In this document: piece by piece, positions 1-40,234 of the stretch
How positions within the stretch are numbered: the stretch's first letter is position 1
Layout: each line of letters begins with the position of its first letter
IMG/VR virus record: IMGVR_UViG_3300036856_000063
Location: 1-40,234 of that record
Direction: 5' to 3' (one strand)
DNA from: a virus
Taxonomy: Duplodnaviria; Caudoviricetes
DNA length: 40,234 nt
Made by a program: the position numbers and the translations under genes
Notes under the pieces: generated by a model
What the model was told of the DNA's origin: nothing
Seen by the model: only the letters and a program-made list of their open reading frames with translations
The model's database searches: none

Positions 1-1
1 G

Positions 2-373
2 GCGGCTCTCCCAGCGGCGGCGGCTCCCCCTCCGAACGACAAGCCCGATCCGTACCTGTTGGCGCTGGTGGACGGAGCGACCGCCTGGGCCAAGGGCCTG
101 GATGTGGCCACGCCGGCTCAGCAGCGCACCAATGCAGACGTGCGGCTTATCGGGCCCTACGTCATCATTAGCGCGACGACCGGGCTGGATCATTTCAGGA
201 GCCATCTCCAATTTCTACCAGCAGAACTGGAGTATCCCTTTACGGCGGAAGCGCGGCGCAAGTTCGACGAAAAGAAACTGGCGGATCGGCAGCAGGAAGA
301 AGATCGGCGCGCGAAAGAGCAGCAGAGCGCTGCTAAGCAGCAGCCAGCGGCCGCGGTCGCGGGCGCGCGCTAA
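2..373 (+). CDS. Hypothetical protein, 5'-truncated
   Basis: Frame is open from the window edge (AALPAAAAPPPNDKPDPYLLALVDG...) to TAA at 371-373; charged helical C-terminus; no recognisable motif. Confidence 0.55.
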   Translation, partial: AALPAAAAPPPNDKPDPYLLALVDGATAWAKGLDVATPAQQRTNADVRLIGPYVIISATTGLDHFRSHLQFLPAELEYPFTAEARRKFDEKKLADRQQEEDRRAKEQQSAAKQQPAAAVAGAR

Positions 374-424
374 TTGATTTCGCGGCACTGTTTTATGTCG
401 GGGCGCTCGGGCAACCGAGTAACT

Positions 425-658
425 TCAGCGCATGTCCGCGTGCCACTGGTGGCAGAAGCCGCAGTACCGCTCGCGGACGTCGTTCTGGTTATGCGAGCGG
501 CGGCCGCACTGCGGGCAGAGAATCGACGGTTCGGAGGATTCATTCGTGTCGATATTGAACCAGTCTGCCAGTGGGCATCCGAGCAAAAGCGTGAGCCTCT
601 CATATTCGCTGCGCGTCATTTCGAGCGTGACGCGCTCGCCCTGTTGCGTGTAGGTCAT
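425..658 (-). CDS. Small zinc-finger protein
   Basis: CPQCG...RYCGFCHQWH motif; ATGA overlap with the upstream minus-strand ORF. Confidence 0.65.
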   Translation of the reverse strand: MTYTQQGERVTLEMTRSEYERLTLLLGCPLADWFNIDTNESSEPSILCPQCGRRSHNQNDVRERYCGFCHQWHADMR

Positions 659-825
659 TCAGCTAAACAATCGACTACGGCCTCCCAGGCCCGCTTGACG
701 CTTTCGGGCAGCGTGTCAAAGTCGGGCAGATAGTAGTCGCGCACTGGTAGTCCCTCGCGCACCAGCGCCTTTGTGTGCGCTTCATAAGCCGCGCACGCCA
801 AGTTGCGCTTCTCCTCGGGCGTCAT
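655..825 (-). CDS. Hypothetical protein (56 aa)
   Basis: ATG at 825 overlaps the TGA of the 822-1034 ORF (ATGA coupling); MTPEEKRNLACAAYEAH...WEAVVDCLAE. Confidence 0.6.
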   Translation of the reverse strand: MTPEEKRNLACAAYEAHTKALVREGLPVRDYYLPDFDTLPESVKRAWEAVVDCLAE

Positions 826-1034
826 TCGTGATAGATGACACCGGCGCGCGTTTCCAGGGTCGTGAGCCGCCGCTCTATCTTGGGCATCCACTCTGCGAAC
901 GTCGTTTCGATCCGAGTGAGCCGCGCCAGGATGTCCTTCAGCAGCATTTGTTCGCGAGTGTAGTAGCCGATGATCACTAGAATCAGCGGGATACTGCCGT
1001 AGAACACTTGCAGTGCTTGGTTGGTGGGTTGCAT
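822..1034 (-). CDS. Small membrane-anchored coiled-coil protein
   Basis: Hydrophobic VFYGSIPLILVIIGYY followed by heptad-like LARLTRIE...IERRLTTLE; coupled to the RHH gene stop. Confidence 0.65.
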   Translation of the reverse strand: MQPTNQALQVFYGSIPLILVIIGYYTREQMLLKDILARLTRIETTFAEWMPKIERRLTTLETRAGVIYHE

Positions 1035-1252
1035 CAGGCGACCTTTTTGGCCGCCGCCGTCTCCAGGCCGAGCCGCAGTAAGCGGCGAATCGCTTCCGAG
1101 CGAGTATTCATCCGGTTGGCGAACCGGTAGTCCTCGAGCTTTTCAATGAGATCGGCATCGAGATAGAGGTGCTGCAGCATTTTCTTGTTCGGTTGCGGCT
1201 CCTCATCGGCGGGCGGCTCTTTACTCTTGGTGGTAGCTGTCAGAGTGGGCAT
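1034..1252 (-). CDS. Ribbon-helix-helix (CopG/Arc-like) transcriptional regulator
   Basis: Beta strand MLQHLYLD, helix ADLIEKLEDYRF, then NTRSEAIRRLLRLGL: typical RHH signature. Confidence 0.8.
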   Translation of the reverse strand: MPTLTATTKSKEPPADEEPQPNKKMLQHLYLDADLIEKLEDYRFANRMNTRSEAIRRLLRLGLETAAAKKVA

Positions 1253-1266
1253 ATCACATATATAGC

Positions 1267-3462
1267 ATGACGAGTTCCCCGGCGCCCCAGCGGGAAATCT
1301 ACCGGCACCTCATTCGGGCGGCCTATGCGGCCCGCCAACTGGCGAAGCGGCAGGCGCGCCTGGCCGAACAGGCGGCCGACCACCTGCTGCCGTTCATTGA
1401 GTACACCAAGCCGGACTACAAAGCCGGCTGGTTCCACCGCGAAGTCTGCACGGTGCTTGAACGGTTTCTGGCCGATGTGATGGCAGGCAAACGGCCGCGG
1501 CTGATGCTGTCCGCGCCGCCGCAGCATGGCAAGCTGCTGGCGCATGACACGCCGATCTACACGCCCGATGGCTGGACGAAGCACGGCGATCTCAAGCCGG
1601 GCGCGACGGTGTTCGGCCGCGCCGGGCAGCCGGTAAAGGTGTTGGCGGTCGGCAAAGCCAGCAAAGCGAATCGCGAAGTGGTGTTCAGCGACGGCAGCGT
1701 GATCGGCTGCCATGCGGCGCATGAATGGCCGCTCTATGACCGGACGTCCACGCTGCCGGGGCAAGTCCCACCGCAGCGGGTGGTCGAAACCCGGGCGATC
1801 GAAGCAGAGGGCTTATGGCGCGATCCCGAGCACGAGTATCCGCGCTGGCGGGTGGATCCAGTGGCATTCCGGCCGGCTGGAGACCGGGTGTCCATCGATT
1901 CCCTGGTCTGCCGCCGCACGATTCACGAGATCCGGTCCATCTCGCCGCGCCCGGGTCGCTGTATCCAGGTCGAAGGCGGCGTGTACCTGGCGGGCGAATC
2001 ACTCATTCCTACTCACAACAGCCAGCTCGTCAGCCGCCACTTTCCCACCTGGGCGCAAGGCAAATATCCCGAGTTGCGCTTTTTGTGTGCCAGCTATGGA
2101 GCCACCTGGGCCGATTCCCTGTCCGCGGACCGGCGCAAGATCCTGCTGTCGAGCGAATACCAGGACGTCTTTCCGCGCCAGCGTCTGACCAAGCTGCGCA
2201 GCGATTACCTGCAAAACGCCGACGACGGGTTCATGCTGGCCGCCGGCGTGGGCTGCGGCATTACCGGCCGGTCTTCCGACATCGGCATCATCGACGACCC
2301 GATCAAGGGCTATGAGGAAGCGATGAGCGATTCGACGCGGGAGGGCATCTACAACTGGTACCGCACCGACTTCTATTCGCGGCTCCAAAAGGGTGCAGGC
2401 GTGATCATCATGCTTACCCGCTGGCACCAGGACGATTTGATCGGGCGGCTGCTCGAGGATGCCAAGCACGGGAGCGATGCCTTCCATGTCATCAACTATC
2501 CGGCGATTGCCGAACAGGACGAAGAGTTCCGCAAGATCGGCGAAGCACTGGCCCCGGAACGCTATGACTTACGCGCCCTCGAAGCCATCAAGCATGTGCA
2601 GGGCACGTACGCCTGGAACGCGCTCTATCAGGGTCATCCGGCCCCGGCCGAAGGCCTCATGCTCAAGCGCGATTACTGGCGCTACTATTCGCCTGAGGAG
2701 CGGCCGCAGTTCGATCTGATCGTGCTGTCGATCGATTGCGCCTTCAAATCGACCGTCGATTCCGATCATGTGGCGATGCACGTCTGGGGCTTCATCGGGC
2801 CGCGCGGGTATCTGCTCGATCGCACCTGCGAACGCATGGGCTATACGGCGACCAAAATGGAAGCGAAACGACTCGCCGAGAAGTGGCACGCGCATGCGGC
2901 GTTGATCGAAGACACCGCCAACGGACCGGCCGTCATCGAAGAGTGGCGGCGCACCAATCACGGCGAGATCTCGATTCTGCCCATCGGACCGGCTGGCGGC
3001 AAACTGGCCCGCGCCTGGCCATTCTCGGCCGATCTCGAAGCGGGCAACGCCTTTCTGCCGGAACACGAACCATTCTCGGGCGACATCGTCGACTATGCCA
3101 GCAAGTTCCCCTCAACCTCGATGGATCATGACATCGACGCGATGACGCAGGTGTTCAACTGGCGCCGCGAGAACCTGCACGGGTTGCTCGCCTATTACGA
3201 AGCGGAGGCAAAACATCTGAAAGAAGCAAAGGCCAACGCCAACGGCAACGGCCATGCGAACGGGCACGCCGGGATCGAGCCCGCGCCCGAAATCCGAATC
3301 TGTCCGGCGTGCGGCTCATCCGCCGTGCGCGTGCTCGATGTCAATACCGGCGAGCGGAAATGCAACCAGTGCGGTTTGCAGCATGGGCGCAGCGCAACCG
3401 AACGGGTGGAATACGCGGCGCTGGACCGCAACGAAGTCGCCCTCGAAACACGCCAGTGGTGA
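1267..3462 (+). CDS. terL: Terminase large subunit with intein and C-terminal zinc ribbon
   Basis: Walker A PPQHGK[intein]S, Walker B IGIIDDPIKG, motif III TRWHQDD, nuclease SIDCAFK...IEDTANG...HDIDAMTQ; C-terminal CPACG...CNQCG. Confidence 0.95.
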   Translation: MTSSPAPQREIYRHLIRAAYAARQLAKRQARLAEQAADHLLPFIEYTKPDYKAGWFHREVCTVLERFLADVMAGKRPRLMLSAPPQHGKLLAHDTPIYTPDGWTKHGDLKPGATVFGRAGQPVKVLAVGKASKANREVVFSDGSVIGCHAAHEWPLYDRTSTLPGQVPPQRVVETRAIEAEGLWRDPEHEYPRWRVDPVAFRPAGDRVSIDSLVCRRTIHEIRSISPRPGRCIQVEGGVYLAGESLIPTHNSQLVSRHFPTWAQGKYPELRFLCASYGATWADSLSADRRKILLSSEYQDVFPRQRLTKLRSDYLQNADDGFMLAAGVGCGITGRSSDIGIIDDPIKGYEEAMSDSTREGIYNWYRTDFYSRLQKGAGVIIMLTRWHQDDLIGRLLEDAKHGSDAFHVINYPAIAEQDEEFRKIGEALAPERYDLRALEAIKHVQGTYAWNALYQGHPAPAEGLMLKRDYWRYYSPEERPQFDLIVLSIDCAFKSTVDSDHVAMHVWGFIGPRGYLLDRTCERMGYTATKMEAKRLAEKWHAHAALIEDTANGPAVIEEWRRTNHGEISILPIGPAGGKLARAWPFSADLEAGNAFLPEHEPFSGDIVDYASKFPSTSMDHDIDAMTQVFNWRRENLHGLLAYYEAEAKHLKEAKANANGNGHANGHAGIEPAPEIRICPACGSSAVRVLDVNTGERKCNQCGLQHGRSATERVEYAALDRNEVALETRQW
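1534..2019 (+). mobile_element. Mini-intein (162 aa, class 3-type) inserted in the TerL Walker A motif
   Basis: Starts LLAHDTPIYTPDGW, ends LIPTHN followed by extein Ser; block B HAAHEW, block F RCIQV, block G PTHN; removal restores GKS; no homing endonuclease motif. Confidence 0.9.
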
Positions 3463-3467
3463 CACCC

Positions 3468-3620
3468 ATGGATGTATTGCTGGTGGTTTTATTGATCCTG
3501 TTAGTGGTCGGAGTCCATCCCAGCTGGCCGTACAGCCGCGATTGGGGATACTATCCGAGCGGCGGTCTCGCCCTGGTGCTGGTCATTGTGATCGTACTGC
3601 TCGTGCTGCACCTGCTTTGA
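3468..3620 (+). CDS. DUF3309-like small membrane protein
   Basis: MDVLLVVLLILLVVGVHPSWPYSRDWGYYPSGGLALVLVIVIVLLVLHLL matches the remembered DUF3309 pattern PxWPYSRxWGYYPSGG. Confidence 0.8.
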   Translation: MDVLLVVLLILLVVGVHPSWPYSRDWGYYPSGGLALVLVIVIVLLVLHLL

Positions 3621-3735
3621 ACGCGGTGCGTCACAATCGGTCGTTTGCGGAACGTCGGTAACGGCCGCCAACGGCCACGCCTTTTCAAGAACTTAGACGG
3701 CTCGCCGCGAGCACCCTTTTTGAGACACCCACGGC

Positions 3736-3927
3736 ATGAACGAAACGCAGCGCCGGCGGCTCGACCAGCTCAAGGAAGATGTCCGCCTGCATATGCCGCG
3801 CGCCGAGTTCGAAGAACATCTGCTTTCGAGCGGCCGCCTGGTGGTGATTGCGGTCGAGAAGGACACGAATGGCCGCGAAGTGGAACGCCGGGTGTACACG
3901 ATTGGCCCGCGCGGTGCGGTGCGCTAA
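3736..3927 (+). CDS. Hypothetical protein (63 aa)
   Basis: ATG start, GC-rich codon usage, fills the gap; no motif. Confidence 0.55.
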   Translation: MNETQRRRLDQLKEDVRLHMPRAEFEEHLLSSGRLVVIAVEKDTNGREVERRVYTIGPRGAVR

Positions 3928-4015
3928 CCAGGTTGTAATAAATTGGGCAAGGGGCGCGAGGGGAGCGGGCAGCCTGGGGAGGTTGCCTTTGCTTGCTCCG
4001 CAACGCCCTTCCCTT

Positions 4016-4210
4016 TTAGTTTTGGCCGAACGGTGCGAAATGCGGGCTCAAGATGATTTCGACCGGATTGGTGGCTTGGATCGCGAAATACACGCACAGC
4101 GCCAGAATCGAGCCGAGCGCGAATACGGTCACCACACCGATGAAGATCCGCGCGAATAGGGCATTACGCCACTCAAAGAAGCGGTCGATCCACTCGAGCA
4201 GTTTTGCCAC
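4016..4210 (-). CDS. Small single-pass membrane protein
   Basis: GTG start; hydrophobic IFIGVVTVFALGSILALCVYFAI. Confidence 0.55.
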   Translation of the reverse strand: MAKLLEWIDRFFEWRNALFARIFIGVVTVFALGSILALCVYFAIQATNPVEIILSPHFAPFGQN

Positions 4211-4332
4211 TAGTCCGCTCCCTCGGGTTCAGCCGGGTATTTGTCGCGCTCATCGGGCGGCGGTTGGTCGCCGTGCAGGATGCCGTACGGATCGATCCGG
4301 TAGCACAGCAGCAGTTGCAGCAGGAATTCCAT
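4210..4332 (-). CDS. Hypothetical 40-aa protein
   Basis: MEFLLQLLLCYRIDPYGILHGDQPPPDERDKYPAEPEGAD; its TAG overlaps the GTG of the next ORF (TAGTG); below the ORF-track cutoff. Confidence 0.4.
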   Translation of the reverse strand: MEFLLQLLLCYRIDPYGILHGDQPPPDERDKYPAEPEGAD

Positions 4333-4532
4333 ATTACGGGCCTCAGTTCAGGGAAGCAAGCGAGATAAGGGCGACGCGCGGCAGGCGCCTCGGAACCGGG
4401 TGCGCTACGGGCAGCACAGGCAGCCACAGAACGACTTTTTGGTAATGGGGCCGCACGCCCGCCCGCGCTCTGCCGAGCTTCGGGAACGGCACCAGAGCGA
4501 TTTGACTGATGCTGCGGCTAACCGCTTCGCGG

Positions 4533-4703
4533 CTATGCTTTCGAATTACCATCGCTCGCCATAATCAGGCCGGCACCGCTTGAGAACTCGGCCAGCGCTT
4601 CGGAATCGATCGCATGCGCATGCAGAGCATGGATGACGCCAACGCCGATCACGATCAGACCAATGATCGTCGTTTTCCAGTTCTTGATTGCGGGGCAAGC
4701 CAT
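4533..4703 (-). CDS. Putative holin-like small membrane protein
   Basis: KNWKTTIIGLIVIGVGVI then a second hydrophobic stretch GAGLIMASD; resembles small two-TM phage proteins with an NWKTT motif (from memory). Confidence 0.45.
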   Translation of the reverse strand: MACPAIKNWKTTIIGLIVIGVGVIHALHAHAIDSEALAEFSSGAGLIMASDGNSKA

Positions 4704-4804
4704 CGATGAGGGAGTGTCGAAGTGCATTCCTTTTCGCTAAGTTGCTTCAAAAAAGATCACGCCGATTAGCGCTATTTATGGATGCAACCGTTTTCTTGTT
4801 TCTG

Positions 4805-5194
4805 ATGGCTTCCACGCTGACCGGCACGTTCGGCGGGCTGGCCGCGCAGGAGAAGCCGGGAGTGCGCGCGCGCACCCTCTGGGCCGCAGTCGGCAAATGG
4901 GTGGCCGCTGGCGAGCGGCTCGCCAGACGGGTGGACCGGCAGCTGCTAGCAGCGGAAACCGCGGTACTGGGGGCCTATCGGCGCTGGACCTATCATCGAT
5001 TTACCTGCGTCGACGAGAACGCCAAGTGCCCGGGCTGCGGACATCGGCAGGGACGCATCGAGTTCTCGCCGCTCCATCGCCTGGTCATCCATGTGTGTTT
5101 CAAATGCGGCGCACGCTGGGGGGAGCCGCCGGTGGTCGCGGCTGACCACTGGGTAGCCGATCCGCATTCGGCCATTTTCAGCGACACCGAATAA
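4805..5194 (+). CDS. Zinc-ribbon protein
   Basis: CPGCGH...HVCFKCGARW; start uncertain (4778 or 4805). Confidence 0.6.
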   Translation: MASTLTGTFGGLAAQEKPGVRARTLWAAVGKWVAAGERLARRVDRQLLAAETAVLGAYRRWTYHRFTCVDENAKCPGCGHRQGRIEFSPLHRLVIHVCFKCGARWGEPPVVAADHWVADPHSAIFSDTE

Positions 5195-5302
5195 AGCCAG
5201 AAGCCCGAACGGCCTCTTTGGAAAACCGTCCGGGCAACCCAAAACCGAGGACTCTACCAAAAGTCTCAGTTCAGAGTCAATTTTGACACGCCCCACCTAA
5301 AT

Positions 5303-7657
5303 ATGGCCGGCCAATTAGTCAAACCGCCAACGAGTCTGCTACGCCCGATCCCGGCGCGTCCTTCACAGGTCCGCGGGCTGTCTTCGAGCGAGTGGTTCGG
5401 ACCGCTCGAACCAGTCAAACCGGTAGCGCCGCTCGGCATGCAGCCGCGCCAGTTCGAGTTTCTGCCAGGACAGAACCTCGTCTTCCAGCCGCGCGCCGCC
5501 GAAGCGATCAGCTTCCAGGACCTGATCTATATGGCGGACAACTGCGATTTGGTGCGCATCGTGATTGAAGCGCTCAAGGATTCGGTGTGTCTGCTGCCCT
5601 GGCAGGTGCGGATGCGGCAAATGCCCGGAGAGACGGAGAAGCAGCGCGGCTTGCGCTCGCAATCCGATCCCCGCGTCCAGTACTGGAGCGATCTGCTGGC
5701 CTGGCCCAACCAGACGCAGTCCTGGTGCGACTGGCTGCGCATGCTGCTGGAGGATCTATTCGTTTTGGATGCACCCTCGATCCTGGTCCAGCGCAACCGC
5801 AAAGCCGACATCGGCGCCCTGCGCATAATCGACGGGCAGACCATCAACCGGATCATCGACGATAACGGCTTCACGCCGCTGCCGCCCAACCCGGCCTATC
5901 AGCAAATTCTCTATGGCTTGCCCGCGGTGGATCTCACCACCGAGGATCTGATTTACCGGCCGCGTAATCAGCGGGCGCGCACCTTGTACGGGTTTAGTCC
6001 GGTCGAACAGATTTTACTCACCTTGAACATCGCGCTGCGCCGCAGCCGCTTCCAGCTGGCAGCCTATACCGAAGGCAACGTCCCCGAAGCGCTCTACACC
6101 ATGCCGAGCAGCGTGAACGAAGAGCAGGTGAAACGCTTTCAGAGCTGGTTCGACTTGCAGCTGGCGGGCAATCTGCAGCACCGCCGCCGCATCTGGTTCA
6201 TTCCGGGCGACGACAAAGGCGTCAACCGGCTGCATTTCACCAAAGACGCGCTGATTAAGGATGAAGCCGACGAATGGTTTGCCCGGGTCATTGCCTTCGC
6301 GTTCCGCGTTTCGCCCAAAGAACTGACCCGCATGATGAACCGGGCCACCGCCGAATCGTCCGAAGATAGCGCGCAGGAAATGGGCGTGCAGTCGGTCTGC
6401 CAGTGGATTGCCGACACGCTGAACTACATCATCCAGCGCCAGGAGGGCGATGAAGAGATCGAATTCACCTTCGCGCAGCGTCGCGAACCGGATGCCCTCA
6501 AACAAGCCCAGACCGATCAGGTTTATCTCGGGGCGGGCGTGCGCACGCGCAATGAAGTGCGCGAGTATCTGGGCGACGAGCCCAGCGACGATCCGGCCGC
6601 GAACGTACTGACCTCCAGCGGCCCGCTGGTGGCGATTGATAGCGTGCTCCAGTCCCAGCAGCCGCCCGGCGGCGGGCAGCCGGGACAACCCGGCGGTGCC
6701 TTTAACCCGGATGTCATCAACGGGCAGCCGGCCGAGAGCGCAGGCGGACCAGGCGCAGAAGCAGAAGGGCAGGAAGGCGAGAACGAAGCACCCGAGCCCA
6801 AAGCCAACGAACAGCAGAAAGCCGCCGGCATGGACGATCTCTCCACGCTGTCGGACGAGGAACTGAAGACCATCATTCTGCTCGCCGAGAAAAACGGCGC
6901 GGTCGCGAAGGCGAGCGGTTCCGACGACGACGACAAAGACGAGGACGACGACGAAAAACTGACCGAGGACGATTACAACCTGTTGTTCGAACACATGACC
7001 GGGGCCGAACTTCGGGAACTGTTCGACGCGACAGAAGCCGGAGACGACGACGAGAAAAACGCGGCCGCGAGCGCGGAGGAGCTCGCCAAATTCGAGGAAG
7101 ACGAGCATCCGCGTGCGCCCGCCGGCTCCCATACCGGCGGCAAATTTGTCGAGAAGCCGGGCAAGAAATCACGTCATTTACCCGGCGTGGTCGATCGCCA
7201 CACCCTGAGCGGCGGACAGGGCCAGGGCATGAAGTGGATCCGCCCGCCAAAACGGCTCGGCATTTACATCCGGGATAAATTCCGCTGCGCATACTGCCAG
7301 ACGGACAAAGACACCATCACACTCGATCACCTGATCCCGCATTCCAAAGGCGGCCCGCACAGCGCCGACAATCTCGTAACCTGCTGCAAGAAATGCAACG
7401 ATAGGCGCCGGGACATGCCTATAGAGCAGTTCATCGACCGCTATTTCCCCGGAAAGAAGAAGGCCATCCTGGCCCGCATCGAAAAATCCACCGGCGCGGC
7501 CGTCGAATTGGATCGGGGAAAGGCCGCGCTCGCCAATCGGAAATGGCACGCCGCCATCCAGTACGCCAAAAAGAAGTGGGGCTCGCTCGCGGCGGCCGCC
7601 AAGACGTTGTTGCGCGAGTTCTACTACCAGGAACCGAACGCTGACGAAAGCCAGTGA
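5303..7657 (+). CDS. Portal protein with acidic linker and C-terminal HNH nuclease domain
   Basis: Portal-like core (LLEDLFVLDA, IDGQTI, YGFSPVE, IAFAFRVSP, GVRTRNEVRE) in about the first 440 aa; position between terL and MuF; HNH CAYC...TLDHLIPHSKGG...NLVTCCKKCN at 7286-7399. Confidence 0.9.
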   Translation: MAGQLVKPPTSLLRPIPARPSQVRGLSSSEWFGPLEPVKPVAPLGMQPRQFEFLPGQNLVFQPRAAEAISFQDLIYMADNCDLVRIVIEALKDSVCLLPWQVRMRQMPGETEKQRGLRSQSDPRVQYWSDLLAWPNQTQSWCDWLRMLLEDLFVLDAPSILVQRNRKADIGALRIIDGQTINRIIDDNGFTPLPPNPAYQQILYGLPAVDLTTEDLIYRPRNQRARTLYGFSPVEQILLTLNIALRRSRFQLAAYTEGNVPEALYTMPSSVNEEQVKRFQSWFDLQLAGNLQHRRRIWFIPGDDKGVNRLHFTKDALIKDEADEWFARVIAFAFRVSPKELTRMMNRATAESSEDSAQEMGVQSVCQWIADTLNYIIQRQEGDEEIEFTFAQRREPDALKQAQTDQVYLGAGVRTRNEVREYLGDEPSDDPAANVLTSSGPLVAIDSVLQSQQPPGGGQPGQPGGAFNPDVINGQPAESAGGPGAEAEGQEGENEAPEPKANEQQKAAGMDDLSTLSDEELKTIILLAEKNGAVAKASGSDDDDKDEDDDEKLTEDDYNLLFEHMTGAELRELFDATEAGDDDEKNAAASAEELAKFEEDEHPRAPAGSHTGGKFVEKPGKKSRHLPGVVDRHTLSGGQGQGMKWIRPPKRLGIYIRDKFRCAYCQTDKDTITLDHLIPHSKGGPHSADNLVTCCKKCNDRRRDMPIEQFIDRYFPGKKKAILARIEKSTGAAVELDRGKAALANRKWHAAIQYAKKKWGSLAAAAKTLLREFYYQEPNADESQ

Positions 7658-8864
7658 GTCTGGATGAAAGATGGCAACGCGCGCTGGCCGAACTCGCCAG
7701 GCGCGAATTGCGCAAACGAGCAACCGATGAGCGAGATCTCGACGAAGACGATCCCGATCCGGCACCGCGTGTCTTCGCCACCTATCTTCAGTCCTCCGAC
7801 TGGACCATCGTGGACCCGGCGAAAGCGGATCTCGTCAAGATCGTCGACGAGCGCGATGGCCGCTGCTGGTTCGGGCATATTGGCAACGGCGATAGCGATG
7901 CAGCAAAGAGTGCGGCTGCCGATTTTGCCAAGGACTACGAGGAAGACGAGCACCCGCGCGACGAACACGGCCGCTGGGCTCCGGCGCCAGGCGGCAAGAA
8001 GACAAAGCCTCCAAAAGAACGGTCGCGGGGCAGGATCTCCGAGGAAGCGCCACCGGAAGCGCCACCGGAAGCACCACTCAGCGAGAACGAACGCGGTCTT
8101 TCTTACCACGCGCGTTGGCACGCTAAGATCGCCAGGTCGTTTGCACAGAAACTCGGTTTCCCGCTCGACAAAATCGAGACGTCCGAGGAGAGACTGCCCT
8201 TTAGCGTTGGCACGATGGAGGGCCACGCCGCAGGTGTGGCGGACCTCGAGACGGGGCAGGTCACTATTTTTGCGAATCCCAACAACCGCATCGGGAAAAC
8301 CCAGATCCATGGCATCGTTGCGCACGAGGTCGCTCACGTGCGGTATGAGTCCGTGCTGAATGCCCTCAAAAAAGAGAAACAGATGGTGCGGGCTGCCCGT
8401 CGCGCCGGCCTGGAAGTATCCGATCGCGCCAACTATCATCTCGGGACCAACGCGCATGTCATCAAGGATGACTTTGCTAAGGATTTCCCGTTGTTGTCCC
8501 GGTTCCAGAAGTTCGATGACGAGCAGTTGATGAGAGATGACGGTGTCAGTGAATACAGCGCCGAATACTGGTCGGTTGTGTCCAAAGTAGAGGATGAGGA
8601 CTTTACAGCAGGGTATTTCTACGAAGGCGCAGAAATGGCCAAGCATGAAACCATCGCCGAAATGGCCCGGCTGCGAGACGTTGGCGAGGATAAGCAACGA
8701 GGCGACCGGCCGCCCTCGAAGCTTTGGCAGGATTATTACGATGAAGTCGATAAAAGTTTTGCCGAACTGAACCGCCACGGCGACACCCTCTATCACGAGA
8801 AGCTCGCAGCAGCGGCGGCAGTGGCACTGGCGAAGGGGGACTACGAGGAAGACGAGCATCCGCG
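7093..8864 (+). repeat. Dispersed 21-bp repeat CGAGGAAGACGAGCAYCCGCG, three copies (7093-7113, 7938-7958, 8844-8864), encoding EEDEHPR
   Basis: Read directly; copies differ only at one synonymous His position. Confidence 0.9.
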
Positions 8865-10368
8865 CGGGCCGGGCGGCAAGTGGACAGAAAGCGGCAACAA
8901 GAAGAAACCGAGCAAAGGCCATCCTTGGGTGCGCCATCTCAAGAGCGAGCCCGGGGATCAAGACGAGTTCCGCAGGGCGAACAGCGCATTCAAGCAGTTG
9001 ACTCGACTGCCAGACAGCGAATTTCGGACGATTCTACGCAATCCAGAAGAACGCAGCGCGGTCCTGCAATTCACCGTTGACCTCTGGAAAGAATGGGGCG
9101 AACAGCGCACGTTCGTAAGGCCGTTGATGAAGCGTGTGCTGGCGGAATGCAAGCCCGGTAGCCCGCTCGCAGAACTGCATCCCGGTAACATCACGGTCTA
9201 TCGCGGCTACGGGGAACATTCCAAAGGCCCGGGCGGGATCTCATCCTTCAGTACGAGCAGAAAGCTCGCGGCGGACTTTTCGCGTGGACATACCAACGAC
9301 CGCGGTGAGCCGATAAAAGGAAACGTACGCTCGGTCGAGATCACCGCTAAGGACGCTGCGCTGAGCTTCGACCGACTGAAGCGAACGAAGTGGATCAAAA
9401 CCGACCGCTATTTCTTAACTGAAAAAGAAGTGGTCACCAGCAAAGCCGCGCTGCTGGCGCTGTTGGCCAAACGCGAGTTGACCCGGCGCGGGCGCACGGA
9501 CGAGAAGGAAGACGTGGGACTTAAGGTCGTTCTTACACTGGCACTTCACGAGCTGGCCAAGCGAAAACGCGCCAAGCTGCGCATCGACACGCATGATGCG
9601 GCCCTCAACGCGCATCATGTCGAACAGTTTCAGAATGCCGTGGCGAGCTTTCTGCATACCGAGGGGAATCGCGCGGCCGCCCGGGTGGCGCGCTTGCTCG
9701 GACTGCAGAAGGCAAAGAAACCGCCCGAGAGCGGGCCCTCGGCCGAAGACGTGATCGAAGTGGCGGCCAACGTGGAGTGGCACGAACTGGTAGCCCCGGC
9801 CGAGTCTTCACTCTTCGGCGCGGCGGCGCACGGCGGGTCGATCGGCATCGGCCAGCTGGAGATATCGGATGTCGGGTTGATCTCCGCCGCCAGCGAGAAT
9901 GCCCGTGCCTACGCGCATGAGCGGGCAGCCGAATTGGTCGGCATGCAGTGGCGCGGCGGCAAGCTGGTTCCCAATCCGAACGCGAAGTGGCGGATTGACG
10001 AAACGACGCGCAACGAACTGCGGGTGTTAGTCGAGCGCGCTTTCGAACAGGAAACGCCGCTGGAAAAACTGGTCGAGCAGGTCCGCGAGGCGGGCGCGTT
10101 TTCCGAAGGCCGGGCGAAAACCATTGGCCGCACCGAGATCGCCCGGGCCCAGAGCTACGGCACGCTGCATATCTGGCAAACCATGGGCACCGTCAAAACC
10201 GTGCGCTGGGATATGAGCGCCGATCACGACAACCGGGACGGCTGCGACGAGAATCACGCGGCGGGCGCCATTCCGACCGGTCAGCTGTTTCCGACCGGAG
10301 TTCCCTGCCCTCCCGATCACCCGAATTGCCGATGCGCGCTCGTTCCCGTCGAGTTGAACGAGGAGTAG
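7654..10368 (+). CDS. MuF (SPP1 gp7-like) head morphogenesis protein with N-terminal metallopeptidase and ADP-ribosyltransferase-like domains
   Basis: C-terminal IDETTR...RAKTIGRTEIARA...CDENH...PPDHPNCRCALVP; HEVAH at 8323; YRG (9199), SFSTS (9244), EKE (9421); GTGA overlap with the portal stop. Confidence 0.85.
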   Translation: MSLDERWQRALAELARRELRKRATDERDLDEDDPDPAPRVFATYLQSSDWTIVDPAKADLVKIVDERDGRCWFGHIGNGDSDAAKSAAADFAKDYEEDEHPRDEHGRWAPAPGGKKTKPPKERSRGRISEEAPPEAPPEAPLSENERGLSYHARWHAKIARSFAQKLGFPLDKIETSEERLPFSVGTMEGHAAGVADLETGQVTIFANPNNRIGKTQIHGIVAHEVAHVRYESVLNALKKEKQMVRAARRAGLEVSDRANYHLGTNAHVIKDDFAKDFPLLSRFQKFDDEQLMRDDGVSEYSAEYWSVVSKVEDEDFTAGYFYEGAEMAKHETIAEMARLRDVGEDKQRGDRPPSKLWQDYYDEVDKSFAELNRHGDTLYHEKLAAAAAVALAKGDYEEDEHPRGPGGKWTESGNKKKPSKGHPWVRHLKSEPGDQDEFRRANSAFKQLTRLPDSEFRTILRNPEERSAVLQFTVDLWKEWGEQRTFVRPLMKRVLAECKPGSPLAELHPGNITVYRGYGEHSKGPGGISSFSTSRKLAADFSRGHTNDRGEPIKGNVRSVEITAKDAALSFDRLKRTKWIKTDRYFLTEKEVVTSKAALLALLAKRELTRRGRTDEKEDVGLKVVLTLALHELAKRKRAKLRIDTHDAALNAHHVEQFQNAVASFLHTEGNRAAARVARLLGLQKAKKPPESGPSAEDVIEVAANVEWHELVAPAESSLFGAAAHGGSIGIGQLEISDVGLISAASENARAYAHERAAELVGMQWRGGKLVPNPNAKWRIDETTRNELRVLVERAFEQETPLEKLVEQVREAGAFSEGRAKTIGRTEIARAQSYGTLHIWQTMGTVKTVRWDMSADHDNRDGCDENHAAGAIPTGQLFPTGVPCPPDHPNCRCALVPVELNEE

Positions 10369-10457
10369 TTCGTTTTGTAACAGTTCCTGGCGCGCTGGTC
10401 GAGAAAAGGTTTCTCGCTCCGCCACTCTTCTAATAATCACGTAACGGGTCTCCTCTC

Positions 10458-10487
10458 AGGCCACCGCCCTCGATCGGTGGCCTTTTT
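10458..10487 (+). terminator. Intrinsic terminator after the MuF gene
   Basis: AGGCCACCG, 8-nt loop, CGGTGGCCT, then a T run. Confidence 0.65.
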
Positions 10488-10622
10488 CTATTTCCGCCAC
10501 CGCCGCCGAAATGGAAGAGTTTGCCGATTACGAAGACTCGCTCAGCCTCCCCGCATTCGGCTGGCTGACCGACTGTAAATCATCCCGCCGCGCTCAGCGG
10601 CCTGCAAGGAGTTTCTTCACTT

Positions 10623-12665
10623 ATGGCCATTCCGCAATCGGAATTCAGAAAATTCGTCCCTTTTGCCAAGGTGGACGCCGCCAGGCGGGAAGTCTGGGGC
10701 GCCGTCACGGCCGAAGTCCAGGATAAGGACGGCGAGACCTGCCACTACGAATCGAGCAAGGAAGAGTACAAAAGCTGGTCTACCGAGTTCACCAAAGCCA
10801 CTGACGGAAAGAGCTGCGGCAATCTGCGCGAGATGCATCAGCTCAAAGCCGTAGGGAAAGGCGTGGCGATTGATTTCCGCGACAGCCAGCAGGAAATCTT
10901 CATGGGCTTCAAAGTGGTCGACGAAGACGCCTGGCAGAAGGTCGATGAAGGCGTCTACACCGGTTTTTCCCACGGCGGCAAATATAAGAAACGCTGGAGC
11001 GAAAACGGCCAGCGCTATTACACGGCGTTGCCCACCGAGGTGTCCCTCGTCGATAATCCCGCGCTCGGCGTGTGCCACTTCGCCTATATCAAGGCCGACG
11101 GATCGGTCGAGATGCGCAAGACGCGCTCCGCCGAACCATCGACCTGGGTTCACCCAGAGGAAACCGGCCTCTCGCGCGAAGACGTGCAAGAGATCGTGCG
11201 CACGGCGCTCGACGAGTTCGGCAAAGCCGCTGAGAAGAAAACCAAACGCGTGGATGGCGTCGATCTGCCTTCTTCCGCCTTTGCCTATGTGGGCGACCCG
11301 GACGACACCGGGACGTGGAAGCTGCCGATCAAGTTCCCCGACGAAGAGCAGAGCAAATCGCACATCCGCAATGCGCTGGCGCGCTTCTCGCAGACGCAGG
11401 GGATACCGGCCGGCGAGAAATCGAAGGTGCTGGGCCGCATCAAAGCGGCCGCCAAGAAATACGGCATCGGCGGCGACGACGCCGACAAGGCGTTACTCGA
11501 CGAGCTCGATAAAGCGGAGGCCTCGCCCAGCCCGACGTTACGCGACACGCATCTGGTGCAGTACGTCCCGTCCAAGGAAGCGCCCACACCGGAGAACCCG
11601 ACGCCGGTCGGCAGTTTCCAATGCAGCTGCGGCTGGACGTGCCCGGCCGACCCGAATGCGGTCACCGCGATCACCAAGCACCAAAAAGAGAACGTGGACG
11701 AACCCTCGGTCCGCGCTCTCCTGGTGCAGCAGAAAGCGGCCGAAGCGAGCGCGTTGCTCAGCCAGGCCAACGAGCGCGTCGCGAAAGGGCTCTATGACGT
11801 CTCGCAGTTCGCGCAGTTGCTCGAGCAGTTGAGCTGGCTGCAATGGATGGCCGCGGCCGAAGCCGCCCGCGAAGCCGATGACAGCCCGGTGCCGGCCGCC
11901 TTGCTCGACCAGATTCGAACCCTGTGTCAGACCTTCCTGCAGATGGCGGAAGAAGAGACCGGGGAATTGTTGACGCGCGAAAACCCGGAGCAGCATGGCA
12001 TGCCTATGCGGCTCGCGACTCACGCGCAGTTGAAAAAAGCTTCTGCGCTGCTCACCCGGGCAGCCCAGATTTCCAAATCACAGGCCGGTCAACCGGCACA
12101 AGGAGCAAATACTATGTCGGACCTCACCAAAAAGGCCGGACTCATCGAGCATCTCCAGAAAGCCAAAGCGGATGCTCAGGATCACCACGAAAAAATGCAG
12201 GCCCAGCTCGATAAATGCGTCGGGTGCGTAGGCGGCGAAGACGACCAGGACGCGCAGGGCGGCGGCATGGGCGACAAGAAGAAAGCCGCCACCTCGGAAA
12301 AGACCGCTGCGTCGAAAGGCACGACCGAGGAAGCCGTTGCCAAAACGGCTGCCCCCGCCAAAACAGCCGAATCCGAAGATTTCCTGAAAACCGTCGAGAC
12401 CCGTGTCAACGAAACGCTCGCCGGGTTTAAGAGCCAGTTCGAAGAGCTGCTCGGCAAGCTGAACGAGCAGCTGGAACCGCCCAAGGCCAAGCAGACCGGG
12501 CGTGTGGTCACGAAGACGCAGGATTCCAAGGTGCCAGCCGAATCCGAAGAACAAGAAGAAGAAGCCGAGCCCGTCTTCAAAGCGGCTGGCGCGCCAGCGC
12601 TAGCGGTCAGCGACGAGTATCGGACCGCCATGAAGCGGATCAAGGGTGTCCCGCTCCAGCAGTAG
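10623..12665 (+). CDS. Prohead maturation protease (XkdF/HK97-like) fused to extra domains and scaffold
   Basis: FAKVDAARREVWG, LREMH, YTGFSHGG, EVSLVDNPA in about the first 165 aa; AAGGAG RBS; position just before the capsid gene. Confidence 0.85.
   Translation: MAIPQSEFRKFVPFAKVDAARREVWGAVTAEVQDKDGETCHYESSKEEYKSWSTEFTKATDGKSCGNLREMHQLKAVGKGVAIDFRDSQQEIFMGFKVVDEDAWQKVDEGVYTGFSHGGKYKKRWSENGQRYYTALPTEVSLVDNPALGVCHFAYIKADGSVEMRKTRSAEPSTWVHPEETGLSREDVQEIVRTALDEFGKAAEKKTKRVDGVDLPSSAFAYVGDPDDTGTWKLPIKFPDEEQSKSHIRNALARFSQTQGIPAGEKSKVLGRIKAAAKKYGIGGDDADKALLDELDKAEASPSPTLRDTHLVQYVPSKEAPTPENPTPVGSFQCSCGWTCPADPNAVTAITKHQKENVDEPSVRALLVQQKAAEASALLSQANERVAKGLYDVSQFAQLLEQLSWLQWMAAAEAAREADDSPVPAALLDQIRTLCQTFLQMAEEETGELLTRENPEQHGMPMRLATHAQLKKASALLTRAAQISKSQAGQPAQGANTMSDLTKKAGLIEHLQKAKADAQDHHEKMQAQLDKCVGCVGGEDDQDAQGGGMGDKKKAATSEKTAASKGTTEEAVAKTAAPAKTAESEDFLKTVETRVNETLAGFKSQFEELLGKLNEQLEPPKAKQTGRVVTKTQDSKVPAESEEQEEEAEPVFKAAGAPALAVSDEYRTAMKRIKGVPLQQ
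12114..12665 (+). CDS. Putative nested in-frame scaffolding protein
   Basis: AAGGAG at 12100-12105 precedes an in-frame ATG at 12114 (MSDLTKKAG...); charged coiled-coil sequence. Confidence 0.55.
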   Translation: MSDLTKKAGLIEHLQKAKADAQDHHEKMQAQLDKCVGCVGGEDDQDAQGGGMGDKKKAATSEKTAASKGTTEEAVAKTAAPAKTAESEDFLKTVETRVNETLAGFKSQFEELLGKLNEQLEPPKAKQTGRVVTKTQDSKVPAESEEQEEEAEPVFKAAGAPALAVSDEYRTAMKRIKGVPLQQ

Positions 12666-12723
12666 CCGTAGCCCCTGTGTTCACAGTTAGCCCTCTCACT
12701 TTTTTACAAAGGAAACAATTTTA

Positions 12724-14232
12724 GTGGAACGTTTAGATCAGGCGACGTATCAGTCGCTCGCCGCGAACGCAACGCGTAATTTGCGCAAAGATGCAACCAC
12801 GCAGGGTATTACGACAGCCACCGGGATGGTCTTCTATGACCTCCGGCCCCCGGCTTACCTGCTGTATCCGGTCAACACGCCACTGCGTAACTCGATCCCG
12901 CGCGCCGGGCGAGTCAACGCCGGCGTCGGTACCGCCGCACACTGGAAAGCTTTCATCAACCCGAATGCGACGAATAACTATTCGGGCGTGGCAGAAGGCC
13001 AGCGCAACGCCTTCCTGAGCTTCCAGGAAAAAGACTACACCGCGCCGTACAAGGAAATCGGCCAGGAGTCTTTCACCACCTTCACCGGGCAGTTCGCGGC
13101 CGAAGGCTTCAGCGATCCGATGGCAGACAGCCAGACTATGGTGCTGCACTCGATCATGCTTTCCGAGGAAGGCATGTTGATCGGCGGGAATACCAGCTAC
13201 CAGCTGGGCACCACACCCACCCCCACCGTAGCCTTGGCGGCCGGCACCGGGTTTACCACCGGCGCCACGGTCTCCGTCGCGGTCGTGGCCATCACTCATT
13301 TCGGCTACACGTTGCAAGGCGGCACCGCGGCCGTCACGAGCGGCCTCTCGCCTACCATCACACGCAACAACGCGGACGGTTCGACGACCACCGTCAATGG
13401 CGGGCTGGCGGCCATCAGCGCTATGTCCACCGTCGCGACAACCACCGCTGGCAATAACCAGGTAACGGCCAAGGTCGCCGCCGTCAAAGGCGCAGTGGCC
13501 TACGCCTGGTTCGTCAACACCACCGACGCCTCGGGCCCCACCCTCGCGAATGCGAAACTCGCCGCCATCACCACCGTCCCGACCGCCACTATTACGGCCG
13601 CCGCGGCCGGCACCCAGAACGGAGCCGCGACCGGCCTGAATACCGATACCTCCACCAACTCTCTGTCCTTCGATGGGTTTCTGAGCTTCGCCGCTCAGAG
13701 CGGCATCTGGACGGATCTCGGAGGTACCGCGCTCACCCCGAACGGAGACGGCTCGATCAAGGAGATCGAAACGGTTCTCGCGCAATTGTGGAACACCTAT
13801 CAGGCCACGGTGGACACGATCTATGTCTCCTCCGAGCAGTTGACCCTGATCACCAAAGCGGTCTTCGCCGGTACCGGCGGCAATGCAGGATCGTACCGAA
13901 TCCAGTTGAACCCCGCGGACCAGAACAAGATCATCGCCGGTTCGATGACCGTCAGCTACATCTCGAAGTTCACCATGACCGGAGCGAAGAACATCGACAT
14001 CCGGCTGCATCCCGCTCTCACGCCGGGAACCATGTATTTTGACATTTCGACCAACCCCTATCCGCATAGCCGGGTGGCCAACGTGCGCGAAATCCTGACA
14101 CAACGCGACTATTACAGCCTGCTGTATCCGATCCGGACCCGACGTTGGGAGTACGGCACCTATGTGCATGAAGTGCTGGCACACCGCTTGCCGCAACTCA
14201 GCGCCGTCATCACCGGCGCCGCCCTCAGCTAA
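12724..14232 (+). CDS. Major capsid protein with Thr/Ala-rich insertion domain
   Basis: Follows protease/scaffold; 502 aa; AAAGGA RBS and GTG start; FYDLRPPAYLLYPVNTPLRNSIPR, SFDGFL, C-terminal EVLAHRLPQLSAVITG. Confidence 0.8.
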   Translation: MERLDQATYQSLAANATRNLRKDATTQGITTATGMVFYDLRPPAYLLYPVNTPLRNSIPRAGRVNAGVGTAAHWKAFINPNATNNYSGVAEGQRNAFLSFQEKDYTAPYKEIGQESFTTFTGQFAAEGFSDPMADSQTMVLHSIMLSEEGMLIGGNTSYQLGTTPTPTVALAAGTGFTTGATVSVAVVAITHFGYTLQGGTAAVTSGLSPTITRNNADGSTTTVNGGLAAISAMSTVATTTAGNNQVTAKVAAVKGAVAYAWFVNTTDASGPTLANAKLAAITTVPTATITAAAAGTQNGAATGLNTDTSTNSLSFDGFLSFAAQSGIWTDLGGTALTPNGDGSIKEIETVLAQLWNTYQATVDTIYVSSEQLTLITKAVFAGTGGNAGSYRIQLNPADQNKIIAGSMTVSYISKFTMTGAKNIDIRLHPALTPGTMYFDISTNPYPHSRVANVREILTQRDYYSLLYPIRTRRWEYGTYVHEVLAHRLPQLSAVITGAALS

Positions 14233-14297
14233 GATGGCCGGGCGCTTTTTGGAACTTCGGTGCCCGGAAGCCCCGGCTTTTTGAAGAGAGGTACGTT

Positions 14298-14573
14298 TTG
14301 GCAACTTTAGAAATCAAAGTCTTGAAGCCGCAAGGAGCAAGTATGGCGTGGGCCTTAAAGAAAAATCCCAATGCGCCGGTCGAACCGGTCCACCATGATC
14401 CGGATCGCTGCATGGGGTGCGGCCACCTGGAAAATCAACACATCGAAGGCGTGGGCTGCACGGTGGACGGCGGGACGAAATACATCGAGGAGAGCGCATC
14501 CGGGGAAGGGCGGCTCGCCTGTGCCTGCACCACGTTCCTGGCAGCGCCCGAAAAGGAGCAGGCGCATGTCTAA
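14298..14573 (+). CDS. Small Cys/His-rich protein
   Basis: CMGCGH..H...C...CACTTF; start 14298 (TTG) or 14343 (ATG preceded by AAGGAG). Confidence 0.6.
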   Translation: MATLEIKVLKPQGASMAWALKKNPNAPVEPVHHDPDRCMGCGHLENQHIEGVGCTVDGGTKYIEESASGEGRLACACTTFLAAPEKEQAHV

Positions 14574-15258
14574 AAAAACAACAACCGACTGGGATAGCGC
14601 CTTGCCTGGCGCGGCCGGCTCACTCGATGCAGTGCTGATCCGGGCGGACGGTTCGCATCGCGATCTGGGTTGTCTCTCGAAGCGGCCGCGGCTGCTGGGC
14701 CGGCCCATTCAGTGGTGGCGGGCCTTGTGGAAGACGCTGCGGGATAAGGGCATTATTCCGATCAGCATGGGCTTTGCGGCGTTCCTGAGCCTCTACGGCG
14801 TGGTCGATCACCCGGAGAAGATGCTGGAACTCTTCCGCGATCCGCGCGTGCACGGTGTCTTTTTCGGCACGGTGGGCTTAGTCGTGACGGGCGGCGCCAA
14901 CTTCCTCGCCGCCGATTTTGCGTCGGGCCAGGCCTCGCCGCGCATCTCTTCGATGAACTTCCATGATTCGGGCACCGGCACGCTAGCGGAAACGTCGACC
15001 GATTCCGGCTTGAGCGCGCAGGCGGGCCCCACGACCCGCGCGACCGGCACGCAAAGTAGTCCCGCCACCAACCAGTACCGCACCGCCGGGACGATCACTT
15101 ATACCGGGGCGTTGGCCATCACGGAATGGGCGTTGTTTAATCAGGCGGCGCAGGGCGGCACCATGTGGGATCACCGGGTTTTCGGGGCGATCAACGTCGC
15201 GAGCGGAGACTCCGTCCAATTCACGTACACTTTGCAAATTAACGCCGGTGGAACATAG
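14566..15258 (+). CDS. Virion structural beta-protein (fibre base/decoration-like)
   Basis: AAGGAG RBS and ATG at 14566; VVTGGANFLA, GTGT, ITEWALFN, GTMWDHRVF, FTYTLQI; similar to the 37387-37773 protein. Confidence 0.65.
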   Translation: MSKKTTTDWDSALPGAAGSLDAVLIRADGSHRDLGCLSKRPRLLGRPIQWWRALWKTLRDKGIIPISMGFAAFLSLYGVVDHPEKMLELFRDPRVHGVFFGTVGLVVTGGANFLAADFASGQASPRISSMNFHDSGTGTLAETSTDSGLSAQAGPTTRATGTQSSPATNQYRTAGTITYTGALAITEWALFNQAAQGGTMWDHRVFGAINVASGDSVQFTYTLQINAGGT

Positions 15259-15263
15259 ACCGC

Positions 15264-15737
15264 ATGAAAGTGGTCGTTCCGTTTGCCACCTCGGCCGCGA
15301 TGCTGCCGGCGGTCGAGCTCGCGCTGCGGCAGGATGGCGTCGAGGCCGACTTCCGGCACATGACGGCCGACGATAGCTATTACCAGTTACTCGTCGAACT
15401 GTGGCGCGGCCGGGAAACCTTCGCGCTGGTCGAGCATGACATCATCCCTTGGCCAGGCGCTTTGCAACAGCTGGAAAACTGTCCCGAGGCCTGGTGCACG
15501 TTCCCGTATTACTGTTCCGTCGGTTGGATTGAAGACGGCCTGGGCTGTGTGAAGTTCGGTAAGGAACTGCTGGTTTCCCACCCGTCCTTTCTGGATGAGC
15601 CGTTTCCGCCTTGCTGTAACCATACCAAGTACTACTGCGGTCTCGACCGGTTGATCGCGCATCGCTGTGAGCAGTTAGGCATAGCGCCGCATGTGCACGC
15701 GCCGGGCGTGGTCAACCTGAATGAACGCTGGACCTGA
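15264..15737 (+). CDS. Small GT-A-like glycosyltransferase
   Basis: N-terminal KVVVPF strand, ALVEHDIIPWPG (DxD-like), GLGCVKF, D in GLDRLI, HVH near the C-terminus. Confidence 0.5.
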   Translation: MKVVVPFATSAAMLPAVELALRQDGVEADFRHMTADDSYYQLLVELWRGRETFALVEHDIIPWPGALQQLENCPEAWCTFPYYCSVGWIEDGLGCVKFGKELLVSHPSFLDEPFPPCCNHTKYYCGLDRLIAHRCEQLGIAPHVHAPGVVNLNERWT

Positions 15738-18115
15738 TGTCTGAACAGTTTTCAAACCACGGTGGCACGACGCTAGCTGCGGCCATTACTTCGACTACCA
15801 GGCCGGTTACGTTCACTGTCGCCTCGGCCGCCAACCTGCCTACGCTGGCCAGTTTTCGGGTCATCATCGATGCCGAGATTTTGCTGGTTATAGCCATTAG
15901 CGGCACTTCGCTGACCGGCTCGAACGCAGAAGGGACGACGGCAGCCGTTCATGCCTCCGGCGCAGCGGTCACGCATGTTTTGACGGCTGGGGCGCTGCTT
16001 CAGGCAGAGACGGACGCGGGGAATACACTACTCCAAAGCGGAGGCACGTTTGTAAACGAGGTCACTTTCAACGGCCCGCTGGCCTCACAAGATACTTTGA
16101 CTGTAAACGGTCCTAGTACCTTTGTCAGCCCTGCCACCTTTACCGGCAGTGTTACGTTCTCACCTGGCGGCAATTACCTCACTAGTTTAGGTAACGCTTT
16201 CTATTCATCTCTGACGATGGTGCAGTTGCAGCCACCGTTTATTGAGTCTGTTGTAGCAAACGGAACGACGGGTAGTACCGCTTACACGTATCTAGTTTGT
16301 GCAGTTGCCCAAGACGGCACCAAAACAGATACGAGCAGCTCCCTGCCGAACGGTCAGATTACCAACGGCAATGCGACTTTAAGCTCCTCCAACTTCAATG
16401 TAATCAGCTGGGATCCTGTCGACAATGCTGCTTCTTACAACATCTATCGCGCGGTTGGAGGCAGTAACCAGGGCCAGATAGGCAACACGACCAGCGTCAC
16501 CTTTACTGATACCGGGATTTCCGCCCAACCCGAATCTTTCAACCCTATCCCAACTGTCAATGCGACAGGAGCGGCTGCCTTTCTAGGACCAGTTCAATTT
16601 TCTTCTTACATCAACTTGCTTTCAGGTGTAGGAGTTAATTTCACAACCAGCCATGCTTCTGGTTACTATGAGTACCGCTTCATCCCAGTTCCCGGAGCGG
16701 CCCACGCGAGTGATACGTGGTGTTTGCAATACAATACCCGCACCGTCGGTCCTTTGGGTACCGATAACTGGTTAAACGCCTTCACTGTCCTCGCGCTCAC
16801 CGGTGCGGTGACTTTCGCTAGTCCGGTGACTTTCAGCAACCCAATAACTATCAGCGGAGGGGTTACTTTCAGTGATCAGGCCGGCGCTCGGACCGCCCTA
16901 GGCCTCGGGGCGGCAGCAGTGAGCAGTGTCGGGAACTTGACCGAAGCAACCTCAGCGGTCTTGACGATTACTGGGGGGACGGGCGCCATCCTTGGTTCCG
17001 GGCTCACGGTTCAGGTGAAGCAAGCATCAGCGAGCCAGGGTGGGTATCTGTCGAACAATGATTGGACGACATTCAACTCGAAGCAGGCGGCTTTGACGTT
17101 CCCTTTAAGCATTGGAAATGGAGGCACCGGACAGTTGAGCGCCACGGCTGCGTTGTTTGCTCTTGGTGGAGCTTCTCTCACAGCCAACAACACGTTCAGC
17201 GGGACGAATGTATTTCCCACGATCAAAGTCACCACCAATGGAGCGTCAACGTTTAACATCCTGGGCAGTGGCTCGTCAGGCGATCTCAACATGAGCCCTG
17301 GGGTGTTTGGGACCGACCCTCGCATTTACATCGGAGGTTCTACGGCCACTCCGGCCAGTGTAATAGTTCTTGACTCTGATGAAACCCTGTTACGGAACAC
17401 GGCAGGAACAACCAACTTCGCGACTTTTCAGGCGACAGGTTTACAGATCAATGTTCCGGTATCGCAGGGCACCGCTAGCTTTTCCGGTGTGGCTACTTTT
17501 ACTGCCGGTAGCAACGCCCTAGCAGCCTCGATCACCGGCGGTGGCTCGGCAAGTGGCCTGAACCTGGAGAGCGGTGTGCATGGTACTGATGCGCGCATTT
17601 TCATCGGTGGCACGACCAACGGCAGCCCTGGGATTTTCATTGATTCTCCAGGACATACTTATATTCGTAACTTAACTGGCACTACCATTGCTGATTTCAG
17701 TGTTGCGAGTATTTCGCTCAACGAGCCAGTCCTAGGCGGGATGGGTGGTTGGCAGACCTGGACCCCTAGCTTAACAGCAGCGGGTTCAATGTCATTGAGT
17801 AGCATTACGTACGCAACAACCCAGTACCTGCGTATTGGACCGCTGGTCATGTTCGAACTAGAGTTCACGGTGACTCTCGGAGGGGCTATCAGTGCTTTTG
17901 TTTTCGCATCCGCTCCGCTTAGTTGTGTGGACGGTAATCCTCATGTACTGGCCTGCCAGTCGGTAATTCCGGGTGGGTCGGTTTTCAACCCATCTACTGG
18001 CTGGATTCAAGCAGGCACGTTTGTTTTCGCAAATCCAACTTTCAATTCAACGTCACCAAACTTTGTAGCGGGAGTGTGGCAATTCCGATTGTCAGGCACT
18101 TACCGTGTTGCGTAA
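15737..18115 (+). CDS. Fibre/adhesin protein (792 aa)
   Basis: G/S/T-rich beta sequence; FN3-like WDPVDNAASYNIYR; internal repeat (GTDPRIYIGG / GTDARIFIGG, 91 aa apart); C-terminal WTPSLT...YLRIGPLV; visibly more AT-rich than its neighbours. Confidence 0.75.
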   Translation: MSEQFSNHGGTTLAAAITSTTRPVTFTVASAANLPTLASFRVIIDAEILLVIAISGTSLTGSNAEGTTAAVHASGAAVTHVLTAGALLQAETDAGNTLLQSGGTFVNEVTFNGPLASQDTLTVNGPSTFVSPATFTGSVTFSPGGNYLTSLGNAFYSSLTMVQLQPPFIESVVANGTTGSTAYTYLVCAVAQDGTKTDTSSSLPNGQITNGNATLSSSNFNVISWDPVDNAASYNIYRAVGGSNQGQIGNTTSVTFTDTGISAQPESFNPIPTVNATGAAAFLGPVQFSSYINLLSGVGVNFTTSHASGYYEYRFIPVPGAAHASDTWCLQYNTRTVGPLGTDNWLNAFTVLALTGAVTFASPVTFSNPITISGGVTFSDQAGARTALGLGAAAVSSVGNLTEATSAVLTITGGTGAILGSGLTVQVKQASASQGGYLSNNDWTTFNSKQAALTFPLSIGNGGTGQLSATAALFALGGASLTANNTFSGTNVFPTIKVTTNGASTFNILGSGSSGDLNMSPGVFGTDPRIYIGGSTATPASVIVLDSDETLLRNTAGTTNFATFQATGLQINVPVSQGTASFSGVATFTAGSNALAASITGGGSASGLNLESGVHGTDARIFIGGTTNGSPGIFIDSPGHTYIRNLTGTTIADFSVASISLNEPVLGGMGGWQTWTPSLTAAGSMSLSSITYATTQYLRIGPLVMFELEFTVTLGGAISAFVFASAPLSCVDGNPHVLACQSVIPGGSVFNPSTGWIQAGTFVFANPTFNSTSPNFVAGVWQFRLSGTYRVA

Positions 18116-18124
18116 GGAATTTCT

Positions 18125-18493
18125 ATGGCAAGCACACGAGCACAACAAGCACAACTCATCAGCAATCAAACATTCATTCAACAGGTCATGGGAAGTCTAC
18201 TGGCTGCGGCAGCGCTGATCCTCAACGAGGGTGATTCTGTCACGAATCACGCCAATCGCCTGGCCTGGGCGAATGCGATCTACACGAACCCGTTAGAACA
18301 AACCATGTTTTTCATTCCAGGCGTGCTCACAAACGCGACGATTTCTGGCGAAGCAGGCAATGCAGCAGGCGCCAGCGGTACACCCTGTGCGGATTCGGAC
18401 ATTGATTTCGTGGTCTCCTCGTTGTGGAACAACTATGCAAATCAGTATGTCGCGCAGACCAATATCGGCGTGGCTCTGCAGCTAGGCAGCTAG
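18125..18493 (+). CDS. Hypothetical protein (possible fibre chaperone)
   Basis: AAGGA RBS; directly follows the fibre gene. Confidence 0.6.
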   Translation: MASTRAQQAQLISNQTFIQQVMGSLLAAAALILNEGDSVTNHANRLAWANAIYTNPLEQTMFFIPGVLTNATISGEAGNAAGASGTPCADSDIDFVVSSLWNNYANQYVAQTNIGVALQLGS

Positions 18494-18500
18494 GACCTTT

Positions 18501-18749
18501 ATGGCTCAACCCAATTCAATCACCATAACTTTCGATGTTGACGGAAAGGTAACTACCCTGGAACTGACCAAGCCGGCGATCGGGGTGTTCGAAGAGCAGC
18601 GGTTATCGCAGCGCCAGCCTTCTAACAGCGACGTCGAGCTAGGAGCTCCCCTGGATGCAGATATCGGGGCCATGCTCAAGCGCATGATGCTCGATACCTG
18701 CGCGCAGTTGATGATTCGACCGATGCTGCTTTCTAAAAACGGAGGCTGA
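18501..18749 (+). CDS. Hypothetical protein
   Basis: AGGA RBS and ATG; operon packing. Confidence 0.55.
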   Translation: MAQPNSITITFDVDGKVTTLELTKPAIGVFEEQRLSQRQPSNSDVELGAPLDADIGAMLKRMMLDTCAQLMIRPMLLSKNGG

Positions 18750-18756
18750 GTAGGCT

Positions 18757-19266
18757 TTGTTCACCTCCAAACTAGGGAGCGCGCAAAGCAACCTTGCCAA
18801 CATCGAGTTTGCTTTCCTTGGCGGTCAGCAGCCGCCCCAGCTCATCAGCTTTTCCGCCAGCCTTATGAATTTTGCCGGCAGTGTTCTCAAACAGGACAAT
18901 AAGATGCAGATGGCCTCGATGGCCACCTTTGCCGGAAGCTTGAGCCGCTCGACCATTGTGCTGCTGGCGGCTTCGCTGCATGTTTTTTTGGCCTCGGTCC
19001 AGCGGGGACGCTGGCTGGCAGCCTCGCTGGCGGCGTTTACCGCGGTGTTGGTGCGCGGGCGGGGGCAGCTGTTTGTGGCGTCGATGGCCACCTTTGCCGC
19101 GACAACCACACGCACGAGTTTCATCGTGGTCCTGGCGAGTATGACCCGTTTTTCGGCCGTGTTGAATGCGGTTCACGGCACCGTAATCAAAAACCTGAGC
19201 GCTTCGATGGCCAGCCTGACGGGCGGTATCAGCAAACGGATCGGGAAGTTTTTCAACGCCAGTTAA
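18757..19266 (+). CDS. Repeat-rich virion protein (AS-M/L-xx-F repeats)
   Basis: About eight degenerate repeats (ASLMNFAG, ASMATFAG, ASLHVFLA, ASLAAFTA, ASMATFAA, ASMTRFSA...). Confidence 0.6.
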   Translation: MFTSKLGSAQSNLANIEFAFLGGQQPPQLISFSASLMNFAGSVLKQDNKMQMASMATFAGSLSRSTIVLLAASLHVFLASVQRGRWLAASLAAFTAVLVRGRGQLFVASMATFAATTTRTSFIVVLASMTRFSAVLNAVHGTVIKNLSASMASLTGGISKRIGKFFNAS

Positions 19267-19290
19267 TCGTTCGCTCCCCACAAATTCAAT

Positions 19291-19506
19291 ATGAACTTTG
19301 CCGGAGGTTTCTCCGCTGCGGTCTTGGGACGCCGGCCCGGCCGGGTGCTCTCTTACAAAAGTGCCATCGGGGTTACGCTCACCGCAGCGCGCGAGCTCGG
19401 CAGCGCGACACCGGTTAAGTCCAGGCAGAACGGCGGGGCACTGCTTACCGTATCCGCGACGGCCGCCGCCACTACCTCTGTGCGCCCCGTTGGAGGCACC
19501 CGATGA
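19291..19506 (+). CDS. Hypothetical protein, in-frame continuation of 18757-19266
   Basis: Same frame as the upstream ORF, separated by TAA plus 8 sense codons; starts MNFAGG like the repeats; ATGA overlap with the next gene. Confidence 0.5.
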   Translation: MNFAGGFSAAVLGRRPGRVLSYKSAIGVTLTAARELGSATPVKSRQNGGALLTVSATAAATTSVRPVGGTR

Positions 19507-20372
19507 TCTACGAAACCGGCGACCTGGTGCGCCTCTCGGTCACATTCGCGGACCTGACCAATCAGCCCGCCGATCCCTCCACCGTCACGCTCGCGATTAC
19601 GGCGCCGGACGGCTCGACCCAGAACTACACGACTTCGGAGATTACGCGGGACGGAACCGGCGTCTACCACTTCGATCTCTCGACCACCCTCGCCGGCACC
19701 TACACGTATCGCTGGACCGGCACCGGAGCGGTCTCCGCCGTCCAGGAAGGCTCGGTCCCGGTGGCCGCCTCGATCCTCAGCACGGCGCGGCCGAATGCGG
19801 GTATCGATTTATGCCAGTTGGCCGATGTGAAAGCCTACATCGGCATTGCGCCGACAGCTACGGCCGACGATGCGCTGCTTGCGAGCCTGATTACGGGAGC
19901 CAGCCAATACTGGCTGACGCGCACCTGCCGCGGCTCGCTCAGTTCGATTCAGAACTATACGGAACGCTACGACGGCACCGGCCGCGATGAGCTCCTGCTC
20001 AATTATTTTCCAGTCACCGCCGTGCTCTCTTTGCAGATCAATGGCAACCCGATCTCACAAAGCACCGATTACTTCCAAAGCGGCTGGGTCCTCAACGCCC
20101 AGGGGACCGGCGTCGTGCTGCTCGGCAGCCGTTGGTTTTGGCGCGGCCGTTTGAACATTCTCGTCAACTACCAGGCGGGTTATTCCGAAGTGCCGCTCGA
20201 CGTGGAGGAAGCCGTGCGGAAACAAGTAGCGGTGAATTACAAGCGCAAGTCGGTCACCGATGAAGCCTCCATTGCCCTGCCCCAGGGCGGCGGCACAACC
20301 AGCTTTAGAAGCTGGTCGATTCCACCCGAAGTCGAAGATGTGATCGAGCGCTACCGCCGCCTGACCCCATGA
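19503..20372 (+). CDS. Head-tail adaptor (HK97 gp6/SPP1 gp15-like) with N-terminal Ig-like domain
   Basis: LADVKAYIGI...DDALLASLITGAS, YQAGYSEVPLDVEEAV, IPPEVEDVIERYRR; N-terminal 90 aa beta-rich (VTLAITAPDG, GVYHFD, GTYTYRW). Confidence 0.75.
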   Translation: MIYETGDLVRLSVTFADLTNQPADPSTVTLAITAPDGSTQNYTTSEITRDGTGVYHFDLSTTLAGTYTYRWTGTGAVSAVQEGSVPVAASILSTARPNAGIDLCQLADVKAYIGIAPTATADDALLASLITGASQYWLTRTCRGSLSSIQNYTERYDGTGRDELLLNYFPVTAVLSLQINGNPISQSTDYFQSGWVLNAQGTGVVLLGSRWFWRGRLNILVNYQAGYSEVPLDVEEAVRKQVAVNYKRKSVTDEASIALPQGGGTTSFRSWSIPPEVEDVIERYRRLTP

Positions 20373-20863
20373 TTACCTTCACCATCACCGGCGACGGCGA
20401 GCAGCTCGCCCGCTTGAGCATCCTGCGCAGCCAGTTGTTTGGCGCGCTCGAACGCAAGATCAATCTGCTCAATACCCGCCTGCAGCAGCGCATCCAGACC
20501 CAGAAGCTCTCCGGGCAAGTGTTGCAGCAGCGCTCGGGCAAGCTGAAACGCTCGATTGAAGTCATTCCCGCCACGATCGATGAAGCCTCCGGCGTAGTCT
20601 CGGGCAGCGTGGAGGGCGCGGGCGGACCCGCTTTCTACGGACGCTTTCATGAGTTCGGCACCAGCAAATCCTACGTCATCGTCCCGGTCAATAAGCAGGC
20701 GCTGTCCTTCCTGATGGGCAACCGCCGGGTGACGGTAAAGAGCGTACTCCATCCGCCGATCAAGGAAAGATCGTTCATGCGATCTGCGCAAGCCGAAATG
20801 AAAGAAGAGTTTATCGCCGGAATGCAAGAGACGGTCAACCAGCTGCTTTCCGCTAAGCCATGA
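20369..20863 (+). CDS. Neck/tail completion protein (HK97 gp10-like)
   Basis: RSGKLKRSI, YGRFHEFGT, ERSFMRSA motifs; position. Confidence 0.7.
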   Translation: MITFTITGDGEQLARLSILRSQLFGALERKINLLNTRLQQRIQTQKLSGQVLQQRSGKLKRSIEVIPATIDEASGVVSGSVEGAGGPAFYGRFHEFGTSKSYVIVPVNKQALSFLMGNRRVTVKSVLHPPIKERSFMRSAQAEMKEEFIAGMQETVNQLLSAKP

Positions 20864-21312
20864 ACGTCACGCGGGAGTCCATCTTCGAAGCGCTGCTTAC
20901 GCAGCTCGCGACGGCGCAGATCGCCGGGAGCGCTGCGTTCGTGACACTGTCGCGCAAATTCGAGCAGTGGGATGCGGTCCCAGGCGTCAATCAACCGGCC
21001 GCCTACCTGGTGAAGGGGTTTGAGCACTCGTCGCAAGGCACCTACGGCGAAACCAAGTGGCGGCTCAAAGCGCTGCTCTGGGTTTACTGCCAGCATGATC
21101 CCACCTCCGACAGCCCGGGTGCGCAGCTGAACAATGTGCTCGATGCCGTCGAACAGGTGCTGCTGCCGCCGCCCGGCTTCGACCGCCAGACCCTCGGCCT
21201 GCTGGTAGCAAACGTTTACATCGACGGCGAAGTGATTATCAGTGAAGGAAGCTTACCGGAAGATTTGACGAGCGTAGCGGTGCTGCCGATCACGATCGAC
21301 ACGGGCATCTGA
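20860..21312 (+). CDS. Tail terminator protein
   Basis: RESIFEAL, QPAAYL, QTLGLLV; lies just before the tail tube gene. Confidence 0.65.
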   Translation: MNVTRESIFEALLTQLATAQIAGSAAFVTLSRKFEQWDAVPGVNQPAAYLVKGFEHSSQGTYGETKWRLKALLWVYCQHDPTSDSPGAQLNNVLDAVEQVLLPPPGFDRQTLGLLVANVYIDGEVIISEGSLPEDLTSVAVLPITIDTGI

Positions 21313-21350
21313 CGCTATCGAGCGCACTTCAATAGTTCCATTCTAAACAC

Positions 21351-21367
21351 GATATCGCAGCGATATC
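21351..21367. promoter_or_regulatory. Perfect palindrome GATATCGC-A-GCGATATC, candidate operator
   Basis: Intergenic, 22 bp upstream of the tail tube ATG; shares the ATATC-N5-GATAT core with 27221-27235. Confidence 0.4.
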
Positions 21368-21389
21368 AATCTAAGGAGTTCCATCAACA

Positions 21390-22160
21390 ATGTCAGCGTA
21401 TTTGCAATTCGGTAGCGGGAGACTCTACGTCAATCCGAACGCGGGCAATTTAGCCACGAATCCCACGCCCCTGCAGGGGCTCACCATTCAAGACGTCTCG
21501 ATCGATATCAGCGGAGACATCAAGGAACTCAAGGGCGCCAGCCAGTTCCCGGATGACACGGCGGTGGCCGACAAGAAAGGCTCCGGCAAGTTCTCGATCG
21601 GGCGCAAAGATCTGACGATGTTCAACCAGATCTTCTTTGCCGACACGGTAGCGACCGGCGGCACGTCGGTTTCCCCGAATGAAGCCCACAACGTTCCGGC
21701 TTCGACGCCGTTCACTGTCACGGTGACGCCGCCCTCGACCGGAACGTTTGAGACGGACCTGGGTGTGGTCTACCAGGCGACCGGCAAAGAATTGCAGAAA
21801 CTCACGACCGGCACGCCGACCACGGGACAGTACACGGTGTCCGCCGGGGTCTACACCTTCGCCAGCGCCGACACCGGGCTGGCCGTGTTGATCAGCTACT
21901 CCTACACACTCACCGCGACCGGCGCGCTGTATCAGGTGAACAACCAGCTGCTCGGCTACGGCCCGCAGTGCGAGTTCTTTCTGGTCGATCAGTATCAGCC
22001 GGTCTCGGGCGTGTACAACGTCATTCATCTCTACGCCGCCAAAGTGAACAAGATCACCATCGGCAACAAGCGCGCCGATTACTCGATTCCCGAAGTCGAC
22101 TTCATGTTCTTTCAGAGCGCTTCCGGGCGCGTGATCGACATGTATTCCGTCAACGGGTAA
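21390..22160 (+). CDS. Major tail tube protein
   Basis: TAAGGAG RBS; QFGSGRLY, IQDVSIDISGDIKELKG, DYSIPEVDF; position before chaperones and TMP. Confidence 0.75.
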   Translation: MSAYLQFGSGRLYVNPNAGNLATNPTPLQGLTIQDVSIDISGDIKELKGASQFPDDTAVADKKGSGKFSIGRKDLTMFNQIFFADTVATGGTSVSPNEAHNVPASTPFTVTVTPPSTGTFETDLGVVYQATGKELQKLTTGTPTTGQYTVSAGVYTFASADTGLAVLISYSYTLTATGALYQVNNQLLGYGPQCEFFLVDQYQPVSGVYNVIHLYAAKVNKITIGNKRADYSIPEVDFMFFQSASGRVIDMYSVNG

Positions 22161-22179
22161 AACGAGGGAGGTCTTCCGG

Positions 22180-22788
22180 ATGAAGACCCAGCGGATCGCA
22201 ACGGCGGCGGGGAAGCTTCGTCTGGCCCCGCTGACCGTCGATCAAGTAGAAACCCTGCTGAACGACGACGCGGCTGACCAGCGCTGGACGCCGATCGTGC
22301 AGTCGCTGGCGAATGCCGGCACTGCGATCGATCTGGCCGCGCTGAAGCAGGCCATCGATTTCGAGGAGTACCGCGCGCTCTACGAAGCCGTGCTCACGGT
22401 GAGCGGACTCAAGCAGGCGGAGGCGGCCGACGGCCCGCCAGTCGATTTCGATTATCTGCGCAGCCGGCTGGTCGCAAATTTAGGCTGGACCTTTGCCGAC
22501 TGTGCCCGGGCGCCGTTTCCCAGCGTGCTCGCGTTGTTCGAGTACTGGGAAGAGTGTCCGCCAGTGGCCTGGCTGGTGCAGGCCTTCGTCGGCTATAAGC
22601 CGCCCGCGCGCGCGCGACGGCAGCACGGCGAAAGCACCACCAACGGCGATTCCAGCTTCGCAGAAAAAACGCTCTTTGTCGGCATGTGGGGCGGCCAGGT
22701 GAAGTCCGGCGATCATCTGCCGCTCGCCCTGCAGGCAGCGTTGGCGCGCGATATGAAAAAGGAGAATGGCGGCTCGAGCCGCAACTAA
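22180..22788 (+). CDS. Tail assembly chaperone, gpG+gpT-like in-frame fusion
   Basis: First 90 aa paralogous to the 22797 ORF; then FDYLRSRLVANLGWT...LFEYWEECPP, a gpT-like helical segment; GGAGG RBS. Confidence 0.65.
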   Translation: MKTQRIATAAGKLRLAPLTVDQVETLLNDDAADQRWTPIVQSLANAGTAIDLAALKQAIDFEEYRALYEAVLTVSGLKQAEAADGPPVDFDYLRSRLVANLGWTFADCARAPFPSVLALFEYWEECPPVAWLVQAFVGYKPPARARRQHGESTTNGDSSFAEKTLFVGMWGGQVKSGDHLPLALQAALARDMKKENGGSSRN

Positions 22789-22796
22789 AAAAGCTT

Positions 22797-23135
22797 ATGC
22801 GAAACGGAACATCTAAAAAAATCAAAGACGTGGAGATCGACGGCGTTGTTTTTCGCCTGGCTCCGCTCAACATGGCGCAGATCGAAGAAATCATCGAGGC
22901 CGAGCCGACCGAAGAGGTGAGCGCAGGCCTGCGCGGCGGCCGGGACCGGATCTGGGGCACGATCATGGCCTCCTTGACGAATGCCGGAGAAACGATGACG
23001 CTCCAGGAAGTGAAAAGCTCGCTCGATTTAGACGGCTATCTGCAACTGCACCGCGCCGTGCTCGAAGTGAGTGGCCTGCGCACGCAGGCGCCACCACCAG
23101 AGTTTTCCGCAGCGGCCGCGAGCGCGGTCCAGTAA
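22797..23135 (+). CDS. Tail assembly chaperone, gpG-like
   Basis: VEIDGVVFRLAPLN...WGTIMASLTNAG...YLQLHRAVLEVSGL; ATG at 22797; directly before TMP. Confidence 0.65.
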   Translation: MRNGTSKKIKDVEIDGVVFRLAPLNMAQIEEIIEAEPTEEVSAGLRGGRDRIWGTIMASLTNAGETMTLQEVKSSLDLDGYLQLHRAVLEVSGLRTQAPPPEFSAAAASAVQ

Positions 23136-23160
23136 CGACAGCTAACTATTTTCTGACTGT

Positions 23161-26100
23161 ATGGCCACCACCGACGACAACGTAATATCGGTTGCCCTCC
23201 GGGTCGACGCTTCGCAGCTGGCTGCCGGCATGGAGCGGATGCAGGCGGAGATCGAGTCGTCTCTCTCCGACCTCAAGCGTGCCTTCCGCGAGGCGAACCT
23301 CCAGCTAAAACTCGCTCCGAAGGCGGATCCCGAGGCGCGCGCGCAGCTGGTCGAATACCGGGAGGCGATCGAAAAACAGATCGCTACGACCGAACTCAAT
23401 CTGAGCCGGTTAACGGCCGCCTGGGACAAAGCGACCGCCAAGATTACGGAGGCCAAGGCCATCCTGAATGCGCCGCTCGAACGCGGGCCGGGTGGCCAGT
23501 TCCTGCCGCGCGATACGCAGAGCGAAGCCTATCTGGCTGCGCAGCAGCAGCAGCAATCCGGACAGGTCGAGCAAGCGGCGCTGACCGAACGCATGGGGCG
23601 GCTGCAGAGCTGGTCCAGTGCGGCGGCGGCGAGTCCGGGGCAACCCGTCGCTTCCCAAACGGCGGCTGCCGACCAGGAAAAACAGGCTGCCGCCGAAATG
23701 GTGGCGGTCAACCAGCAAGCCGAGACCGACAAACAGGCGGCCATCGAGAAAACCGCCGAGGTGCGCACGCAGGCCGCCGCCGAAGCCGTGGCCGGCGCGG
23801 AAAAGACCGCCACCGCCGGGATCGCGGCTGCCGGGCGGAAGGCGCAGGCCGAGGGAAAGAGCGCGCAACAGGGTGCCGCGGCCCAGGTGGCGGGAGCCGC
23901 GCAGGTCCTGTCGGCCGAAGAAGAGAAGGCCGCCAAGATCATCCAGCTGCAGGTGCAGCTCGCGATCGCGGAGCAGCGCTACCGGGACGGCACCAAGCAA
24001 ACAGCCAGTGCCCTCAAAGGCCTGGCCGAGCTCTCGCAACTCCTCGGTCCCTTCGTCGAAAAGGGGAACACGCAGGCTGCCGCTTCGGTGAAGCGGATGA
24101 CCGATGAGGTCAAGGCCGCCATGCTGGCCGAGCGAGAGATGCAAGCCGAAGTCGCAGCGGTGACCGCCGAACTCGTCAAGATGGGCGTGGCGGGCGAAGA
24201 GGCGGGCGGCCGCGTCACGGGAGGCTTCTATAAAGCTTCGATGGCGGGCCAGACGTTCCGGGAGATGACCGGCGTGCGGATTCCGCGGGCCTTTGAAATG
24301 GCGGTGGCCCACGTACCCGCCGTAGCCTCGGCGCTCGAAGCCGCCTTCCCCATCCTGACCGGGCTGATGTTTATCGACATCCTCGCCAGCATCGTGGACG
24401 GCCTCGGCAAGGGCATCAACGCCCTGCGCGGTTGGGATGAGGAAGCCAAAAAGGCTTTCGAAGATCATATTTCGTTGAGCTCCGCCCTGCAGCGGGCCAT
24501 CTACGCGCAAGGCGAAGCCCTCGAAAAGCTGCCGGCACAAGGCCTGACCGGTTTCGCCAAGATCAGCGCCGAGATGAAGGCCAATGAGACCGACATCCGG
24601 AACGCGCGCCTGGAGCTCGAACACTACCAGAAGGCGTTGGCCGCACAGCAGTTCGAAGAAAAGACTACCAAGGCCCCCGGCTTGATGGAAACGATCGGCG
24701 CGGTCGCGACCACGGCTCAGGGTCCGGTGGGCGGCGGGCTCGCGGCGGCGCAACGGCTCGGCGCGATTGGCCAGGGCGAGGAGCATGATAAGGCGGTCGC
24801 GCGCGTCAAAGAGCTCGAGCAGTTTACCCGGGAACTGGCTACCAAGCAGATTCAACTCGCGACGGAACGCCAGACGCTCGAACATGAACAGGGCATCCAG
24901 GGGCTGCGGGACTCGATCGCGCTCGGGGCGGCACGCGCGGAGTCCGCCAAAAAGACCACCGATTCGCTCATTGCCGGCGAGGAGCAGTACACGCGCGAGT
25001 CGCGGAAATTGGGCGACATTAGCGCCCAGGAAGAAGCGCGCCAGCTACGCGCCGAAGCCGGGGAGAAACTGGCGGCCGAGAAAACCTACCTCGACGCCAA
25101 GCAGGCCCTCACTTTGCGCGAAGCGGGAACCGGCAAAGATCCGCGACCCGAACTCGAAAAGCTCAACGCGGACCGGATTGCCGCCGAGAATACCTACCAG
25201 CGCGCGCTCAGTGCCATCGATACCGAAGAAACGGAAGCCCGCGCACGCGCAGCCATCGCCGCCAACGAGCAGATCCTCCAAAGCTCGAAGAAAGTGGCCG
25301 ATGCGGAAGTGCAGTTTGCCGAGCAGGCCGCGCGCTCGCAGTACGAGACGACCCGCGAGAGCGCGGAGCACCATGCTTCGCTGCTGGCCGGGGCGGCTGA
25401 AAAAGAAACCGCTACGCTACTCGCCGCCGAAAAGGAACGCTCGACCGCCGAAGCCAACGAACTGCGTGCCCGGGCTGCGCTCGCGATTAATCAGGCCGGG
25501 GCCGACGCAGCAAAAAAGAAATCCATCGAGGACACGCTCAATAAAGACCTCGAAGCCCTCCAGATCGCGCATCAGGGCCGCATGCTGGCCATTCAGCGGG
25601 AAGGCGATCAAAAGGCCGCCGCCGACCACCGGCGCATCAAAGAGGAACAGCAAAAGCTGGATGCCCTGGCCGAAGAGGGAGCCGAGAAGCATCGCCAGGC
25701 GCAACTCCAATACGATCAGACCGCCATCGAGGCCGCCAAACAGCTTCCGGGTATGACGCCCCAAAAGCTGGGGGCCGATATTGAGGAGCCCAAGGCGCCG
25801 CTCATGCAACGGATCGGCACGCTGGGCGGCGTGGGCGGCGATGCCTGGAAGGAAGCCCAAGAGCTCGAACAGATTCACCAGCGCGAATACGAGGAAGCGA
25901 AGGCCTCCAATGCGCGCATGCAGGCCATCTACGCCGGCAACCTGGAGAAAACACGCCAACTGCAGGAGCAGGAGCAGGCCATCGAGGATAAGCACCGCCA
26001 GACGCAGCTGGAGGATACGATACGCATCAACAAGGCGATCGCGAACAACATCCTGGAGATGTACCGCAACATCAGCCAGGAATTCTTCAAGTCGATTAAC

Positions 26101-26718
26101 GAATGGATTCAAGGCCAGAAGCGCTTTAGTGTGGCCATGGCCCAGATGTGGAACAGCCTCGTCATGTCCATCATCCAGGACATCGAGAAGATGGCCGCCA
26201 AGTGGATCGAAGAAAACCTCATTATGGCCGCCGTCGCCAAGCTGATGCAGGCGCTGGGGATTAGCACCGGCGCTAACAACTCCAAAGCGCAGGCGCAGAT
26301 CCAACAGAACAACGCAGAACGGGAAAGCTATATCGATCTGGCCGCCGCCACGGAGTTTGCCACCCAGCTCGCGCAGAGCGGCAATCTTTTCCAGGCCGCT
26401 GCGATGGCGGCCCTCGCGCATGCCATGGGTGAAGCGGTCTCGACGCCCATCGCCGCTTTCGAGCAGGGCGGCATCGTGCCGAATACCGGCCTGGCGCTGG
26501 TGCACCAGGGTGAACATGTTTCCTCCGCGCCGCTCACGAAGATGCTGACGAACGTGGCCAACAACGGCGGCTCGACGAGTCGCGGCGGGGACACGCATGT
26601 GCACTATTCGCCCACCATCCACAATGGCGGCGGCGGCGACATGAAGAGCCTGCTCAGCGCACACGCCAATCACATCGGGCGCATCGTCAGCCGGCAGAGT
26701 AAAACGTTCAATCGGTAG
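23161..26718 (+). CDS. Tape measure protein
   Basis: 1185 aa, Ala/Glu/Gln-rich helical sequence, hydrophobic segment AFPILTGLMFIDILA, C-terminal FEQGGIVP...ALVHQGEHV. Confidence 0.9.
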   Translation: MATTDDNVISVALRVDASQLAAGMERMQAEIESSLSDLKRAFREANLQLKLAPKADPEARAQLVEYREAIEKQIATTELNLSRLTAAWDKATAKITEAKAILNAPLERGPGGQFLPRDTQSEAYLAAQQQQQSGQVEQAALTERMGRLQSWSSAAAASPGQPVASQTAAADQEKQAAAEMVAVNQQAETDKQAAIEKTAEVRTQAAAEAVAGAEKTATAGIAAAGRKAQAEGKSAQQGAAAQVAGAAQVLSAEEEKAAKIIQLQVQLAIAEQRYRDGTKQTASALKGLAELSQLLGPFVEKGNTQAAASVKRMTDEVKAAMLAEREMQAEVAAVTAELVKMGVAGEEAGGRVTGGFYKASMAGQTFREMTGVRIPRAFEMAVAHVPAVASALEAAFPILTGLMFIDILASIVDGLGKGINALRGWDEEAKKAFEDHISLSSALQRAIYAQGEALEKLPAQGLTGFAKISAEMKANETDIRNARLELEHYQKALAAQQFEEKTTKAPGLMETIGAVATTAQGPVGGGLAAAQRLGAIGQGEEHDKAVARVKELEQFTRELATKQIQLATERQTLEHEQGIQGLRDSIALGAARAESAKKTTDSLIAGEEQYTRESRKLGDISAQEEARQLRAEAGEKLAAEKTYLDAKQALTLREAGTGKDPRPELEKLNADRIAAENTYQRALSAIDTEETEARARAAIAANEQILQSSKKVADAEVQFAEQAARSQYETTRESAEHHASLLAGAAEKETATLLAAEKERSTAEANELRARAALAINQAGADAAKKKSIEDTLNKDLEALQIAHQGRMLAIQREGDQKAAADHRRIKEEQQKLDALAEEGAEKHRQAQLQYDQTAIEAAKQLPGMTPQKLGADIEEPKAPLMQRIGTLGGVGGDAWKEAQELEQIHQREYEEAKASNARMQAIYAGNLEKTRQLQEQEQAIEDKHRQTQLEDTIRINKAIANNILEMYRNISQEFFKSINEWIQGQKRFSVAMAQMWNSLVMSIIQDIEKMAAKWIEENLIMAAVAKLMQALGISTGANNSKAQAQIQQNNAERESYIDLAAATEFATQLAQSGNLFQAAAMAALAHAMGEAVSTPIAAFEQGGIVPNTGLALVHQGEHVSSAPLTKMLTNVANNGGSTSRGGDTHVHYSPTIHNGGGGDMKSLLSAHANHIGRIVSRQSKTFNR

Positions 26719-27211
26719 CCCAGAGTTCTGCCAGCGAGAGGGTGATCGCGCCGCACTGCAACACCGGCGGCGCGGAATGCAGGCCCGCGGCCGAGTACAC
26801 AAACGCCTCTCTGGTTTCCGGATCGAAAATCCAGGTCTCGGGGACGCCCAGCGCCAGGTAATCCTTGGCCCGCTCCGTAAGATCCTTTACCCGGTCGTCC
26901 GGCGAGACCACTTCAATGCAAAGCAAAGGCGCTTGCTCGATGACCGGCGGGTGCTTTCCCAGGGGCAGCACCATAACGTCGGGAATGCGGTATTTTCTCT
27001 CGCGAACTTTCAAGCGTAACTCAGGCAGCCCAAGAACGTTCCACTCCTTGCGATGAACAAAAAACAGTCCTACCAAAAGCCCTTGCAGGCTCGCATGATC
27101 AAAAGTGCCCAAGTTGCGCTCCACGACAACCCCATCGATGTAGTCGCAGTCCGGGCGGTAGGTCGTGTGCAGGTATTCTTCCACGCTGACAAGCTGCGGT
27201 GCGGTCGCCAT
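26708..27211 (-). CDS. Uma2 family (DUF820) PD-(D/E)XK endonuclease-like protein
   Basis: SVEEYL, DYIDG, RIPDVMV, PLLCIEVVSPDD, YLALGVPETWIFDP. Confidence 0.9.
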   Translation of the reverse strand: MATAPQLVSVEEYLHTTYRPDCDYIDGVVVERNLGTFDHASLQGLLVGLFFVHRKEWNVLGLPELRLKVRERKYRIPDVMVLPLGKHPPVIEQAPLLCIEVVSPDDRVKDLTERAKDYLALGVPETWIFDPETREAFVYSAAGLHSAPPVLQCGAITLSLAELWATD

Positions 27212-27217
27212 TCCCGA

Positions 27218-27226
27218 ATGATATCA
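27218..27226 (-). promoter_or_regulatory. Extended -10 element (TGaTATCAT) for a probably leaderless Uma2 transcript
   Basis: Minus strand reads TGATATCAT-TCGGGA-ATG; overlaps the palindrome ATATCA-CGC-TGATAT at 27221-27235. Confidence 0.4.
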
Positions 27227-27233
27227 CGCTGAT

Positions 27234-29033
27234 ATGTCAAATGCCGTCTATCCTTCCCAGATTCATGGCTTCACCTACACCGTGCTGCGCACGCCCGAAT
27301 TCGCAACCCTCGTGCAGCAGGCTCCGGACGGTTCGCAAGTGCGCATCCCGCAGATGCAGAACCCGACTTGGCATATCACGCTGATCTACGACTATCTGTA
27401 CGGGCAATACAACAGCCCCAACAACACCATGCCCTACGCCCCCTATAGCGACATCGATACGCTGGTCGGCTTCTATCTGGCGCGGCAAGGGCAAAGCGAC
27501 GATTTTCTGTGGATCGATCCAAAAAACAATGCGGTAGGACCCGCTGTCATCGGCTCGGATGCTTCTCCCAACCTGCAGGCGGAGTTGGCGCTGGTCGACG
27601 ATGGCCTGGGCCACTATTATTCGCCGGTGCAGCGCTTAGTGGGCGGGCTGTACTACGAGGACATCACCGACTTAAACGGAAACATCCAGGTGTACGCGAA
27701 TGGCGTGCTCAAGTCAGGCTACACGATCGTGGGGCCAGGCTACGCGATACCGGGCTACTCCTGGCGCGGCCTGGTCTTGCAGTGGACCGACACGGCCGCT
27801 GGCTGGGCTTCTACCCATGCCTACACCACAACCGGCTGGCAAATCCTCGATACGAATGGCCATATCCAGCAGGTGACCACGGCCGGGACTTCCGGCGCAA
27901 GCATGCCGGTCTGGAATAGCTCGGGCGGCACGACCACCGACGGCACCGTGACCTGGACCGATCAGGGCTATTATGCGGGGCCAACCCGGCCCATCACGGC
28001 GCAATTCAACTACTACTTCCGCATGCGGTTCGAGACCGACACGCAGGACTTCGAGCAGTTCATGGATGAGCTGTACACCATTGGCGGCTCCGAGTCAAAA
28101 AACGGTTCAGGAATGCTCAAGCTCATGACATCGCGCACCTTCATTCCGGCCGTGACGCCGGCCGTGACACCGGATATGTTCAACACGGTCGGCATCTCGC
28201 CGTGGGAGTATTTCACCGCGTCGGGCGCAAGCGGAACATTCTCTTTATCATTCGATCCTTATACTGGCCCAGACTCCACTTTCTATCTGACTCAGCTCTT
28301 TTTGAGTCTGACCGCCGCGCCGACCGATGCGGATGCCCAGGATGGCAACTTCAGCGACCCGTTTGTGGAGCCTACTTCGACTGTCAACGTGCAGATTACG
28401 GCGGGGTCTTACACCTTTAACGTGCCGTTCCAACTCACCGGTACACAGTCCAGTCCACAGACCTCCGCGGCAGCGCAATATACGCAGACCGCAATAGCGC
28501 TGGTCCTGCCTGATAGCTATCGAATTCAGTTCGGCACATCGATCGCTTGGAGTATCACGAGCATGAGTATCACCTACGGCTCGGGCTACGACTCCTCAAC
28601 TCTGCGCTTCGCGCTTCTGCTGCAACCGTACTTCGAAACGAAGCCTAGTTCACAGACCGTGTGGGGCTCGGGAGGCTCGAATTGCGGTTATTGGTACAGC
28701 GACGCAGCGCAAACGTTCTCGCAGGTGACTGTCAGTTATATCCAACAAGCTAGTACAGGCAGCACCATTGATGCCACTACGGGCGATGAAATTCCGGCAC
28801 CGATCGTTACCGGGGGAACGATTCCTTCTTATTGGGTTCGGTTTACCGTGCCGAATGACCCGAGCGCGTATATTGTCGCGCTGAGTGGATCTACTGTATC
28901 CGTCACAACAGCACTCAACCAAGCGTGCTCTGTAACGGCTAATAGTCCCATGCTTTCGTGGAGGGCGAATGATTCCTCTGATTTTTCGACAGGAGGCACC
29001 ATCGACGTGCCGGTTCTGTTTACGTTCGCTTGA
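27234..29033 (+). CDS. Distal tail protein (DUF2460/TIGR02217-like), copy 1, with about 300-aa C-terminal extension
   Basis: RTPEFATLVQ, GFYLARQGQSDDFLWIDP, ITAQFNYYFRMRFETD; follows TMP. Confidence 0.8.
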   Translation: MSNAVYPSQIHGFTYTVLRTPEFATLVQQAPDGSQVRIPQMQNPTWHITLIYDYLYGQYNSPNNTMPYAPYSDIDTLVGFYLARQGQSDDFLWIDPKNNAVGPAVIGSDASPNLQAELALVDDGLGHYYSPVQRLVGGLYYEDITDLNGNIQVYANGVLKSGYTIVGPGYAIPGYSWRGLVLQWTDTAAGWASTHAYTTTGWQILDTNGHIQQVTTAGTSGASMPVWNSSGGTTTDGTVTWTDQGYYAGPTRPITAQFNYYFRMRFETDTQDFEQFMDELYTIGGSESKNGSGMLKLMTSRTFIPAVTPAVTPDMFNTVGISPWEYFTASGASGTFSLSFDPYTGPDSTFYLTQLFLSLTAAPTDADAQDGNFSDPFVEPTSTVNVQITAGSYTFNVPFQLTGTQSSPQTSAAAQYTQTAIALVLPDSYRIQFGTSIAWSITSMSITYGSGYDSSTLRFALLLQPYFETKPSSQTVWGSGGSNCGYWYSDAAQTFSQVTVSYIQQASTGSTIDATTGDEIPAPIVTGGTIPSYWVRFTVPNDPSAYIVALSGSTVSVTTALNQACSVTANSPMLSWRANDSSDFSTGGTIDVPVLFTFA

Positions 29034-29953
29034 TCTCATGAAGATATCCCGCTGAAATGTCGAACGCCGTCTACCCTTCCCAGATCCATGGCTTCACGTA
29101 CACCGTGCTGCGCACACCCGAGTTCGCAACCATCGTGCAGAAGAGTCCGGGCGGTTCGGAAGTGCGCGTCCCGCAGATGCAGAACCCGACTTGGCATATC
29201 ACGCTGATCTACGACTATCTGTACGGGCAATACAACAGTCCCCAAAACACCATGCCCTATGCCCCCTATAGCGACATCGATACGCTGGTCGGCTTCTATC
29301 TGGCGCGGCAAGGGCAAAGCGATGATTTTCTCTGGATCGATCCAAAAAACAATGCCGTGGGACCGGCCGTCGTCGGCGCTTCTCCCAACCTGCAGGCGGA
29401 GTTGGCGCTGGTCGACGATGGCCTGGGCCACTATTATTCACCCGTGCAGCGGTTAGTGGGCGGGCTGTACTACGAGGACATCACCGACTTAAACGGAAAC
29501 ATCCAGGTGTACGCCAATGGCGTGATCAAGTCAGGCTACACGATCGTGGGGCCAGGCTACCGGATACCGGGCTACTCCTGGCGCGGCCTGGTCTTGAAGT
29601 GGACCGACACGGCCGCTAGCTGGGCTTCCACCCATGCCTACACCACAACCGGCTGGCAAATCCTCGATACGAATGGCCATATCCAGCAGGTGACCACGGC
29701 CGGGACTTCCGGCGCAAGCATGCCGGTCTGGAATAGCTCGGGCGGCACCACCACCGACGGCACCGTGACCTGGACCGATCAGGGCTATTATGCGGGGCCA
29801 ACCCGGCCCATCACGGCGCAATTCAACTACTACTTCCGCATGAGGTTTGAAACCGATACGCAGGACTTCGAGCAGTTCATGGATGAGCTATACACCATTG
29901 GCGGCTCGGAGTCGAAAAACGGTTCGGGCATGCTCAAGCTCATGACATCGCGC
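27234..29953 (+). repeat. About 900-bp direct repeat (27234-28136 and 29057-29953)
   Basis: Near-identical DNA with mostly synonymous differences and one 6-nt indel; similarity ends abruptly after the codons for KLMTSR. Confidence 0.95.
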
Positions 29954-30352
29954 TCTCTGGCTACGAACCCGCCCCCGCCGCCCCCGCCCCCACCCGCAAA
30001 TCTCCAGGCCGATGTTTATTACAACCAATTCCAAAGCCCGCAAGCCCCACTGGTCCAAATCCCCATCACCTCGGCTTGCACAGCCAGTTCCGTCACCATC
30101 ACTTGCTCCGAAGCGGCGGAAACGCCAACCGCTTCGAATACGTTCGTAACCTGCACCTTTATTGACAGCAACGGAAATTCGATCGCCGGCTTCGATCCCG
30201 GCATGAATCCCGGGCCGGGAAGCGGTTTAAATGTGGGCGACAGCGCAACGTATCCAATGAGCGCATCCCTGGTTCCCGGCGACACCTGGTTAACGTCAAT
30301 CTTGCAAGAGGGCGGCGGTTCTAACTACCAGTTCCACGTGGCGGTTTCCTAA
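29057..30352 (+). CDS. Distal tail protein, copy 2, with poly-Pro linker and about 120-aa C-terminal domain
   Basis: First 299 aa nearly identical to copy 1, then LATNPPPPPPPPAN and an unrelated beta-rich domain. Confidence 0.8.
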   Translation: MSNAVYPSQIHGFTYTVLRTPEFATIVQKSPGGSEVRVPQMQNPTWHITLIYDYLYGQYNSPQNTMPYAPYSDIDTLVGFYLARQGQSDDFLWIDPKNNAVGPAVVGASPNLQAELALVDDGLGHYYSPVQRLVGGLYYEDITDLNGNIQVYANGVIKSGYTIVGPGYRIPGYSWRGLVLKWTDTAASWASTHAYTTTGWQILDTNGHIQQVTTAGTSGASMPVWNSSGGTTTDGTVTWTDQGYYAGPTRPITAQFNYYFRMRFETDTQDFEQFMDELYTIGGSESKNGSGMLKLMTSRSLATNPPPPPPPPPANLQADVYYNQFQSPQAPLVQIPITSACTASSVTITCSEAAETPTASNTFVTCTFIDSNGNSIAGFDPGMNPGPGSGLNVGDSATYPMSASLVPGDTWLTSILQEGGGSNYQFHVAVS

Positions 30353-30359
30353 AAGCGCT

Positions 30360-31316
30360 ATGAAAAACGTAACGGCCGGCAACGGCGCCGACACCACGGC
30401 CGCGGTCCTCACCTGGCTCGGCAGCAACAATATGCTGCGCTTGGCGAATCTTTATCTGATCGGCGAAGCGAATGATCCGGCGGCGCTGTGGTTGACCGAT
30501 TACGAAGCACCGCTGGTCTGGCCTTGTTGGAGTTCCGCAAAGCAAAGCACCGGCGGCACGCCGAATGCCTTCGATCCTGCCATGATTACGCGCGGCTCGA
30601 TTACCTCGCAGGTCGGGCTCGACGTCGAATCGCTGCAGCTGACCTGGTCGCCCGCGCCGACCGCCCTCACGCAGTCGGTAGCGACCGCCAGCCCGTATCA
30701 GCTGGCCCAGATGGGCTATTACGATAACTGGCCGGTGCGCGTTTGGACGGTCTACATGCCCACGCCCGGCGACGCGAATACCTTCGGTTGCTCCGAGTTG
30801 TTCGGCGGGCGCATCGCCGACACGACGTGCGAGCGCGGCAAGCTTACCTTCTCCGTGAATTCCTTCCTCGACGTCGTGAACCAATACGTGCCGACCAACG
30901 TCATCGAACTGTTGAACACCGTCGCCGCCTATGCGGGCGCGACCCCGCCCGCCAACAACGGCGGCGTCATCCCGCAGTTCGCCGTCGTCGGAGGGGATTC
31001 GACCACGCAAGTCAATGGGAGCTGCACCAACTCGCCGGGGAACATTTTCAACACCAACATTTTTCAGCATGGCTATCTGGTCTTCATGGATGGGCCCGGA
31101 GCGACTCTCGCCGGCGTCTGGTCCGCCATCCAGCAGAACATCAAGGTCAACATCAACGGCACATACGTCAATCAGTTTTTGCTGTATTCGGCGCTGCCCT
31201 GGCCACCCACGCCCGGCGCGGACACGTTCTACGTCAGCGCAGCTTCCCCAATCAACCAAGCTGATGGCGATTTTTATGGCTTTCCTTACGTTCCCAATCC
31301 GGAAACAGCTGTCTAG
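30360..31316 (+). CDS. Baseplate hub protein (DUF2163-like)
   Basis: LWLTDYE, ITRGSITSQVGLDVESL, LFGGRIAD, C-terminal FYGFPYVPNPETAV; Dit-hub-NlpC-central tail order. Confidence 0.75.
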   Translation: MKNVTAGNGADTTAAVLTWLGSNNMLRLANLYLIGEANDPAALWLTDYEAPLVWPCWSSAKQSTGGTPNAFDPAMITRGSITSQVGLDVESLQLTWSPAPTALTQSVATASPYQLAQMGYYDNWPVRVWTVYMPTPGDANTFGCSELFGGRIADTTCERGKLTFSVNSFLDVVNQYVPTNVIELLNTVAAYAGATPPANNGGVIPQFAVVGGDSTTQVNGSCTNSPGNIFNTNIFQHGYLVFMDGPGATLAGVWSAIQQNIKVNINGTYVNQFLLYSALPWPPTPGADTFYVSAASPINQADGDFYGFPYVPNPETAV

Positions 31317-31319
31317 TCT

Positions 31320-31790
31320 ATGTCCCAACACGAAAGAGAAGCGGTAGTCCAAGAGGCTCTCAGCTGGATCGGAACGCCCTACGTCCTCGGCGGCCGGGTC
31401 AAGGGCGCCGGGGCCGATTGCGCCACGCTCATCGCGGAGGTCTTGATCGCCTGCGGCCTGGTCGAGCGGGAGGACGGGGGTGTGTATTCCCACGACTGGT
31501 TTCATCACACCGAACAGGATCGCTACATGCTCCGCGTGCTGCGCCACGCTGTGAAAACCATGGACGCGATCGCCTACCCGTCGCAGGCCATCGCACCCGG
31601 CAACATCGTGCTCACGCGCGCCGCCCGCAGCAAGATTTACAACCACGGCGCAATCGTCATCCGCTGGCCGATGGTCGTGCATGCGGTCCAACCACAGGTG
31701 GCCGAGATCGACGCGTCGCGGCACCGGATGTGGCAGTTTCAGCAGATCGCCGTGTTTGATCCGTTCGCGAAGGCGGCGGAGGCGGCATGA
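31320..31790 (+). CDS. NlpC/P60 tail-associated peptidase
   Basis: EALSWIGTPY, GADC (catalytic Cys), NHGAI, VVHA. Confidence 0.9.
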   Translation: MSQHEREAVVQEALSWIGTPYVLGGRVKGAGADCATLIAEVLIACGLVEREDGGVYSHDWFHHTEQDRYMLRVLRHAVKTMDAIAYPSQAIAPGNIVLTRAARSKIYNHGAIVIRWPMVVHAVQPQVAEIDASRHRMWQFQQIAVFDPFAKAAEAA

Positions 31791-34700
31791 TCGGCAGCAA
31801 AGGGCAGTCGCTCTACAAGCCCGCGGCGCTCGGCGCTACGTTGCAGTCGTCGGTCTACGGCCAGACCATTCCGGTCATCTTCGGACGAACCAAAAGCGCA
31901 ATGTATCTCATCTGGGCCGCTAACCTGCGGAAAGGAGTGGCTGGCGTTGCTGGTGACCAAGGCAAAAAGAGTGCCAAAGCCGGGGCTCCGGACTACAACC
32001 AGAACGTCGATTTTCTAATCGCCCACAATCCCATCGTCGCGGCCCTACAGGCCTGGGTGAATCAGAATGCGTTCTACCCGCTGAATTTCCCGAAGCACAC
32101 CGGAAGCATCAGCTGGACGGCTTCTTCGCTCACTATCGGCGATAGCAATTTTTATGCGGTGATCGGTGTGACGGTCACCTCCTCGTATGCGGTGACTTTC
32201 AACGATTATGGCTCCGCGCCGATCTCGCTCAGCGGCTCTTGGGAAATCCCGCTCTGGAATGCCTGCTATGCGGCACCCGATCCCGGCTTGGCCGGCACGG
32301 ATCGCTATGCCAAGAGCTACTACAGCTGGCAGCCGTCCATGGGGAATGTGATCCGGTTCCCCGAAGACGATTCTTTCCTCTCGGCGGGCTCGCGCACCGT
32401 GAACGTCTACTATGCGGCGAAAGATCCCGAGGACGGCAAAGTCTACTCGAAAGCGGTTGGTACGAGCGGCCTGCCGCTGGCAGTGCTGCGCCTCACCTTC
32501 GAACCGGTACTGGGCAACGGCCCGGAGTTCCAGGGCAACGACAACTTCACCGGGCAACCGCTCAGCAACCAACAGATCCTCTACCCGCACTATGCCGGGC
32601 TCGGTTCGCAGGACTACGATGTCGGCTCGGCCCAAACCCCGCCGGACGTGCGCTTCGAATTCCTGGGCACCTATCCGCTGTACTCGACCGGCGACGCCGA
32701 TTTCGCGGACATGATTGAAGACATCTTCAAAATGGGGTGGTCGCAGGCTGCACTCGGCCTGGCTTACAACTACGCGCAAATCCAGCGCGGTCTCGGCTGC
32801 TTCGATTGGCCGGGAGCGGCGCAGAACAGCACGTTTAATAACACTTCGCCCGGCACCACCGCGTTTCCCTATTACCGTCCGAATACCGCCAACAATATCC
32901 TGGTCACGATTGCCAACGCGGGCTTCACCGTCTCGGGCGGGCCGACGCTCGCGACCTTCGGCGCCGGAGTCATTAGCGACACGGCGGGCAACGGTTACAT
33001 TGCCGCACTGCCGAGCGGGTTGAATGGCCAGGTTTGGTACGTAGCCAACTGCGCACAAGCGACTTCGAACGTGGTCACGATTTCGGGCTCGAATTACAGT
33101 TCCCAGAACACCGTGCTTGAGATCGCCGGCGCGGAAGTCCAGGATGGGACGGGCTCGCACTCGACCACCGGCCGTACGGTCGAGATCACCACCACCAATA
33201 TCATCGGCACGCCCGCTTATCTGCTGGCCGTCGTGGATTACGGGCCGAACGGCATCACCGCACCGATGCCGGAGCAGCCGCACTGGACCAAGTTGATGGA
33301 TTACGCGAACGGGGCCAGAAATTTCATTGCCTATTACCAGATCGTCTACCGCGCGAGCACCTATAGCTTCACCGCAGATCTAACCCCGTCCGGCGCTTCG
33401 CCGAAGATCGTTACGCTGCTCGCCTTCAAATGCACGCAGCCGCCCAGCTATCCGCGAGCGCTCGGCAACATCCTGGATTCAGCGACGCTCGATTTGTGCC
33501 GCCAGCAATGCCGCGCGAACGGCTTGTGGGGTTCGCTGGTGATGGATTCGCAGCAGAAGGCCTCGGATTGGCTGGCCGATCTGTACACCGCCATGAACGC
33601 CGCGCCGGTTTGGAGCGGATTCACGCTGAAATCCATCCCGTATAGCGAAGTCTCCGCAGTCGGCAATGGTGCGATCTACATCGCGCCCACGGCCAGCGGG
33701 CCAGTCGCGAATCTCACCGAATCCGATTTCATCGGCGACACCACCCAGCCGCTCGTTAGCGTCGAGCGCAAGGCGCAGGTGGATGTGCCGAACCTGCTCC
33801 AAATCCAGCATCCAGCCCGCGTCGCCGAATACGACCAGGTCGTGGTCTCGCAGCCGGAAACAGGAGCCATTGCGATCTACGGGCCACGCAAAGACTCGCC
33901 GAAAACCATGAACATGGTTCAGGATCCGGCCGTCGCCCGCATGCTTCTCGGCGTCATGGTGCGCCGGCAGAATTATCTGCGCAACACCTACAAATTCACG
34001 TTGAATGCCAAGTGGAAGCTGCTCGAGCCGATGGATCTGATCACTCTTCCCCAGTCGGCCACCATGCCCACCATCAACGGCCAGCCCGCTACGGCCGCTA
34101 CCATTCCGGTGCGGCTGACCTCGATCGCGGAGGACGAGAAATTCCAACTGGACTGCCAAGCCGAACCTTTTATCTACGGCTGCTGCGCGCCCAGCGATAG
34201 CTTTTCGCTGCCGAGTGTCCCGGCGACCACTCAGCCGCAGCCCTACACGCCGACAGTCGGTGCTTCTCCCGGATCGGTGAACGCGCCCATTATTTTCGAG
34301 CCGGTACCGCGCTTATATGGCGCGACCAACCAGCCCTGGCTCTGGCTGGTCGTGAGTGCGACCGCAACGGTCTACGGCGGCTGCAATGTCTTTCTTTCGA
34401 CAGACGGCGGAGCGAGTTACAACCAAGTTGGACAGATCAACGACAGTGCGATCACGGGCGTGAGCACGGCGGACTGGCCGGCCGCCGCCGATCCCGACAC
34501 GACCAATGATCTAGCACTCAATCTCAGCGAGTCGAACGGTACGCTTCTCTCCTACCAGACGAGCGATGAAGACAATTTTCTCTATCCGTGCTATGTCGCG
34601 GGCGGCAATTCCTCCATCCCCTACGAGCTGATGACCTACTCGGTCGCGACGTTGACCGCGACGAACCAGTACACGCTGAAGGCGACGGCGGGAAATCATC

Positions 34701-34999
34701 TGCGGCGCGCGGTCTTCGGTGCTCCGGGCACGGCGGGCGTCGATCATCCAAGCGGCTCCCGTTGGGCCTGGTTGGGCGCGCTGGGCACGGCCACCCAGTC
34801 GGGAATCCTGAAATTGCCGATGGACCCATCCTGGATCGGCGTGGTGCTCCATTTCAAATTTTGCTCCTTCAATAACTACCTCGGCGCAAACCAATCGCTT
34901 ACCGATGCCACCGACTACACCTACACACCGACCGGCTCGGTCGGGAGCGTGAATCCAGGGGGAGCGCCGAGCCAACTTTTCCAGGTGAACGGAACCTAG
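31787..34999 (+). CDS. Central tail/host-specificity protein (gpJ/megatron-like)
   Basis: YGQTIPVIFG, LKSIPY, LLEPMDLITL, PIIFEP, HFKFCSFN; 1070 aa; follows NlpC/P60. Confidence 0.8.
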   Translation: MIGSKGQSLYKPAALGATLQSSVYGQTIPVIFGRTKSAMYLIWAANLRKGVAGVAGDQGKKSAKAGAPDYNQNVDFLIAHNPIVAALQAWVNQNAFYPLNFPKHTGSISWTASSLTIGDSNFYAVIGVTVTSSYAVTFNDYGSAPISLSGSWEIPLWNACYAAPDPGLAGTDRYAKSYYSWQPSMGNVIRFPEDDSFLSAGSRTVNVYYAAKDPEDGKVYSKAVGTSGLPLAVLRLTFEPVLGNGPEFQGNDNFTGQPLSNQQILYPHYAGLGSQDYDVGSAQTPPDVRFEFLGTYPLYSTGDADFADMIEDIFKMGWSQAALGLAYNYAQIQRGLGCFDWPGAAQNSTFNNTSPGTTAFPYYRPNTANNILVTIANAGFTVSGGPTLATFGAGVISDTAGNGYIAALPSGLNGQVWYVANCAQATSNVVTISGSNYSSQNTVLEIAGAEVQDGTGSHSTTGRTVEITTTNIIGTPAYLLAVVDYGPNGITAPMPEQPHWTKLMDYANGARNFIAYYQIVYRASTYSFTADLTPSGASPKIVTLLAFKCTQPPSYPRALGNILDSATLDLCRQQCRANGLWGSLVMDSQQKASDWLADLYTAMNAAPVWSGFTLKSIPYSEVSAVGNGAIYIAPTASGPVANLTESDFIGDTTQPLVSVERKAQVDVPNLLQIQHPARVAEYDQVVVSQPETGAIAIYGPRKDSPKTMNMVQDPAVARMLLGVMVRRQNYLRNTYKFTLNAKWKLLEPMDLITLPQSATMPTINGQPATAATIPVRLTSIAEDEKFQLDCQAEPFIYGCCAPSDSFSLPSVPATTQPQPYTPTVGASPGSVNAPIIFEPVPRLYGATNQPWLWLVVSATATVYGGCNVFLSTDGGASYNQVGQINDSAITGVSTADWPAAADPDTTNDLALNLSESNGTLLSYQTSDEDNFLYPCYVAGGNSSIPYELMTYSVATLTATNQYTLKATAGNHLRRAVFGAPGTAGVDHPSGSRWAWLGALGTATQSGILKLPMDPSWIGVVLHFKFCSFNNYLGANQSLTDATDYTYTPTGSVGSVNPGGAPSQLFQVNGT

Positions 35000-35500
35000 A
35001 TGCCGGCGCAAGCAGAAATCGTCAACCTGAGCGACACGTCGCCTGCCGCGCCCAGCGGTGATCAGAACGTCAAATGGCAGAAGGGAGCCCAGAGCGGCAC
35101 CGATCCCGCGACCGGCTACCCGATCTTTCCCGTCTCGGCCTCCGTTCCACTTTCGTATTACACGGTGACCTGGGGGGTCGGCATCGGCGCGGCGGCGACG
35201 GTCGCAAGCGATGTCACGCCGCATTACCTGGTGCCGTTCGCGGGTGTGCCAACCGGCTTGACGGTGGCGGCTAAGACCGCTCCGACCGGTGCCGATCTGA
35301 TCTTCGATATCTGGAAGAACGGCACTTCGATCTTCAGTGCGCCCGTGCACCTGGCGGCCGGCGCAACGCAGACCTCGACAACGGCCTTTGCTTCCGACGT
35401 CACGTTCGCCGTGAGTGATCTGCTTACGTTCAATGTCAACCAGGTGGGCTCGACGATGGCTGGCCAGGATCTGACCGTGCAACTAGTTATTCAAATTTAA
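35000..35500 (+). CDS. Tail-associated beta-protein
   Basis: APTGADLIFDIWKNGTSIF, DLLTFNVNQVGST...DLTVQL; abuts the central tail gene. Confidence 0.65.
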   Translation: MPAQAEIVNLSDTSPAAPSGDQNVKWQKGAQSGTDPATGYPIFPVSASVPLSYYTVTWGVGIGAAATVASDVTPHYLVPFAGVPTGLTVAAKTAPTGADLIFDIWKNGTSIFSAPVHLAAGATQTSTTAFASDVTFAVSDLLTFNVNQVGSTMAGQDLTVQLVIQI

Positions 35501-35505
35501 AACTT

Positions 35506-36423
35506 ATGGCCATTGTTTACTCAGGCGGCACTTACGTCAGCACGACCTTCGCAGGCACGACCAAGGCGGCGATCATCACCGCACTCCAAACCCAGCTGAC
35601 CAACGCGGGCTGGACTGTTATTTCCGGCTCCGGTACAACCAACCTGCTCATGCAAACCGCGCAAGATCCAACAACCCACAACCAGGGTCGAGTGCGCTTC
35701 AAAGACAACAGCGGGACCTGCGTGCAGGTGACCATTGAAAACGTCTCAGGTACGGCTACTGAACCTTTGAGCACAACAAACGGCGGGAATCTAATCCCGG
35801 GCTCAAGTTTGACTTACCGCATCATTGCCACCAAGTACCAGTTCTTCTGCTTCGTGGCGGGTTCCTACGCCGTGGCTCGGCGGTTTGTCTGCGCCGGCAT
35901 CATCTGGATCCCCTCTTTTCTGCAGGGAGTCATCACAGAGGACATTTACATGTTGTCGGATAGTCAGAGTGATACGGATACAACAACCACCAACGCGTAT
36001 TTTCGTAACAGTCTCAACGGCTCTATTAACACTGCAGCACAGAACTCACCTAATCAGGCTTCGATAGTGAACGGGAGTTTGATGGAAAACGCGAGCAACA
36101 ATAATGCCAACTGGGGACTACTACATTTGATTGTTCCATACAACTCGGATATACAGAATAATGCCTCAGGATACCGGTACCACGACTTGAGCGTGATGAT
36201 CTCAGAGCCTCTCCTGGCACACGGAACAAGCAGTGCATCTGATGAAGCGCTGATTCGGGGGCAACTGTATGACTGCTGCGTGCTGAGCGACACTTTCACG
36301 ATAGATAGTACGACATCGATTACAGATAGCGGTACGGCGCACACCTTCTGGAACCTAACAGCCCCAGCCAATGTTGGAACCACTCAGAATGCACGTGGAT
36401 CCCTCTTTGTAGCGACTTCGTAA
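35506..36423 (+). CDS. Putative virion structural protein
   Basis: LTNAGWT, S/T/N-rich, LIRGQLYD; 3' half more AT-rich. Confidence 0.6.
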   Translation: MAIVYSGGTYVSTTFAGTTKAAIITALQTQLTNAGWTVISGSGTTNLLMQTAQDPTTHNQGRVRFKDNSGTCVQVTIENVSGTATEPLSTTNGGNLIPGSSLTYRIIATKYQFFCFVAGSYAVARRFVCAGIIWIPSFLQGVITEDIYMLSDSQSDTDTTTTNAYFRNSLNGSINTAAQNSPNQASIVNGSLMENASNNNANWGLLHLIVPYNSDIQNNASGYRYHDLSVMISEPLLAHGTSSASDEALIRGQLYDCCVLSDTFTIDSTTSITDSGTAHTFWNLTAPANVGTTQNARGSLFVATS

Positions 36424-36430
36424 ATTCTTA

Positions 36431-37219
36431 ATGTCGGTCGTTCTCTTCAGCGGCGCGCTGGCTCCCACCAAGCAGCCAGCCGCGAAAGTAGCGCTCCCGT
36501 CGTCGAAGCACGGTATTCTGCCGAGCGGCAGCGACGGGCGGTATCTCAACAAGCTCGGCAACCTGCCCGCCGACGTAGGCGGTTCTAAGGTTACGCTGCA
36601 GGAGGAAGCGGGTGCTTCGACCAAGCAACCGGCTGCGAAAGTAGCGCTTCCGTCGTCAAAGAATGGCATCTTACCGAGCGGCAGTGATGGGTACTACCTC
36701 TTCCGGCAGGGGATCCTGCCCGGCGCTGCGGTCGTCGCACCGACTCTCAAGAGCGCGGCCGACACCGCGAATCTCCATCTCACAGAGACCGCCTTACAGA
36801 CCGTCGTCGCACCGGTTACACAATCAGCGGCCGACACCGCGAATCTCCATCTCACAGAGACCGCCTTACAGACCGTCGTCGCGGTTACGCAATCAGCAGC
36901 CGACACCGCGAATCTCCATCTCACAGAGACCGCCTTACAGACCGTCGTCACGCCGGTTACGCAATCAGCAGCCGACACCGCGAATCTCCATCTCACAGAG
37001 ACCGCCTTACAGACCGTCGTCACGCCGGTTACACAATCAGCGGCCGACACCACGAATCTCCATCTCACAGAGACCGCCGCCATGGTCGCGGTCTCGCTGG
37101 TTTCTAGCGCCGACTTGGCCAACTTGCACTTAGTCGAGAGCGCTTCGATTCTTTCGGTGGTGGTCGGTTATTACGTCCAGGGCGCCATTTCGTCCAGCGT
37201 TGGATCTTACGTCTATTGA
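36431..37219 (+). CDS. Tandem-repeat virion protein
   Basis: Two TKQPAAKVALPSSKxGILPSGSDG copies, then five 23-24-aa repeats. Confidence 0.65.
   Translation: MSVVLFSGALAPTKQPAAKVALPSSKHGILPSGSDGRYLNKLGNLPADVGGSKVTLQEEAGASTKQPAAKVALPSSKNGILPSGSDGYYLFRQGILPGAAVVAPTLKSAADTANLHLTETALQTVVAPVTQSAADTANLHLTETALQTVVAVTQSAADTANLHLTETALQTVVTPVTQSAADTANLHLTETALQTVVTPVTQSAADTTNLHLTETAAMVAVSLVSSADLANLHLVESASILSVVVGYYVQGAISSSVGSYVY
36758..37078 (+). repeat. Coding tandem repeat, 72/69-bp unit, five copies
   Basis: Units start at 36758, 36830, 36899, 36971 and 37043; encode ADTANLHLTETALQTVV(A/T)PVTQSA. Confidence 0.95.
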
Positions 37220-37228
37220 CCAGGCTTT

Positions 37229-37417
37229 ATGAGTGACCTACCAGTCTCGATGAAGGCCACTGCGCATTACCGGCTTGAGAAGCGGAATGAAGCAGGCGAG
37301 CTGATTGAAACGCTCGAAGGCGGAGACGATTGGAATTACCTCCTCCGCACACTTCCCAGTGGAGAACAAGAAAGGATTGCATTACCATGGCCATCACCAA
37401 CCTCGGAGCCGCGTTAG
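37229..37417 (+). CDS. Hypothetical protein (62 aa)
   Basis: AHYRLEKRNEAGELIETLEG beta-hairpin-like segment; overlaps the next gene. Confidence 0.55.
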   Translation: MSDLPVSMKATAHYRLEKRNEAGELIETLEGGDDWNYLLRTLPSGEQERIALPWPSPTSEPR

Positions 37418-37773
37418 CAGCGGCCGCTGTGATAGGCGGTACGTACACGCCTCTCAACGCAGCCAACGCCGCCATCGGCATAGGCGACTCGACGGCGGCG
37501 GTTGCTGCCACGCAAACTGACCTGCAAGCTACGACGAATAAATACCGCCAGGCGATGGATACGGGCTTTCCGACGATTGCCTCGAACGTCCTCACGTTTC
37601 AGGCAACGGTCGCGACCGCGAATGCCAATTTCAGCTGGCAGGAGTTCGGCATTTTTAATTCCGCGACGCTCGGCTCCGGCACCATGTTTAACCGTTTCTT
37701 GAGCGCCATCGGAACGAAAACCAGCGCGCAGACGTGGCAGCTTGCCATAACCGTCACAGTCACCGCGGCCTAA
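37387..37773 (+). CDS. Virion structural beta-protein, paralogue of 14566-15258
   Basis: MAITNLG, IGIGDST, WQEFGIFN, GTMFNR; AAGGA upstream. Confidence 0.7.
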   Translation: MAITNLGAALAAAAVIGGTYTPLNAANAAIGIGDSTAAVAATQTDLQATTNKYRQAMDTGFPTIASNVLTFQATVATANANFSWQEFGIFNSATLGSGTMFNRFLSAIGTKTSAQTWQLAITVTVTAA

Positions 37774-38037
37774 GCAGCGATTCTATTGGCTTAGGTTGCG
37801 AGTACTGAGGGTACAAGCGCGCAAACTCAATTTCCGCTCTTACCCTGGCTTGCTCCCTGGCAAGCGAGTCTAGGAGCCACTTCGGGAGTCGATCTGGAAG
37901 GCGTGATTCGCGCATCCTCCCATCATTCCCGTTTAGATGGGTCGCGCGTAATTGGCCTGCCGCATTTCTGAGGAATAGGAATTAACGAATCTCACCGGCC
38001 CTCCGGGGCACATCAACCATAAAGGCCACAAGTAAAA

Positions 38038-38412
38038 ATGTCATTCAAAATTGCCTCCATCGGGCACTTCTTCGCGATCGCGGTTCACGACGTGAAAACA
38101 GCGCTGACGTTTGTCGTCGCTCACAAAAGCCAAATCGAGACTGCTACAGCGGGCGTCGTTTCGCTGATCGACCCGGCCCTGGCGCCGCTGGCGACCACCA
38201 TCGAACGCGCCGGGGAGGGTCTGCTCGGCGATGCGCTTGCGGTTGTCAGCACGCTGGACGATGCCACCGCCGCCAAGGGGGCAAACCTTACTTTGGACGC
38301 GGCGACGATCGCGGATTTGAAACAGCTGCTCGCCGATATTCAGAAGGTCCAGCCCGCGGCCGCTGCGGTCCCGGCGGGCCTGCCTACCGTTGCTGCCCCT
38401 GCTGCGAGTTAG
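38038..38412 (+). CDS. Hypothetical Ala-rich protein at the start of the lysis region
   Basis: ATG start, 124 aa, amphipathic helices. Confidence 0.65.
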   Translation: MSFKIASIGHFFAIAVHDVKTALTFVVAHKSQIETATAGVVSLIDPALAPLATTIERAGEGLLGDALAVVSTLDDATAAKGANLTLDAATIADLKQLLADIQKVQPAAAAVPAGLPTVAAPAAS

Positions 38413-38420
38413 TCGCCCAC

Positions 38421-39056
38421 ATGGCGCGTTCTCCAGGTGATCTCGATCCACGCGGCGGTGAAGCAGTCCGCCGCGTGACGCCGGCCGACTTTCGCCGGCA
38501 CCTGCGTTACATTTCCCAGGTCGTGATGATCGGCTCGATGCTGGTCCTCGCCTTTGTAGCCATCACGGTCGGCTTCGACGTGCACGCCATGCGGCGCGCC
38601 CGGTCCGATGAGTTGTCCGAGCTCATCGAGATCCGAAAAGGATTATTCACCCGCTTCGATAGCTTTTTGTGGAAAGTGGACACGCAGTCCGAAATCACCG
38701 GCATCACCAACAAGATTCTCGCCGATGCGCTGGTGAAGATGCGCGCGCAGGTGAAGGAGTCGAGCGATAGCAGCGTCAAGACCGCCACCGCGACCACGAC
38801 GATTGCGCGCGAAGCGGTGAAGCAGTCGGCCGCCACGACGCAGTTAGTGGAAGCGGTAGCCGAAACGCCAAAGCCTGTCGTCAACGTGGAGGTACCCAAG
38901 CAGCAGCCGGCGCCCGTGGTCGTGCAGTCGCCACCCGTTGCCGTCGTCCATACGCCAGCGCCGCCGGCCGCCAAGCCGCCGCCCCCGCGCCGCCACCGGC
39001 ATCCATTGCGGCGCCTACTGCCGTGGGAGTGGTTCAGGCATGCCGGGAGCGAGTAA
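38421..39056 (+). CDS. Membrane-anchored coiled-coil protein with Pro-rich tail (possible spanin-like lysis accessory)
   Basis: TM VVMIGSMLVLAFVAITVGF, helical middle, Pro-rich C-terminus; near the endolysin. Confidence 0.55.
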   Translation: MARSPGDLDPRGGEAVRRVTPADFRRHLRYISQVVMIGSMLVLAFVAITVGFDVHAMRRARSDELSELIEIRKGLFTRFDSFLWKVDTQSEITGITNKILADALVKMRAQVKESSDSSVKTATATTTIAREAVKQSAATTQLVEAVAETPKPVVNVEVPKQQPAPVVVQSPPVAVVHTPAPPAAKPPPPRRHRHPLRRLLPWEWFRHAGSE

Positions 39057-39351
39057 GGGCTTCACGCTTAATCTTGATCTCGCCAAATCGATCTTAGACT
39101 GGACACTCAAGATCGTGGCCGCGGCCGCCTTTGTCGCGCAGTTCCTGATTCAGTTCTACATCCAGCAGGACCGCGCCCAAGACCGCAGCAAACGGGACGA
39201 CACCGAGATCCAGAAGCTCCGCACCGATCTCGATCTCCTGCAGCGCGAGCTCGTCCTCGAACGCATCGAAAAGGGCGCGCTCGAACAGCGCGTCGCGGAT
39301 CAGGAAAAGTTTTACTTGCTGACAACACCACCGCGCCATGAATTCAAATGA
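39040..39351 (+). CDS. Single-TM coiled-coil protein (holin-like candidate)
   Basis: ATG at 39040; TM LKIVAAAAFVAQFLIQFYI followed by a coiled coil. Confidence 0.55.
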   Translation: MPGASKGFTLNLDLAKSILDWTLKIVAAAAFVAQFLIQFYIQQDRAQDRSKRDDTEIQKLRTDLDLLQRELVLERIEKGALEQRVADQEKFYLLTTPPRHEFK

Positions 39352-39431
39352 AGGGAATTATGTGGGAATTGCTACTCGTCGCGTTCGCTTTTGTCTGCTT
39401 CCTGGCTTGGGTTTTGTGGCGCATCAACTAG
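39348..39431 (+). CDS. 27-aa single-TM peptide
   Basis: MKGIMWELLLVAFAFVCFLAWVLWRIN; ATGA overlap with the previous stop; second ATG at 39360. Confidence 0.5.
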   Translation: MKGIMWELLLVAFAFVCFLAWVLWRIN

Positions 39432-39450
39432 CCCGCCGCCGAATTGATTT

Positions 39451-39972
39451 ATGACCGAATCCAACGCATCGAATCCGTCGCTCGACATCGCCGTCGAGTA
39501 TCCAGATGCCGCGAAGGCGGTAGAGGACCAAACGCCGCTTGTCACGCTGGCGATGCTGGTCTGGGGAGAAGCGCGCGGCGAAGCGCAACCCACACGCCTG
39601 GCCGTGGCGCACACGGTGGCGAACCGCCGGGCGCGGCGGCCGCGCTATGGCGCCGACTGGCAGAACATCTGCCTCGCGCCTTACCAGTACGACTGCTTTC
39701 TACCGTCCGACCTGAACCGCACCAAGCTGCTATTTCCTGTGCACTTCGGGACGCTCGAAACCTGGCAGAGCTGCTATCAGGCAGCCTACCTGGTGTTTCA
39801 TGCGCTTGAAATCGACGCGACCGAGCAAGCGACGCATTACTTCGATGACTCTCTGCTTCCCAATCACGCGCCGTACTGGATTCATTCGCAGACGTTCACC
39901 CACACCGTGTCGCTCGGCCGGCTGCATTTCTACCGCGAAGGCTCACTGCTCGGGCTCGCGCACGAGCCATGA
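39451..39972 (+). CDS. Endolysin, SleB/Hydrolase_2 family cell-wall hydrolase
   Basis: LAMLVWGEARGE, AVAHTVANR, PYQYDCF, ATHYF, PYW, GRLHFY. Confidence 0.9.
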   Translation: MTESNASNPSLDIAVEYPDAAKAVEDQTPLVTLAMLVWGEARGEAQPTRLAVAHTVANRRARRPRYGADWQNICLAPYQYDCFLPSDLNRTKLLFPVHFGTLETWQSCYQAAYLVFHALEIDATEQATHYFDDSLLPNHAPYWIHSQTFTHTVSLGRLHFYREGSLLGLAHEP

Positions 39973-39986
39973 GTTGGAGGCAGTGA

Positions 39987-40234
39987 ATGATCGACGCGGC
40001 GTTTATCGAGCAGCTAGTCGCGGAAGGCCGGGGATATCGCGTGATTGCGCGGAATATAAATTTCCGGTTTCGCGATGAGTGGGAAGACGTGATGCAGCAA
40101 GCATTGCTGACGCTGTGGATGAAGCGGCATCAGATGCGCGGCACGAATCCACTCACTTTCTTTCGAGGGGTGGTGCGGAATGTGGCGCGCAGCTACCGCC
40201 GCTTGGAGCGGGATGCGTATGCAGTCGAGGTCGA
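39987..40234 (+). CDS. ECF-like sigma-70 factor, 3'-truncated
   Basis: GGAGG RBS and ATG at 39987; MIDAAFIEQL...EWEDVMQQALLTLW...FFRGVVRNVARSYRR resembles sigma region 2. Confidence 0.65.
   Translation, partial: MIDAAFIEQLVAEGRGYRVIARNINFRFRDEWEDVMQQALLTLWMKRHQMRGTNPLTFFRGVVRNVARSYRRLERDAYAVEV

Follow-up and report, generated by a model that had tools for sequence, protein, structure and literature searches.

A short peptide, [FY]EEDEHPR…G[KR][FW], occurs three times in two adjacent head genes of a soil phage, where it precedes an HNH nuclease, a zincin peptidase, and a putative R-S-E ADP-ribosyltransferase (ART). Judging from the residues around them, most tags of this kind sit close to a new N-terminus, either actual or predicted: an initiator methionine, a motif that resembles the capsid junction, or the self-cleavage motif of an Rhs toxin. 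The explanation toward which we lean is that the prohead protease frees the tagged modules and that the retained hairpin is a handle for retention and ejection.

Three tagged cassettes in the portal and MuF genes

The window (the whole stretch of DNA that we analyzed, 40,234 nucleotides or about 40 kb) has a head module with the order terminase (1267-3462), portal, MuF, protease, and capsid; all features described below are on the + strand. The portal ORF (5303..7657, 784 amino acids) matches PF04860 (E = 1.5e-21) and phrog_2662 (E = 1.6e-67). Its portal domain (amino acids 87-424) is followed by an acidic low-complexity linker and a C-terminal tagged cassette with the HNH nuclease. The MuF ORF (7654..10368, 904 amino acids) lies directly downstream, and its GTG start overlaps the portal stop by 4 nt. 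It encodes a 93-residue leader, then the tagged zincin and ART cassettes, and then the MuF body. The MuF (Phage_Mu_F) domain (10021..10341; PF04233, E = 7e-10) spans amino acids 790-896 of 904 and ends the ORF, so the cargo is N-terminal to MuF. Single polypeptides thus combine disparate biochemistry: zincin, ART, and MuF in one, portal and HNH in the other. By eye, there was no slippery heptamer at 7640-7657 for a programmed frameshift that would fuse portal and MuF, and we treated them as coupled genes.

The initial annotation had placed the enzymes N-terminal to MuF, in series, and also on the portal, with no immunity ORF behind MuF, and all of this holds. A terminator-like hairpin (10458..10483; 9 bp with a T run; a consensus match only) lies 90 nt past the MuF stop, and before it there is no plausible immunity ORF, just short ORFs that overlap their neighbors or the hairpin. 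The contrast that had been drawn with MuF toxins stands, but its origin is simpler. In most relatives, portal and MuF form a single fused protein that is free of cargo; this comparison of sequences indicates that the cassettes are insertions at the portal-MuF junction. (One contig matches 5300-12700 without differences, but it may itself be the source of this DNA.)

That the same tag introduces three unrelated enzyme domains was confirmed: across six frames of the window, HPR-x(1-9)-G-x-[FW] has exactly three matches, which are the three tags (His codons at 7106, 7951, and 8857). Tag 1 (7091..7147) has the long-loop form F...HPR-x8-GKF, and long-loop forms recur in other phages. It directly follows L-A-K (K596, 7082..7090), a predicted protease site that matches the capsid junction motif of the family and at which the chain would be cut. 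By pattern match, tag 2 lies behind a predicted F-A-K site (K93; site and tag, 7924..7977) and tag 3 behind a predicted L-A-K site (K394; site and tag, 8827..8883). In all three copies, the conserved peptide is downstream of the predicted cut. In an AF2 model, tag 2 is a small ordered hairpin element (residue block pLDDT 85) with an Arg-Trp bridge, followed by a low-confidence linker. A Lys-rich spacer after each tag, as originally described, is present locally but is not a general feature: across 307 tags, the 10 residues after the tag are 24% Gly, 14% Ser, 10% Thr, and 9% Lys.

The cargo enzymes

Cargo 1 is an HNH nuclease domain (7286..7438, portal amino acids 662-712; PF14279 or HNH_5, E = 1.5e-12). 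Cargo 2 (8032..8790) has the motif HEVAH (8323-8337) and a downstream Glu (8647). An alignment of 82 rows shows no variation in the H, E, and H of HEXXH and almost none in the downstream Glu. The AF2 model has a pLDDT of 87, and Foldseek matched it to selecase/abylysin with a probability of 0.98-0.99, though with E of about 0.1. With its HEXXH helix and downstream Glu ligand on a predicted zincin fold, cargo 2 is a zincin metallopeptidase. An unindexed search found 294 representatives of the family at E ≤ 1e-3, a count that came from a 629-residue query and concerns mostly the zincin domain. Word-indexed homolog searches with cargo 2 and cargo 3, at near lengths, found nothing.

Cargo 3 (8917..9471) has Arg, S-x-S, and E-x-E motifs in order. 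It had no match in a Pfam scan; hhalign to ADPrib_exo_Tox modules gave a probability of 85.6 and E = 5.5e-6, with R517, S533, and E592 aligned. On this profile evidence, we classify it as a putative R-S-E ART. The AF2 model is poor (pLDDT 50), and ART is absent among the fold matches listed for that model. A match to a DRAT cluster in the ESM Atlas (0.90) is a lead.

The tag is widespread and is conserved as protein

The tag pattern matches about 380 stretches of viral DNA, whereas a codon-reversed control matches none, and it occurs about 240 times in GTDB. (Four regex matches in unlabelled ORFs, L271, L273, L307, and L321, were set aside as not tag-like.) If the tag were a cargo leader, many different enzymes were expected behind it, and this is what we saw: 297 downstream modules form 154 clusters by sequence and represent at least 20 Pfam families. 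The cargo includes LPD3, LPD13, PBECR, ART-PolyVal, 2H, RelA/SpoT, and Nudix domains as well as SAM lyase, and for 86 of 148 scanned modules Pfam gave nothing at E ≤ 0.005. The tag is common to six portal families, several capsid families, and many host phyla. Two cultured phages carry it, Pseudomonas phage Orimi01 (in the order portal, tag, ART) and Xanthomonas phage PhiXhv-5; a query with a His-less tag found no cultured phage, and a query with five tags found no further cultured carriers among the best 40 of 208 matches. We found no model of the tag in Pfam (53 tags), NCBIfam, or the PDB, in which the best match was 9rku_Af (E = 0.6).

The three copies in the window are 74-88% identical over 34 nt and may be local copies of each other, as would be expected if the tag were a DNA-level recombination anchor for the swapping of cassettes, with no function as protein. 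However, all synonymous codons are used for the H, P, R, and G of the tag (307 tags), so the constraint acts on the protein. Also, loops of different lengths retain H, P, R, G, and the aromatics. A role as a DNA anchor is very improbable.

The tag lies mostly near real or predicted N-termini

An ATG lies 1-4 codons before the tag in 89 of 298 cases, versus a background of 7%. An SD-like 4-mer is present at 66 of 77 of these starts, versus 21% of internal methionines. These stand-alone, tag-first genes have no other visible targeting part and sit among head genes, and 22 of the 43 tagged loci of at least 10 kb that hold a portal have a MuF-like ORF. All of this would fit a tag that is a loading signal, with modules freed in the same way but with the tag binding MuF, portal, or the capsid interior during assembly, like the cargo peptide of encapsulins or the T4 capsid targeting sequence. 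But the tag is kept in fusions to portal, MuF, and protease, where a loading signal is not needed; it recurs with six portal families and with several capsid families, and is also in Rhs toxins. The T4 capsid targeting sequence is an N-terminal propeptide that is removed by the gp21 cut, whereas the conserved peptide here follows the predicted cut and is common to unrelated head families. We consider a loading signal fairly unlikely.

Another alternative is that the tag acts after delivery, either by capping the new N-terminus and setting the half-life or refolding of the enzyme or by binding a conserved host factor. The tag is tied to N-termini of three origins (Met, prohead site, and Rhs site), its predicted fold is compact, and its first conserved residue is F, W, or Y, which comes right after the Lys in 17 of the 59 K-type tags. 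F, W, and Y form a class of bacterial N-degrons. However, 0 to 9 residues precede the aromatic, a spacer that a strict N-degron would not tolerate, and wall-hydrolase cargos work outside the cytoplasm. Action after delivery is quite unlikely.

The third kind of N-terminus is in Rhs toxins of the Desulfovibrio family, where 11 distinct tags lie 1-9 residues after a D-x-x-G-L motif (5 of 17 loci gave no tag, and one wrong-frame match was set aside). Two of the tagged Rhs cargos are NlpC/P60 wall hydrolases. Cleavage at the D-x-x-G-L motif was shown for the Rhs toxin Tse5 (PMC10684867, accessible text). The same text describes D-x-x-G-R as a turn of the YD repeat (PMC10684867); the D-x-x-G-R core of the tag equals this turn and may thus be conserved for hairpin geometry only.

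The prohead protease and predicted release sites

The gene at 10623..12665 encodes a prohead protease fused to a scaffold-like tail (phrog_9427, E = 2e-8). The protease is XkdF-like (S78_2) rather than canonical HK97 S78 (hhalign to XkdF rows, 95.7%; the direct Pfam match has E of only 0.01). H72, S116, E139, S141, and D144 are invariant in 38 of 38 relatives. The next gene (12724..14232; phrog_13692) likely encodes the major capsid protein. It has a weak match to a gene annotated as major capsid in Arthrobacter phage Mufasa8, and we found no related solved structure. Its variable leader ends at L-R-K (K22), the predicted propeptide junction of the family: the junction Lys has a hydrophobic residue at P3 in all 17 of the N-termini of this capsid family that could be parsed (32 of 49 could not).

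Among 49 phages that were chosen by their capsid alone, 4 carry the tag, in 10 copies. In 9 of these copies (6 of 7 if the window is left out), ΦxK stands 0-2 residues before the tag, versus a background of 9.3%. Phages with a DUF2213 protease differ: D or N is present at -2 to -4 in 28 of 32 tags (background 31%), and K-type sites are limited to 2 of 24 loci. The capsid junction of these phages is A-x-[DN], and the homologous capsid of E217 is visible only from residue 66, just past A-M-D (62-64). Because trimer enrichment in DUF2213 scaffolds showed no x-x-D motif, the D/N reading rests on the capsid junctions and the pre-tag residues.

These classes follow the phage. The same zincin cargo follows D-type sites in L009-L011 but K-type ones in L023, L031, and L067, and site classes within a phage agree in 0.67 of comparisons versus 0.25 if shuffled (49 phages or polyproteins), with the caveats that copies within one phage share descent and that the K and D classes were defined after the data had been seen. 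At the level of phages, K-type sites are in 4 of 7 loci with S78/XkdF-like proteases versus 2 of 24, a modest difference (Fisher's exact test, p = 0.014; p = 0.10 for D). As exceptions, L044 has an XkdF protease yet has D-type sites at close range in 5 of 6 tags, and L069 is in neither class; overall, 86 of 209 non-Met tags are outside both classes. The capsid-protein junction and the co-variation of the pre-tag residue with the protease family lend indirect support to Lys-specific release of the cassettes by the 10623 protease.

Neither the portal (7 sites versus 6.1 if shuffled) nor the MuF ORF (11 versus 9.4) is enriched in ΦxK, and several of the sites fall inside the zincin domain, which counts against release at Lys. 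The "AK" sites that were said to end each domain are no commoner than expected by chance, so they are not evidence in their own right, and Arg occupies P1' of the site behind the ART. A likelier site for C-terminal release would be L-Q-K (K686, 9703..9711), before the MuF body, where 21 of 26 aligned rows have a Lys within 3 columns.

The lack of ΦxK enrichment would also be expected if the proteins stay whole or if their own zincin processes them, with Lys motifs that are incidental and a tag that is no more than a structural cap for the linker. The MuF ORF does contain an intact zincin, and autoprocessing by zincins has been proposed, with unprocessed examples cited (Iyer et al., PMC5512222, accessible text). 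But the portal cassette has no zincin, and the pre-tag motif tracks the protease family and capsid junction of the phage, not the cargo. We regard uncut or zincin-processed proteins as decidedly unlikely.

A proposed mechanism of delivery

Release by the prohead protease, which we favor, starts from the architecture, the folds (for the ART, by profile only), the spread and position of the tag, and the co-variation of motif and protease; packaging by fusion, cleavage, ejection, and roles in anti-defense or takeover are what we infer from these. Three unrelated enzymes would enter the head as fusions to portal and MuF. Inside the maturing head, the prohead protease would likely cut at the Lys motif before each tag, and a peptide of 14-19 residues would stay at the new N-terminus as a predicted small hairpin handle. 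The handle would likely keep the enzyme with the packaged DNA and help it to exit via the portal into the host, where the delivered enzymes would serve in anti-defense or host takeover. We found no experimental work on tagged proteins in the literature.

The weakest step is the partner of the tag. Given the rest of this explanation, we tentatively suggest DNA, because the occurrence of one tag with six portal families and in many host phyla points to a ligand that is universal. The GXGGRF loop of NF-YA, which is preceded by the A2 helix, contacts DNA. Tag forms with G-x-G-[GK]-[RK]-[FW] resemble this motif (PMC12101057), but it is a resemblance only: in the PDB, the tag profile gave no match to NF-YA at E ≤ 10 and none to any other DNA-binding chain. 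The mean net charge of the tag (-1.3) counts against DNA binding, and so do the wall-hydrolase Rhs cargos, because they need no DNA.

Relation to known systems

The locus had been proposed as a candidate new system. What is new is the tag and its link to cleavage sites, not cargo on head proteins: effectors on portal, MuF, and head protease, stacked serially, are known as polyvalent proteins (Iyer et al. 2017, PMC5512222; Iyer et al. 2022, PMC9503650). In the accessible text of these papers, polyvalent proteins are encoded in head modules, combine zincin, ART, and nuclease in one chain, and are fused to portal or MuF, and their domain list is largely the cargo list of the tag. That text names no shared leader peptide, and the processing that it proposes is by the zincin or by an assemblin domain of that same chain. 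In the phage studied here, every module comes with a tag of its own, behind a site that matches the capsid junction of the phage. We found no published description of the tag (subscription papers and the supplement of PMC5512222 lay outside the search), and the accessible text of PMC5883640 has no virion proteomics for FP_Brigit.

MuF polymorphic toxins also have a MuF1 gene right after the portal and carry domains of the nuclease, peptidase, and ART classes (Jamet et al. 2017, PMC5576092, accessible text). In this class, the toxin domain extends MuF at its C-terminus. A small downstream ORF is present for 89% of them (PMC5576092), whereas here there is no small ORF after MuF, the cargo is N-terminal and serial, and one cassette is on the portal. 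As with the sites predicted here, T4 gp21 and SPN3US gp245 (which cuts at AXE) recognize a short P3-x-P1 motif in capsid, scaffold, portal, and ejected proteins (PMC10052503, accessible text). In Rhs toxins such as Tse5, cargo is freed inside a protein container with a narrow exit, much as we predict from the genes of this phage; Rhs toxins use aspartyl self-cleavage and have immunity genes (PMC10684867, accessible text), and this phage locus has no Rhs gene. The reuse of the tag in Rhs toxins connects the two delivery systems.

A broader idea, which we consider doubtful, is a portable delivery code across phyla: a maturation site plus a 14-residue hairpin handle (or an interchangeable leader) would cause an enzyme to be freed and pulled in with the DNA, and Rhs toxins would have adopted the handle for exit from their cocoon. 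If so, the tag would be a search key for hundreds of anti-defense enzymes that act in the first minutes of infection and, more generally, a means of delivering proteins by phage. To our knowledge, apart from T4, P1, and jumbo phages, little has been learned of how temperate or mid-sized phages select, release, and eject proteins that act before phage gene expression. With a tag that is short, conserved, and tied to a maturation site, effector delivery becomes directly testable, also in cultured phages. The tagged modules that lack a Pfam match join known classes such as SAM lyase, 2H phosphoesterase, and RelA/SpoT as candidates for injected effectors.

Tagged enzyme domains in two adjacent head genes

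The head module of the window runs from the terminase (1267-3462) through the portal (5303-7657), MuF (7654-10368) and a protease-scaffold protein (10623-12665) to the likely capsid gene (12724-14232); the virus record in IMG/VR puts completeness at about 52%. The initial annotation described three copies of a tag in the portal and MuF genes, three enzyme classes behind them, and no immunity gene after MuF, and all of this held up. A six-frame scan found three strict tag matches and no others in the window. Behind one tag, a domain search identified an HNH domain (portal C-terminus). Behind another is a zincin with a selecase-like fold (AF2 pLDDT 87), whose HEXXH motif is invariant and whose downstream glutamate is nearly invariant across 82 aligned rows. 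The third domain, which like the zincin is N-terminal to MuF, is assigned as an R-S-E ART by a profile match (probability 85.6%); its AF2 model was poor (pLDDT 50), and no ART was among the fold matches listed for it. Downstream of MuF lies a terminator-like hairpin, and no ORF between the two fits an immunity gene.

The 'AK' sites said to end each domain carry no weight by themselves, as ΦxK motifs (hydrophobic-x-Lys, the predicted prohead-protease site) are as frequent in both ORFs as in shuffles. K686, which precedes the MuF body, is a better candidate for the predicted release from MuF; a lysine lies near this position in 21 of 26 aligned rows.

The tag precedes many different domains

A degenerate tag pattern matched about 380 viral stretches (128 listed) and about 240 in GTDB (124 listed), while a codon-reversed control pattern matched 0 viral stretches. 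Among the matches listed, record titles name Bacillota, Proteobacteria, Actinomycetota, Spirochaetes, Melainabacteria, Planctomycetes, and others; cultured carriers include PhiXhv-5, Orimi01, and FP_Brigit. The consensus of 307 non-redundant tags, which is partly imposed by the search pattern itself, is [FW]-x-E-x-[EK]-H-P-R-x(2-8)-G-[KRQ]-[FW], followed by a Gly/Ser linker. Every synonymous codon is in use across these tags, and it seems very improbable that the tag acts at the DNA level, as a recombination anchor.

Tags occur on portals of six families, MuF proteins, and proteases. As the initial annotation had anticipated, diverse enzymes follow: the 297 modules behind tags form 154 clusters, and 62 of the 148 scanned had Pfam matches (E ≤ 0.005, some weak). 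These include Zeta-like kinase, LPD3, LPD13, PBECR1/3, topoisomerase IB, three ART families, GNAT, Nudix, 2H, RelA/SpoT, SAM lyase, M23, NlpC/P60, papain-fold, PI3/4 kinase, MuF_C, and ParB. Of 143 homologs of the zincin, 82 are preceded by the tag or by a form of it that lacks the His (versus 24 of 2860 shuffles), a proportion biased upward because the query itself held tags; some of the others have different Gly/His/Arg-rich leaders in the tag's slot.

Candidate alternative leaders are GGPGSG...GHxGRPG, HVKGYTRxDG, GTSEG, CPTGxGGG, HxFRGNQ, and WxTxxGxH (from proteins P0060, P0081, P0108, P0114, P0117, P0118, P0119, P0140, P0146, and P0148, and L320:1417-3156); one sits after ΦxK on the protease of a relative. 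His-less variants (Y-S-[DE]-[DE]-x-x-R-D-x-x-G-R-[WF], and QPR forms) occur at L288:1950-9068, L350:3-656, and L031:10599-12035. The first of these phage loci has five copies, on the portal, MuF (three), and the protease, each preceded by ΦxK. The most tags in one chain is 19 (P0066, 7334 amino acids); other giant chains have six (P0136, 3673 amino acids) and seven (P0048, 1399 amino acids). Their upstream motifs differ (F-x-x-D/F-A, L-S-L-x/L-E-L-x, and L-x, respectively), which suggests further protease specificities.

The tag lies near predicted new N-termini

Judging from its position, the tag would lie near a new N-terminus that arises by any of three routes: translation start, a predicted cut at a phage-specific motif, or Rhs self-cleavage. 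An ATG lies 1-4 codons 5' of the tag in 89 of 298 cases (background 7%), and most of these starts have an SD-like motif.

All 17 capsid leaders parsed in the window's family end in ΦxK (32 were not parsed; the script picked the lysine, not the hydrophobic P3), ΦxK-type sites in scaffold tails number 292 versus 200 expected (with the motif set post hoc), and ΦxK precedes 9 of 10 tag copies from four phages (background 9.3%). Chains that stay uncut, or that are processed by the zincin instead, are an unlikely reading of these junctions. In phages with a DUF2213 protease, D/N occurs at -2 to -4 of the tag in 28 of 32 cases (background 31%) and likewise at the capsid junction. The capsid structure of E217 begins at residue 66, just past A-M-D 62-64, the missing part being cleaved or disordered according to its authors (PMC10329688).

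At the phage level, the association of pre-tag residue with protease family gave p = 0.014 for the Lys class and p = 0.10 for the Asp class, with L044 and L069 as exceptions; 86 of 209 non-Met tags belong to neither class. Concordance of class within a phage (0.67 versus 0.25) owes something to descent.

For the third route, a match to the tag profile was present in 24 of the 201 genomes that make up the family of a Desulfovibrio-titled locus. Across 17 inspected loci from this family, 11 distinct tags (7 genomes) lie 1-9 residues past the D-x-x-G-L motif of Rhs proteins and are followed by differing domains; two are outside Rhs. Cleavage at this motif was demonstrated for Tse5 (PMC10684867). 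The loci with this spacing, in Desulfovibrio-family Rhs proteins and orphan cassettes with differing C-terminal domains, are L185:5857-6609, L196:2021-3487, L258, L364-L372, and L389-L392. At L185 and L196, NlpC/P60 domains are followed by tandem signal-peptide genes, which are likely immunity genes.

A proposed mechanism

The architecture, spread, position, and co-variation of the tag are plain from these comparisons. To explain them as a whole, we lean towards predicted release of tagged modules by the prohead protease, with the tag kept as a handle. The cargo would enter the prohead by virtue of its fusion to portal or MuF, cleavage at ΦxK would fall to the XkdF-like protease (H72 and S116 invariant among relatives), and the folded modules would remain inside the head with their tags attached. 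Since even fusion proteins retain the tag, and since it recurs among unrelated heads and hosts, we favor a handle that would act after cleavage by binding a universal ligand. With the same spread in mind, we think it unlikely that the tag is a loading signal that binds a head protein. AF2 predicts an ordered tag with an Arg-Trp bridge and a flexible linker behind, and its D-x-x-G-R core has the sequence of the YD-repeat hairpin turn. A stability cap acting on the host side is slightly less likely still than a loading signal.

Given release of tagged modules, DNA is the ligand we favor most, though at less than even odds. The tag bears what we take to be a resemblance to the GXGGRF motif of NF-YA. 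(This motif appears in PMC12101057.) We counted against DNA the net charge of the tag (-1.3), the lack of a PDB match for the tag profile, and the wall-hydrolase cargos. From their enzyme classes, the three cargos may serve in anti-defence or takeover (PMC5512222 and PMC9503650).

Relation to known systems

The tagged cassettes are real, and the kind of system is already known: they appear to work like phage polyvalent proteins and share every testable feature of that class. In contrast, the window's MuF lacks the C-terminal toxin and downstream immunity ORF that define MuF polymorphic toxins (PMC5576092), and the tag differs from the T4-type targeting sequence in its order relative to the predicted cut (PMC10052503). 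The tag itself is apparently undescribed: we found no description in Pfam, NCBIfam, or PDB scans or in literature searches, although the supplementary alignments of PMC5512222 could show it.

Origin of the cassettes

Capsid sequence alone gathered 49 distinct phages, including the window. Portal and MuF were both detected in 23 others, as one fused protein in 15 and as two genes in 8; the best two portal matches (68% and 56%) are fusions without cargo. From this we infer that the cassettes are insertions at the portal-MuF junction, which would explain why cargo sits N-terminal to MuF. The three tags of the window are 74%-88% alike across 34 nt and may be local copies of one another, so we did not count them as independent.

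Other cargo (2H-like domains, an HEXXH domain, and an intein-like insert, all by eye) lies at the junction or after MuF in relatives, at L348:4050-6356, L288:4097-7105, L281:3449-6658, and L309:1454-4585. A low-GC region (53%) between the head and tail genes of the window (15737-19000) has a 792-amino-acid Thr/Gly-rich ORF with no Pfam match. Within the protease-scaffold chain, a DUF6582-like domain (11350-11470, amino acids 244-282) is flanked by Lys motifs and kept by many relatives. By eye, the region between MuF and the protease in a close relative (L267:4248-6614) encodes an AAA ATPase resembling ClpB and an ORF resembling a glycosyltransferase. A short acidic stretch of the window (10511-10580, between the MuF terminator and the protease) resembles, also by eye, a similarly placed stretch of this relative (L267:5309-5400) and is possibly a small conserved peptide or regulatory element.
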